Positions 1-64,000 of a stretch of 64,000 bases of DNA are shown here, one piece after another. The stretch is from Sedimentisphaerales bacterium (lineage in GTDB: Bacteria > Planctomycetota > Phycisphaerae > Sedimentisphaerales > SM23-30). The notes under the pieces are model-generated. The model was not told the DNA's origin and did not search any database. It was given only the letters and a program-made list of their open reading frames with translations. The number at the start of each line of letters is the position of its first letter. The first letter of the stretch is position 1. The stretch lies in the NCBI GenBank assembly GCA_963663965.2, contig CAXXFK010000013.1, positions 181,469-245,468 of the forward strand, given 5' to 3'. The position numbers and the translations under genes are program-made.

Positions 1-130
1 GTGTATATGGGTCAAGGGGCGCTCGCCGGTCGGTTGGCGGGGCATACCTACCGTGAAGGGAATATCTATTATTTATTTGTAAAAGAATGATGATTATATA
101 AAGAACCGGGTATTAACCGATAGTAATAAG

Positions 131-1144
131 ATGAGATACCCGATTTTGATAAGTCCTATAATCAGTTGTTTTGTTCTGATATTCGCTTATGTCGGATTGT
201 CGCAATTGTCAGGACAGACTGACAATGGGAATCCAGGCATTTTTGCGGTAAAATATCATAACGCAATTGAAGATCCCCTGCATTTGCAGAAATCTCAGGT
301 TTATGATATTTATGGCGAGTTTGCGATGCGCGGCACTGCGCTGCATGCACCCTCATTGCGTAAGATGTTCAATACGGCGATCCGGCAATTGACGGGACTG
401 TCAGATGAATCGAAAGCATGGCGGCAGTATATTGGCGATAATGAGCGGGTTGCGCTGGTGTTCTGTTCGGTAGGCGAAAGAGAGTTGGGCACCAACAGTC
501 AGTTTTGCGGCAGTTTATTACAGACTTTATATCGTTGTGACTATCACCCCGAGAATTTTTTAATAGTGGGCTTGAAAGAATTGCCAGATGAGGCAAAGGG
601 GACGATGCCTTATCTTTATGGCTGGCAGGACAATCCAGTGGATTTTTATAGTGACAGCGATGATCTGGCCCTCTGGCTCAATCAGGTCGACGCCATTATC
701 GATATTCCAACGATTATGGATGACAATATTTTTGGGATGCGGGGATGTCTGACCAATTTAAGCTGGCCATTGATCAAATCGCCGGCTCGCTTGTATGTTT
801 CCGGTGGCGATCCATTTATCTGCGATATCTATCGTTTGCCTCAGATACGGGGTAAAGTTCGACTGCATATTGCCAATAGTTTACGCATTTTATGTTATGG
901 CGGACCGGAAGTTTTACCGGCTTATATCAAGCAAACCGGTTCCATTTTGGTGAGTACCGATCCGGTGGCTTTGGACCGGGTCGCGTTGGAATTGATCCGG
1001 AGGGAACGCCGGTTAATGCCTTTACCTCGAGGGGCTGATTTACAGATTGATGCCGGATATCTGGAGACTGCGGAAGCAATGGGTTTAGGGTATCGCGACT
1101 TGAATTTTATCGATTATCAACGGATGGCTCACGATAAAAAGTGA
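131..1144 (+). CDS. DUF362 domain-containing protein with N-terminal membrane anchor
   Basis: 337-aa ORF; hydrophobic N-terminus; DUF362-like motifs (DAIIDIP..., 'LHIANSLRILCYGGP', 'STDPVALDRVA', 'YLETAEAMGLG'). Confidence 0.7.
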   Translation: MRYPILISPIISCFVLIFAYVGLSQLSGQTDNGNPGIFAVKYHNAIEDPLHLQKSQVYDIYGEFAMRGTALHAPSLRKMFNTAIRQLTGLSDESKAWRQYIGDNERVALVFCSVGERELGTNSQFCGSLLQTLYRCDYHPENFLIVGLKELPDEAKGTMPYLYGWQDNPVDFYSDSDDLALWLNQVDAIIDIPTIMDDNIFGMRGCLTNLSWPLIKSPARLYVSGGDPFICDIYRLPQIRGKVRLHIANSLRILCYGGPEVLPAYIKQTGSILVSTDPVALDRVALELIRRERRLMPLPRGADLQIDAGYLETAEAMGLGYRDLNFIDYQRMAHDKK

Positions 1145-1184
1145 GTGATAGTCGGTTTGACAGTATTTTTTATCCTGAGGTGAT

Positions 1185-2069
1185 CTATCCCAGAATAGCT
1201 TTTTTCATGGCTGAGATATGAGCTGGTCCAGTGCCACAGCAGCCGCCAATGATGTTGGCTCCGGCCTTGACCAGCAGGGGGGCTTTTTGGGCCATTTGTT
1301 CGGGTGTTTCTTTAAAGACGGTTCTGCCATCTTCCAGAGTGGGCATGCCGGCATTGGGCATGGCCATAATGGGTGTGTCGGGCGCGTTGTCTTTGAGTAT
1401 CTTGACCATTTCAATGGCGTGGTCCGGCCCGGTGCCACAATTGACGCCGATAATATCAGCGCCCAGTTCAACCATCGCTCGAGCGAAAACATCGGGACGG
1501 ATTCCCATCATGGAGGCGTAACCCCCATTGGCCTGCGGATCAAACGTGAAGCTGGCGATCACTGTCAGGGAGGTGTTGGCTTTAGCCGCTTTGACCCCGG
1601 CGGCACATTCTTCCAGGGCCGTCATCGTTTCGATAATAACCAGGTCAGCGCCTCCTGCTTCGAGGCCTTTTGCCTGTTCAGCAAAAGCGGCGATGAAGTT
1701 TTCTTCGGGTTCAAGTCCCAAAGGCGCCATGAATTCGCCAGTTGGACCAATGCTGCCCAGGACGTATTGGGTATCGCCGGCAACTTCCCGGGCAATGCGG
1801 GCAGCGGCGGCATTGAGTTCGAAACAGCGTTCAGCCAGATTGTAATGGCGGAGTTTATAGGGTGACCCACCGAATGTGTTGCATTCGACAATATCACTGC
1901 CCGCGGCCCGATACTGACGATGAATATCCATTACATCTTCAGCCCTGTCGACGCACCAGAGTTCCGGACATTGGCCTGGTTGGAGGCCTTTGGCTTGAAG
2001 AAATGTTCCCATTGCCCCGTCACAGAACAGAATTTCACCATTTTTCAAACGCTCGAGAATCGACTGCAT
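1185..2069 (-). CDS. Homocysteine S-methyltransferase family protein (stand-alone MetH Hcy-binding domain)
   Basis: DGAMGT start motif, GVNC and GGCCGT zinc ligands, PNAG motif; 294 aa. Confidence 0.9.
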   Translation of the reverse strand: MQSILERLKNGEILFCDGAMGTFLQAKGLQPGQCPELWCVDRAEDVMDIHRQYRAAGSDIVECNTFGGSPYKLRHYNLAERCFELNAAAARIAREVAGDTQYVLGSIGPTGEFMAPLGLEPEENFIAAFAEQAKGLEAGGADLVIIETMTALEECAAGVKAAKANTSLTVIASFTFDPQANGGYASMMGIRPDVFARAMVELGADIIGVNCGTGPDHAIEMVKILKDNAPDTPIMAMPNAGMPTLEDGRTVFKETPEQMAQKAPLLVKAGANIIGGCCGTGPAHISAMKKAILG

Positions 2070-2422
2070 GCTTGCTCCTGATATTGGTTTAAGTGTCAGA
2101 TTTTATCTCAGGCAGTATAACAGTAAAAAGTTGGTCAATTCAATCATAATGTTTATTTAATGATGGGTCATTCATTTCGTTAACAAAATGATAAAGCAAT
2201 TCGACAAGTGGGTGAAAAACTGTTTTTTTTATCTGGATTTTGAAAAAATCGGACCTATGGGAATGGTATGAAGGTGCTGGTTTATTTCATGATGGAGTCA
2301 CGAGGTATCGTCCTGCAGATAAATGATGTAAGTGTTTTAAATAAAGAGAATAACATAGTAAATTGTGATTGCCCATATCATGATAGAGTGTCTGATAAAT
2401 TAGAAGATATTGGTTTTTTTAT

Positions 2423-2451
2423 TTGCATATACGACAATTGTCGTATATATT
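2423..2451 (+). promoter_or_regulatory. Sigma70-type promoter overlapped by a perfect 22-bp palindromic operator (probable BlaI-family site)
   Basis: TTGCAT(2423-2428)-17 nt-TATATT(2446-2451); palindrome ATATACGACAATTGTCGTATAT at 2427-2448; extra half site TGTCGTA at 2459-2465; directly upstream of the BlaI-family gene. Confidence 0.75.
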
Positions 2452-2482
2452 CTAAATGTGTCGTAATATGGAGATATGAATT

Positions 2483-2896
2483 ATGGCGAAAATCTTAAAG
2501 AATGAATCGAATAATGAATTAACCGAAGCCGAATGGGCAATAATGAAGATTGTCTGGCGGGAAGAACCGTGTACGGCAGGGACGGTGCAGGAGGCGCTGG
2601 CCCGGACCAGGGAATGGGCCTATAGTACAGTAAAGACGACGATGGACCGGATGGTTAATAAAGGATTGCTTGAACTGGAACGCATCCGTAATCTGCAATT
2701 GTTCCGGTCGAAAATATCTGAACAAGAGGCGCGTCGTGGCGAGTTTCGCAAGATGCTTAAGCGGGCGTTTGACGGGGCTTTGACACCTATGATGCAGTTT
2801 CTGGTGGAGAATGAGGAGTTTAGTCAAGATGATCTGGAGCAGTTGCGGCAATTAACCGAGAAACTGCATCCCGAACGGAGCGAAACAAACAGGTGA
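2483..2896 (+). CDS. BlaI/MecI/CopY family transcriptional repressor
   Basis: LTEAEWAIMKIVW...WAYSTVKTTMDRMVNKGLL winged helix; C-terminal 'FDG..TPMMQFLV...DLEQLRQL'; GGAG RBS; adjacent to M56 gene. Confidence 0.92.
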   Translation: MAKILKNESNNELTEAEWAIMKIVWREEPCTAGTVQEALARTREWAYSTVKTTMDRMVNKGLLELERIRNLQLFRSKISEQEARRGEFRKMLKRAFDGALTPMMQFLVENEEFSQDDLEQLRQLTEKLHPERSETNR

Positions 2897-2932
2897 TGAT
2901 ATGGTCTTGTTTAATATTAAGGGGTTTTAGTT

Positions 2933-5900
2933 ATGACTTATTGGATTGACATACTCAATCGGGCCGGCGAATATTTTTGTGAATATTCTCTGGGGATTCT
3001 AATCCAGTCCAGTCTGTTAATCGTGGTGTTGCTGGTGATTGACTGGCTGATCCGCAAACGGGTGCGGGCAGTGGTGCGGTATTGTTTGTGGATGCTGGTG
3101 CTGGTTAAGCTGGTGTTGCCACCGACATTGTGTATGCCGACGGGAATTGGCTACTGGTGGGCGCCTGATCTGATAACCCGACAGACCACGAATAAATCGA
3201 TTGAGGAGAAATTGGAGGCGATGGAAACCGGTGAAACCAGCCCTGACACGGTCACAATTCTGCCAGAGCGTACCTATTTCGAAAAGCCTACGGTTATCTG
3301 GCCGGATGCGCCGGTTGTTGATAGGGGAGGTGAAGTGTCGCCGCCCGATCCTGCGGGTAACGTGGATATGCAGGAGGCAGTGCTGGCAGCGCCAACAACA
3401 ATGGATGGTGACGCATTTCAGGGTGTGCAACCGGTGGTTCAGACGGTTGGAATTTCGCTCGACTGGCCGGCTGTTTTTATGTTGCTGTGGGTGGTCGGGG
3501 TAGTGATCCTGGGTGTTTTGCTGGTCCAGCGTTTTCTCTTTGTGCGGAGTCTGATCGCACAGAGCCGTCCGGCATATGGGAATGAATTGAATGATTTGAT
3601 AATCTGCTGCCGGCAGATGGGCATACGACGGCCGGTAGAATTACGTTTAACGGCCAATATGCTCAGTCCGGCGGCGTGTGGTTTGTGGCATCCGGTGATT
3701 TTGATGCCGGACGCATTATTAAAAGATCTGACCCAGGATAAGTTGCGTTCAGTGCTGATTCATGAACTGGCACATATCCGGCGCGGTGATTTATGGATTA
3801 ATTTCGCGCAAACATTATTACAGATCGTGTTTTTCTATAACCCGCTGCTCTGGCTGGCCAATGGCATCATTCGAGGTATTCGCGAAAAGGCGGTCGATGA
3901 AATGGTGTTGACGAAACTGGGGGATCAGGCCGAGTCTTATAGCCGTACGTTGATCGATATTGCCGAGATCGCGTTTTCGCGGCCGCATTTCAGTTTGCGG
4001 CTGGTGGGTGTGGTTGAATCGAAAAGCGCTTTGAAAGACCGGATCAGGCATATCGTATCTCGCCCATTTCCCCGATCGGCCCGGATCGGATTGATTGGAT
4101 TGATGAGCGTATGCGCCCTGGCAGTGTTGCTGATCCCGATGGCTAAAGGAGAAAAAGAATTCGGTTTCTGGTCCAGGGGAGATTATCGCGTCAGTTTGAA
4201 AAACGGAACGACCGTTGAACTGGTTGGTGTTTGTAAATACCCGGGTGAAAGTGAACAGTGGTGGGGGCCGGATGGAGCGCTTCTGGGGATGGATATCGAT
4301 ATTCAGTTATTCAGCAAGTGGACCTTTGAAGAACCTGACTATGGCCTGGTATTCAGAAAAACCGGTGATGCCGAGTTCAATATATTTAATATTAAAGGAT
4401 CCAGCCAGACAATGAGGATGCTCGGGATCCAACCTGAAGAGCTAATTGGTTATCGAATTCCTATCGATGGCCGTTTAAATAAGACCAATGTCATTATTGC
4501 CAGTCCAACCGGTCAGTGGCAAACGGCTTATGCTTCAAGCGCCATTGAAGGATCCAGTAGTGGTAAACTGCATGGCAAGAATATTATTTTCGCAGGAGTA
4601 GTGAAAGAAAATGACGGCCTGATCTTTTCGTGTACGGATGAAGTGGGATATCGAAATGCCACACGGGTGATCGCTATTGATCACAACGGATTTGAACATG
4701 TTGGCATCGAATTAACGAATACCGGTATCGAGGGAATTCGGCAACGCACGGTTCGGTTTGCCAGCTTGGCTGGCGGAGAGGTTGACCGGATTGCGTTTCA
4801 GACCAGTCCTTATGAGTATCATACTTTTAAAAATGTCGCGTTGCGGCCCAAGCCTGAAGAGTCACGCAAGGCGCTACCGGTGCCCAAAGACGGGCTTTAT
4901 GAAAATGCTAAAGGCTCTCGCAATCATAAAATTAAGATTGGGCCCACCCGGTTTGAGGTTCATACGGTGGCGCGTTATGACCAGAAAGGTAACGCATTAA
5001 TCAAGAATCCGGATGGTACCGAAAAGCAGGAGATTGATCTGTCAACGCCCGATTACTCAGAAAAGGTGAAGTGGATGGATATCGCCCGGATTTATCTGGC
5101 GCCGGTAACGGCTCGCTATGATGTGATTGAGTTGCGGATTTTTGATCACCTGACGCGAGAACTGCTTTCCAGTGAGACCTATCCCGGCCTGGGCTATGCG
5201 ATTAAGGATTCGGTTGTGACGGTCTGGAGTATGGAGAAAAAACTTCCGGAGAGCCTGGATATCTGGATACGCTTGTTACATAATCCTGATGGTCAGGAAC
5301 GCTTTTCTCTTGAGCCGGCGATAGGCAGTTCTGTCCGTATTGATGGCAATACGGTTCGGATTCTTGATTATGCTCCAGGGCGTTATAACTGGGCCAATGG
5401 TAAACGGACGCAGCATCATTCGGAATGGGACAGCAGTGTTACTACAATAGCGTTAGATTTTGACCGGTCAGGAAATAAAAACTATCAGATCTGTGCGGTG
5501 GGTCAGGATGGAAAGCGCGTCGTGCCGGATTTTCCACATTTTATCCGTCCGTCAAACGGTATGCAGATAATCGAATTCGGGATAAGGTCTGACCAGATCG
5601 ACCATTTTGAGATTAGGCCATTTAATGGACGCGATCGTTTTTACTTTGATGATGTCCGGTTACCGGAACGGATAGGGAAACTGGCGCCGATGGCGGACTG
5701 CCCTCCGATTGCGACGTTTCGGCTAGTTGATAAGAAGGCGTCTTATCTATGCCATGAGGATTTGTACGAGGCGGTTTTAACTGTATTGCCTGGTATTAAA
5801 GTGGCCAGTATCCAGTCCAGCGCGTTGGGATTTGGCACCGCCTATACCACAAAACCTTCCGAGCAGGGTCACAACTCAGTTGCTCTTCAATTGACTGGCG

Positions 5901-8900
5901 CCGGGATAAAATCGGTTTCTCTGGTGGCACGCGATAAGGCTGGTAATAAGATCGATCTGGAACCGAATTATGGACACGGCTCGGCGGTGGGTTCAGCTTT
6001 TTGCTGTCATTATATTGAAACAGGAATACCGGTTGATGACATTCAAATGATTGAGGTCTATGCCGGAGAAGATGCCAGTCCCCGTCCGGTCCGCCAGATA
6101 GATAAATTGCAAAATACAGCTGAGTTACAAGCCAAAGTTGATGATTCCCAGTCCAGTCAAATGGAAGGTGACAGGGATTCCCATCAGATTATTTCCAATC
6201 TATTTGACACAAAGATTCCCGATACGGTTACTAATTTTAAAACCACCGGTTCCAATCCTTTCAGTGATGTCCGAATTCGTTTTGATATCCCGGTTGATGA
6301 TCTTAAAAAGGTGATGTTACAGTCAGCCCGTTTTCCGGCGCTGGACGCGTTTCAGCAGGATGATCAATTGGCGGATCATTTGAAAAATGAACCGCTCGTG
6401 AAGGATTATCCCTGGTGGATACCCGATGAGCTGGTCGATAAGGTTTACAGCTGCTGGCAATTTTATCAGGGCGATTACGCCTCATCGATGTACAGTAATA
6501 TCACTTGTGGTGTCGGGAAATTGAGCGATAGCATGGCGCGGGTCTATATCCATAGTTTTTCGGATATGTCAGTTAAGCAAAATCCAGTTAAAAATCAGGG
6601 GGTCGAATTGGGTGGATTGCTTTGTCTGCTGCATGCCGATCGCTCGGCTTGTCTGGAAGGCCAGGCGCCGGTAATTAAGGTGACGTTGAGAAATACCGGC
6701 AAACCGGAAACGCCAATCCGGCCATTAATGGTGACACCTTCTGCGGAAGGATTTATGTTGAAAATCCAGAAGGATGATGATGTGGATATTCGTGTGCGTC
6801 CAAAGAAAGCACCATTGCCCGAAATGCAATTATTACCTGATAGTCGAGTTCCTGAGATTGAAATTCCACTGGATAAGAACTGGTATCCACGACAGAAGGA
6901 TATCGAAGGGGAACAGGATTTGGAACTTACGCCGGGAAGTTATACTGTGCAAGTGATTGCGCAGGCTCATGGGACTCTGGATAGTCATAAACTGGTGAAT
7001 TATCAAGTTACCAGTAATCCGGTTGAAATCGATATCATTCCGGCTGATACAATCGCGTCCATGGCTTTCCAACACCCATTTCTGTCGGTGACACAACAGG
7101 ATGTAACCGCGCAACTGCTGGGTATTCGCAACTGGAGAACGGGTGAATTCTGGGCGGTGGATGGCACGATGACAGCAGCGCCGTATGGCTATGTGGCCGA
7201 TTGGAATCCGGCGGAAGATCCGGATTGTGAAGCCTATGACTGGTATGAATTTGTTGTCAGGCTGGAACGCCCTGCTTATGAAGATTTGGGAGTGATCCGT
7301 TGGGATTTTGATCATATGCTCCATTCCAGTTCGGCTAATTCCAAGCCGTTGTTGTACAAGCAGGATATCCATATCGGCACGGTGAAATTACCTTATGGCA
7401 CTTCTGAAACGACTTTGAACCTGGGATTGGCCGTGCGGCCCTGGCAGACAGTGGCTTCCGGCAATCATCTGGGATTTTATTCGGCCGGCGATGATACGAT
7501 TAATATCAATTACGGGACCCAGTTTGGTTTAAAACGGGTTCCGCCGGGATCGAATGGCCACGCGATTCTGGTGACTTATACGATCACCGACCGGCAGTTC
7601 AGGGCGATCGCTATAGGGAAAGACGGTACGATGCACGAATCGGCCTTTCATGGTTCTGGCGGTACAGATTCCATGCGGCAGACGCTGGCGTATTTTGAAG
7701 AGTTGAAGGCGCGGGATGTAAGGGAATACCGGTTTCAAATCAAGCCATTTGATCGCTTTGTTTTTGAGAATATTCCATTGCGTCCGAGTCGTGTGACTGA
7801 CAAATCCCAAAAAGGTCTGGCGGTTCTTTGTTATTACGCCGGCACAAATCCCGGCCATGTCGGTAGTTATTTTCTCGATCTGGCGACAGGTGAGCAATTT
7901 AATGCCACCGGAATCTATGGCAATTTGAGCAATGCCCGGGATTTCGAAAAGGGCGATCTGATTTATAACCAGGGTAAAATCGCCTGCGTGCGTGAGGCAA
8001 AAATCGAGAAGTGGGAGAATGGCACACTCACGCCGGCTGCCATCTGGCCGGAGTCTTTGATTCGCAACGATCTTAAAGGTTCTGTCGCTTATTATGAACT
8101 TGAGCAGGTTCCGGCCGAGTATGTAGTAACGACCCGGGAAGGGCGTCGATTCCATATCCAGGTACTGGCGGCGGACCGGCGGATTGCCTGTCTGGAGTTC
8201 TGGCCTGATGATACCACGGTTCGTACCAGGGATTGGTCCGAATCGGTGGCAAAAATGATTGACGTTGCCGGACGATGGCTCAAGATTAATCGATTTGATG
8301 ATGCCAAACTGCTGGCTGACCGCCTGGTTGAACTGGCGCCAGAAAATCCTGATACTATTTTGCTCAAAGGGATGTGCAGTGTGAATGATCGGGAAGAACT
8401 GACCAAACTATATCAACTGGCACTGACGCGATATCAAGCCAGTAATAATCGCATCGGCGAGTATCTTGCTCAAAGGTTATTGGGAAACAGCGAACAAGCT
8501 GATCAGTTAATTCGCCACTCCCAGCAGAATCTCGCATCAGCCGGTTTTGCTGGATTGTCGAGCGAACAGCTTGAATTTTATATCATTAATCAATCAGAAC
8601 CAAACGAAGAAGTTGCTGCCGACTCCGGTCAGAACCTGGTTGTCGAGCTACCTGATGGAGGTACGCTCACGCTGGCAGGAGTGGCCAGAGTATCTAAAAA
8701 CAGCAAGACCTGGTATAGTCCGGATGGCAGGGGGCGCGTGAGTGAAAAAGATACCCGGCCTAATTATATCCCGCAGCCTGATGGTAATAGCTATGAATAC
8801 CGCATCCGGTTGGATACCCCGTTTAATAAGCAGCATAAAACATCCCAGATCCGATGGCTTTACGAACCAGACCCCACATCCATCTATTGTCTGGCGCATA

Positions 8901-11900
8901 ACTGGGCAGAGGGTGTCGATCAATGCGATGTGCGACTCCAATATCCAACTGAGATTAAAACGGCGAATATTTCTTTACAACTTTCCAACGGTCCCTGGGC
9001 AACAGTTGGTGTCAATCCGCCAGAACCAGGTAAGGAATTCCAGGAACAGTTTGGGATATTTTCAGTGATCGTATTCAATACGATTGATGAATCTGATGGG
9101 GGGATCTCTATAGAGTTGAGGCATCCTTTCCAGCGTTTGGGGCATCGGCTGGTTGCGTTTGATAAAAGCGGTCAATTACGCATGCCGGGTACCTATCGTG
9201 AAAATCAACCCGGCCAGGTTTCGGTACGCTTCGATGGATTGACACTGGATCGGGTGGAAAAATTTGAGTTTCAGACTCAGGCGTTAACAACGGTCAATTT
9301 CGCTGAGGTGGCCTTACAGGATGGGGTGATGACTAATCCGAAAGTGACTTTGCGTCAAACCGCGAATGACCCGATGGCTGGCGAGAACGAGATCAGTGGG
9401 GTGGTTTATGGACCGATTACGGATGATACGATGGATGCCTATTTCAAACGACTGGAAGCCGCGGAATCTCAGGATGAACTGGATCAACTCCACGCCTCTG
9501 AACCTCCCAGGGCAGATCGTCCGGCAGTAAGTACGCTGGTGCGATTGCAGGGGCAAACCCTGACCCGGCAGACGATTACCCGCCAGATGGCTACGAATGA
9601 CAAGGGTGAGTATCATTTTTCGGATTTACCTATGGGATGGTATCAGGTTTCGGCTGAACAAACGATATCCGGCAATCTCACCGGAGGTAATCGCAAGGCA
9701 GTCGCGCAGGGTAATGCTCAGTTTAACCGAACGACCCTCAATCGAAGGGTATTACCTTTACATTTACGAGATGATTTTGTGACGGTCAGGGGGCGGGTGA
9801 CTGACGCGGAAGGGAATCCGATTGCCGGGGCCAGGGTAGCCGGACAGACAGCGCCGGTAGAAAATAATGGGATCGGTGAGACCGATGAACAGACCCGGGC
9901 CTTCGCGCCACAAAACGTTTCAGCCGTTACAAATGCTGATGGCATCTATGAGTTGTCTGGGTTGGAACCAGCGAATGTCATTGCTGCGTTACGCTATCTG
10001 GTGAATGGGGGGCCGGGCTTTGAACTGGGTCATAAATTCTTTTTAGATATGACGGTAATGGCTGGTGAAAAGAACGCCTCCACTCGAGCGACCCGGCGGG
10101 TACCACTGGTATCCCAGGTGACTTTGTATTGGGCCCGGCGCTATCTGGAGGTAGCGAATCGAACCAGCGAAAAACCGGTTGTTGAGAAGCCGGATTTGCC
10201 TTATCCGCTTCCCGTCAGTCATGGATACAGGATTATTAATATCGATTTTATTTTACCGGAACCGGGTTCCAGCTTGCCGAAGTCCGGCGAATCCCGCACC
10301 GTGATGTTGCCTTCCAGTATCAAACAGGCGCTGGATTTAACATCTGGTCGGTTTGTTGAAGTTCCCATGGAAGCGTTGTCCTCACAAGAGGCCTGTCTGG
10401 CATATCTTAAAGAGCGAACTTCGGGTGGCGTTTTGTTCGATCATGATGGTGACATCTCGCAACTGGGATTTGTTAACATGACGAAGATCAGCCGGAATAC
10501 CGAAAAACAGGTTGGGATCGACACTATGAAATTTGCGTCGAATAATACGCCGCAGGATCTGGTAGTAGCGACCAGTCAAGACTTGAGATTTCAGCTTACT
10601 ATTATTAAGGCAACTGATGAGGGGTGTCAACTGGAATACCAGCTTCTCGCTGATGAGGCTGCTGATCCGGCTAAGGTTTGGCCCGAAGCGGTTCCCGATA
10701 AGTCTGATGGTCCGGCTGATTTTGAAGCCTATTTTCCTGAGAGTGAAGATGGCGCGCAGGCGCTGGAGACGCTGTGGAACGACCGGGAAAAAGATTTGCG
10801 TGACGCCGATGAAATTCTGGAGACGGTTCGAAAGGGATTGCGTGGATACCACGGACAGGGGAATATTATAGGCTGGGTAGGAAACCTGTTTATCTGGGGT
10901 AAGACTCCACAGAATGAAAAAGCCATTGAGTTAATGCTGCACGCATCCGACTCGCCGGATCGCAACCTGTATGGAGACGCGATCTATTTTGGTTTGTCGG
11001 TAACCAAAAACAAGACTCCGGCGATCCTGCAGGCGATGGTGGCGGTTGCCATGAAGACGGAGGATTATAGTGTTACCGGGCGTATCTTATGGGGGTGTGA
11101 CGGACAAAAAGATAAACTGATGACCTGCCTGGAACCGTATCAGAATTCGCCGGATCCTGCGGTCAGGGATAAGGCACAGGATGTCAGGGATTATTTTAAC
11201 GACAGTAAGGCGTTTATGGCCAAGCGTGAACAGCAACGCATCGAAATACTTAAAAAAGACTATGGCGATAAGCTGGATGATTTTAAACAGACCCTGCTGG
11301 AAGGTGATAGCCTATCACGGAAAGACTTGCTTCAGACATTTAATTCGAAGGGTTTAATGACAATTATCGATACCAGTTTTCTGGATGGATTCCAGGCGTG
11401 TCTTACTGATGAAGATCCTTCAGTCCGTTCTCAAACAGCCCGATTGATTGGCGGGCATTTCGTCTGGAGCGCAGAAACTCAAAATCAACGTGTAATCGAT
11501 ATGATGACTGAGTTGCTTGCCGATCCAGTTCGTCAGGTGCGTACGGAGGCTGTTTATTTTGGTCTGTCAACGGTGCGCAATCCGGATAAGGATCTGGTTA
11601 GTAAACTGTTGGCAACGATCCTGGATGATCGAGAGGTGAATTATTATGGCCGGGTGATCTGGGGTGTTAAACGGAACAAGCAAGCATGTATAGAAGTTTT
11701 ACAGGGATGGATGGATCGGGATCGATATGATACTGCGCAGCAGGCGGTTAAGGCGTACGAGATTTACGAAGATGTGACTGAACAGCCGTTACCGGAACAA
11801 TATGCCCAACAGTTTACTGCCCGGAAATCCAATGCCCATGAGGGGCTGGTGGCCATGTGTTATTCGCCACAAAAGATTGATATGGATAAAGAAACCCTCA

Positions 11901-13249
11901 GCCAGATGATTATCGGCAAATTGTCGGAAGCCGGATTATTGGATAAGGTGGGGGGGCTTTATATTCTGGAACATCGGGATTCGACCGCGGCATTGTTTAC
12001 TTGTCAGACGCTTTCGGATCGTAACGCGATTCGAACTGCTCTTACCAAAGAGTCTTCGTTTCAAGTCGCCGGTTATATTGATGGACTGATTGGTCCGACC
12101 GGCAGCGGGTGGCTTTCATCGCTGGATGCATTCAAAAAAGCGTTTGAAGCCAATCAGATTGCGTTACCGACTCAATCGACGTTATCGTCCAGCAATAAGC
12201 CGGGCGATCCGTCTCCCAAACATCCAGATGAGTTGTCCGGCTGGGTTTGGATATCGAATGGTAACCGTGCTGTTGGAGCGGAAGTGTCTTACGCCACTCG
12301 TCAATGTACGGTTTATGTTGGTGATAAAGGCAAGTTGTCTGCCGGTTTTGGCTCAGGAAGTCATAAGTGTATTATTGCGATAACCGGGGCCAATGGTGAG
12401 TACAATCTGGGCAAATGGCCGAATTCTGATTTTACGTTAATTGTTACGCATGAATCCGGCTGGGCTAAGCTGGATTCCAGCGAACTGACTGGGAATATTG
12501 ATATCGTTTTGAAACCCTGGGGCCGGATTGAAGGTGTGCTGGCGCCAGGACGAATGCCCACAGAAGGCAAAATTATCCTGAGTGAATTTCCGAATACCAC
12601 CTGGCTGGATCATAAAGTGGACTTTAATTATGAAACGGGGCGTAATTATAATACCGGCCGATTCACCTTCGATTATCTTCCTGCCGGTATGTATGAAATC
12701 GGCTATCTGACAGCGACTGGTGATTTTTCATCCAGTTTAACCTGTCGTACCCCTGTAGAGGTGATTGGCGGCCGAGTCAGTTCCATGACCCTGGGCGGTT
12801 CCGGACGTGCCGTTGTGGGGCGATTTGTGCCACCGGCCGGTTTTAACGGCACTCTCTACTTTGGCGAAGGAATTCGTACGTTGATCACGGCCAGTCCGCC
12901 GGAGCCTAAACCGCAAATCAGTCAGGAACTGTCTGTACAGGAACAGAATGATTTATATCAGCAATGGCGCCGGTCTCCGGAATTCGAACAATGGCGTCGA
13001 AGCTGGCAAAATGAGAAATGGCGTCAGTACGCCTTTAAAATCGAAAAAGATGGCGCCTTTCGGATCGACGATGTTATTCCCGGTTATTATAGTTTTTATG
13101 TCGAATTGAAGGAGCATCTGGCTAATGGACAAAATGCTAAGGTGCTCGGTGGATTTTACGGTAACATAACTGTACCAGCTGACGAAGATGAGTCCGAATC
13201 TCAACCGTTCGATACCGGTGATCTGGTTCTGGTTGGGACTAATGGCTAA
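2933..13249 (+). CDS. Giant M56 family (BlaR1/MecR1-like) metallopeptidase sensor with mosaic extracytoplasmic region
   Basis: 3438-aa uninterrupted ORF; N-terminal TM helices, 'SPAACGLWHPVILMP', HELAH zinc motif, 'REKAVDE'; later repeated beta domains, TPR-like and HEAT-like segments, and carboxypeptidase-regulatory-like domains (GRVTDAEGNPIAGARV). Confidence 0.9.
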   Translation: MTYWIDILNRAGEYFCEYSLGILIQSSLLIVVLLVIDWLIRKRVRAVVRYCLWMLVLVKLVLPPTLCMPTGIGYWWAPDLITRQTTNKSIEEKLEAMETGETSPDTVTILPERTYFEKPTVIWPDAPVVDRGGEVSPPDPAGNVDMQEAVLAAPTTMDGDAFQGVQPVVQTVGISLDWPAVFMLLWVVGVVILGVLLVQRFLFVRSLIAQSRPAYGNELNDLIICCRQMGIRRPVELRLTANMLSPAACGLWHPVILMPDALLKDLTQDKLRSVLIHELAHIRRGDLWINFAQTLLQIVFFYNPLLWLANGIIRGIREKAVDEMVLTKLGDQAESYSRTLIDIAEIAFSRPHFSLRLVGVVESKSALKDRIRHIVSRPFPRSARIGLIGLMSVCALAVLLIPMAKGEKEFGFWSRGDYRVSLKNGTTVELVGVCKYPGESEQWWGPDGALLGMDIDIQLFSKWTFEEPDYGLVFRKTGDAEFNIFNIKGSSQTMRMLGIQPEELIGYRIPIDGRLNKTNVIIASPTGQWQTAYASSAIEGSSSGKLHGKNIIFAGVVKENDGLIFSCTDEVGYRNATRVIAIDHNGFEHVGIELTNTGIEGIRQRTVRFASLAGGEVDRIAFQTSPYEYHTFKNVALRPKPEESRKALPVPKDGLYENAKGSRNHKIKIGPTRFEVHTVARYDQKGNALIKNPDGTEKQEIDLSTPDYSEKVKWMDIARIYLAPVTARYDVIELRIFDHLTRELLSSETYPGLGYAIKDSVVTVWSMEKKLPESLDIWIRLLHNPDGQERFSLEPAIGSSVRIDGNTVRILDYAPGRYNWANGKRTQHHSEWDSSVTTIALDFDRSGNKNYQICAVGQDGKRVVPDFPHFIRPSNGMQIIEFGIRSDQIDHFEIRPFNGRDRFYFDDVRLPERIGKLAPMADCPPIATFRLVDKKASYLCHEDLYEAVLTVLPGIKVASIQSSALGFGTAYTTKPSEQGHNSVALQLTGAGIKSVSLVARDKAGNKIDLEPNYGHGSAVGSAFCCHYIETGIPVDDIQMIEVYAGEDASPRPVRQIDKLQNTAELQAKVDDSQSSQMEGDRDSHQIISNLFDTKIPDTVTNFKTTGSNPFSDVRIRFDIPVDDLKKVMLQSARFPALDAFQQDDQLADHLKNEPLVKDYPWWIPDELVDKVYSCWQFYQGDYASSMYSNITCGVGKLSDSMARVYIHSFSDMSVKQNPVKNQGVELGGLLCLLHADRSACLEGQAPVIKVTLRNTGKPETPIRPLMVTPSAEGFMLKIQKDDDVDIRVRPKKAPLPEMQLLPDSRVPEIEIPLDKNWYPRQKDIEGEQDLELTPGSYTVQVIAQAHGTLDSHKLVNYQVTSNPVEIDIIPADTIASMAFQHPFLSVTQQDVTAQLLGIRNWRTGEFWAVDGTMTAAPYGYVADWNPAEDPDCEAYDWYEFVVRLERPAYEDLGVIRWDFDHMLHSSSANSKPLLYKQDIHIGTVKLPYGTSETTLNLGLAVRPWQTVASGNHLGFYSAGDDTININYGTQFGLKRVPPGSNGHAILVTYTITDRQFRAIAIGKDGTMHESAFHGSGGTDSMRQTLAYFEELKARDVREYRFQIKPFDRFVFENIPLRPSRVTDKSQKGLAVLCYYAGTNPGHVGSYFLDLATGEQFNATGIYGNLSNARDFEKGDLIYNQGKIACVREAKIEKWENGTLTPAAIWPESLIRNDLKGSVAYYELEQVPAEYVVTTREGRRFHIQVLAADRRIACLEFWPDDTTVRTRDWSESVAKMIDVAGRWLKINRFDDAKLLADRLVELAPENPDTILLKGMCSVNDREELTKLYQLALTRYQASNNRIGEYLAQRLLGNSEQADQLIRHSQQNLASAGFAGLSSEQLEFYIINQSEPNEEVAADSGQNLVVELPDGGTLTLAGVARVSKNSKTWYSPDGRGRVSEKDTRPNYIPQPDGNSYEYRIRLDTPFNKQHKTSQIRWLYEPDPTSIYCLAHNWAEGVDQCDVRLQYPTEIKTANISLQLSNGPWATVGVNPPEPGKEFQEQFGIFSVIVFNTIDESDGGISIELRHPFQRLGHRLVAFDKSGQLRMPGTYRENQPGQVSVRFDGLTLDRVEKFEFQTQALTTVNFAEVALQDGVMTNPKVTLRQTANDPMAGENEISGVVYGPITDDTMDAYFKRLEAAESQDELDQLHASEPPRADRPAVSTLVRLQGQTLTRQTITRQMATNDKGEYHFSDLPMGWYQVSAEQTISGNLTGGNRKAVAQGNAQFNRTTLNRRVLPLHLRDDFVTVRGRVTDAEGNPIAGARVAGQTAPVENNGIGETDEQTRAFAPQNVSAVTNADGIYELSGLEPANVIAALRYLVNGGPGFELGHKFFLDMTVMAGEKNASTRATRRVPLVSQVTLYWARRYLEVANRTSEKPVVEKPDLPYPLPVSHGYRIINIDFILPEPGSSLPKSGESRTVMLPSSIKQALDLTSGRFVEVPMEALSSQEACLAYLKERTSGGVLFDHDGDISQLGFVNMTKISRNTEKQVGIDTMKFASNNTPQDLVVATSQDLRFQLTIIKATDEGCQLEYQLLADEAADPAKVWPEAVPDKSDGPADFEAYFPESEDGAQALETLWNDREKDLRDADEILETVRKGLRGYHGQGNIIGWVGNLFIWGKTPQNEKAIELMLHASDSPDRNLYGDAIYFGLSVTKNKTPAILQAMVAVAMKTEDYSVTGRILWGCDGQKDKLMTCLEPYQNSPDPAVRDKAQDVRDYFNDSKAFMAKREQQRIEILKKDYGDKLDDFKQTLLEGDSLSRKDLLQTFNSKGLMTIIDTSFLDGFQACLTDEDPSVRSQTARLIGGHFVWSAETQNQRVIDMMTELLADPVRQVRTEAVYFGLSTVRNPDKDLVSKLLATILDDREVNYYGRVIWGVKRNKQACIEVLQGWMDRDRYDTAQQAVKAYEIYEDVTEQPLPEQYAQQFTARKSNAHEGLVAMCYSPQKIDMDKETLSQMIIGKLSEAGLLDKVGGLYILEHRDSTAALFTCQTLSDRNAIRTALTKESSFQVAGYIDGLIGPTGSGWLSSLDAFKKAFEANQIALPTQSTLSSSNKPGDPSPKHPDELSGWVWISNGNRAVGAEVSYATRQCTVYVGDKGKLSAGFGSGSHKCIIAITGANGEYNLGKWPNSDFTLIVTHESGWAKLDSSELTGNIDIVLKPWGRIEGVLAPGRMPTEGKIILSEFPNTTWLDHKVDFNYETGRNYNTGRFTFDYLPAGMYEIGYLTATGDFSSSLTCRTPVEVIGGRVSSMTLGGSGRAVVGRFVPPAGFNGTLYFGEGIRTLITASPPEPKPQISQELSVQEQNDLYQQWRRSPEFEQWRRSWQNEKWRQYAFKIEKDGAFRIDDVIPGYYSFYVELKEHLANGQNAKVLGGFYGNITVPADEDESESQPFDTGDLVLVGTNG

Positions 13250-13366
13250 CTGCTTAGTTGCCAGTTTGATGAGTCAAACATCCCTGGCATACTTCTAGCC
13301 TTACTGGGAGATACAATGTTGGCTCTGCCAAAACCTTGGCTGGAGTAGATGCCCAATGGCCTGACA

Positions 13367-14835
13367 TTAATCGGCGTTGAAGGGTTCTTCGTGTACTTCC
13401 AGCCCGAAGACATCGTAATGGCGAAAAGCGATGGTGGGCTTGTTGTTTTTGCGGGTGATGTGGATGCCCAGGAAACCGCCTTTGACTCGTAAAAAACGAT
13501 GTTGTGGCCGTTTATCCTCTGGATTCCAGCCTTCGGCATGACGATCGGAACCGGGGCCGGTGCTGAATTCCCATAAATGGGTATCGTCGAGATGGGTGAC
13601 ATATTGCCAGTGACGGTCGCCATTGACAATAAACATTTTGTGTTTATCGATAAAAGCGCGTATTTCATCGCCTTCGTATTTGAAATTTTTATTGGAATAA
13701 TTATCGTGTTTGTTATCGCGGTCAGGGCCAAGAATGGGGGTGGGAGTGATCAGGATTTTGAAGGTGGCGTCGGATTCTTGCACAGTTTTGAAAAACCAGG
13801 CTTTCTGTTCCGGTCCCCAGATGGTTTTTTCGGGGCCATCCGGCAAGGTATTGGGACTGCGATAGTTGCGTCCTTCAACGACCCAGAATTGCAGGTCTTT
13901 ACCCCAGCGGACGGTTTGATAGGTTTTGTCCGCGGATGGGAACTGTTCCCGGTCGAAAATTTCACAGCCGCGTTCAAACGTAACCGAACCATACGTCTGG
14001 CCGGGCCAGCAGTCATCTTTGAGGGTGTCGTGGTCATCTTTCATGAAATAACAGGTATGATTGGTGTAAAAATCACGCTGGAAGGGCAGGGCAAACAGCC
14101 GGTTCCAGGTGAAACGCATCAGGGATTCGGTCCAGGCGTAGGGATAAGGTTTGTCGTAATATTCCACATCGCCGGTATGGACGAAAAAATCCGGTTTTAA
14201 GGCGGCTATGGAAGGGTAAATAAAGTGTCCGTGGGAATCCGCATCCCGGCGTGGGTAATCGTGACAGGTTACGATGACTGCATTTACATCGCAGGGGGTA
14301 TCCGGATTGGGGGCCGTTTTGGAATCGCCCCGTGCATTGGCTGGTAATCGTCGAACTGCCAATTTTGCGGGCTTCCAGAAGTACCTGGTAGCTGGTACCG
14401 GGCTTGCAGGTTTGTGAGGGTCCACTGGGTGGTAAAATCTTTATCATTGTCGACCGCCTGCCAGGGGTATTGGGGCGCGTCTTTGGATTTTCCATCCAGC
14501 CAGTAACTCAGGCGAACTTCGCCGGGCATACCGGGGCAGGCGCCTTCCATGTCTTCAAGTGTCGCGCCTTCAGGCAGTTGCACGGCCAGTTGCCGGGCGG
14601 TATCGTTTGATTTGTTGAGTTGTTTAATTTCCTGTGACGATGGTAGTAAAAATGGTTTGCCATCGACATTCATCTCTGGATGTTTTGTCAGCCTGGTCCA
14701 GATTACGATGCTATGCTGATTTGCCCATCCGTTGTGGATGCCATTGCCAAAACAGGGGCCTTCTTCGGCATGGAGGTTATTAGTAATGAAAATGATACTC
14801 CAAAGTGCTAATATCCGTGTGATTTTGTTTTTCAT
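13367..14835 (-). pseudogene. Alkaline phosphatase D (PhoD) family protein, frameshifted in this sequence
   Basis: Signal peptide and IVIWTRL in 14284-14835; 'FFVHTGDVEYYD', 'KDDHD', 'GRNYRSPN', 'NGDRHWQY' in 13367-14425; pieces joined by single-base shifts near 14405 and 14320. Confidence 0.8.
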
Positions 14836-15004
14836 TGCAATGGCTCAACTTCTCTATGTTTAATAATCTTATGGTTTAACCGCATTAAACAATCGGTTCA
14901 TTCCGTTCTATTTGGTAACGTTTCTGAGTTGTTTGATATTACCAACTCTATGCCCTGGTAAATCGAAAGTATTTTAACTCATGCTCTAATTAAGGAGAAA
15001 TGAA

Positions 15005-16468
15005 GTGGATCGACGCTATTTTCTGAAATTATCCGCCTGTTCGTTACTTCGGCGGCCATTCCGGCTGTGAGCCGGGCCCAATCGCCCAAAAAGCTCAATA
15101 TGCTGTTTATTCTGGTGGATGACCTGGGATGGACCGACCTGGGGTGTTTTGGCAGTTCGTTCTATGAAACGCCGAATCTGGATAAGTTCTGTACCGAGAG
15201 TATGAAATTTACCAACGCGTATGCCGCCTGTCCGGTTTGTTCGCCGACCCGGGCGAGTATTATGACGGGTAAGTATCCGGCGCGAACGGCTAATACGGAC
15301 TGGTTTGGCGCGCCGCAAGCCGGAGGACGGCCAAGAACCACTGGACGCGCAATAAGCCGCTGCTGCCGGCTTCTTATTCGGAGAATATGGCGCTGGAAGA
15401 GGTGGACGCTGGCGGAGGGCTTTTAAAGCGGGTGGGTACTCGGACCTTTTTTGCCGGGAAATGGCATTTGGGTGAGACGGAAGCCTACTGGCCGGAACAT
15501 CAGGGGTTTGATATCAACAAGGGAGGGCATTTTAAAGGATCGCCGCCGGGCGGTTTATTTTGCGCCGTGGGATAATCCGCGGCTGGAAAACGGGCCGGAT
15601 GGAGAGCATCTGCCGGATCGGCTGGCCCGTGAGACGATTCAGTTTTATTCGTGAAAACCGGGATAAGCCGTTTCTGGCTTACCTGTCGTTTTATTCGGTG
15701 CATACACCGCTGCAGAGCCGGGAGGATCTGAAACAGAAGTATCTGGATAAGAAGAAACGGCTGGGGCTGAAGGCCGGAATGGAAACCGGAAGGGGATCGG
15801 CAGGCGCGGCAGGTGCAGGAGCATGCTGTGTACGCGGGGATGGTGGAGGCGATGGATCTGGCAGTGGGGAAGGTGCTGGATTACGATTACGGAGTTGGGG
15901 CTGGATGGTCAGACGGCAGTGTTTTTCATGTCTGACAATGGCGGGCTGTCGACTTCGGAAGGATCGCCCACTTCCAATTTGCCGTTGCGGGCGGGGAAGG
16001 GATGGCTGTATGAAGGCGGGATTCGTGAGCCGATGATGATCCGGTGGCCGGGAGTGACGAAGCCGGGCAGTGTGTGTGAGGAGCCGGTGATCAGTACCGA
16101 TTTTTATCCTACGATGCTGGAGATGGCGGGATTACCCGGGCGGCCTGATCAGCATGTGGATGGTAAGAGTCTGGCTCCGTTACTACACGGCCGGCGGATG
16201 ACGCGGGGGGCCGATCTACTGGCATTATCCCCATTACGGCAACCAGGGTGGCGCGCCGGGTGCGGCGATACGTGAAGGTGACTGGAAGCTGATCGAATGG
16301 TTTGAGGATAATCGGCTGGAACTATATAATTTGAAAGATGATATTGGCGAACAGTATAACCTGGTATCGGCCAAGCCGCAGCTTGCCGGGAAGCTGCATC
16401 GGCAGCTTAAGGCCTGGCAAAAACAGGTTAACGCACGTTTCCCAACTAAGAATCCTGATGCCCAATGA
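15005..16468 (+). pseudogene. Tat-exported sulfatase, multiply frameshifted
   Basis: GTG GAT CGA CGC TAT TTT CTG AAA (MDRRYFLK) after [50 protein letters not shown] motifs spread over at least six frame segments; stop TGA 16466-16468. Confidence 0.85.
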
Positions 16469-16575
16469 CCTTTAGGGACCGGGCGAGCTTGATTTAAGCG
16501 TACCTTTTCTGTGCGGATGGAACTCTTTGGTTCAACCGTAAAGGGATTGTCTGGATTTTGATGGTTGGCGTTAGT

Positions 16576-17415
16576 TTATTTCTTAACCTCCTGGATGGGG
16601 ATATCGGCCGGGGGTTTGGTGGGGATGCCGAGGGCGTGGAGGGCTTCTTCGCCGTTCTGCTGGGAGAAGGTGTTGAGGGCTTCGTAGCGATTGCAGGCGT
16701 AACTGAAGACCTGGTCGTCAGTTACGCTGTGGTCTTTCATCAATTCGGGGAGTCGGTCTTTGATGTATTCGGGGGCGAGTTTGGCTTCGCTGGGGTGTGT
16801 GGGGATTCTGGGGGGATCGGGGATGTGGACGCGGGGTAAATCGGGAAATGGGTACTCTGGCGGGTAGGCATTGGGTTCGTTTGGTTTTTGTTGTAATTGC
16901 AATTGTTGCAGGAGCTTAAGATTGGCCTGGAAGGTACGATTGAGGTGGGCTTCGTAGCGGGCCAGGCAGTTGAAGGCGGGGGTTTCGAGGGTGAAGGCGG
17001 TACCGACCTCGTTGTGACGTGGGAGATAGATACTCGAATGGGCGAAGGGCTGGTCGATGACGGTGTCTTTACGGATTTCTTCGTTGGTGAGGCGGAGTTG
17101 GTAGACGCGGGCGTCGATCATTTCGGCTTCGATACGGCCGAGTCGTTCGAGACGCCAGGCGGCCGAGACGATCTGGTCGGCGATGTGGCGCTGGAGGTAA
17201 GTTGTTGGTTTGAGATCTTGCAGCAGTGCGGCGCGGAACTCGAGGTAGGTGAGTTCGGATTCGCCGGGGACGATGAGGTGGGCGGGATCCTGGCCGCTGA
17301 GGCCGTGTTTGATGGCATTTTTGGATGAGATGGCCTTGCCTTCGGGGGTTTTGGGGCCGGTGGATTTCTGGGCGTTACGACGGTTGGCTCTGAGTCTTCT
17401 TAGGGAAGATGACAT
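16576..17415 (-). CDS. Hypothetical protein of the uncharacterised 'ANRRNAQKSTGPxTxEGK...NAxKHGL' family
   Basis: 279 aa; strong AGGAGG RBS; N-terminal basic motif and 'AAWRLERLGRIE' / 'LARYEAHLNR' motifs that I recognise from widespread hypothetical proteins; function unknown. Confidence 0.75.
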   Translation of the reverse strand: MSSSLRRLRANRRNAQKSTGPKTPEGKAISSKNAIKHGLSGQDPAHLIVPGESELTYLEFRAALLQDLKPTTYLQRHIADQIVSAAWRLERLGRIEAEMIDARVYQLRLTNEEIRKDTVIDQPFAHSSIYLPRHNEVGTAFTLETPAFNCLARYEAHLNRTFQANLKLLQQLQLQQKPNEPNAYPPEYPFPDLPRVHIPDPPRIPTHPSEAKLAPEYIKDRLPELMKDHSVTDDQVFSYACNRYEALNTFSQQNGEEALHALGIPTKPPADIPIQEVKK

Positions 17416-17470
17416 GGTAGTACCTCCTGTTTAGAAATTTAAAGTTTAGAATTTAAAATGCAAAATTGTG

Positions 17471-18120
17471 GTATCCGCCACAAGGCGGATGTTTTTTTTA
17501 TTTTTCGTTAAGCTCGTTTCGTTGTTGGGGTTAGGGTGATATTTTTTGTCATTGGCTTTGTTTCGTTTTATGTTGGTATTCGCTGTGCTCATGGTTAGTT
17601 TTATCTATCTCTTTTGCGAGATATCCTGGCGGTACGCCTCTGCGAGGCGTGGATTAATCAAAGTAGCAAGCAGGAAGTAGCAAAGTTTTCCCGCCAATGA
17701 ATTGGCGGGCTATGCGCTTTTGATCTCTTCGAGATATTATTTGTATCCGCCTTGAGGCGGATGAGTTTTTATTTTTTGTTAAGCTCATTTCGTTGGTGAG
17801 GTTAGGGTTATTATTTTCATCATTGGGTTTCCCGATAGATCGGGATTTCGCTGCGCTCAACGTTTTGTATTGGTATTCGCTGTGCTCATGGTTAGTTTTA
17901 TTTTTCGCCTCCGGTGCGAAATCCTGTCGGTACGCCTCTGCGAGGCGTGGGTTAAAAATTTCAATTTCATGTTCGTGACCCAGGGTGGCGCTCGTCCTGA
18001 TGGATCGGGACTCGCTCTGGGCTATTTTATACTTGCCCGTTGGGCTGCTTTGGGTATCCGTCCTCCTGAGGCGGACCTGCGGCCTTGAGGCGGATGATGT
18101 TTTTATTTTTCGTTAAGCTC
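17471..18120. repeat. Degenerate tandem array of ~185-210-bp hairpin-containing units (2 full + 1 partial)
   Basis: Units start at 17471, 17743 and 18054 with GTATCCG...GGCGGATG..TTTTTATTTTT(C/T)GTTAAGCTC; units 1 and 2 also share TTGGTATTCGCTGTGCTCATGGTTAGTTTTAT and CGGTACGCCTCTGCGAGGCGTGG. Confidence 0.9.
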
Positions 18121-18287
18121 TATTCAAATTGGAAATCACAAGGCAAAGAATCCACCCACCAAGCTGCGCTTTGTTACGCTTGAAGGCGCCACGGTCTATG
18201 CGCAGAGGGTCTCCGCGGGCGTGGCCGGTTGGGGCGGGGCACGCCGGGGGTTGGCGGGTGGTTTGGGGCTATTAAGGCGACTTTGGT

Positions 18288-18316
18288 ATTATAGACTGAG
18301 TTGCAGTCTGAGTCAA
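18288..18316 (-). promoter_or_regulatory. Near-consensus sigma70 promoter pointing into the repeat array and the 16576-17415 gene
   Basis: Minus strand TTGACT(18316-18311)-17 nt-TATAAT(18293-18288), AT-rich upstream; inverted repeat AGACTG-N5-CAGTCT (18293-18309) spans the spacer. Confidence 0.7.
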
Positions 18317-18556
18317 ATTAAATATATTATTATTATATTATCTAACATATTAATTGTTAATTTGTGTATTTGTTTTTGGTTTATCTTAGATGGAAAATTC
18401 GACGGACTTGATCTTAAGAGTTTGTTTTTAAAGATTTATGTTGATTTCAGGAGTTGTCAATAAAATAATATACTCTGTGATTTATAAAGACCACAATGGC
18501 TGATTGCGTGCTATCTCAAATCATTTCCAGACAAATTATTATGTAGAAAGTCCTGT

Positions 18557-19971
18557 ATGAATAAAACAGCCTACCAACTCATCGTTTTTTTGATTATTGG
18601 ACCTGGGTGTCTGGCCAATGGCGCTTTGGCAAAAATTGAGCCGGCAAAACCCAACATTGTCATTATTGTCGCGGATGACCTGGGGTGGGGAGATGTCGGT
18701 TTTCATGGAAGCCAGATAAAAACCCCCAACATTGACACACTGGCAGAAACTGGAATCGTTCTGGATCGATTTTATGTCGCCCCGGTTTGCACACCCACCC
18801 GGGCCGGATTATTAACCGGTAAATACCCCAATCGCTTCGGAGTAAGAGAGGTGGTCATTCCACCTTGGCGCGATTTTGGAATCGCGCCGGAAGAGGTGTT
18901 TCTGCCTGAGGAACTGGCCAGGGCGGGTTATAAGAACCGGGCCATTATCGGCAAATGGCATCTGGGACATTCGAGCAGGAAATACTATCCACTGAACCAG
19001 GGATTTACCCATTTTTATGGTCATCTCAACGGCGCGATCGACTATTTCACGCATGAACGGGAAGGCGAATTGGACTGGCACAACGACTGGGAGAGTTCGT
19101 ACGACAGGGCTACTCAACCGATCTGCTCGCGGGTCACGCGGTCCAATGCATTAACGAATATTCCAAAGAGGGGCCGTTTTTCCTGTATGTTGCCTTTAAC
19201 GCGCCGCACAGCCCATTCCAAGCCAAGGATGAAGACCTTGAACTTTATGGTTTTGACAAAAGCAAACCGCGCTTTGGCAGAGGCGATACACGAGGGCATG
19301 GCAATACCATTCAACAAACCTATTCGGCCATGGTGACGGCCATGGATCGTGGGGTAGGCGAAATTCGCGAGGCATTAAAAACAAAAGGATTGGATGAAAA
19401 CACCCTCCTGTTGTTTTTCAGCGATAATGGCGCCGACACGGAGGGTGGCGGGGGATCGTGCGCGCCATTGAGGGGGCAGAAGTTTTATGAGTTCGAAGGG
19501 GGTGTGCGCGTGCCGGCATTAATGTCCTGGCCGGCACGATTGAAAGGGAGCCGGAAAATCGATCAGGTTACCGGTTTTTGTGGATGTCATGCCGACGATT
19601 CTGGAGATGGTCGGCATGAAATCGGAGGTGGCATTCGATGGAATCAGTATGGCTGCCGTATTGACCGGCGAGCAGGAAAAAATCGACCGGGAGTTGTATC
19701 TTGGACTGGGGGCTGCGGTAACCAATGACTGGAAATTTATTGAAAAGGGTCATAACAATCGAATCAAGATCCGATGTTGACTTGTTGTTCGAAATCAGTC
19801 AAGATCCATCTGAGCATTGGAACCTGATTACCCAAAACCAGGCAGAAGCAATGGCGCTGAAAGAATTTGTCAGCCAATACGATGCCATTGTGGCCCCCGG
19901 CAGTATTGCCGCCTTTTAATGAGGGGAAAGATGGTTTTAAGGCGCCGAAAGAATGGAAAGTTGAGAATTAG
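18557..19971 (+). pseudogene. Arylsulfatase (ArsB-like), frameshifted
   Basis: Signal peptide, PNIVIIVADDLGWGD, CTPTRAG, GKWHLG, FSDNG, FEGGVRVP; about four frame changes (~19105, ~19578, ~19770, ~19915); final TAG 19969-19971. Confidence 0.85.
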
Positions 19972-19981
19972 ATAATCTCAG

Positions 19982-20173
19982 GGCGGTCAAGCCGCAACCA
20001 AAGAAGAAATAGTTCACACAAAGCCACTAAGCCACGAAGATAAACAGCCATTTAGACAGGATAATCCCGATCCCGATGGCTCGGGATTTCGCCTTGCTCA
20101 ATATCCGGGACTTTCAGCTGATCGACAGGATAAAAAGCTTGTTAAGAAAACAAAGAAATAATGGATTGTAGTA
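19982..20173 (+). repeat. Dispersed non-coding repeat element, copy 1
   Basis: Core 20043-20121 matches 36598-36676 at 77/79 nt; flanks CGGTCAAGC..CA...AAAGAAG and TAAGAAAACAAAGA.AT.ATGGATTGT.GTA also shared. Confidence 0.9.
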
Positions 20174-20737
20174 CAGAAGAATTGAAATAAAATATAATTC
20201 ACCGTGGAAGTGGAGGTAGTGGAGAAACAGCCTGATATTAAAAAATATAACAGCCGTTTTAACCGCAGATCCCGATGTACATCGGGGACAGATGAACGCA
20301 GATGAAGAAAGGGATCATAATGGGGAAACCTAAGTAGGAGGCGAGGAACGAACCGGTTGGCGGAGGCGGTGATGTGGATATTGGTGGGGAAAACCTGGGA
20401 CAGACACCTGTTAAATTAGCGAGATGCGAAAAAGATAAGTCAGAAACAGGCGACTGTCCCTAGTATTAAGACCAACGCTCCTATCATTAGTACTAGCTCC
20501 TGAACTCAACTGATCGAGATAATTTGAAAAATTAATAGACTTGGCTTCAAGGTTGATACTGTAGTCATTTCGGAAACCAATGAATAGAGTATGCTTGGGA
20601 TGCTCGCTATTAGCAGTATACCTGAGGAATGTCTCATTTTTATCATTAATATAGCCTTTGAGCTTTGAGCGGACTGCATCTTCTTCAATATGGCTTAATT
20701 TAATTGTATAGGAATTTGTATTTGTGGATAACTCTAG

Positions 20738-20757
20738 CCCCGGATGTAAATCCGGGG
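20738..20757. repeat. REP-like palindrome
   Basis: CCCCGGAT-GTAA-ATCCGGGG hairpin, followed by a GACAGGATTTACAGGAT...ATCCTGTTAATCCTGTC inverted repeat (20775-20827). Confidence 0.6.
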
Positions 20758-21027
20758 ATGAATATTTGCTTTTTGACAGGATTTACAGGATGATCAGGAT
20801 AAGATGCAAAATCCTGTTAATCCTGTCGGAAAAAGAAGTCCCGCCGAAGGCGGTTAAGTTCTTACCCATCTAACTGGCCGTTACGATAAAACAGGATGTT
20901 TTATATCTTGAAATTGGGATTGAATTATGGTAAAAGGATAAGAGATTGGAGAAAATGCAAAGTGAGGAAACCGGTCATTTTCAGTCGTATGATGTTAATA
21001 TAGATAAACTTTTTAGGAGTGCTTGCA

Positions 21028-22104
21028 GTGAAAAAGAGGATTATTGTCTGGTTTGCAGTATTACTGAGTTTTGCTGGTATGGTTCAGGCGGAGTGCCCAT
21101 CTATGGACATTACCGGCGATTGTAAGGTGAACCTGGAAGATTTTGCCGTTATGGCTGCCGGGTGGCTGGAGGACTACCCAATTAAATGAATTCGCTGATC
21201 TGACGTTGCAGTGGCTGGAGGAAGAAATCCCCGACCCGGCGGCGTATGGTCATTTGTCAACATTCCCGGCGGGACGTTTGATATGGGCGATCATTTCAAT
21301 GAAGGTTGGCCAGATGAACGCCCCGTTCATACGGTTACGCTGAGCAGTTTTCAGATGAGCAAGTATGAGATCACGAATGACCAATATCGGGATTATCTCA
21401 ACGCGGCGTTAGCTGCCAGTCAGATAACAGTATTTAATAACCGTGTTTACGCGATAAGTGACACCAGTCATTCCCAGCCTTATTTCGTAACTCATGAAGC
21501 AGATTCAGACAGCCAGATAAGCTATAATATCAGCGGCAGCTTTTACACCCGTAGCAAAAATGGCCGCAATATGGTTAATGACCCGGTGGTGATGGTCAGT
21601 TGGTATGGGGCCAAGGTTTTTTGTGACTATTACGGCTATAAACTGCCCACCGAGGCCCAGTGGGAATATGCCGCCCGGGGTGGCCAGCAGAATCCCTACT
21701 ATCGCTTTCCCTGGGGCAATATGATCAATCACGACTATGCGAATTATAGAGCTAATGGCAGCGCCTATAGCTATGATACCAGCCCCTACAGCAGTTACAC
21801 CTTTCATCCCAACTGGAATGATGGTACCGATCCCTACACTGCCCCAGTGGGCAGCTTCCCAGTTAATGGTTATGGCTTATGTGATATGACCGGCAATGTC
21901 ATGGAGTGGTGTAGTGACTGGTATAGTTCATCATACTATAGTTCCAGTCCATCCACTAATCCAACTGGGCCTATCAGTGGTAGTTATCGCGTGGTTCGCG
22001 GCGGCCATTGGGGCTCCTACGCCTACGGCTGTCGGGTGGCCTACCGGGGTGGCTACCCGGGCCTCTCGAGCGGCTACTACTGCGGGTTTCGGGTGTGTCG
22101 TTGA
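21028..22104 (+). CDS. Secreted FGE-sulfatase (SUMF1)/C-type-lectin-fold protein with dockerin-like N-terminus; probable DGR target; 5' part frameshifted
   Basis: AGGAG RBS + GTG; signal peptide; 'CPSMDITGDCKVNLEDF..W' dockerin-like motif; IPGGTFDMG, KYEITN, LPTEAQWEYAARGG, NGYGLCDMTGNVMEWCSDWY, RVVRGG..GFRV; compensating shifts at ~21175-21255. Confidence 0.85.
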
Positions 22105-22374
22105 GTGTTTTTTCTCCTGGATTTTCCGTAACCCTTTGCCCTGAGCGTAGCGAAGGACCGAAAATTTTTTGAAAAATGAGTAAAAAAGATAGTGAGTCTT
22201 TACGTAATTTAATATCAGAGCGATTTTGACCAGCGCCAAAGAATAAGAAACGAATTTCTGATACGATAGAATTTCAAGCACTCAAAGCAAATGGCTCTGA
22301 TGATGTAACTGATTTACATATAGCAATTTGCCAGAAAAAACGTGGGAGAGTTTTGTCTTGATGATGTCTCTTTG

Positions 22375-22403
22375 TTGACACATTTGAGTGAATTTATTAC
22401 ATT
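22375..22403 (+). promoter_or_regulatory. Putative sigma70 promoter of downstream sulfatase
   Basis: TTGACA(22375-22380)-17 nt-TACATT(22398-22403). Confidence 0.5.
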
Positions 22404-22449
22404 AACAGGGGTGAAACGAGAAACAAACAGATAATCAAGGGAAGCACTG

Positions 22450-24022
22450 ATGATGCGAGCAGAATTGAACAGGCGGCTGTTTTTGAAGGCGAGTGGGTTG
22501 GGGGTGGTGTCGGTGGTTATGCGGAATGGGGATGAGGCGGCAGCGGCCGGGGGAATGGGGGTGCGGGCGGCCCCATGTTTTGATTATTCATGCCGATGAG
22601 CATCGCATGGACTGCCTCGGCGCTTACGGCAATCAGGATGTCAAAACCCCTCATATCGACGGGCTGGCGGCGGATGGTGAGCGTTTTGTCCACAGCTTTT
22701 GCCCGTTCCCGGTTTGCACGCCTTCGCGGTATTCCCTGTTGAGCGGGTTGTATGCCCACGAGCACGGCGGCTGGTCGAATCATTGCAGCATAGCGGCTGA
22801 GACGGCCACGTTTCCGAAGATTCTGCGGGCGGGCGGGTATAAAACCAAGGCGATTGGCAAGATGCACTTTACCCCGACTTACCTGGATGTGGGGTTCGAT
22901 GAGATGGAGCTATCGGAACAGGATGGGCCGGGCCGATGGGATGATGATTACCACCGTTATCTGATGGCCAGAGACCTGGTGGACTCCAACGACCTGGAAG
23001 ACCAGCGGTCGGAATTTCGCCGGAAAGCCGGCGCCCGATATTTCGAGACCTTTGGCGCGATGGAATCGAATCTGTCCGATGAGCATTCCAACACCACCTG
23101 GATTGGCGACCGGGTGGCGGAGACGCTGGAGGGGTGGGATGAGAAACAGCCGAGCCTGCTGATGGCGGGATTTGTCAAGCCGCACCATCCGTTCGATCCG
23201 CCGGCGCCCTGGGATACGATGTACGATCCGGAAAAGCTGGCGCTTCTGCCGGGCTGGACAGAAACCTCTTTCGAACACGACCTTAAATACAGCCGGGGCT
23301 ATTTCGATAATGCCAGCCTGACGGAACCGGCCATGCGGAAGGTGATGGCCTATTATTACGCTACGATTTCGCAGATCGATTTTCAGGTGGGGCGTATGAT
23401 CAAGATCCTTAAGGATAAGGGGTTGTACGACAATACGCTGATTATCTATACCTCGGACCATGGCGACTATATGGGGTATCACCATATGATCCTGAAAGGG
23501 AACTACCTCTATGAGGCGCTGGCCAAGGTGCCGTTGATTATCAAATGGCCGAAAAGCAAGAACGCGGGAACGGTTTCGAGCAAACTGGTTAATAATATCG
23601 ACCTGGCTCCGACGATCTGTCATCTGGTGCAACTGCCGCCGGCCAAGACGATGCGGGGTAAGGATCTGGCCAAGGATCCGGGCCATGACATCATCTTTTG
23701 CGAGTCGGGGCCCAACCAGGTGATGGCGAGGACACAGAGATACAAGCTGATACTGGCGGGGCCGCGCAACGCCAACCTGTTCTATGATCTTGAGGCCGAC
23801 CCGCTGGAGCGGAATAATCTATACGACAACCCGGCATACCAAGACAGGATAGCCGAACTCGAAACAAAATTGAATGACTGGCGTCGCGTGGGGCCATGGC
23901 CCGAGCCATCGACGGAAGGCCCGATTATCAAGGGTGAGAATGTTCCGCCGGCCGACCTGAGCCACCGGGGCGCTATTATCGATTACTACACGCGGAAGAT
24001 GGCTGAAATGCAGACCAGGTGA
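22450..24022 (+). CDS. Tat-exported sulfatase (choline-sulfatase-like); one apparent frameshift in the G-rich signal region
   Basis: ATG at 22450 gives MMRAELNRRLFLKASGLG (Tat) in a different frame from ORF 22493-24022, which has HADEHR, CTPSRYS, GKMH, KPHHP and TSDHG. Confidence 0.85.
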
Positions 24023-24100
24023 GCGGCGCCAGGGGAAAAGATTTCACACGAAGCCGCGAAGCCGCTAAAAAAACAGCCAAGGCGGCAGCGCCGGGGCTGG

Positions 24101-25435
24101 TTATTGGGAGTCAGGTTGGGCGTTGACTTCTTTAATGAATTCCCAGAGGATAGCGACGGACCAGAGGAGCAGGTCCTGGTCGAAGTCGAATTTGGGGTTG
24201 TGGTGGCCGCCGGAGGTGGGGGAGCCGATGCAGAGGAAGCTGGTTTTTCCGCCGTTTTGGCGGACCTGGTCCATCAGGAAGGTGGCATCTTCGCTGCCGG
24301 GGACGAGGTAGTCATCGATGATGGCGGATGGGTCGATTCCGGCCCGGATGATGGCGTTTTTGAGCAGGGGGGTTAACTCGGTTGAGTTCTCGGCGTAGAT
24401 ACATTCGCTGATCTGTTTGAGGCGGTAGCTCAGGCCGTGCATCCGGGCGGTGTGTTCGATGATGGCGGTGGCTCGTTGGTTGAGATAATCGCAGACGGTG
24501 TTGGTCTGGCCTCTTAATTCGAAGTTGAATTCGGCGTGGCTGGAAATGACATTGGAGGGATTGTCCGAGAAGAATTTGCCGGCGTTGACGCGGGAGAGTC
24601 CGGCGCTGTGGCGGGAAATGGCCAGCAGACTGTTGACGGCCTGGCAGGCGGCCAGCAGGGCGTTTCGGCCATTTTCGGGACAGGCGGCGGCATGAGCGTT
24701 GAGGCCTTCGTAGACGACATTAAACCAGCGGGCAGCGAGGAAGGAGAGCCGGCAGACAACCTGGCGTTGGCCGATGATGCCGAGATGGATGGGGATCAGG
24801 TAATCCAATTTTTTGAAGATAGGGAATTTCGCAAAGAGGTGGCCGCCGGATGGGCCTTCTTCTGAGGGTTGGAATATCAGATGATAGGTTCCTTTGAGCT
24901 GCTGTCGATTTTGCTGGATTCGGTTGGCCAGGCCCAGGCCGATGGTGGTGTGGCCGTCGTGGCCGCAGGCGTGCATGTTGGCGTTCTGGGAGGCGAAGCC
25001 ATGGGCACAGGGGAGATGGGAGTTGTCCGAGGATTCTTTTACAGGCAGGGCGTCGATATCGAAACGGAAACCGACCTGGGGGCCGTGATCGGAACATTTC
25101 ATACTGGCGATGACGCCGGTGAACCCGCCTTGCATGGATTCCAGCCAGGGGTTGGGTTTCATTTTTTGAGCGGCGGATTCGTAGCCACCGTCGATTCTGG
25201 ATTTGTCAATTACGACGAGATCTGAAATGTGGTCGATATCGGGATAAGCATTTTTATACAGGTCTTTGCCGAATTTCAATTCGAAACCGAGTTTGCTTAA
25301 ATAATCGCAAATGATGCAGCTGGTGTTGAATTCGGAAAAGCCCAGTTCGGGATAGCTATGGAATGTTTTTCTTAATTCGATCAGGTGGGCCAATTCGGGG
25401 TTTTGTTCGTTGATTTTTGGGATTGAAGTGTTCAT
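24101..25435 (-). CDS. M20 family amidohydrolase (AbgA-like)
   Basis: FHSYPELGFSE, RFDIDAL, MHACGHDGH, FQPSEEG, GSEDAT, HHNPKFDFD. Confidence 0.88.
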   Translation of the reverse strand: MNTSIPKINEQNPELAHLIELRKTFHSYPELGFSEFNTSCIICDYLSKLGFELKFGKDLYKNAYPDIDHISDLVVIDKSRIDGGYESAAQKMKPNPWLESMQGGFTGVIASMKCSDHGPQVGFRFDIDALPVKESSDNSHLPCAHGFASQNANMHACGHDGHTTIGLGLANRIQQNRQQLKGTYHLIFQPSEEGPSGGHLFAKFPIFKKLDYLIPIHLGIIGQRQVVCRLSFLAARWFNVVYEGLNAHAAACPENGRNALLAACQAVNSLLAISRHSAGLSRVNAGKFFSDNPSNVISSHAEFNFELRGQTNTVCDYLNQRATAIIEHTARMHGLSYRLKQISECIYAENSTELTPLLKNAIIRAGIDPSAIIDDYLVPGSEDATFLMDQVRQNGGKTSFLCIGSPTSGGHHNPKFDFDQDLLLWSVAILWEFIKEVNAQPDSQ

Positions 25436-25503
25436 CGGGGATTTTGAAAGTTATGTTTTGGGTTGTGGATTGATTGGGGCTTGGAGCCCAAATCTGGGAA
25501 TTT

Positions 25504-25594
25504 CACGGGCAAGATGCCCGCGGTACGTTTGGGAAAACACGGGCAAGATGCCCGTGGTACGGTTGGGAAAACACGGGCAGGATGCCCGTGCTAC
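25504..25594 (-). repeat. Three tandem GTAG-type REP palindromes, 34-bp period
   Basis: CACGGGCA(A/G)GATGCCCG(C/T)G(G/C)TAC at 25504, 25538 and 25572; minus strand of the last copy reads GTAG-CACGGGCATCCTGCCCGTG. Confidence 0.85.
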
Positions 25595-25598
25595 GGAT

Positions 25599-27278
25599 TT
25601 ATTTTATCTGGATGCTGGCCCAGTAGGCGGCTTCGTAGGACCAGCCGGTGGGTTGGTTGAGCAGTTCGAGGTTGATAGTTTTGCCGGCGTATGGGGTCAG
25701 GTCGATATCGATGTCCAGCCATCTGTTGTCGGCGCTGGTATTGCCGATAGTTTGAGTCAGGATGGTTTGTTTATCGATCAGGACCTTCAGTTCCCAGTCG
25801 CCGGCGGGGTCGGTGTGGTGGCTGACGGTCAGATGAAGTTTGGGGTTGCCTGTTTTGGGGACTTTCAGTTTTCGGGACAGGATGCAGGGGGTGTCTTTAT
25901 CCAGCGGGTGGGTGAGCAGGACTTTGGATTTTCCCAGATAGTTTTCGCGTAAACCGGGATTCATATCAAAGCCGCATTGGGCGATTTTCCAGCCGGGGGC
26001 GAATTGGGCTAACTGATCGGACAGGTCCAGGCCGCGCTGGGCGGTAATCAGGGCGGATTCGCCGATCGAGTAGCGGCTGTTGGCGATGGGGCCGGGTTGG
26101 CTGGAGATTTGCAGTTGGCCGGGTATAGCTTTTTTGACGGGGATCAGGAAACAGTCCTGCTCGCCGGTGGGATCGGATTCAACATGGCCGCCCTGGCGGA
26201 ATACGGCCTGATGGGCGAGTCGTGTGCAAACCTCGATCAGGCGTGGGTAACTGTAGGGGGTGTGGCTGAATTTGCCTTCGGGATTGAGCGCTTCAACGTA
26301 TTTGCGGGGCAGATGGTCGAAACCGATGGTGGTGGCAAGGATCCCGGCGGCGTTGGAGGGGTTGCAGTCGCTGTCCTGGCCGCAACGGGTGGCGATGATA
26401 ATGGTCTGGTCGAGGTCGCCCCGGCCGTAGAGCAGGCCCATGACGATATAGGCACCGTTGATCTTGGCGTCAATGTTGAAGCGGCCTGAGCGGTCCGAGC
26501 AACTGAACTGGCGGTAATCGGGATTGAGTTGATACTTCTGGTTGATGAGTTCCCAGGTTTTGGGCCAGTCGTGGGGGTTTTGCTGATGCCACTGGATGAC
26601 ATCGCGAATGCATTCGGCGTACTGGCTTTCCGCGGGGATGGCCGCCAGGGCGGTCTGGATGATCTGAGGGATATCGCGCGTGAAGAAGGCTTCGGCGTAC
26701 ATGGCTCCAACAAACTGTCCGCCGTAGAGCCCGTCGCCGTAATTCATCAGGCGGCCGAACTTTTCGCCCAGTTCGATGACCAGATTGGGCATGCCAGGCG
26801 CGATCAGGCCGGAAAAATCGGCTTCGATCTGGTAATCAATGTCGTCGGCGTGGGAGTTGAAGGCGGGATGGCTGGAATCGGGCGGGGCGATCCCTTTGCG
26901 GAGGTTTTCGCGGCCGGCGAGGTTGGCATGCCAGAGGGGATAGCCGCTGTTGGCGAAATCGATGCCGGCCTGACGGATCGAGACATCGAAGCCGTAGAGT
27001 TCCAGGCTGCGTAAAAAGGTCATTTCGACGTAGATATCATCCTGATGAAACTGGTTGACCATTTCGGGTTTCCAGGCGGGCATGGCTTCGGGTGGGATCA
27101 TGGTACCGCAATAACGAAACTCGGTGGGCGCGCCCTGGCCGACGCCAGCCATCTGGCCGATCCAGCCGGCTTTCATCTTGTCGACATACTCGGAGACGGG
27201 GAGTTTGCGATATTGGCCCTGGAGCGGGGTGATGAAACTTATTGTCAACGCTAAAACTAAAAGTACAAGAAACCTCAT
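25599..27278 (-). CDS. Secreted ADP-ribosylglycohydrolase family protein with C-terminal beta-sandwich domain
   Basis: Signal peptide; GWIGQMAGV, QDDIYVE, DDIDYQIEAD, GQDSDCNPSNAAG. Confidence 0.75.
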   Translation of the reverse strand: MRFLVLLVLALTISFITPLQGQYRKLPVSEYVDKMKAGWIGQMAGVGQGAPTEFRYCGTMIPPEAMPAWKPEMVNQFHQDDIYVEMTFLRSLELYGFDVSIRQAGIDFANSGYPLWHANLAGRENLRKGIAPPDSSHPAFNSHADDIDYQIEADFSGLIAPGMPNLVIELGEKFGRLMNYGDGLYGGQFVGAMYAEAFFTRDIPQIIQTALAAIPAESQYAECIRDVIQWHQQNPHDWPKTWELINQKYQLNPDYRQFSCSDRSGRFNIDAKINGAYIVMGLLYGRGDLDQTIIIATRCGQDSDCNPSNAAGILATTIGFDHLPRKYVEALNPEGKFSHTPYSYPRLIEVCTRLAHQAVFRQGGHVESDPTGEQDCFLIPVKKAIPGQLQISSQPGPIANSRYSIGESALITAQRGLDLSDQLAQFAPGWKIAQCGFDMNPGLRENYLGKSKVLLTHPLDKDTPCILSRKLKVPKTGNPKLHLTVSHHTDPAGDWELKVLIDKQTILTQTIGNTSADNRWLDIDIDLTPYAGKTINLELLNQPTGWSYEAAYWASIQIK

Positions 27279-27544
27279 AATATGCCCTTTCCAACGGGAT
27301 GAAAGTGTCCTGTTAAGAATTATTGGCTATTTTTTGTAAGAATTTATCAATCAGAGATTAAACGATAACTTATCCGTCGGCCAGCAATTTTTCATATGGT
27401 CTTGCCCGTCTTTGAGGAAAAATTGGTACATCTGATTCTAACAATTGACATTGCAATGAAAAATGAGATAATATAGGCTGTTTGGTTAATCAACAGGTGG
27501 AATATAGTAAAGTGAATATTACCAGATAGTTAGAGGATGCCAGG

Positions 27545-29404
27545 ATGGCACGAAAAGTTGTAGACGCGAATCAGATGAATTTTGAATTTGCCGCCGAAGA
27601 GGAATCAGGCGAAGCGAAAACAGTCGTAAAAAGTAAAGCAGGTAAAAAGCCTCAAAAGGGTAGCAAAGGGAACCCGGAAGCCGGAACGATTGAGATCAAG
27701 CCGCTCAGCCAGCGGGAGAAGAAGACGGTCATTGTCAAACGGAAAACGTCCGGGCGGGCACGTAAATCAGTGGAAACGATTCAGGATGATCAGATCGAGT
27801 CCAAAGCGCTTTCCATGGCGGCCAAACAGCGCGATATCAGTGTGAGCGAGTTTTTTGCCAAGAATCGCCATCTGCTGGGATTCGATAATCCGAGCAAGGC
27901 GTTGCTAACCACGATTAAGGAAGCGGTTGATAATTCGCTGGATGCCTGTGAAGAGGCCCAGATCCTGCCGGAGATCGAGGTTGGGATCGAACAGCGCGCG
28001 GAGAACCGCTATCGGATCTGGGTGCAGGATAACGGGCCCGGAATTGTTAAAGAGCAGATCCCTAATATTTTTGGGCGGCTGTTATACGGCAGCAAATTTC
28101 ACAATCTCAGAATGGCACGCGGTCAGCAGGGGATAGGTATTTCGGCGGCGGGCATGTATGGCATGCTGACGACGGGTAAGAATGTCAAGATTAACAGTAA
28201 AACCGGCCCGCGCGCCAAGTCGCATCATTATGAGTTGCGGATCGATACCAAAGCGAACCGGCCGGAGATTATCAATGATGAGGAGATTGAATGGGATGTT
28301 CGCAGCGGCACCCGGGTGGAGATGGAGATTGAAGCGCGTTATCAGCGCGGGCGTCAGAGTGTGGACGAATACCTTTATCAGACGGCCATCGCCAATCCTC
28401 ATGCGCGTTTTATCTATCGTACGCCTGACAATAAAGAGATTATTTATGACCGTTCGATCGAGTCGGCGGTGGTGGTGCCTGAAGCGGTCAAGCCGCATCC
28501 TTACGGCGTGGAGTTGGGGATTTTGATCAAGATGCTGCAGGATACCCCGGAAAAAACGGTATCCGCATTTTTGACCAACGAGTTTTCGCGGGTCAGTTCC
28601 AGGGTTTCGCAGGAGATTCTGGACCAGGCAAAATTGTCCGCGCGCAAGCGTCCGAATACTTTCGATCATAACGATGTCGAAAAACTGTATAAATCGATCA
28701 ATGAAACCAAGATTATGGCGCCCAGCACGAATTGTGTGGTGCCGATCGGCGAAGAGGAGCTGCTGCAAGGGTTGCAGCAGGTGGTGAAGGCCGATTTTTA
28801 TACGGTTTGCACGCGTCCGCCCGCGGTCTATCGCGGTAATCCGTTTCAGATTGAAGCGGCGCTGGCCTTTGGCAAAGGGACCAATGGCAATAAGACCCCG
28901 GAAGAGATGCTGGATGAGGAAGAGAGCCAGGATGAGGAAGGCAATGAATTGATGCGGGTCTTGCGTTTTGCCAACCGGGTTCCGTTGCTATATCAGCAGT
29001 CGGCCTGCGCGATGTTCAAGTCGATTGTGTCGACCAACTGGCGGCAATACGGCCTGTCGCAGAGCCGGGGGGCTTTGCCGGCCGGTCCGGCGACGGTTAT
29101 TATCCATATCGCTTCGGTGTGGGTGCCGTTTACTTCGGAGAGCAAGGAGGCGGTCGCGCATTATCCGGAAATTATCAAAGAGATCAAACTGGCGTTGTCG
29201 GAATGCGGCCGACGGTTGGGGCGTTATCTAGCCGGGGAAAAACGCGCCGTTGAAGAAATTAAAAAACGGGGCTATATCCACAAATACCTGCCCCCGATCG
29301 GCGAGGCTTTACGGGATATATTGAAACTGAACGACAAGCAGATCAATAAAATCATTGACGATCTGCGTGATGTGCTGGAGGATTCACGGACGCAAAAGGT
29401 ATAG
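27545..29404 (+). CDS. top6B: DNA topoisomerase VI subunit B
   Basis: SVSEFFAKNRHLLGFD, KEAVDNSLDACEE, DNGPGI, LLYGSKF, RGQQGIGIS (GHKL ATPase), KPHPYG, RFANRVPLLYQ, VPFTSESKEA. Confidence 0.95.
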   Translation: MARKVVDANQMNFEFAAEEESGEAKTVVKSKAGKKPQKGSKGNPEAGTIEIKPLSQREKKTVIVKRKTSGRARKSVETIQDDQIESKALSMAAKQRDISVSEFFAKNRHLLGFDNPSKALLTTIKEAVDNSLDACEEAQILPEIEVGIEQRAENRYRIWVQDNGPGIVKEQIPNIFGRLLYGSKFHNLRMARGQQGIGISAAGMYGMLTTGKNVKINSKTGPRAKSHHYELRIDTKANRPEIINDEEIEWDVRSGTRVEMEIEARYQRGRQSVDEYLYQTAIANPHARFIYRTPDNKEIIYDRSIESAVVVPEAVKPHPYGVELGILIKMLQDTPEKTVSAFLTNEFSRVSSRVSQEILDQAKLSARKRPNTFDHNDVEKLYKSINETKIMAPSTNCVVPIGEEELLQGLQQVVKADFYTVCTRPPAVYRGNPFQIEAALAFGKGTNGNKTPEEMLDEEESQDEEGNELMRVLRFANRVPLLYQQSACAMFKSIVSTNWRQYGLSQSRGALPAGPATVIIHIASVWVPFTSESKEAVAHYPEIIKEIKLALSECGRRLGRYLAGEKRAVEEIKKRGYIHKYLPPIGEALRDILKLNDKQINKIIDDLRDVLEDSRTQKV

Positions 29405-29409
29405 GCGCC

Positions 29410-32400
29410 CTATTGCAATTGGAGAGTGATATCCTGTTCGATTATTCCATTTTCAGGCCAGGTATCAACAGGCAATTTGATCCTGGTATGATAACAACTT
29501 AACGTATAATACATGCCTTCCGGGATGGGCATGATTGTATTAAACCTATATTGGCCGTTTGGATCTGTCAGAGTTTTGTTGCAGTAGATCGAGTAGGCGC
29601 CATGTTTGTCTCCAGTCAGATTGATTTCCACTTTCATTTTATTGAGCGGTTTCCCTTTTGAAGAGCGAGCCACACCCTGTAGTGTCAAGGCCGGTTGGAG
29701 TTGCAGAAGCACTTCATCCTGATAACTCTGGTTCATCAGAAACGTCGCTGCAAGTTTGCGTTTTTCATGGAACACGATCAAATGACAGGGAATATCAATC
29801 AAATCCGGGTAAGATTGTGTTTTAGCTAACCTGGGATCCCAGACAAATTCCACTTTGCCATTTGACCGGGTTGAAACGTATTCATAATCCGCGTTATTAG
29901 AAGCGCTGCCCATTGTCAGACTTTGAGAAATGAAAAATGGCATCTCCGGGACAAATATCATTCGAGCGTCTTCAACCGGTTGGTTGTCAGGATCGACGAC
30001 GGTTGCTCTTAACCTGGGAATGGATTCCATTTTTATTTGGATATCGTATTGATTCTGATTTTCGATCGAGATGGTTTCCGGACGTTCCAGCATTCGAAAG
30101 GCGAGATATTTTTCTGCACGAATTTGAAGTGGTCCGACCGGAACAACACACCAGGTCCGGCCATTTCGGTCGGTAGAACGAGAGATATAAGAATTGGAAT
30201 TGGCCATGGCAATACTATTGAAATAGATGGCAATATCCTCAACCGGGAGGTTGGTGGCTGCGTCAACAGCTGAGATATTAACCAGGGCGTTCTGCCCCAG
30301 TTGAACCTCATTCAATTGGGGAGGATCCCTTGGTTTGTCAGCGATAATGTAGATAGATTCATTTCCCGCACGGGCATGCGCGTGTGTCATAAACCCGTTA
30401 AGATTGACACCGATATCAATAGTCCCCGCAGAGAGTTCATCGAAGCGAAATTTTCCGTTTTTATCGGTCACAACAGGCAGGAACTGAGCTTGACGAGGAC
30501 CTGAGATTGAGATTTCGGCGCCATTAACCAGCCGACCAGCAACGTCATAGACCGTTCCGGCGATAGATAATGAGGCCTTTTGCAGGATAATATCATTCAT
30601 GACCACTTCGGCGGCATCCAGCATAATCATATTTTTCTGTTGCTGCTTTATCGGATTTTGCTTCTGAATCTGGGGAGGAATATTAGAAGGTATGGAGGTG
30701 GGGCGATAAGGCGATTTTGACTGGAATTCCAGACGCTCTCTTTTTCCTCCGTATTGATCGGCAACGGCAAACACCGAGTAATAAAAGGGCGGTTTACCCG
30801 ATCGAGTAAGAAATTCGAATGAATAAGTACCATCATTATCCGTGCTGGTCGTTTGGATAATATTTCCGGACGCTTTTGAAGAGAATATGTCGGATGGATT
30901 GATTTCCAGAGATACCGTGGCATCAGGAATCGGATGGCTTTCGGCATCCAGGACCTTTCCAGTCATATTAAACGTTAATCCCATTTTGATGGTTATTTCC
31001 AGTCCGGACATGCCCAGGAAGTATTTATTTAATGATACCCCGGCCAGTTTTTTATCGGGATAATAAGCCAGCAAACAGGTTGGGACCGAATCATAACTAT
31101 TCTCTGTACGAAAGGGAGGTAGCATCGCGCGAAGTTGATCCACGGGCAGTTCCGCGTTTCCCGATGGATCGGTTAGTCCAAGATATTCATTGCCGGGAAA
31201 CAAAAAAAGTTCCGCATCCGATACGGCCTGACCGTTCTGGTCTTCGACGTGAATTAACCAACCCCCAGATCGTTTTTTCTGTTCGACCGGATCAACCGGT
31301 TTTTGGGGAGATATCAGAGGGATTAAGAACCGATTTCCCTGATTTTCCGCCACTAATAAAGTATCTTTATTGGGTATGACCTGATAAGGCATAAATTGAT
31401 CTATTTTGAATTGATAGGATCCTGAAGGCAGTTTAAGTCTGGTTTCGGTATTGGGATTGGAAAAAAGGTGGAAGGTTAATTTTGTTTCTGAATGAACGAG
31501 AGAATAGTGAATAGGATTTTTATTTGGAAGTGGCGATTGGCAGACCAGTTTAATTGTTGTTTCGTACGGTTTTTCTGCATTCAATTCAAGGTAGGTATTT
31601 TCATTGTCTGTAACAGTTATTGTTTGGCGATTGAAAAAGTAATCTGACTGTTTCATATTTGAAATGTCCTGGTTGATTGCATACAAACCAGGCAGACACA
31701 ACCGTTGAAAGTATCCTTCGCTGTTGGTGATGGCACAAAAGGACAGGTCAGAGCTCTTTTCATCTTTGAGGCGGAGAAAATTGACGCGAATATCCGCTAC
31801 ACCTTGTCCAGTACCCGGATCGATAATCCGTCCGGCCAAAGAGGTTGTCAGGCGCCAGATGTTCAGTTCGACATTCTGGTCACCGGTATAAAATCGTGGC
31901 GTGTCTGGCAGTGTGGGTTGATAAACCACACGCGTTTCAATTCCTGATTTAATGAAGCCAGTTTCGTGAGGAGCATAGAGTTTTGTTTTTGAGTAGCTGT
32001 AACCTGGCAGAAAGGCGCCATTTTTATCTGTGACGCCGAATTCGGCGCTCCATTTGTCAGGCAAACCTTCTATGATGAATCTGCCATTCCAGTCCGTTTG
32101 GGTTTGCAAGTGGGGTAAATTCATCAACGCCAGCGGGATGTTCAGGAGGAGATAATCATCATTGTCCGGCATCAGGACCGCATGGACCGTGATGTCCCTT
32201 GCCGGCTGTCCGTCCTGGTCCCTGACTATCCCTGATAACGAATTGGATTGATGCAAAAGCAGTGCAGACTCGATCGAATTATCCAACTCATAACGCTGAC
32301 AGAAAGCCATTCCGTAACCCGTTTTGGAGGCAACAATCAAGAAATTGCTGTCACGATAATTATTGCTATCAAGAAGCTGATACGAAATTTCAAATTGACC

Positions 32401-32721
32401 ATCTGGATTTGATTTGCTTTCACCCAATTTTTGTACCGGCAATCCAATTATTCCCATACTATGGTCGGAACAGTATACTTTTTCCGTTTCCGCCCCAATG
32501 GTATAGGAGTTGTTTTGGAAATAATACACTTCAATCAAGGCATCATTAACCGGTTGTTTATTCCAGTCGACCACATAACCTTTATCAACCGATTCAAATA
32601 AAATATCAGATATTATGGGTTCGCGATCCAATGGTAAAGGTATTCGCTCAATGGGTTCTGGAATATCCGACAGATGATTGACGCAAAAGATTAAAATAAG
32701 ATATCGTACCAACTCAACCAT
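29410..32721 (-). CDS. Large protein with multiple carboxypeptidase-regulatory-like beta-sandwich domains
   Basis: 1103 aa; repeated 'G.V.D..G.P.....V ... TD.NG.F.F' units; more AT-rich than its neighbours. Confidence 0.7.
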   Translation of the reverse strand: MVELVRYLILIFCVNHLSDIPEPIERIPLPLDREPIISDILFESVDKGYVVDWNKQPVNDALIEVYYFQNNSYTIGAETEKVYCSDHSMGIIGLPVQKLGESKSNPDGQFEISYQLLDSNNYRDSNFLIVASKTGYGMAFCQRYELDNSIESALLLHQSNSLSGIVRDQDGQPARDITVHAVLMPDNDDYLLLNIPLALMNLPHLQTQTDWNGRFIIEGLPDKWSAEFGVTDKNGAFLPGYSYSKTKLYAPHETGFIKSGIETRVVYQPTLPDTPRFYTGDQNVELNIWRLTTSLAGRIIDPGTGQGVADIRVNFLRLKDEKSSDLSFCAITNSEGYFQRLCLPGLYAINQDISNMKQSDYFFNRQTITVTDNENTYLELNAEKPYETTIKLVCQSPLPNKNPIHYSLVHSETKLTFHLFSNPNTETRLKLPSGSYQFKIDQFMPYQVIPNKDTLLVAENQGNRFLIPLISPQKPVDPVEQKKRSGGWLIHVEDQNGQAVSDAELFLFPGNEYLGLTDPSGNAELPVDQLRAMLPPFRTENSYDSVPTCLLAYYPDKKLAGVSLNKYFLGMSGLEITIKMGLTFNMTGKVLDAESHPIPDATVSLEINPSDIFSSKASGNIIQTTSTDNDGTYSFEFLTRSGKPPFYYSVFAVADQYGGKRERLEFQSKSPYRPTSIPSNIPPQIQKQNPIKQQQKNMIMLDAAEVVMNDIILQKASLSIAGTVYDVAGRLVNGAEISISGPRQAQFLPVVTDKNGKFRFDELSAGTIDIGVNLNGFMTHAHARAGNESIYIIADKPRDPPQLNEVQLGQNALVNISAVDAATNLPVEDIAIYFNSIAMANSNSYISRSTDRNGRTWCVVPVGPLQIRAEKYLAFRMLERPETISIENQNQYDIQIKMESIPRLRATVVDPDNQPVEDARMIFVPEMPFFISQSLTMGSASNNADYEYVSTRSNGKVEFVWDPRLAKTQSYPDLIDIPCHLIVFHEKRKLAATFLMNQSYQDEVLLQLQPALTLQGVARSSKGKPLNKMKVEINLTGDKHGAYSIYCNKTLTDPNGQYRFNTIMPIPEGMYYTLSCYHTRIKLPVDTWPENGIIEQDITLQLQ

Positions 32722-32866
32722 AGTGCCCCCTAATAAACCGGCATTTAAGACACATTTGAACTGTTCGTTGATTAAGCCAATTAAAAAATTGGCTACTTAA
32801 AAAACACAGCTATAAACTTATCAAGATAAATGAGTTAGGATTATCCAAGATTCGCATCAAATAGAC

Positions 32867-33619
32867 TTACTGCCTCTGGCCAATCGCGCCCAGGATGGGT
32901 TTGACGAAATTCGGGATGATTTTTTCGTTCATGATCTGTTCGCAATAGAGTTTCTGGCGGTCGTAGGATTGGAGGCAGTCGAATTTATGGGTGGGATCGG
33001 GGTACTGGCGGAGAGACAGGTACAGGCTGATCTGATCGTCGTCTTTGTATTTACCGGTGCGGACCTGGTAGGCGCCGGTGCGGGATTCCAGCGAGATTTT
33101 GGCCTGGAGCCGGCAGTCGGGAGTGAGGCTGATAATGACGGAGGGATCAAAACCGATGGGCCGGGCTTCGGGATAATCCAGAAGACTGAAGAAGGGGGTA
33201 TTGCTGAAGAGGGCGTCGGCCAGGATTTCATCATGATTGCCTTCGAAGTCGAAATCCATGCCATAAAGGATATCGAGGGAATCGACATCGAGATGATTGA
33301 CCCCGAGCATATAGGGGACGAGTTCGAGAATCAGTTTGTGAAGTTCATCAGCTTTTTCAATGGAATCGGGATTGACATACCCGCTGCAGATCCGGTCCTG
33401 CTCAATGGTTACCCAACGATAACTACCGGCTTCGCGGTCTTCATCCAGGCAGAATTCCCCGGTTTCGCGCTGGTAGAAATTATTCATGGTGGGAAACTGG
33501 CGTTGGATCCGCTCAAAGAAATGAAGGATCGTATCGCGCTCGGAAGGTAATTCCAGCTCGGTATTCAGGTTCATATTGACATAAAAGTCGTCACAGAGCG
33601 AACCATATGAGGTTGCCAT
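32867..33619 (-). CDS. Conserved hypothetical protein (planctomycete-type)
   Basis: 250-aa ORF with AAGGA RBS; 'DDFYVNMNLNTELELP..RDTILHFFE' N-terminus that I associate with Planctomycetota hypotheticals. Confidence 0.65.
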   Translation of the reverse strand: MATSYGSLCDDFYVNMNLNTELELPSERDTILHFFERIQRQFPTMNNFYQRETGEFCLDEDREAGSYRWVTIEQDRICSGYVNPDSIEKADELHKLILELVPYMLGVNHLDVDSLDILYGMDFDFEGNHDEILADALFSNTPFFSLLDYPEARPIGFDPSVIISLTPDCRLQAKISLESRTGAYQVRTGKYKDDDQISLYLSLRQYPDPTHKFDCLQSYDRQKLYCEQIMNEKIIPNFVKPILGAIGQRQ

Positions 33620-33886
33620 TGAAGATTATCCTTTCAAAGAGCCGCGGCGGTCCGGATTGGCCGCATACAGACTTTCTCTAACTTTCGTCGGTTCTGGCCG
33701 GTCCTTGTAAACATTGCTTATTGTTCGTTATAAGCACCTGTCTATGCGTACCTTACGGCCGGAATGGATAAGACCTAAGTATCATCCACCATTTTCAGTA
33801 TATCATAAATGGCAGGAAAATGACAATGATTTTGCCAGTTTCCGATAATTTTTTACTCTAGGGGATCTTTTTACAGAGCCAAAAAG

Positions 33887-34732
33887 TCAGCCGATGATTC
33901 CATTGATCAGGCAAATAAATGTAACTATGGTAATAATAACAAGATAAATGGAAAATAATGTCAATTTGGCTTTTCTGACCGCCCAGATGAGGAGTTGGAG
34001 CGCCAGGAAGCCAACCAGGCCGCTGACAATCGTACCGGCCATGGTGGGGCCCCAGGGCAATCCCTGTGGATTGTTGCTGAAAAAATCGATTCCTTCAAGC
34101 AAGCTGGCGCCTGCAATCGCCGGGATACCGATCAGGAAGCTGAATTCACCCGCCCAGCGCCGGTGAAGCCCCAGCAGAACGGCGGCGCAGATAGTGGAGC
34201 CGCTGCGCGAAATGCCGGGGAATAACGCGAAACCCTGAGCCAGACCGATGATAATCGCGGCGCCGATCCCAAATTGTTTGATGCCGATGCGACGGCCCCG
34301 GTTTTTGTCGGTCAGCCATAAAACAACCGCGGTAATCAGCCAGCAAATCATGACAATTTGCGGTTTTTCGAAACCCTGGTCGATGACTTTGTCGAGTAAT
34401 TTGTAAAAAACAAAGGTGGTTAAAATTGCTGTGAGCGCCAGGATACTGAAACGAATACCGGGAGATGTTTTCCAGGCGTTAACTGGATTGTTGAGCAGAG
34501 GCAATCCCCGTATGAGGCTGACAGAATAGCGTGAAATACTACGGCGGTAGAAAACCAGGACCGCAGCCATGGTACCCAGATGGACGGCCAGGTCAAAAAT
34601 GATCATGGCTTGAGAATGAGGATCTATGTCCATAAAATGTTGAATCATGACCAGATGGCCGGAACTGGATACCGGAAGGAATTCTGTCAGTCCCTGGATC
34701 ATACCGAGAATAATGGCTTGAATATATGACAT
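33887..34732 (-). CDS. uppP: Undecaprenyl-diphosphate phosphatase (BacA family)
   Basis: QGLTEFLPVSSSGHL, HLGT, PGISRSGSTI, FSFLIGIP. Confidence 0.95.
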   Translation of the reverse strand: MSYIQAIILGMIQGLTEFLPVSSSGHLVMIQHFMDIDPHSQAMIIFDLAVHLGTMAAVLVFYRRSISRYSVSLIRGLPLLNNPVNAWKTSPGIRFSILALTAILTTFVFYKLLDKVIDQGFEKPQIVMICWLITAVVLWLTDKNRGRRIGIKQFGIGAAIIIGLAQGFALFPGISRSGSTICAAVLLGLHRRWAGEFSFLIGIPAIAGASLLEGIDFFSNNPQGLPWGPTMAGTIVSGLVGFLALQLLIWAVRKAKLTLFSIYLVIITIVTFICLINGIIG

Positions 34733-34742
34733 TGATCATCCT

Positions 34743-35258
34743 TTAACGATTAAATCCGGTCATGGCTTGGAGCAAGCCCAATTGCCAGACACATTGGAGC
34801 GCCAAAGCCGCATAAACTCCGGCGGCGATGTCATCCATTAATACGCCGAAGCTGGATTTAAGGTTGTCGAAATAACAGGCGGGCCAGGGTTTGATAATAT
34901 CGAAAATCCGGAAAAGTATGAAGCCGGTGGCGGTGAAGGCCAGGGTTAAGTTGATGGGCCAGTCGGAGCAATTCCACAGCCAGAGAAATGTCAGGGCCTG
35001 TCCGGCCACTTCATCACTGACGATCATACCGGGATCGTCGCCTAATTCGGAGATGGCCCGGGGGCCGAATTGGAGGGTTGCCCAGGATCCCCAGAGGATT
35101 AAGAAGAGCAGGGCGGCGATAATCCAGAAAGGTGGGGTTTTTACGGCAAGCAGAATGACCAGCAGGGCGGCGGTAACCGCAGAACCCCAAGTACCGGGGG
35201 CAATGGGTAGCAGGCCAGCGCCGAATGCGGATAACATCAGTTTGGGGACAAGTTTCAT
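34743..35258 (-). CDS. pgpA: Phosphatidylglycerophosphatase A
   Basis: GAGLLPIAPGTWGS, DPGMIVSDEVAGQ, LFRIFDIIKPWP, GVLMDDIAAG. Confidence 0.93.
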   Translation of the reverse strand: MKLVPKLMLSAFGAGLLPIAPGTWGSAVTAALLVILLAVKTPPFWIIAALLFLILWGSWATLQFGPRAISELGDDPGMIVSDEVAGQALTFLWLWNCSDWPINLTLAFTATGFILFRIFDIIKPWPACYFDNLKSSFGVLMDDIAAGVYAALALQCVWQLGLLQAMTGFNR

Positions 35259-35331
35259 ATTTACTATTTCGGTAACTGGCTGGAAAAGATGAAGTTATCG
35301 ATGAGATTATGGCGGAAGGGGAAAAATGCGC

Positions 35332-35365
35332 AAAAAAAGACCACAAGAAAACGATTCTTGTGGTC
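35332..35365 (-). terminator. Rho-independent terminator of the PEP-CTERM gene
   Basis: GACCACAAGAA/TTCTTGTGGTC hairpin (35339-35365) followed by a U tract on the minus strand. Confidence 0.75.
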
Positions 35366-35395
35366 CTCATTTTTTCTTACGGTCGCTTTGAAAAC

Positions 35396-36040
35396 TTATT
35401 TGCGGCGACGCAGAACGGCCAAACCACTCAGAGCCATCAGGCTCAGGGTTGCCGGTTCGGGGATGTAATTGTAAGCAACAGTTACATCTGCGGCTGCGTT
35501 GGAAGATGCAAACAGAATGATATTGCTTGCACCATCATAGGACAGAGAACCCTGCGCCAGCAGAGGCAGTAAGATATCGCCGGTGCCGGTGAACAGAGCT
35601 TTGTCAGATGCTGACAGGAGGGTGACAGTTTCTGACATATTGTCTTCCATGGTATCGAACGTGTGACCAGCAGGAGCACCGAAATCAACTACGCCGTCTT
35701 TAGCTTCGACGGAAGCAGTTTCAGTTGCGGATACAACCTGAACCCAGATGTTAGAGTTATCCGGTCTTTTCAGACGCAGAATAGCTTGCAGATCCAGGGT
35801 CACAGTGACCGGAGCGTTGCTCATGTTTTCGAAACCAGCCTGGCCCACAACTTTGCCATCGATTGTAATATCAATGCTTTGCAAAGTGAGGGTACCACCC
35901 ATGGTGTCGAACTTAGGAATATTGAGCACCGTGTTCCAGTTCGTTGGAGCCAATCCAACGGAAGCCGTGTAGGAAATCTGAGACGCGCTCGCAATGCCAA
36001 CCAGGCACAGCAAAGCGACCAAAATACAACTTCTTTTCAT
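35396..36040 (-). CDS. PEP-CTERM sorting domain protein (choice-of-anchor E-like)
   Basis: GGAGGA RBS before ATG 36040; signal peptide; 'IPKFDTMGGTLTLQSI'; C-terminal IPEPATLSLMALSGLAVLRRRK. Confidence 0.88.
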   Translation of the reverse strand: MKRSCILVALLCLVGIASASQISYTASVGLAPTNWNTVLNIPKFDTMGGTLTLQSIDITIDGKVVGQAGFENMSNAPVTVTLDLQAILRLKRPDNSNIWVQVVSATETASVEAKDGVVDFGAPAGHTFDTMEDNMSETVTLLSASDKALFTGTGDILLPLLAQGSLSYDGASNIILFASSNAAADVTVAYNYIPEPATLSLMALSGLAVLRRRK

Positions 36041-36548
36041 TTTAAATCCTCCGTAAGAAAAATTTTCAGAGTTTGAATCTCCATACAAACAACATTAGTT
36101 TGTATATACCAAGGCACTTAGAAAGAAAAAACACTTAACATTCAATATTGTATAAACAATCAGCAGGCAAGTCAACAGGATTTTTACAGATATAAATCCA
36201 CAAAACATTGCCGCAGATCACTTATATAGTGTCATTATACCTGCAAATGTGTCGGTAATTTAGAAAAAATTTAAAATAATTTAAAAAAAATCAGGATGAA
36301 TTTGGCATAAAAATGCGTGTAAGTCTTTATTTAATAATAAAATATGACAAAAAATACTGTTCAGGGTGGCGCTATAGGGCTTGTATCGATCTTAACGGAT
36401 TATATTCATGAAGCCTGGCGCTGGAAAAATTCTTTAAATTTAATCATAACAGACTGTTATGATAAAAAAAAGGTTTATCGGATGTCAATTAAGAATCAGC
36501 CATGGTCTGATAAATAAGGATTTATTAAATCTGGAATTAAACCCAGGT

Positions 36549-36796
36549 CGGTCAAGCTACAGTAAAAGAAGTGATAGTCCACACAAAAAAGAAGGTTAAC
36601 AGCCACTTAGACAGGAAAATCCCGATCCCGATGGCTCGGGATTTCGCCTTGCTCAATATCCGGGACTTTCAGCTGAACAACAGGATGAAACGCATAAGGT
36701 AGCGGTTTTATCTTATAAGGTATTATTTTTAATATACTTATAAAGTATTAAAATAAAAATCCTGCTAAGAAAACAAAGAGATGATGGATTGTCGTA
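36549..36796 (+). repeat. Dispersed non-coding repeat element, copy 2 (with extra AT-rich insert)
   Basis: Core 36598-36676 is 77/79 identical to 20043-20121. Confidence 0.9.
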
Positions 36797-36997
36797 TGAA
36801 GACCTTTGGGAAACCGCTTTCGATAACATTTATATTTTGCAAAGCCTTATGAATATCTGGTTAATTGAAAAGTGAATATTCATATTATTATTGTAACCAG
36901 GAAGTGTCAGTTTTTTTCAATCTCATCAAACATTTTATGTCGGGGAAGAAATCGGATGCGATTAAATCCTGAAGGGGGCATTCTTGTGGGTTTATAT

Positions 36998-37035
36998 AAA
37001 AAAAAAGAGGTCCGTTATAAGCTACGGACCTCTTT
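36998..37035 (-). terminator. Rho-independent terminator of the tricorn protease gene
   Basis: AAAGAGGTCCGT/ACGGACCTCTTT hairpin (37004-37035) plus a poly-U tract on the minus strand. Confidence 0.8.
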
Positions 37036-37054
37036 GATAATAACCGGGGATAAA

Positions 37055-40000
37055 TTATTTCACAGGATAAGGGGGCAACGGAGGCAGGGTGACTTCTTCA
37101 GTTTTAAGTTTTTCCAGAATCACTTCGATTGCCTTATCCAGTTGCTGGTCATTGCCCTGATATTCCTGCCAGGGATCGTTGTCGACGAAGATATCCGGTT
37201 CGACACCGACGCCTTCGATAATATAATTTTTGCCTTCGATATCGTAGCGTGAATGTTCCGGTTTCATGAGAGAACCGCCATCCAGGAAGGGAAGCGAGCC
37301 GCTGATGCCCACAACGCCGCCCCAGGTGGTTTTGCCGATGACGGGGCCGAGTTTGTGCTGTTTGAAACGGTAGGTGAACAGGTCACCGTCGGAAGCGGAG
37401 TATTCATCGCAGAGACAGACCAGCGGTCCGACGATCATTTCGCCGGGATTGGGAGTGGGATCGATATTGCGGGCGTAGGTGATCATGGCGATTTCGCGGC
37501 GGAGCCGTTCGATCAGCATGGGGGAGACATTGCCGCCGCCATTGCCGCGGACGTCGATGATCAGTGCTTTCTTACTAAGTTGGGGATAGAAATGTTTGAC
37601 AAATTCGTTCAGGCCCGGCACACCCATGTCCGGGACGTGGATATACCCCACCTTACCGTCGGTGGCTTCGCTGACTGTGTCAATATTGGTCTGTACCCAT
37701 TGGTAGTAATAGAGTTCGCTTTCATCGTCGATGGGTTTGACGATGGTTTTGCGGCTGCCGCGCAGGCGGGGCTTATTATTGACGGTCAGTTCGACCTGGC
37801 GGCCGGCCTTGTCAATCAGGAGTTCGTAGAGGTTGGTAACGGTATTGGTTTCGACTCCGTCAATGGCGATAATGTAATCCTGTTCATGGACATCCACGCC
37901 GATTTCGGTCAGGGGCGAACGGAGGGGGCGGTCCCAGTTCTGGCCGGGCAGGATGGCATCGATCTGGAAATAACCTGTGTCATCGCGGCTGATCCGGGCG
38001 CCCAGCAATCCCAGTTTGATCCGGGGGGCCTGGGGATAATCGCCGCCATTGACATAGGCATGGCCGCAGTTGAGTTCGCTGATCATTTCGCCGATGACGT
38101 AGGTCAGGTCGCAGCGATGGTTGACAAAGTCGACCAACGGGGCGTAGCGTTCGCGCATCCCGGGCCAGTCCACACCGTGCATATTGGGAACATGGAAGAA
38201 CTCACGTAACTGACGCCAGCTTTCATCATAAATCTGGCGCCATTCCGACTGGCGGTCGAGATAGACTGTCATACCGGACAAGTTCAGTGGATTATCGATT
38301 TTGGCGGAGCCTCTGGGCAGGTCGATGATCCCGAAGCTGCCTCTGTTACGCAGCAGCATTTTTTTGCCATTGGCAGAAATGGTGTAGCTGGAAACACTAC
38401 CCAGTTCGGTTTGTTTCTTCTCTTTGAGATCGAACATAAACAGCAGGGTCTGGTTATCTTTATAGCCATTGCGGGTATAATAAACGGTGTCCTCCACGCA
38501 ATCGATGTGGCCGTAGGCTGAGGGTGGGATGGGCAGGCTGACGGAACGGGCCATAATGCCTTCCCGGTCAATTTTGACGTTAATGGTTTTATCCGCCGGT
38601 ACGGGTTTGGATTCGGGTTCTTTTTTGTTTTTGGTATTCTTTTTAGTATCGGTTTTTTTCTTTTTCTTTTCTGCTTTGGGAGCCGGTTTATCTGTGGATT
38701 TATCCGTCGCTTCGGTATTTACTGCCGTTTCGTCGCTTTCATAGGCAAAGGGCGAGGGGGTATCGGCCGCGAGGGTGATGAGATAGACCTTTTCCATGTC
38801 GATATAGGCGTGGTTCCATTCGGTCCAGCTGTAAATGGGATTGAAATCACGATTGGAAGTGAACAGCAGGTATTTGCCATTGCGGCTGAAGACCGGATCT
38901 TTGACATCAAACCAGCCGTCAGTGACCGGGAAAGATTCGCCGTCTTCCAGATTGTAGAGGTAGAGGCGGTTCATTGCCTGCCATTCGGGGTGGACATAGA
39001 CCACCCAGCGGCTATCGGGCGACCATTCGTATTGGCGGATGGCGCCGGTGGAGGTTGAGTCGATTTCGACGATTTCCTTTTGTTCGATATCGATATAGCG
39101 GAGCCGCATGCGGCGATCGGACCAGAGCAGTTTGCGGCTGTCGGGCGACCAGCGTAGAGAGAACAGGTAGGTGTCACCCTCTGAGGTCATTTGTTGTGGT
39201 TCACCGGAACCATCCTGAGCAGTGAGGTAGATTTCATCTTCACCGGTGGCATCGGAGATCCAGGCGATCCAGCGGCCATCCGGGGACCAGGTACTATTCC
39301 GTTCATGGACACCGGGAGTGCCCGTGAGGTTACGGACTTCGCCATTTCTGGCCGGGATGGTAAAGACATCGCCGCGCGCTCCCATCAGGGCCCGTTTGCC
39401 ATCGGGGGCAATATCAAAGTTGGTAATCTGGTCATCCACGTTAATCAGCTTGTCACGGCCGATACTGAGATCTTCACAGATTTCGATGTCGATTTTTTGA
39501 GGTTCGCCATCCGGCAATTCGACACGATAGAGCCAACCGCCGTTTTCAAAAATGATGGCATCGTTACCCAGAGATGGGAATTTGATATCGAAATCTTGGA
39601 AATCGGTCAGTTTCCGGTTTTTTTCTTTTTTGAGGTCATAAGCGAACAGGTTCATGCGACCGTTGTCACGGTCTGAAATGAAGTAGATGGTATTGTCATG
39701 CCACATGGGGAAAATATCCTGGGCAGGATTGTTGGTGATATTGGTGGTAGTATGATCATTGAAATCGTGGATCCAGATATCATCTGCCATGCCGCCGCGA
39801 TAGCGTTTCCAGGTGCGGAACTCGCGGAAGACACGATTATAGGCCATCCGGTCGCCTTGAAAGGAGCAGAATCCGCCCACGGGCACTTCGAGCTGGACCG
39901 GCAGGCCGCCTTCCAGATCGACAGTGTAAAGAGAGCCCTTGAAGGAATTAAAAGAGGTCATTCTGGAACGGAACACGACGGATTTGCCATCGGGGGTCCA

Positions 40001-40387
40001 TCCCATAACAATATTGTTAGGTCCCATGCGGTCGGAGACATCATCGCGGCCGAGGGTGGCCGTGTAGGTGAGGCGTTTGGGCTGGCCGCCCTGGGCCGGC
40101 ATGACATAGACTTCGGTATTGCCGTCGTATTGGGCGGTAAACGCGAGGGTTTCACCATCGGGAGAGAATCGGGCAAACATTTCGTAGCCGATATGGCTGG
40201 TCAATCTCCGGGCGACCCCGCCGTCTGACGGGACGGTATAGAGATCGCCAGCGTAAGAGAAGACGACCTGATCGTCATGGATGGCGGGAAAACGAAGCAG
40301 CCGGGCCTCATCGGCGAGCACTAATGATGTAAAAATCAATGAGAACAAAACCGAGGTCAAAGTCGTAAATTTCATGTGAAGCTCCAT
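37055..40387 (-). CDS. Tricorn-like S41 family peptidase (beta-propellers + PDZ), exported
   Basis: LLRFPAIH..VVFSYAGDL, WKRYRGG, GYIHVPDMG, IIDVRGNGGG, SASDGD, TWGGVVGI, GVEPDI. Confidence 0.93.
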   Translation of the reverse strand: MELHMKFTTLTSVLFSLIFTSLVLADEARLLRFPAIHDDQVVFSYAGDLYTVPSDGGVARRLTSHIGYEMFARFSPDGETLAFTAQYDGNTEVYVMPAQGGQPKRLTYTATLGRDDVSDRMGPNNIVMGWTPDGKSVVFRSRMTSFNSFKGSLYTVDLEGGLPVQLEVPVGGFCSFQGDRMAYNRVFREFRTWKRYRGGMADDIWIHDFNDHTTTNITNNPAQDIFPMWHDNTIYFISDRDNGRMNLFAYDLKKEKNRKLTDFQDFDIKFPSLGNDAIIFENGGWLYRVELPDGEPQKIDIEICEDLSIGRDKLINVDDQITNFDIAPDGKRALMGARGDVFTIPARNGEVRNLTGTPGVHERNSTWSPDGRWIAWISDATGEDEIYLTAQDGSGEPQQMTSEGDTYLFSLRWSPDSRKLLWSDRRMRLRYIDIEQKEIVEIDSTSTGAIRQYEWSPDSRWVVYVHPEWQAMNRLYLYNLEDGESFPVTDGWFDVKDPVFSRNGKYLLFTSNRDFNPIYSWTEWNHAYIDMEKVYLITLAADTPSPFAYESDETAVNTEATDKSTDKPAPKAEKKKKKTDTKKNTKNKKEPESKPVPADKTINVKIDREGIMARSVSLPIPPSAYGHIDCVEDTVYYTRNGYKDNQTLLFMFDLKEKKQTELGSVSSYTISANGKKMLLRNRGSFGIIDLPRGSAKIDNPLNLSGMTVYLDRQSEWRQIYDESWRQLREFFHVPNMHGVDWPGMRERYAPLVDFVNHRCDLTYVIGEMISELNCGHAYVNGGDYPQAPRIKLGLLGARISRDDTGYFQIDAILPGQNWDRPLRSPLTEIGVDVHEQDYIIAIDGVETNTVTNLYELLIDKAGRQVELTVNNKPRLRGSRKTIVKPIDDESELYYYQWVQTNIDTVSEATDGKVGYIHVPDMGVPGLNEFVKHFYPQLSKKALIIDVRGNGGGNVSPMLIERLRREIAMITYARNIDPTPNPGEMIVGPLVCLCDEYSASDGDLFTYRFKQHKLGPVIGKTTWGGVVGISGSLPFLDGGSLMKPEHSRYDIEGKNYIIEGVGVEPDIFVDNDPWQEYQGNDQQLDKAIEVILEKLKTEEVTLPPLPPYPVK

Positions 40388-40769
40388 AGATAAACGGTTA
40401 GTGAATGAAATATACCCATCGGGTAAGGAAATACCTGATCGCTCGCAAATTAAGTTTTTACTCGTAATAGACTTATTTCACGGCCAAGCGGGCATTATCA
40501 ATCGTTAATGGTATAAGATATGGCCATAGGGAGTATAATGGAATGATTCTGAGGTTTCCAGTAAAACCCAATGAAAAAATCAACGACGAAATATTACCAA
40601 GGGCCATGTTTGTATAAGTTTTGTAAAATTTTGTTAAAAAAGAAGATATAACGGTAAGAGTATTTGTTTGGCATTGAGGCATGAGGGGGCTGGACAGAGT
40701 TATTATTTTAGATTACATTGAATTGAATAGTAAAAAAAGTACAGCATGTAACATCGAGGAAATATCAAG

Positions 40770-42194
40770 ATGCAAAAAGTTAAAAACCTCTCACTGATAA
40801 TCCTATTAATGACAGTTTGCGGATTATGGGGACAGAATGAATCCGGGCCTTATTCCAGGCGTACCCCGATTGTCGAGGCGTTTGAACGCAACAAGGACGC
40901 GGTGGTGAGTATCACCAGCAAGACAGTGACGGAAGTGCGGGACAGTTTGTTCGATTTCTGGTCGATGGACAATTATCCTTTCAGCCGCAAGATGGTGGTG
41001 CCTTCGCTAGGGTCGGGATTTGTGATCAATCGCAAAGGGTATGTTATCACCAATAACCATGTGATTCAGGGCGCCGATGAGATTACGGTAAATATGGCCG
41101 ATGGCCAGAAGTATGGCGCGACGGTGGTGGCGACGAACAAGACCAGTGACCTGGCGGTGCTGAAGATTGACAGTGACAAGACCTTTCCGGCAGTGCAACT
41201 GGGTTATTCCGACGATTTGATGATCGGCGAGACAGTGCTGGCGATCGGTAATCCTTATGGATACCAGCATACGCTGACGGATGGGATTATCAGCGCGATC
41301 CATCGTGATTTGCAGATGAGTGACGATGTGGTGATGCCCGATCTGATCCAGATCTCCGCGCCGATCAACCCGGGTAATTCAGGCGGGCCGCTGTTGAATA
41401 TCAATGGGGAACTGATCGGGATCAATACCGCGATTCGCAAGGCGGCCCAGGGAATCGGCTTTGCCATTCCGGTGGACCGGCTACGTCAGAGTATGGGCGA
41501 TATGCTCAGTGTGGAGAAATTGAGGCGGATTGACCTGGGGATGACGGTATGTGATTGCAAGCGACGCAGCGATTATAAAGGGAAGGCGGTTGGTTTGTTT
41601 GTCGAAACCATCAAACAGGACAGCGGATCGGCGCGGGCGGGATTTCGCGTGGGTGACGTCATTACCGGGCTGTCGGGTTTGGATACCCTGACCGAGATTG
41701 ACTTTTATTTGAATCTGCTGGAGCGTCAGGAGAATGAGACCCTGGCTTTTGATGTGGATCGAAATGGTCAAAAGGTTCGACTCTCACTGGAATTGATTGT
41801 CAAGCCGAAGCCGGATGGCCAGGATCTGGCCCGCAAAATGTTTGGGTTTAATGTGATTCCGCTGACCGACCAGTTGAAGCGGAGCAAGGGATTGGCCGCG
41901 GGAGAGCGGGGTAATGTGCTGGTGAATATGGTGGATCGTGATTCGCCGGCGGACAACGCGGGAATTGAACAGGGTGATTTAATCGTCGCAATTAACGGAG
42001 AGCCGGTGAAAGATGTCGATCAGCTGGGATTACTCATGGAGCAGATCCAGCCCGATATGATGGTGAATGTGACCATTTATCGTACCCGAACGAGCCGGTT
42101 TGGGTATCAGATCTTCCAATATGACGCCAAGTTGCGGGCACGGGATCCAGAAAATCCGGCAGCGGGGGCGACTACGCCGCGATTTTCATTATGA
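40770..42194 (+). CDS. HtrA/DegP-family serine protease with two PDZ domains
   Basis: GSGFVI, TNNHVI, DLAVLK, INPGNSGGPL catalytic triad motifs; two PDZ-like C-terminal units. Confidence 0.93.
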   Translation: MQKVKNLSLIILLMTVCGLWGQNESGPYSRRTPIVEAFERNKDAVVSITSKTVTEVRDSLFDFWSMDNYPFSRKMVVPSLGSGFVINRKGYVITNNHVIQGADEITVNMADGQKYGATVVATNKTSDLAVLKIDSDKTFPAVQLGYSDDLMIGETVLAIGNPYGYQHTLTDGIISAIHRDLQMSDDVVMPDLIQISAPINPGNSGGPLLNINGELIGINTAIRKAAQGIGFAIPVDRLRQSMGDMLSVEKLRRIDLGMTVCDCKRRSDYKGKAVGLFVETIKQDSGSARAGFRVGDVITGLSGLDTLTEIDFYLNLLERQENETLAFDVDRNGQKVRLSLELIVKPKPDGQDLARKMFGFNVIPLTDQLKRSKGLAAGERGNVLVNMVDRDSPADNAGIEQGDLIVAINGEPVKDVDQLGLLMEQIQPDMMVNVTIYRTRTSRFGYQIFQYDAKLRARDPENPAAGATTPRFSL

Positions 42195-42206
42195 TGGTGT
42201 GTTGGA

Positions 42207-43943
42207 TCAAGGCTGATAGCCCCACCAGGCTGAGGCGAATTTTTCCAGATTGGCATAGTTATTCTGCCAGGTGGTGTACATGATACCCTCGATGCGCGGG
42301 ATGTCCGCCAGGGCGGATTGCCAGGCGCGATAATCGGTATGCACATCGTTGTCATAATAGGCGGCGAGCATCTGGGTGTGGCCTCGATTTGCGAAAAATT
42401 GCAGGCCCGGGCGGCAGATGGCGCCGGTGCCCCATTTCATAATGATAATATCCGGGGTCAGGCCTTCCCAGGAGTTAGCCAGGGTATTGTTGACGAGATA
42501 ATATTTGTCATGCGCGTTATGGTTGGGATCGAACATATCCGACCAGACAACGATAGGGCGACCGGGAGCTTCCTGTTTGATAATATCGGTGCAGGTCTGG
42601 ATGTTTTGGGCCAGGACTGCCCCGGTCGAGGGGAAATCGCGGATCTGGTCAGGCTCCCAGCCGGCGCAGCGGATTTCATCGTGTGACATGAAATAGATAT
42701 CGGGATGCAGCACCGCTTCGGTGCGTCGGATCTGTTCGCGACAGAGCTGGAATACTATGGGATCGCTCAGGCTGCAATTGACCTGGCCGGCGTAAACGAG
42801 GGTGGGATGATAGCCGGAGAAGCGGATGGTCTGGCCGTTTTGGATGCGGCTGTTGGCGGTCAGTTGGATCACCGGCGGATCGTGACGGGTTTCGTAGGAT
42901 CCGGGCCAGGGGGTCCGGCCCAGTTTTGGATCGCGGATGGGTTCGTAGTCCCTGCCTTCTTCGAAACGGGTTCCATCTTCACTTTCAAGAATTACCGGCA
43001 GTGAATCACGGCGCAGGATATTCAACAGCGGTACGGCTTCGATGCGCAAATCATCCCACCAGATTTTGCCTTTTTTACCGCCCCAGAGTCCTAAATAGAC
43101 ACGCGCCTGATTGTGATCCAGACTGTTAAATGTGACGCATTGTTCGGTCCAGTCCATGGTCAGATCGGTTGCGCGGTTAAAATGGTCAAAATTGTTACCG
43201 CCGGGTTTCTGGAGGAACTGCCATTGGAGGACCTGGTCATCGGCCATGACCAGAATCTTAACTTCATCAGCAGACAAATGTTCGGTTTTTAACCAGACCC
43301 GAATTCGGTATTGCTGAAAAGGCAAGACGGTAATCGTCTGGCAGATGCGGCCATGACCGTAGGCATTGAAATCGCCGACATTTTCAAAGCGTAACGAGGC
43401 CCGGCCATCTTTGGTTATGTTGGTATCGATAAATGAGCTTTTACCCGGGTCATCCTGGAATGCGTAATTCAGGGCAGTGTGATTTTGAAATGACTCAAAT
43501 GAGCCATTCATGATTCCAGCGCTCTGGACCGGTATCAATTGTCCGTTCCTGGCCTTCATAGGAGTTTGGCGGATGGGCATACCGCTGGCGAGATTGGCAT
43601 CATGCCAGAGCAGGGAACCGGCATACCCGAAGGGAAATACACAGACAGCCAGTTGCATATCGAGTTGGCGGGTGATGGCGCGGAGTTTTTGGGCATTTGC
43701 CTGCCAACGGGGCGCATCATCCAGTTGCCACCAGGTGAACATTTTGTAATCGGTGAAGAGCACGCCGTTGTATCCGGCCTGATGGGCCCGCTGGAGCAGT
43801 TGATCCAGTTTGGGTATGTTTTCATTGACGTAAAGGTTGCTGGAGATGTAGAGCCAGCGTTTATCCCATTGTCTGGATTGGTCGGTCTGGGCGTGGACGA
43901 CCGCTGCTGATAATAGGATCAGCCCCAATATCCATTTTTTCAT
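42207..43943 (-). CDS. Secreted putative glycoside hydrolase (GH20-like TIM barrel) with inserted carbohydrate-binding-like module
   Basis: Signal peptide; AGYNGV; 'FMSHDEIR'; 'VWSDMFDPNHN'; 'YTTW'; insert from NGSFE to IWWDDL resembles a CBM4/9; overlaps the sulfatase stop (ATGA). Confidence 0.55.
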   Translation of the reverse strand: MKKWILGLILLSAAVVHAQTDQSRQWDKRWLYISSNLYVNENIPKLDQLLQRAHQAGYNGVLFTDYKMFTWWQLDDAPRWQANAQKLRAITRQLDMQLAVCVFPFGYAGSLLWHDANLASGMPIRQTPMKARNGQLIPVQSAGIMNGSFESFQNHTALNYAFQDDPGKSSFIDTNITKDGRASLRFENVGDFNAYGHGRICQTITVLPFQQYRIRVWLKTEHLSADEVKILVMADDQVLQWQFLQKPGGNNFDHFNRATDLTMDWTEQCVTFNSLDHNQARVYLGLWGGKKGKIWWDDLRIEAVPLLNILRRDSLPVILESEDGTRFEEGRDYEPIRDPKLGRTPWPGSYETRHDPPVIQLTANSRIQNGQTIRFSGYHPTLVYAGQVNCSLSDPIVFQLCREQIRRTEAVLHPDIYFMSHDEIRCAGWEPDQIRDFPSTGAVLAQNIQTCTDIIKQEAPGRPIVVWSDMFDPNHNAHDKYYLVNNTLANSWEGLTPDIIIMKWGTGAICRPGLQFFANRGHTQMLAAYYDNDVHTDYRAWQSALADIPRIEGIMYTTWQNNYANLEKFASAWWGYQP

Positions 43944-45541
43944 GTTTTATCCTTGTAATCCACCTGCCAGGTATCGGCCCAGGCATACCAGATCGTTTTC
44001 AGTTCATTCAGTTTATCGGGTAAGCTGTCGGCAAGGTTATGCAATTCGGTACGGTCGTTTTTCAGATCATAGAGTTGCCAGCCGGATTTGGCGTTGGCAT
44101 AGACGATTTTCCAGTCCTCTTTACGGAGGGCGCGCTTGCCGATATGTTCCCAGACCAGATAGGGGTGTTGGTCGCGTCTTTGGCGTTTCAATGCGGGGAT
44201 CAGGCTGATCCCTGGGGTTGCGATGACTGGTTTGTCGTTGAAGTTAGTTGGATAAGAGATGCCGGCTACTTCACAGCAGGTGGCCATGATATCGATAACG
44301 TGGCCGATTTCGCTGGTGGTCGTACCAGGCTGAGCGATCTGGCCGGGCCAGTGGGCAATAAAGGGAGTGGCACAGCCGCCTTCGTGGGTCCAGGATTTGA
44401 ATTTGACAAAGGGGGTATTGCCGGCGTTGGCCCAGCTCAGGCCGTAACTGGTGAACGAATCGACAGTGCCGATCGGTCCGCCTTTGCCATTGCGCCAGTC
44501 GGAACCCAATGGGCCGCTTTCGGCGCAGGCGCCGTTGTCGCTGAGGAACATGATTAAGGTATTATCGAATTGGCCGATCTCCTTGAGCCTGGTAAGTATT
44601 CGGCCGATGTTGCGGTCCATACAGTGGACCTGGGCGGCGTAAACGGCCATTTTCAGGTCCATTTCATCTTTTTGGGAGTCGGTTAATTGATCCCAGCCAG
44701 CCGTATTTTCATCCAGAGGGCTGAGTTTAAGAGGTTTGCCAAACAGATTCATTTGAGTCTGGCGGGCATGGCGGTTTTTTCGCAGTTTTTCCCAGCCATC
44801 ACGATATTTGCCCCGGTATTTAGCAATGTCTTCGGGCAAGGCATGCAGCGGCCAGTGTGGGGCGTTATAGGCCATATACATGAAAAATGGTTGACTGGCA
44901 TATTGACTGGAATGTTCATCCAGATAAGCAATCGCGTGATCGGTAAAGGCATTGGTGGTATAAAAACCGCCGCCTTTTGGGGTCAGGCGTTCGTGATCGT
45001 TGACGAAAATACGATCGACATTATCCGCTTTGCCTTTGGTAATATCGAAATAATTCATCGCGCCGCTGACCAGACCGTAATGGTGATCAAAGCCACGATT
45101 AATGGGCCAGGCGAATTCCTGTTCGCCCCAGTGGGCCTTACCGGACATATAAGTACGGTAACCCGCTGACTTGAGGGCTTCGGCAATCGTCACGCAGCGG
45201 TCATTCAGATGGCCCAGATAAGCCGGGGTCGGGCCTTTATTGACCATGCCGCCGACTCCGGCCTGATGCGGGAACAGGCCGGTCATCAGGCTGGCCCGGG
45301 TCGGGCAGCAGCGGGCACAATTATAAAACTGGGTGAATCGCAATCCGTCGGCCGCCAGGGAATTCAGGTTGGGGGTGTCGATCTCGCCGCCGAAACAGCC
45401 GATATCGGAATAGCCCATATCATCGGCCATAATCAGCAGGATATTGGGCCTTGAGGTGGTTTGTTGGCGGGCGTTCGCACAGCCAATGGCGGTACCGAGC
45501 AATCCGGTGCCGGCAATTTTCAGAAAGTCGCGTCGTTTCAT
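43940..45541 (-). CDS. Tat-exported arylsulfatase
   Basis: MKRRDFLK; PNILLIMADDMGYSD; CCPTRAS; APHWPLHA; LSDNG. Confidence 0.92.
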   Translation of the reverse strand: MKRRDFLKIAGTGLLGTAIGCANARQQTTSRPNILLIMADDMGYSDIGCFGGEIDTPNLNSLAADGLRFTQFYNCARCCPTRASLMTGLFPHQAGVGGMVNKGPTPAYLGHLNDRCVTIAEALKSAGYRTYMSGKAHWGEQEFAWPINRGFDHHYGLVSGAMNYFDITKGKADNVDRIFVNDHERLTPKGGGFYTTNAFTDHAIAYLDEHSSQYASQPFFMYMAYNAPHWPLHALPEDIAKYRGKYRDGWEKLRKNRHARQTQMNLFGKPLKLSPLDENTAGWDQLTDSQKDEMDLKMAVYAAQVHCMDRNIGRILTRLKEIGQFDNTLIMFLSDNGACAESGPLGSDWRNGKGGPIGTVDSFTSYGLSWANAGNTPFVKFKSWTHEGGCATPFIAHWPGQIAQPGTTTSEIGHVIDIMATCCEVAGISYPTNFNDKPVIATPGISLIPALKRQRRDQHPYLVWEHIGKRALRKEDWKIVYANAKSGWQLYDLKNDRTELHNLADSLPDKLNELKTIWYAWADTWQVDYKDKT

Positions 45542-45752
45542 GGTATTTTATCCATCCGTATTCAGGTCGTCATATTTAAGGTCTATGTCTAAGCATTATA
45601 ACGATACAATTATGAGGATCTATTGCACTGAACTGTTGAGAGTCCCACGATTGGTTATAGACAAATGGTAGCGATAGAGAAATAGATTTTGCATTTATTG
45701 TTCAAATTCGGTAAATTAGATGTGTCAATTCATTTTTGCATGGGAACTGACT

Positions 45753-46517
45753 ATGAATAAAACATTGACTATCGCCGGCCCAAAGTTGTGCCGGAATGGA
45801 TTTACCTTAATTGAGTTACTGGTAGTGGTGAGTATTATCGCTCTATTGGTGGCCATTCTGATGCCGGCTTTGGGAAAGGCCCGCAAGCAGGCCCGGGCGG
45901 CGGTTTGTCTGTCGAATCTGAAGCAGATCGGTCTGGTGATGGCCATGTATCATGATGACAACGAGGATTATGTGCCGCGCGATATCGATCTGGGCGCCTG
46001 GTTTCTGCTTTTTATGCCGTATCTGGGCGAACATAAGCCCGATGTGAATGACTATCGTGAGGTCGAAATTTATAATTGCCCGGATTTTCCCAGGTCGGGA
46101 ACTGGCATGAGCAACGCGTCCGGCGGCTATCCGGGAGGGGTTCCCAACAGTTTACAGACAGTGGATTATGTGATCAACAGCTGGTTGCGGGATGGGGTAT
46201 CAACCCGTGGGCCGACAAAAATTCAAGAGTTTAAACGACCCTCTGAAAAGATTTATCTGGCGGACAATGAGGCGGGCATCTGGCGTCCGGTTATTTTTGA
46301 CCATGTCCAGCTCAGCACCAGCACATATGCAATTCTGGATGTCTGGCAGTCATCCCACCTGTCCAGTGGGCGGACCGGGACCCATCAAAATGATACGCAT
46401 GCCCGCCGGGCGGCTGCGGCGCGCCATCGAGAGGGGGCCAATCATCTTTTTGTGGATGGGCATGCCGATTATATGGATGCCGACGTGGTACCGTATACGA
46501 TGTGGGGGCCGAAATAA
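45753..46517 (+). CDS. Prepilin-type N-terminal cleavage/methylation protein with H-X9-DG C-terminal motif (DUF1559-like)
   Basis: [55 protein letters not shown] at 45753 preferred over 45720. Confidence 0.9.
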
Positions 46518-46546
46518 GGTGATTTGAGAATATCAGCTGTTTATTT

Positions 46547-46945
46547 ATGGAGAGATCTATGGCGAAAATAATCCACAAAAAAAGGCGCAGCTGGGATGGC
46601 GGTCATTCCATCCAGCAATTGAAGCGTAAGATTATCCGGGATCATGAAGATATCCTGCAAAATATTGAGTTTGTTCTGGTGAATACCTGGCGGGGTAATC
46701 CTCAGATAGACGATCACGATGTCGCAGAAGCGCTGCGTGCGGCTCTTGCCGGGCGCACTTCTATTGGTGAATTCAGTGACATGCTACTTGAGGGTTTACT
46801 TGAAGCGAGGAGTATCAGAATGGATATCCCCGATGATATCTGGCGGGCGGCCCTGGACCGTGTGCTGGATTCAGTTAAGCTGCATTCGCAACTGACAGCG
46901 GGCGAACGGAGTTACTTGTTATTTATTGATCCGTTTATCAAGTGA
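46547..46945 (+). CDS. Hypothetical protein
   Basis: 132-aa ORF co-oriented with the upstream gene; GGAG precedes the second ATG (46559). Confidence 0.6.
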   Translation: MERSMAKIIHKKRRSWDGGHSIQQLKRKIIRDHEDILQNIEFVLVNTWRGNPQIDDHDVAEALRAALAGRTSIGEFSDMLLEGLLEARSIRMDIPDDIWRAALDRVLDSVKLHSQLTAGERSYLLFIDPFIK

Positions 46946-46946
46946 C

Positions 46947-48278
46947 TTATGTCTGGGCGAATTGTTTTTCGATCATGATCCGCAGGATAGTCTGGTCGGT
47001 TTCGATCATGCCCTGGGTGCTGATGGCGCCCATGTTGCGCATGGTCTGTTCGGGGGTCAGGGCGACAATACCGTCGGAATCTTTGACGTTGATTCCATGC
47101 AGGGAGTAGAGCGCGGACATGACCGCCGTGCCGGCGGCGGTGGCCAGTTTAAGAGAACAACCGGCCTTGGCGCCATCGCAGATGACCCCGGCCAGATCGC
47201 TGATCAGGTTTTTAATGGCTCCGGCGATATGGTAGAGATTGCCACCCATCAGGCAGGCAATCCCGGCGGCGGCCCCGGCACCGGCGGCAATGGAGCAACC
47301 GCAGACGGCGGAGAGCCGTCCGGTATGGGCTTTGATATACCCGGTGACAATATGGCTGAGGGCAATGGCTTTCAGGACATCTTTTTCGTTGAGGTCGTTG
47401 AGGTAATCGCGTACTGCCCAGACCGGTAAAACAGCGGTTAAACCGTGGTTGCCGCTGCCGGCAGAACTCATGGCAGGTAACTTGGCTCCGGCCATGCGGG
47501 CGTCACAGGCGGCTGAAGTCAGCATACGGGCGGCCAGGACCATGTCTTTTTTGATCAGCCCTTCGCGCGTGAGTCGTTCCAGTGTCTTGCCAATGCCTAA
47601 ACCACTGCCGAACGCCAGACCGTGGCGCGCCAGTTCCAGATTGTACTCAACGCCGCGCATGACGAATTCATAGTCTTCCTCATCCATGTTTTCCACTAGA
47701 GCGAGCAACTCTTCGAGAGAAAGATGGGAGAGGTAATCTTCGAGTTTTCCTATCGTGCATTGATCGTGATCGGTTTTGGCCAGGAGCGGATGGGATTGAA
47801 CCGGTTGGTCATTGAGTTTGAGGCCAATCAAATTGTCGTGGGTGCCTTCAATTTCCGCTTCGGCTGTTTCACCATTAACCGATAAGCCGGCCTTGATATA
47901 GATACCGGTTTTTTCGCGTAATAAATGGACGGCGATTTTCTGGTCTTTGATCAACTGGCGGGCGGCACAGAGCGCCTCATTGGTGGTGGGCGCCAGCACT
48001 TCCAGTTTGCGGGTGGGATCGCCGCAGCAATAACCCAGAGCGCCGGCCAGATCAATACCGGTTTCACCGGCGGTGCCGGGGATGGCGACGGCAAAGGCGT
48101 TTTTATAGATATTCGGGCTGAGCCAGAGATCCATTTTGTCCAGTTTGTCGGGTGATTTATTACTTAGCAGGGTGCCGGCGGCGGCAGTGCAAAGCGCTAC
48201 CGCGGCAGGTTCGGTACAACCGAGCGCCGGCGCTACTTCGATTTTAAGGATATCTTTAATGGAATATTGTTGTGTCAT
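46947..48278 (-). CDS. UPF0597/YhaM (CyuA) family, putative L-cysteine desulfidase
   Basis: PALGCTEPAAVA, DARMAG, SSAGSGNHG, SAVCGC, CDGAKAGCSLK. Confidence 0.85.
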   Translation of the reverse strand: MTQQYSIKDILKIEVAPALGCTEPAAVALCTAAAGTLLSNKSPDKLDKMDLWLSPNIYKNAFAVAIPGTAGETGIDLAGALGYCCGDPTRKLEVLAPTTNEALCAARQLIKDQKIAVHLLREKTGIYIKAGLSVNGETAEAEIEGTHDNLIGLKLNDQPVQSHPLLAKTDHDQCTIGKLEDYLSHLSLEELLALVENMDEEDYEFVMRGVEYNLELARHGLAFGSGLGIGKTLERLTREGLIKKDMVLAARMLTSAACDARMAGAKLPAMSSAGSGNHGLTAVLPVWAVRDYLNDLNEKDVLKAIALSHIVTGYIKAHTGRLSAVCGCSIAAGAGAAAGIACLMGGNLYHIAGAIKNLISDLAGVICDGAKAGCSLKLATAAGTAVMSALYSLHGINVKDSDGIVALTPEQTMRNMGAISTQGMIETDQTILRIMIEKQFAQT

Positions 48279-48545
48279 AGTCGTGTTTCACTGATGAGGA
48301 TGCTGTCTAGTTTGGGATAACGGCCAGGCAAAAAAGCTATAATAAAAGATTATTCTGGATTTGACAATAGCCGGCATTAAATGAGAGAAAGAATAATATA
48401 TAACATACTGTTATTAAGTTAGTTATATTTTTTTTAATCCGCCGGTGTCAAGAGTTGAAAGACTCAAACGTTTTCAATTTATCTGAATTGATCGATTTTG
48501 AAGGGTCTTGACAGTTTATGGGGTACACTGGATGATATTAAACCT

Positions 48546-49115
48546 ATGAGGCGTACCAATCAATTCATTTTGATTATAACATTCCTGGGTTGCTGCTGGC
48601 TGGGAATACAGATTGTGCATGAAACCGGTCATATTCTGGGAGCGTGGCTGACCGGGGGGGAGGTTAATCGGATTGTGCTTTGTCCATGGGCGTTTTCGCG
48701 AACAGATGTTGAGCCGAATCCTCATCCGTTGATTGTGGTGTGGTCTGGGCCGGTCATTGGTTGTGTGTTGCCTGTGATTATCTACCTGATCGTAAGATTT
48801 TTGAAATGGCCCGGCTGGTATCTCTATCGTTTTTTTGCGGGTTTCTGTCTGATAGCCAATGGGTTATATATCTCAGTTGGGGCGTTTGAGAAACTGGCCG
48901 ATGCGGGAGATATGCTTCGCTATGGTTCGCCGGTCTGGTTTCTGATATTATTCGGGGGGCTTACGGTTCCAATGGGCTTTGTTATGTGGAATGGATTGGG
49001 CCGTCATTTTGGATTGGGGGATGCCGGTGGTGACGTATCCAAAACCGCGGCGCGGGTTTCGCTGATCCTGTTTTTGATAATCCTGATTTCAGAACTGGTT
49101 TTATCGACGGTGTAA
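48546..49115 (+). CDS. M50-like (HExxH) membrane metallopeptidase
   Basis: Multi-TM protein with 'IVHETGHILGAWLTGG', 'WSGP' and 'AGD'; ATG 48546. Confidence 0.6.
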   Translation: MRRTNQFILIITFLGCCWLGIQIVHETGHILGAWLTGGEVNRIVLCPWAFSRTDVEPNPHPLIVVWSGPVIGCVLPVIIYLIVRFLKWPGWYLYRFFAGFCLIANGLYISVGAFEKLADAGDMLRYGSPVWFLILFGGLTVPMGFVMWNGLGRHFGLGDAGGDVSKTAARVSLILFLIILISELVLSTV

Positions 49116-49361
49116 TCTTGTGATGATCAGGATGGTCCGGGTGGTATTTGTTTGATTTAATTATTCGGTATTAATTAAAATAAGATGTTAAATGACAGTT
49201 GGTTATGTGTTTAATTGTGCTTGTGTGGGGATGTTTAAATTTGATGGGAGATCCTATTTTTCTGAATCAAGGTTCAATTTTGGGGAACAATTGGTTTTCT
49301 GGCCGGTATAACTGGGTAGAAATTTACATTCAGACCTCATAAAGGATGAAGCGAATTAATA

Positions 49362-49901
49362 ATGCTGGATGATGAAAAGGTAATTGATCTGGTACTGACC
49401 GGCGATATCGAACAGTATCGATTGCTGGTTGAGCGTTATCAGCAGCCGGTGATGCGGATAGCTAATGGCATTACCGGCAATCATCATCTGAGTGAAGAAA
49501 TTGCTCAGGAGGTGTTTCTGATCGCCTTTCGCAAGCTTGACGATTTCGACAGCGCCATCAGTCAATTTTCAACCTGGCTATTTACGATTGCCCGGAATCG
49601 AAGCATTAATGTATTGCGTAAAAAAAGTCCGGCCACCGGACAGGATTTGCCGGAAAGGACTTCGAACAATGGGCCAGGAGCTGGGCTGGAAGAAAGAGAG
49701 TTGTTTGCCGAACTGGACCGGGCGCTGGCGCGATTGCCTGAAGAGCAGAAGATTGTCTTTGTACTGGCTGAACTGGAGGGTTTGAGTTATCGGGAGATCG
49801 CAGGAATAGAAGGGGTGACTATTGGTACGATTAAATCGCGACTTAACCGGGCCCGGGCCAAACTGTCCGCGGCCCTCAAAAGCAGACTGGAGATGACCTG
49901 A
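49362..49901 (+). CDS. ECF-type RNA polymerase sigma factor
   Basis: EEIAQEVF, FSTWLFTIARN (region 2); LSYREIA...GTIKSRLNRAR (region 4). Confidence 0.93.
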   Translation: MLDDEKVIDLVLTGDIEQYRLLVERYQQPVMRIANGITGNHHLSEEIAQEVFLIAFRKLDDFDSAISQFSTWLFTIARNRSINVLRKKSPATGQDLPERTSNNGPGAGLEERELFAELDRALARLPEEQKIVFVLAELEGLSYREIAGIEGVTIGTIKSRLNRARAKLSAALKSRLEMT

Positions 49902-49902
49902 T

Positions 49903-50175
49903 ATGGAAGATAAAATATATCAAAAATGGATAGAAAATAAAAAGCAGATCGAACTGTCCGGTGAGTTTGCCGATAAAACCATGCTGGAAGTGGCTCGTAT
50001 CGCCGCCCAGAAACAGAAGAGAATTTTGCCCTGGTCCTCGCGATTTTCCTCATTATCCATCGGTGCGATCGCCCGGCTGGGATTAGTCGGGGCGGGCATG
50101 ATTGGCGGTTTGATCCGGATCTTGATTGTTCTGAGATTGTTATTTGGCTGTTCTCAAGCCAAGGGATTTTTTTGA
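49903..50175 (+). CDS. Small membrane protein, putative anti-sigma factor
   Basis: 90 aa, 1 bp after the sigma gene; 'FADKTM..V' N-terminal motif and C-terminal hydrophobic helix. Confidence 0.55.
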   Translation: MEDKIYQKWIENKKQIELSGEFADKTMLEVARIAAQKQKRILPWSSRFSSLSIGAIARLGLVGAGMIGGLIRILIVLRLLFGCSQAKGFF

Positions 50176-50189
50176 TAAGGTGAATTACC

Positions 50190-51125
50190 ATGACAGAGAT
50201 GGAACATTCAAACGCTCGTAAACCATCCACGGCAATTGTGCTTTCGTTGATCATGCCGGGCCTGGGCCATATTTATTGCGGCAGGATTGTCAGGGGACTG
50301 GTACTTGACATGCTCAGTGGTATTTTGCTGATTATGGTGTCCATGGCATTGTTTTTCAGCAGAACCGGAATCAATCAGGCGATGGCAATTTTCGGTGGCC
50401 TGGCGTTGCTGGCCGTTGTTTTGTATGCCTGTTTCGATGCCTTTCGACTGGCTCATCAGACTCGTGATGATTTTCGGCGCAAAGATTATAATCACTGGCT
50501 GGTGTATCTTATGCTGATCTTGATGGGGAGCGGGGGATCGCTGGGATTCGCGTTGAATTTTCGTGAGCATTTTGCCGAGGCCTTTGTCGTGCCCAAGGCA
50601 TCGATGTATCCCACGATTGTTCCGGGTGACCGGCTCCTGGCCAGCAAGCGCAGTTATATTGGCAGTGATCCTCAACGCGGTGATCTGGTGATTTTTGTTG
50701 ACGCTGCCAATCGTAGCCAGCGATACATCAAGCGTGTCGTGGCGATCGCGGGTGATACTGTCGAAATGCGTGATGGGGAATTGTATATCAACGATATCCA
50801 ATTGGAGCGGTTGTCTGTAGGGAGCCGCACGCTACTGACGGATGGGATGGCCGGCAAAAAAGGGGGGAAAGATCTTTCCGGGCAGATTTACACGGAAATC
50901 AATGGTGATGCCCGGTATCGAATATTTCTGCGTGATCAGGGCAAGGATCGTGACCTGGAAAAGCAGGTCGTTCCGGCGCATCATTGCTTTGTACTGGGGG
51001 ATAATCGGGATGATTCGCTGGACAGCCGGCATTTCGGTGCGGTCAGTTATACGGCGCTGGTGGCCAAACCGGTTTATTTGTATTTTACCGGCAGCGACTG
51101 GCGACGGTCAGGACGTTTAAAATGA
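50190..51125 (+). CDS. lepB: Signal peptidase I with extended N-terminal TM region
   Basis: SMYPTI (Ser), YIKRVVA (Lys), FVLGDNRDDSLDSRHFG; N-terminal 'LSLIMPGLGHIY' TM module. Confidence 0.9.
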   Translation: MTEMEHSNARKPSTAIVLSLIMPGLGHIYCGRIVRGLVLDMLSGILLIMVSMALFFSRTGINQAMAIFGGLALLAVVLYACFDAFRLAHQTRDDFRRKDYNHWLVYLMLILMGSGGSLGFALNFREHFAEAFVVPKASMYPTIVPGDRLLASKRSYIGSDPQRGDLVIFVDAANRSQRYIKRVVAIAGDTVEMRDGELYINDIQLERLSVGSRTLLTDGMAGKKGGKDLSGQIYTEINGDARYRIFLRDQGKDRDLEKQVVPAHHCFVLGDNRDDSLDSRHFGAVSYTALVAKPVYLYFTGSDWRRSGRLK

Positions 51126-51361
51126 GGGAAAATAAAACGATAGTAAAATCTGAATTATGAGTAATTTAAGGAAAAAGAAGCCGGGATTCCCAGGCATTTT
51201 GGGGGCGGAGGGAGGTAACTTGTTAAAAAAGGGGATTTTAGGGAGAGTGTGTTGACAGGTTTGTGTGGGTGGGCTGGAATTATTTTTTTGATGTAACTAT
51301 TTTGTTTTTAGATAGTTGTGTTGAATAGATTTGTTTTTTGTAATTTTTTTTAAAAGTGCGG

Positions 51362-51485
51362 TTGACAAAGCCGGGGGAGGTTATTATATTCTCCCATCTC
51401 AACAAGAGATTGGTTGAACGAAGCCAAAAAAAGTTGAGAAAAAAAGTTAAAAAGTTGTTGACAGTAAGAAAAAAAAAGATAAACT
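51362..51485 (+). promoter_or_regulatory. Tandem rRNA promoters P1/P2
   Basis: P1 TTGACA(51362)-17-TATATT(51385-51390); P2 TTGACA(51458)-16-TAAACT(51480-51485); A/T-rich UP-like tracts; boxA-like GATCTTTGACAA at 51515-51526. Confidence 0.75.
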
Positions 51486-51720
51486 AACTCTTCTGTCGCA
51501 ATAAAAAGCGAAACGATCTTTGACAAGTAAACAGTTGTATGACGCAACGAGAATGTGGCCTCCTGCTGGCTCTGCTACAGCCGGTTGGAGCTGAAAAAAC
51601 AATAATCGAACGACTCGATTTATTGGTGTAAATTTTTCAACATTCTCGTGTACAGATGTGAGTGTTGAGCCTTTTTCGAATGCAAACGACATGCCTTCGG
51701 GTATGTCGGCAAACGATAAA

Positions 51721-53253
<1,533 letters not shown>

Positions 53254-53327
53254 GGGATACTAGAATACCGCTATTGCGGTATGGTGTCAGCACATTTCGT
53301 TGTGCTCATAACAACTGTTTAACGTAT

Positions 53328-53362
53328 AAAAGACCTGCCTTTCGGGGTGGGTCTTTTTTTTT
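53328..53362 (+). terminator. Rho-independent terminator directly after 16S
   Basis: AAAAGACCTGCCT-TTCG-GGGTGGGTCTTTT hairpin plus U9 tract. Confidence 0.9.
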
Positions 53363-53468
53363 ATGCGCATTTCTTTTTCCGGTGTAATTATTCTGAATGA
53401 AATAAAATAGGGGCGTGTAACGTTGATAATTTATGTAATTCGTTCAATATCAATTAGTTGTAAGGGAT

Positions 53469-55913
53469 ATGTTGATGAAATGGATGGTTGCTCTCTTCAC
53501 GTTACTGGGTTTGGTTCAATCGGGCTTGGGTGAAATTCATCTTAATAATTTTAATCAGGACTGGCGTTTTACTCGAGGGGATGTCGAACAGGGGCAGTCG
53601 GAGGATCTGGATGACAGCGGCTGGCGGGTCGTGACATTGCCGCATGACTGGAGTATTGAGGGGCCTTATGACGCGAAATGGGCGAGCGGGACCGGATTTT
53701 TACCGGGTGGGATTGGCTGGTATCGCAAGTCATTCCGGTTGGAGGAGGGCCAGCGCGACAAAGTTCTCCGGGTCTGTTTTGAGGGGGTGTATAAAAATGC
53801 GGAGGTCTGGATCAACGGTCATTATCTGGGCAGGCGTCCCTATGGCTATGTGCCGTTCGATTATGAAATCACCAACTTTGTCCATTTTGGGGATCAGGCC
53901 AATATTCTGGCAGTGCGGGTCGATCATAGCGATTATGCCGACTCGCGCTGGTACACGGGTTCGGGGATTTATCGACGGGTGTCATTGAAAAGTTATAACA
54001 AGGTTCATATCGCGCCTGATGGCGTATATGTGACGACTCCCAGGGTGACACCTGAGGAGGCGGTGGTGCGAGTGGAAACGGAAATTGTAAACCGCGATGA
54101 TCGAGACCGGGAAGTTGAACTGAAGACCGCGCTGATCAATGGTGACACGGCCAAAGCCGGTTCAGAAGCGCTGATTTTAAAGGCGGGTGAACATAAAACA
54201 GTGGTCAAGGACTATGTGATACCTGAACCGACCCTGTGGTCGATTTCCGGAGATAACAGCGGGGGCCGAGGATTAAGTGAAATAGTGACCGTTTTAATAC
54301 TCAGTCAAGATGAAAACCTGACTATCCATGACCGGGCCGATGTCGTCCATACGAGTTTTGGCATCCGTTCGATCCGGTTTGACCCTGATGCGGGTTTCTT
54401 TCTGAACGGTGAAAATCTGAAAATCAAGGGCGTGTGTGTGCATCATGACGGCGGTCCTGTGGGGGCGGCAGTACCTTTATGCATTTGGGAGGATCGTTTA
54501 ACCCAGCTGAGAGATATTGGCTGTAACGCGATTCGGATGGCCCATAATCCGCCATCGGTTGAGCTACTGGATTTATGTGATAAAATGGGATTTCTGGTGA
54601 TGGATGAGGCGTTCGATGAATTTACGCCGCCCAAGCGTAAATGGGTGGAAGGCTGGAATGCGGGGACGCCCAGTTACGATGGGTATGGCAAGGATGGATT
54701 TGCTGAGTGGAGTGTGCGGGATATCGAGGCGATGGTGAAACGCGACCGCAATCATCCCTCGATTATCCTGTGGAGTATCGGTAATGAAATCGATTATGCC
54801 AACGATCCGTTTACCCATCCGGTCCTGGGTAATGACTATAAATCGAATCAACCACCGGCGGAAGATCTGGTGAAATGGGGCAAGCCGCTGGTCGATGCGG
54901 TGAAAAGACTGGACAAAACGCGTCCGGTGACGGCGGCGCTGGCGAATACGCCGATGTCCAACGCGGTGGGGTATGCCGACCTGCTGGATGTGACGGGTTA
55001 CAATTATCAGGAAAAGTATTACCGGCAGGATCATGACACATACCCGGACCGTTGTATCCTGGGATCGGAAAACAGCCGGAATTATCCTGCCTGGCAGGCG
55101 GTAGTCGACAATGATTTTATTGCCGGTCAGTTTCTGTGGGTAGGTTTCGATTTTCTGGGCGAGGCGGGGGCCTGGCCGGTTAAATGTTCGCAGGCGGGCC
55201 TGTTCGATTTGTGCGGATTTTATAAACCGGCTGCCTGGTTCCGCAAGAGTTTATGGCATGATGAGCCGATGATTTACCTCTGTACGCGCCCAGGCCAGGG
55301 GGGGCGAAGGCGTGGCGGATTGCAGGAGCACTGGAACTGGCCGGAAGGGCAGGAAATGATGGTGGAATGCTATACCAATTGTCCGGAAGTGGAATTATTT
55401 CTGAATGATCAAAGTCTGGGGGCGCAGACTGCCGGACAGAAACAAGAGGGTGTTTTGACCTGGCGGATTAACTGGCAACCAGGAACATTAAAAGCGGTGG
55501 GGCGCAATACCGGTCAGGCATGTGAATACCAATTAAGGACTGCCGGACCGGCAAAGAGCATTCGGTTAAACTTGTTGCCGGTATGTGTGGAGGGTAATGA
55601 TTATTACGTTAAAGGGGATTATGGTGTTGAAATAACCGTGGTTGATGAAAACGGCATCATCGTGCCTGACGCGGACCATTCGATTCGCCTGAGTGTTGAA
55701 AATGGTAATTTACTAGCGGTTGGAACGGGCAATCCCTCTAGTCATGAAGACCACAAGGGATCTGATATCCAGGTCTGGCGCGGCAGAGGAATGGCATTTG
55801 TTGCGGTACCTCATCACGCATTAACGGGTTATGTTACGATTATCATGAAAGCAGAATCACCAGATTTGGAATCGGCGATTCTGAAGAAAAATTTTGGAGA
55901 AGCCTTCTTTTAA
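53469..55913 (+). CDS. Glycoside hydrolase family 2 (beta-galactosidase-like), secreted
   Basis: LPHDWSIE, GWYRKSF, SRWYTGSGIYR, KGVCVHHD, NAIRMAHNP, RDRNHPSIILWSIGNE, WVGFDFLGE. Confidence 0.93.
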   Translation: MLMKWMVALFTLLGLVQSGLGEIHLNNFNQDWRFTRGDVEQGQSEDLDDSGWRVVTLPHDWSIEGPYDAKWASGTGFLPGGIGWYRKSFRLEEGQRDKVLRVCFEGVYKNAEVWINGHYLGRRPYGYVPFDYEITNFVHFGDQANILAVRVDHSDYADSRWYTGSGIYRRVSLKSYNKVHIAPDGVYVTTPRVTPEEAVVRVETEIVNRDDRDREVELKTALINGDTAKAGSEALILKAGEHKTVVKDYVIPEPTLWSISGDNSGGRGLSEIVTVLILSQDENLTIHDRADVVHTSFGIRSIRFDPDAGFFLNGENLKIKGVCVHHDGGPVGAAVPLCIWEDRLTQLRDIGCNAIRMAHNPPSVELLDLCDKMGFLVMDEAFDEFTPPKRKWVEGWNAGTPSYDGYGKDGFAEWSVRDIEAMVKRDRNHPSIILWSIGNEIDYANDPFTHPVLGNDYKSNQPPAEDLVKWGKPLVDAVKRLDKTRPVTAALANTPMSNAVGYADLLDVTGYNYQEKYYRQDHDTYPDRCILGSENSRNYPAWQAVVDNDFIAGQFLWVGFDFLGEAGAWPVKCSQAGLFDLCGFYKPAAWFRKSLWHDEPMIYLCTRPGQGGRRRGGLQEHWNWPEGQEMMVECYTNCPEVELFLNDQSLGAQTAGQKQEGVLTWRINWQPGTLKAVGRNTGQACEYQLRTAGPAKSIRLNLLPVCVEGNDYYVKGDYGVEITVVDENGIIVPDADHSIRLSVENGNLLAVGTGNPSSHEDHKGSDIQVWRGRGMAFVAVPHHALTGYVTIIMKAESPDLESAILKKNFGEAFF

Positions 55914-57352
55914 ATCTCAAATTCAACTTTTACTGGATCGTTGGTTTTCTTGAGCCAATGATCAAGTTCCGCTTGCATTTGTTTGACAATCTGTGGTTTC
56001 AGTTCAGCCACATTTTTCAACTGATATGGATCTTCCTGACGGTCGTAGAGACTATCAGCTACTTTTCCATCTTTATTGAATTCACGTATGAAGGTATATC
56101 GATCAGTACGCACTCCGCGCGCTTTGCTATGGTCGCCTGCGAAGCGGATGTAAAAGGTTGACGTGGGGCGTTTTTGCTCGTTTCCAGTAATCGCTTTCGA
56201 ATAATCGGTTCCTTCCACGGCAGGGGGAATCTGATCGCCCAGTCCCATCAGGGTCAGCAGGGTCGGCATGGTATCGGGTACATTGATATGCAGGTTATCC
56301 CGGCCGACGGGGATTTTGCCGGGCCAGCGGATGATCAATGGGATACGGAACGATTCTTCAAAAGGAACTACTTTGGCCATGAGTCCCTGGCTGCCCATCA
56401 TGTCGCCATGATCGGCACTGAATACGACGAGGGTGTTTTCGCGTAGTTTTGCCTGATCGATGGCATTTAATATTCGCCCAAAGGCATCATCCACACCGGA
56501 AACCGCGGCAAAATAATCTTTCACATTTTTCGGACCGGCATTGCCACGGACATTCTTGCGGTTTAGAAGTTCTTCGGGTGTTTTATTGTCATAGAGTATC
56601 TTATACTGTTCCGGTACCAGATTGTAGGGACTATGGGGAGGATTCATTGAAATGAAGAGCGCAAAGGGTTTTTCGGGATCACGGAGTTGACCATTCGTAT
56701 TCAATATAAATTCGGAAGCAATCCTGGCTTCATGTATCGGAGAATATTCATCAAAAAAGGTCTTTTCTTCTTCGGGAGCGTTTCCGATCCAGTAATGGGG
56801 TCGCAAATGATTATTGTGGCAGCCATAGGCGTGCCAGAATGTGATTCCATGACGCTGTGGTCCGGGCGGGGTATAACAATCCCAGATGGCATTTCTCCAG
56901 TCATCGACAACTGGTACGCCCTGTGGTGTGTCCAGGTGCCACTTGCCCAGGTAACCGACGGTATAGCCGTTGTCGGCTAAAACATCCGTTATCGTTCTTT
57001 CTGACTGGCGTAAATAGACTTCCGGCCGGGATGAGTTGCAGTTGGTAGTCAGGCCGGTGGACCAGGGCCAGCGGCCGGTCATGAGCATGCCCCGGTAAGG
57101 GCTGCACAGGGGCCAATTACTGACCGCATTGTCAAAAACACGGGATTCAGCGGCAAACCGGTCAATATTTGGGGTTATTACGGGATCCTGTCGCATGAAA
57201 CCCATGGCCTGGGCTCGAAATTGATCCGGAAAGACAAAAACCAGGTTAGGATGGGAAGGCGAATGGGTATCGTTTGCGTAACTCCTTATGCAATAATGAG
57301 ATATTGACAGTATTGTTATTCCGGAACTTTTGAGAAACGATCGTCTATTCAT
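55910..57352 (-). CDS. Tat-exported sulfatase
   Basis: MNRRSFLK; PNLVFVFPDQFR; CSPYRG; GKWHLD; PPHSPY; SADHG. Confidence 0.92.
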   Translation of the reverse strand: MNRRSFLKSSGITILSISHYCIRSYANDTHSPSHPNLVFVFPDQFRAQAMGFMRQDPVITPNIDRFAAESRVFDNAVSNWPLCSPYRGMLMTGRWPWSTGLTTNCNSSRPEVYLRQSERTITDVLADNGYTVGYLGKWHLDTPQGVPVVDDWRNAIWDCYTPPGPQRHGITFWHAYGCHNNHLRPHYWIGNAPEEEKTFFDEYSPIHEARIASEFILNTNGQLRDPEKPFALFISMNPPHSPYNLVPEQYKILYDNKTPEELLNRKNVRGNAGPKNVKDYFAAVSGVDDAFGRILNAIDQAKLRENTLVVFSADHGDMMGSQGLMAKVVPFEESFRIPLIIRWPGKIPVGRDNLHINVPDTMPTLLTLMGLGDQIPPAVEGTDYSKAITGNEQKRPTSTFYIRFAGDHSKARGVRTDRYTFIREFNKDGKVADSLYDRQEDPYQLKNVAELKPQIVKQMQAELDHWLKKTNDPVKVEFEI

Positions 57353-57551
57353 AATAGAGATTCCTCTTGTTTCTGAAAAAAAGTGTTTTGACTCAATGAA
57401 ATCAAAAAAATATCAAAAATTTAACGAGATTTTCAGGCAAAATAATGATAATATGGATTTTCAGGTTATACTATAATAACGTAAATCAGGTTAAAAAAAC
57501 CGAAAAGTTAATAGAATTTGCTATTTTGACATAAAGCAATCAAGGGAGATC

Positions 57552-58058
57552 ATGATGAAGATGTCAATGGTTAAACATATAGTATTGGCGATTCTGGTGA
57601 CTGTGAGTTTTCTGAATGCCGCGGTGGTTACTTATACGGTCCAGCCTGGTGGAGAAGCAGATCACTGGGTTTATGAGTATTCCATTTATAACGATAGTAC
57701 CGAACCGCTTCAGGGATTTACGATCTGGTTCGATGCGAATCTGGCCAGTCAGTTTGTCGACGAATCGATCGCATCGATCAAATCGCATTGGGATCCGGGA
57801 TTTCAACATGGTGTGGTAAACAAGGGCGATGGTTTTGATGCCTTGACTTACGATGCCGGTATTTTGCCCAGAGAAACGCTTAGCGGTTTTTCGGTCAGTT
57901 TCAAATGGAATGGCGTGGATGCACCGGCCCAGCAGAATTTTGAGATATATAATCCGAACACCTTTGAGATGATTTATGAAGGCGTCACTGTACCAGAACC
58001 TGCCTCGGTGTTATTGCTGGCCGGTGGCACTCTGGCATTATGGCGAAAACGGAAATAA
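57552..58058 (+). CDS. PEP-CTERM sorting domain protein
   Basis: GGGAG RBS; signal peptide; C-terminal VPEPASVLLLAGGTLALWRKRK. Confidence 0.9.
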   Translation: MMKMSMVKHIVLAILVTVSFLNAAVVTYTVQPGGEADHWVYEYSIYNDSTEPLQGFTIWFDANLASQFVDESIASIKSHWDPGFQHGVVNKGDGFDALTYDAGILPRETLSGFSVSFKWNGVDAPAQQNFEIYNPNTFEMIYEGVTVPEPASVLLLAGGTLALWRKRK

Positions 58059-58315
58059 TCGCAATTATTTGAGAATTTTAGTATTTGGGGAACTGTTTTG
58101 TCCCTGGCGTTAGTATAGCGCATCGGGGTTTGTCGCGAAGTGATGGAGAAAAAATACCCGGTTTCCGGATTGTGTATTTTCTCAAAGATTTTTTGAGGAA
58201 GAAAAATGTTTTATGCCCAGTGGCATTTCGGTCTTGAAGGCAAGCAATCATTACGGGTTTGCTGTTTAATTAAAATCCTGGCATCCGATCCACGTTCTTT
58301 TCAAAGGAAAGTGTT

Positions 58316-61300
58316 ATGATCACCAGTACGTATTCGTTTCGTTACAGGAATGTTTATCTCTCGAAGATATTGGCATTGTTGTTAATGTCGACCTTTGCTT
58401 TGGCCGTATCCATTCCGGTTGAAGACGCATTGACTACCCGGATACCAACCCTGGCGGGTGATGGTTTCAGTGTGGCAGTATTCAAGGACGCGGGTGGCAG
58501 TACGCCATCACCCAGTCAAATCGAGGGCCGGGCCGCCAATGCCCGATTTATCAGTCCGACGATCGATTTTCCCAGTTATGCTAGTTCAATAAGCACCGGT
58601 AGTTCCATGTATGACTTTTTCCGGGATACTGTTGTTGCGCCCGATTCGATTGCGACCAGGAATGCGGGATATTTCATGTTGCGGAATCAATCGGCTCTGG
58701 TGATCACCGAATCTCTGGATCTCAATATGGATACCCCCGCAATTGATATTCAACTGGCCGTCGGCAGTGATGATGGATTTTATCTGGTAGTTGGCAATCA
58801 GTTTGTTGGCAGCGCCGGTGATCGGGGATTTAGCTGGTCTTATTATGACATTGCTTTCGATGCCCCGGGAGTTTATCCGATATATCTGCTTTATTACGGT
58901 AATACCTCCGGTTCATCCGGACTGGAGTTCAAATGGAATACGGCTCTGACAGGCGGCTATGCGTTTATCGACCCTGTTTACAGTTTTAGTTTATTGGACC
59001 AGAGCCTGGTGGATGATGCACCGATAATCCATCAGACCCCGGATCGAATTATCAGTGTGAATCAGGTTTATGCCGAGTCAACCCGTTTGAGCCAATTTTC
59101 CGGGGATGAAGTGTTTACGCTGGTGGAGGCCCCGGCAGGGGCAACCCTCGATCCAGCCACGGGTGTGGTGTACTGGCAGAATCCAGTGGAAGCTGTGGCA
59201 CCCTATAATTTTACGATTCGCGCGACCGGTGATTATGGCAGCGATGAAATGAGTTGGCGGGTTTTTGCCGGAGGCGATCTGACTGGATTGGAAACCATCG
59301 GGGAAAATGATACGACTTATGATGGGAGGAACCTGGTTATCAAGGGGCAGACCATCGTTATTGAGGGCGAGCATGATTTCAATGCGATTGGAATACTTAG
59401 TGATGAATTTGATGTGCCCGGTATTATCATCGTGCGAAACGGGGCGACAGAAGTTTCCCGTTTGAATATTACCTATGATTTAATTGTGGAATCAGGATGT
59501 CAGGTGAGCGCAGATGGCCAGGGATATGCCGGTGGCCAGGGACCGGGTTCCGGCTCGGCCGCTTCGCCCGGTCAGGTCGCGGCCAATGGCGGCAGTTATG
59601 GCGGTATTGGCGGGACGGATCGTTATGCCGCATCGACCTATGGGTCGGCGTTTTATCCGAATCATAAAGGTTCCGGCGGCGGCGCTTTTGATGATCAGGT
59701 GGGCGGCACGGGTGGAGGTATTGTCCGGATTATTGCCGATACCGTTGTTCTTGACGGCCAAATCAGCGCCAATGGCCTGACCGGATCAGGATCACTGGCA
59801 GGAGGCGGTTCGGGCGGATCGATCTGGATCGAGACTGCCGTGCTATCGGGCAGTGGTGTTTTCCATGCCGATGGCGCCGCTGCCGGCCATGGCGGCGGTG
59901 GCGGGCGTATCGCGATCTATTACGCTGAGGGTGATGATTTCGACGGCTTTGCCGATTCCAGCGCCGATGGCGGCCGGGGTATCCGGCATGGTCAGGAAGG
60001 CACGGTGGGCTTCTTCAATACGGGAGGCACTGAACCGGCTCTGGATGTTTATCACCGATTTGTTTGTGAAGATAGCGTTGCTGTCACTTCATTTGTTGCA
60101 GATTGGGTGGTTGTGCATGACGGCGCCAGTCTGGAACTTAAGCAGGTGACGGAATTAACGGTTGCAGAATTTATTATCGCGCAAAACGGACTGGTAACGG
60201 TTAATGGAATGGGTTATCAGGCCGGTGGAGGGCCGGGTGGCGGAACTGGGAATTTCAATGGCGCCGGTGGCGGCGGACATGGTGGAATCGGTGGCAGGTC
60301 TCTGACTTCAGCAGCAGGCGGGCCACGGTACGGTTCTTTTCTGCAGCCCATAACTCCCGGTAGCGGGGGAGGCAACGCCGGTGGTAACGGCGAAGGCGGC
60401 CGTGGCGGCGGCGCCATCCATATTATTGCCGATATGGTCCAGCTTGATGGCATGATGCAAGCAGACGGTTTCGTTGGGTACCGGTAACGGTGGCGGGGGC
60501 GCCGGCGGTTCGATTTTCCTGGAATGTCAGATGCTTTCCGGCAATGGTTCGATGCAGGCAAATGGCGCGGCTGCCGGTAATCTTTTGAGTGGTGGCGGCG
60601 CGGGTGGACGGATAGCCGTTTATTACGCTGACGCTTCCTCCTTTACAGGATTGCTCAATACGGTGGCCCTGGGCGGCAAAGGACGGACCTACGGTGGTAC
60701 CGGAACCGTTGTATTTATCGATACCTCAGTGGAGGGTTATGAACTGAATATCTATCGTCAGGCGGAACTGTTTGATGAGAATTCACCGGATCATGAATTT
60801 ACCTTTACCCGGGTTAACCTGTTTGACGGGGCCATTCTGGGCTGGGCTGACGCCCAACTTTTACAAGCCAGTCAATTGAATATTGCTGCCAATGCCATGA
60901 TACTGGCAGATGGTCTTGGTTATGCGGCTGGAAACGGACCGGGGCGCGGTCAGGATCATCCTGAAGGCGGCGGTGGAGCCGGATATGGCGGTGCCGGCGG
61001 CCGGGGGCAATACGCTTCGGGCGGGGACGCTTATGGTTCTGAAACAGACCTGACCCAACCCGGCAGCGGCGGCGGTAATGCCGATACCAATGGTCACGGC
61101 GGTGACGGTGGCGGCCGCATTAAGCTGGTTGTGACTGATCTGATGGTCCATAATGGCATTATCAGCGCCAACGCCATGAACGGTTCGGAGAATGGTGGTG
61201 GCGGTTCCGGTGGCGCTATCGATATTGAAGTGGGTAATATTATGGGCAGTGGTATCCTGCGTGCCCAAGGCGGCGCGGGGGGCAATTATTACGCCGGGGG

Positions 61301-64000
61301 CGGCGCGGGCGGCCGGATATTCCTGCGCTATGGATTTATGGGAGATTATACCGGCTGGTCGGCCAGTTCGGTAGCGGGCGCCAAAGGGCGGCAATATGGA
61401 CAGGATGGCACCCTGCTGGCAATCTCCAGAGATGCCATAGTGATACTTGAAATGGCTGATGAAAATGTCGAGGCCGGTGCGGCTTATACCAGTCCCGTAC
61501 CTCAGGTCATCAATGGAATCGACCCTGTGGTCTGGACCCTTGAAGAGGGTCCCGACGGAATGATTATCGATCCAGGCAGCGGTATAGTCAGCTGGGCAAC
61601 TCCGGTTGCTTCAACCACGCCGTATACCATTCATATCAGGGCAACCAATGCCGATGAATCCGGATACGATGATGAAAGCTGGCAGATCATGGTCCGGGCG
61701 ATTCCGCAGATTACGCCCATCGACAATGTCGAAATATTGCGAAACAGTAATTACAACGGTCCAGTACCGGTTATCAGCAATCTCGTCGATGCCCAGCCGG
61801 TCACCTGGCGGTTGATGAGCGGTCCGGCGGATATGACCATCAACAGCACAACCGGACAGGTAAACTGGCCCCAGGCTCGTGTGGATGGCAGTCCTTATAC
61901 GGTTACGATTCGGGCGACCAATACCGTGGGTTATTCTGAAGTCAGCTGGCAGGTTATCGTATTAGTTCCACCGATCATCGCCGATATCCCGAATGTCACG
62001 ATACCCGCCGGCATGCCTTATGAATCACCGGCACCTGTTTTACTGGAAGGCGCCGGGCAGATGACCTGGACACTGGTGGCAGGTCCGGCCGGGGCGGTCA
62101 TCGATCCGGTTAGCGGTACGGTCAGCTGGGATAATCCAACCGTGGCCGGCAGTCCACATACCGTGACAATTCGAGCGGAAAATATGGATGGATTTGACGA
62201 AGAAACCTGGACTCTGACGGTAATGGCGATTCCTCAAATTGCCCCGATGAATGACGCCGCCGTTGAAGAGGGGGGCAACTTCATCGGAACCATACCTGTG
62301 ATTACCAATGGTGCCGCCAATGTGGTCTGGTCACTGCAACAGGCTCCGGTTGGCATGTCCATTGACAATCAAACCGGCCTGGTGAGCTGGAATAACGCGT
62401 CCATAGCCGGCAGTCCATACGAGGTGATTATCAAAGCCTGTAACACCGTCGGGTGCGGCACGGTCCGTTTCAATCTGACTGTTACTCTGGGTCAGCCGGT
62501 AATTGGCGATATTGCCAATCAGTATGTTGCGGTTGGCAGCGTATATACCGGTCCGCGACCGAACCTGATCTATGGGGATAGCGATATTGTCTGGGATCTG
62601 GTTTTTGGTCCGGAGGGCATGACAATCGATCCTGCGACTGGGATCGTTTCCTGGCCGGTCGTTGAAATGGAGGGCAGTCCTCATACCGTGACGATCAGCG
62701 CCACCAACTCAGAAGGTACCGATTATGAAAACTGGCAATTAATTGTGGTACAGGCGCCAGAAGTCGCTCCGCTTAACAATGAAACCGTGACCGAGGGGAT
62801 TTTGTATCAAAGTCCTATTCCTCAACTGGTCGAACAGACGTTTGTCGCCTGGTCGTTGGTGCAAGGTCCCAGCGGTATGACCATCAACAGCCAGACGGGT
62901 CAGGTGACCTGGTCCAAACCGCGTCTGGAAAACAGCCCTTATACGATTCGAATCCAGGCTGCCAATGCGGCCGGTACCAGTCAGATCAGCTGGCAATTGA
63001 CGGTATTGCCGACACCGCCGTCGATCGCTCCCATGGCGGACGACTATTTTGTCGAACATACCTTTTTTGTCGGCGTGAAGCCAACGCTGACGCAGGGTAC
63101 CACCCCTATCGAATGGTCTTTAATTTCTGCCCCAACCGGCATGACCATTAATAACGCCAATGGCGTAGTGACCTGGCAAAATCCTGTTCGGAGCGCCAAT
63201 CCCTATACGATTACAATGAAAGCCACCAATGCTTCAGGCAGCGACCAGACTTCCTGGCTGCTTAAGCCGCTGGAGGCTCCCGATATTGCCCCGATCGACG
63301 ATCAGGATGTCGTGGCCGCCATCGCATGGCAGGGTCCAACCCCGATCCTTACGGTGGATACTCGGGTATCCTGGGCGTTGATTACCGCGCCTGAGGGCCT
63401 GATCATTGATACGGCGACCGGCAAGGTCAGCTGGGCAAATCCGGTCAAAGACGGCAGTCCTCATGAAGTGACCATTCAGGCGGCGCAATACCCTTGGCAC
63501 TGATACCGAAACGTTTTATCTGTTTGTCAGCGCCCCGCCGAAAATCGTTTCGATCGATGATCAACAAATACCGGACGATGAACCCTATACCGGGCCTACA
63601 CCTGAGATTTCAGTAGGGATTTTGCCGATCAGCTGGTCATTAATTGACGGGCCTGAAAATCTGACTATCGATCCCAATACCGGTGTGGTTGAATGGGCCG
63701 AACCTGTTTATTCCACCCAGCCCTGGCGCGTGAAAATCCGGGCGACCAATGCCGATGGTTTTGGCGAAGAGGTCTGGTATCTGATCGTGATGAAGAAACC
63801 GGTTATCACGGCGATTGCCGATCAGACCATTCCGGGGGGGCAGCCTTCTTATGTTGGTCCGATTCCAACCCTTGAATCCGGCTCCTCACCGATCACCTGG
63901 AAATTGATCGAAGGTCCATCGGGCATGACGATCGATTCGCAGACTGGAGCGGTGATCTGGTATAATCCCACCCATGTCTGCAGTCCGCATGTGATTATGA
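58316..64000 (+). CDS. Giant secreted surface protein (PA14-like domain, Gly-rich repeats, at least 11 putative Ig/He_PIG-like repeats); two frameshifts; truncated by window end
   Basis: Signal peptide; GSDDGF; repeated GGGSGGSI/GGGGRIA units; ~88-aa repeats 'W.L..GP.GM.ID..TG.VSW..P'; extra bases at ~60470 (GGTTTCG) and ~63486 join ORFs 58316-60487, 60474-63503 and an open frame 63487-64000. Confidence 0.85.

Follow-up and report, generated by a model that had tools for sequence, protein, structure and literature searches.

Between two sulfatase genes of the window—the 64,000-nt stretch of Sedimentisphaerales DNA analyzed here, which belongs to a genome of 7.24 Mb in 42 contigs (G000)—lies a compact unit encoded on the minus strand, opposite to both neighbors. 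A reading of the letters alone (the sequence-only reading) had described it as a strong promoter, a long structured repeat-array leader and an uncharacterized basic protein, and its landmarks are present where that reading had placed them. The predicted sigma-70-type promoter, TTGACT-17-TATAAT (18288–18316), agrees with the consensus at 11 of 12 positions and would place the start of transcription near 18281; promoter-like sites numbered nine, against 2.9 in shuffled sequences. A ribosome-binding site (17422–17429) precedes a 279-aa gene (16576–17415), whose product comprises a basic N-terminal segment, a long helical hairpin (residues 73–176) and a low-confidence, Pro-rich tail. A signature DNA motif occurs, as described, in array unit 1 (17551–17569) and within the gene (16870–16882), just past the helical core, where it is translated as N-E-P-N; a third copy (17822–17831), in unit 2, is split by a palindromic insert of ~30 nt. 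The Arg/Lys-rich character ascribed to the protein applies to residues 1–40 (ten K/R vs. one D/E), whereas the protein as a whole counts 35 vs. 34. Both flanking sulfatases (15067–16275 and 18557–19919) are broken into several frames and are either pseudogenes or affected by base errors. Farther away, at 2933–13249, the window encodes a 3438-aa protein with a BlaR1/M56 peptidase-like N-terminus (assigned by eye) followed by many repeated domains.

Downstream of the promoter, the leader opens with a C-rich part (18193–18284) of ~90 nt that is well conserved and represents the most conserved non-coding portion of the unit. It is followed by a REP-type hairpin (18151–18192), a partial array unit with nested small palindromes (17960–18130) and the array units 2 (17690–17955) and 1 (17470–17657). 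The repeated units are real, with a spacing of 271–334 nt, and consist of two full units of ~270 nt and one partial unit rather than the three equal ones described. The two full units fold well compared with shuffled sequences (z −5.9 and −2.9), whereas the GC-rich 5′ domain, which had likewise been taken for a folded one, does so only weakly better than shuffles (z −1.4 in the window’s copy; mean −1.2 over 32 copies). An Rfam search returned a best E value of 0.48, far below the gathering score.

Rather than a lone RNA–protein module, the unit is a ~2-kb cassette that recurs across the genome in 26 intact, dispersed copies, the window’s among them. Besides two fragments, G000 holds 26 full-length copies of the gene (93–100% protein identity to the window’s copy; family A), all of 840 nt, without internal stops and in this respect unlike both flanking sulfatase genes. 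Differences between copies range from 3.9 to 11.1% and are mostly synonymous, with a mean pS of 0.23, a mean pN of 0.026 and a ratio of 0.11, falling to 0.055 in codons 1–100; the 26 copies are under purifying selection (dN/dS 0.11). In the four-gamete test, 4793 of 8646 informative site pairs (55%) failed, even at distances below 100 nt, and distances among copies in the first third of the gene were uncorrelated with those in the remaining two thirds. Taken together, these values identify the copies as diverged, selected and shuffled.

The cassettes sit in intergenic spacers, with mostly unique flanks. Homology among copies starts at a left boundary termed L (18455–18492 in the window) in 18 of 24 copies and extends through an AT-rich conserved stretch upstream of the promoter (18317–18454), of which there are at least two sub-types. 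It ends 72–82 nt 3′ of the stop codon (77–79 nt in most copies) at a TGCGC-like right boundary (16498–16504), behind a family A-specific hairpin (16514–16538). This 3′ hairpin is kept by compensatory changes: across 23 of the 26 copies we counted 22 two-sided changes, whereas 1000 shuffles averaged 9.3 and never exceeded 19, and 74% of it was paired vs. 19–48% when slid. The right end was found in 24 family A zones and in one copy of a second gene family, B (see below). The promoter’s −10 anchor lies no more than 3 kb upstream of 24 of the 26 genes; of the other two, one sits at the end of its contig and one is split by a transposase gene. In 22 copies the leader, from promoter anchor to gene, spans 528–1535 nt and contains one to five units; two leaders were, as judged by eye, lengthened by IS-like insertions.

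Among the G000 copies, we found neither a consistent target-site duplication nor terminal inverted repeats of the cassette, and an empty site for the window’s own copy was found neither in the contigs of three runs nor within G000. Insertion could be demonstrated at one locus of a relative, genome G031, where the gene-holding spacer measures 1368 nt. In four kin genomes, the spacer between the same flanking genes is 47, 141, 338 and 694 nt long, and the three of these spacers that were read do not contain the gene. The earlier suggestion of a mobile module is borne out by the 26 dispersed copies with their common left boundary and right end, and by these empty sites for the relative’s cassette.

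Several parts of the cassette are shared with tyrosine transposase loci. Such transposases may be flanked by REPs or TIRs, forming REPtrons or TIRtrons (PMC3733652); a cassette-like cargo gene between the repeats is not mentioned in the accessible part of that paper. A 1.4-kb Y1-like transposase element located elsewhere in G000 has L as its inverted ends, both of which are present in four of its seven copies; Pfam support for this Y1-like element comes from a 72%-identical paralog alone. The REP-type hairpin of the leader belongs to the same family as the inverted repeats around a RAYT-type gene (G000:C30:221195), and its 32 matches are distributed over family A zones (22), family B (one) and other places (nine). 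L was also considered as an SOS-type operator and rejected, its 60 sites being cassette ends, transposase ends and unrelated spacers. The sequence-only reading had held that generic, genome-wide REP clusters unlinked to the gene family would speak against it. This turned out to be partly the case, because the left end and a portion of the folded domain consist of REP/TIR sequences that belong to Y1-type transposase loci in G000. Even so, the composite units cluster at family A, where 55 of 83 copies of one module fall within 1.5% of the genome. Beside homologs from other lineages whose flanks were read, no long leader was seen, arrays being located downstream or absent. The leader is best read as an accumulated REP mosaic particular to this lineage, not as the functional core.

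Two further features of the surroundings deserve mention. Five cassettes have a common extra upstream piece holding a small signal-peptide ORF (G000:C16:51570-52030, C3:50940-51420, C42:46220-46700, C19:34137-34279 and C11:259770-259890), which suggests captured flanking DNA. C-rich sense-strand flanks accompany family A (20 of 26), family B (14 of 15) and the Y1-like element (7 of 8), compared with 41.8% of 2731 long ORFs and 31 of 51 tRNAs. C-rich codon use was rejected as a hallmark of the element, as it is common to 71 other ORFs.

The signature motif, with the consensus AAAC(G/A)AA(C/G)CCAA over 12–13 bp, is found beside the gene across phyla and in either orientation. A check of its conservation next to homologs had been proposed, and indeed 43 of 72 scorable loci carry the motif at +350 to +1300 from the gene start (30 forward, ten reverse, three both). 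Over 80 loci, its density amounts to 2.0 per kb at +500 to +1000, just 3′ of the core, and to at most 0.13 per kb in bins outside −500 to +1000. The motif is located just ahead of the gene in some alphaproteobacterial loci, and paired ~90 nt apart in many loci of Planctomycetota. Its three forward reading frames appear in 61, 50 and 37 of 259 protein tails vs. 6, 1 and 4 reversed tails; the reverse-strand peptide signature was not enriched (15 vs. 13 in reversed tails), the case for the reverse orientation being made by the DNA comparison (13 of the 43 motif-bearing loci). Because it accompanies the gene in either orientation and across phyla, comparative evidence marks the motif as a DNA-level signal that travels with the gene.

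In G000, 156 exact motif copies were counted, compared with one in the control, with 79 motif loci belonging to neither family A nor family B. We also noted a gene-less repeat family of seven members with paired signature motifs 143–231 nt apart (G000:C10:150315, C11:67059, C29:151640, C32:56362, C33:82207, C38:8369 and C6:5095), in addition to ~70 further motif loci. At least 30 exact motifs were present in 3 of 31 genomes, all three of which hold the gene, two of them in one or two copies; these counts come from kin that are not independent and from assemblies many of which are fragmented. Among the 30 relatives, the large expansions (130 and 32 copies) occurred in two genomes carrying two and one gene copies, respectively, five other gene-carrying relatives had 0–3 exact motifs, and 23 genomes without a detected gene had 0–10 (median 1).

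Turning to the protein, a family A profile search collected 52,733 clusters (50% identity) at E values up to 0.001. The best 80 of 544 GTDB matches derive from Acidobacteriota, Planctomycetota, Alphaproteobacteria, Actinomycetota, Chloroflexota and Verrucomicrobiota, and five genomes chosen for their long contigs gave 110, 56, 33, 8 and 7 matches, which are not to be equated with copy numbers. Sequence searches against Pfam, NCBIfam, PHROG and PDB named no family for the protein. Three single weak matches to PHROG small terminase (TerS) families arose among 119 members, none of which reached the curated cut-off of NCBIfam HGGxSTG (NF041373). A tblastn search with the protein of the window’s copy returned one plasmid record and no phage record, and the ESM Atlas unnamed clusters and, as leads, SEC-C clusters at ≤0.81. 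The AlphaFold2 model (mean pLDDT 73.5) is all-helical and shows a long hairpin followed by a tail of low confidence; with this model, Foldseek (PDB, viral) and VIA-align retrieved generic helical hairpins (Z up to 7.4) and no match to a solved TerS, recombinase or nuclease fold.

A connection to phage genes was made through a protein from genome G172 (L149), which passes the HGGxSTG model and matches the family A profile (hhalign 97.3%; 96.2% for family A and another single phage-type member). This protein has 27 phage-record matches, eight of which carry the annotation terminase small subunit. Six such phage genes were inspected: three are located immediately ahead of the large terminase gene (TerL), with a portal gene following TerL in two of these cases; the remaining ones are an annotated TerS eight genes ahead of TerL, a gene after an annotated pac site and a gene without packaging context. 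The TerS labels on these phage genes denote annotation plus position, and in phiH1/phiCh1 the curators assign the name terS to the preceding, different gene (PMC6210493). Aligning the phage set to family A gave 97.5% with hhalign (E 6e-12) over residues 17–91. As shown by this profile comparison, the N-terminal third of the protein, including the basic segment, shares ancestry with HGGxSTG-type genes that occupy the TerS position in phages. Polar residues nearly invariant in 259 homologs are N14, S18, N33, H37, E52, W87, R91 and Y154; most invariant residues fall in the segment common to the phage proteins, and the conserved RYE helix of family A is without counterpart there. No TerL was detected among 732 neighbor ORFs of 80 genomic loci or on the downstream side of the 26 G000 copies, and one distant homolog was located, by eye, two genes ahead of a TerL-like ORF.

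G000 contains a second gene built into similar surroundings. Family B, a 261-aa gene at 15 loci (e.g. C22:69912-69130 and C30:124448-123912), has a similar promoter, the motif in its tail, array modules and, once, the 3′ end in common with family A, yet relatedness between the two families was not detectable and a database homolog of B was not found outside G000. Its most divergent copy lies directly ahead of a large terminase gene (PHROG E 3e-12) that recurs in 24 of 31 genomes from the order; in relatives, five of six genes ahead of this TerL match PHROG TerS families. A profile of six order TerS rows had 12 matches in G000, all of them family B (E 0.0014–0.015); family B vs. order TerS reached 8.6% in hhalign, and the sequence link between them is weak. 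Ten family B copies show a dN/dS of 0.16 in codons 1–95 and of 0.59 in codons 96–147, and the structure model has a pLDDT of 42. No motif was present at the eleven TerL loci of relatives that were read. We infer that the cell’s own TerS gene was probably taken into the same chassis and amplified as family B, which would make a TerS-like gene plus site a recurring design. A query with the host TerL (G000:C30:123675-122206) found no match in four of the five other gene-bearing genomes, and no PF04860 portal was found in G000. As a side observation, the TerL of G000 is part of an order-wide module (G000:C30:122206-131800; L152–L157) with a CI/S24-type repressor divergent from an HTH gene, an ABC-type ATPase, a GNAT gene, (a ParB-like gene), TerS and TerL, all but the last two named by eye; the module is split in G025. 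In three relatives read, no portal or capsid gene adjoins the module’s TerL, and the TerS–TerL module is a candidate for a domesticated terminase system.

Homologs in other genomes take several forms. One family retains, in 11 of 11 genomes, a single-copy, N-terminally truncated homolog devoid of the basic N-terminal motif; it has no signature motif beside it at the three loci read (L146–L148, in G061, G135 and G212), a possible case of domestication. Three G032 copies (L134, L139 and L144) have lost the helical core through an in-frame deletion that fuses the N-terminal motif to the tail; these are dependent derivatives. Members of an alphaproteobacterial subfamily (L111–L114, L068, L089, L105 and L107) lie immediately downstream of recombination genes that resemble ERF and YqaJ by eye. 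They belong to prophage-like elements, some of which also contain TerL-like and HGGxSTG genes in the vicinity, and in several the motif immediately precedes the gene.

The cassette occurs in many copies with shared boundaries, is inserted into intergenic spacers, and is both selected and mosaic. Our preferred account of these properties, to which we give a probability of about 0.45, is that the small-terminase-like protein binds its own pac-like motif and that the cassette moves with a borrowed enzyme, either a large terminase or a RAYT/TIRYT transposase. The element would be a selfish dispersed cassette composed of a small-terminase-like gene and the recognition site of its product. The protein would oligomerize via its helical hairpin, bind the motif with its basic N-terminal segment and, as it is without an evident catalytic fold, act as a specificity factor delivering motif-bearing DNA to the borrowed enzyme. 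If this were a large terminase, packaging would start at the cassette and transferred copies would recombine with those already present, accounting for the mosaics. Alternatively, the host’s RAYT/TIRYT tyrosine transposases, whose ends border the cassettes, could supply the enzyme. Family B and the motif clusters without a gene would be dependent riders. Against this account stand the confinement of the phage homology to residues 17–91, the unmatched RYE helix, the annotation-based TerS labels, the weak link of family B to TerS, the lack of detectable relatedness between families A and B, the five of seven gene-bearing relatives with at most three exact motifs and the one genome with ten motifs but no detected gene; its packaging branch is weakened because TerL is missing beside the 80 loci, the host TerL finds no match in four of five genomes and G000 has no detected portal.

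A real possibility, if an unlikely one, is that the cassette is passive cargo between REP/TIR ends moved by RAYT-type transposases, its protein having no part in mobility and being kept for a benefit to the host, for instance as a decoy small terminase that blocks phage packaging or as a protein binding the chromosome at the motif sites. The left end is, after all, the TIR of a transposase element and part of the leader a RAYT REP, and the gene at G031 locus L135 lies between 88-nt inverted repeats of a 207-copy family, part of which is also found beside a Y1 transposase gene. The intactness of the 26 copies under purifying selection, unlike decaying IS copies, and the retention of the truncated homolog throughout one family would fit as well. 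However, L is present at one end only in G000 and the right end is family-specific, some REP-flanked G031 copies are without the repeat at one end, and the repeats vary between lineages while motif and gene remain together, expansions to at least 30 motif copies being seen only with the gene present. That the protein is itself a new recombinase or transposase, cutting at or near the motif via S18, H37, W87, R91 or Y154, appears quite improbable. Its near-invariant polar residues, the few genes facing many motif clusters (as for a transposase and its MITEs) and the multicopy state of internally deleted copies speak for it; the all-helical extended hairpin without a recombinase or nuclease fold match, the lack of an HxxR, DDE or HUH signature by eye, the lack of consistent target-site duplications and of terminal inverted repeats in G000, and the location of most invariant residues in the segment common to phage proteins speak against it.

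We consider it a rather remote prospect that leader and array form a long structured RNA serving as the protein’s functional partner or as a mobile intermediate. Its appeal comes from the strong promoter anchored well ahead of the gene in 22 copies, the conserved first ~90 nt, the well-folding units and the covarying 3′ hairpin. The weak folding of the 5′ domain, the sharing of leader hairpins with RAYT loci, the lack of an Rfam match and a 3′ hairpin that would suit single-stranded DNA just as well as RNA count against it. In addition, the motif can be oriented either way and can precede or follow the gene, and no such leader accompanied the homologs of other lineages whose flanks were read; a structured RNA array bound by the protein, as the sequence-only reading had proposed, finds no support as the main interpretation. 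Lastly, mixed reads of repeat copies can yield mosaics, and the flanking sulfatases are frameshifted; we nevertheless regard it as very improbable that errors of assembly or polishing have produced the copy number or the mosaicism, given the mostly unique flanks, the extent and synonymous bias of the differences and the same amplification in other genomes. Moreover, in contigs from two runs of one sample, the summed depth was 70–170 inside the element, with many variants, vs. mostly <8 outside, a depth that does not equal copy number.

How does a cassette driven by a small-terminase-like protein and its site compare with known systems? Phage TerS proteins assemble into rings, bind pac DNA, often at a site inside their own gene, and stimulate TerL. 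An example of a pac site within a gene is phiH1 (PMC6210493), and the cassette’s candidate cognate motif likewise lies within the gene. Phage TerS and HGGxSTG (NF041373) proteins further share with family A the homologous N-terminal segment (TGPKT.EGK...N...HG) and the next helix, and phage TerS its helical hairpin core. In contrast, the Cys/His part of HGGxSTG is absent from family A, which has the extra RYE helix, and phage TerS genes adjoin TerL and portal genes, whereas the 26 family A genes occur on their own, with no neighboring TerL, portal or capsid gene. Phage satellites (PICI/SaPI) and gene transfer agents (GTAs) use their own TerS to redirect packaging. They share with the cassette a TerS-like gene outside a phage genome and, in the order, a TerS–TerL module without adjacent head genes; yet PICIs have an integrase, a replicon and att sites, and GTAs a head–tail gene cluster, whereas the cassette is a single gene on ~2 kb in many copies. 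REPtrons, TIRtrons and REP-BIME mosaics resemble it in being intergenic, hairpin-rich and lineage-specific repeats (PMC3733652), the left end and one leader hairpin being ends of such elements in G000, and G031 copies lying beside or between REP-like repeats. Their central gene is a Y1/HUH transposase, however, while the cassette’s gene has no Pfam match and is not among the PF01797 matches in G000; they are flanked on both sides, as is the cassette at G031 L135 but not in G000, where one L end faces a private right end; and REPs do not carry a cross-phylum motif. Insertion sequences and MITEs likewise form dispersed copies with empty sites in kin and gene-less derivatives, but insertion sequences have a known transposase, terminal repeats and target duplications, whereas the G000 cassette showed no transposase, terminal inverted repeats or consistent target duplication, and their copies are near-identical or decaying, whereas cassette copies are 23% diverged at silent sites, intact and mosaic. 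For insertion sequences, REPtrons, PICI/GTAs, HGGxSTG proteins and Rfam families alike, one or more defining features are missing from the cassette. The cassette corresponds to none of the kinds of mobile element considered: without a recognizable transposase, it is nevertheless inserted, multicopy, selected and shuffled. Our full-text literature search, which covered mainly open-access papers, found no description of family A.

With 52,733 clusters, 26 to about 100 copies in some contiguous assemblies and no Pfam, NCBIfam or PHROG model, family A now has a testable handle: an ancestor type (phage genes at the TerS position), a 12–13-bp candidate binding site, two candidate helper enzymes and a second case in G000. 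A broader extension, doubtful as it stands, would see TerS genes with their own pac-like site as a general, unrecognized class of chromosomal selfish elements, with tens to a hundred sites per genome, spread as a large terminase begins packaging at the cassette and the cassette, together with adjacent DNA, is transduced and recombines with resident copies. Just as uncertain is whether any TerS gene that acquires a site could be amplified in the same way, as the host’s own appears to have been in family B. If the decoy reading were true, the cassette would represent a high-dosage anti-packaging defense. If instead the packaging reading were true, such genomes would possess roughly a hundred programmed sites at which gene flow resembling lateral transduction could start, a new chromosome-wide route of gene transfer in abundant uncultured bacteria.
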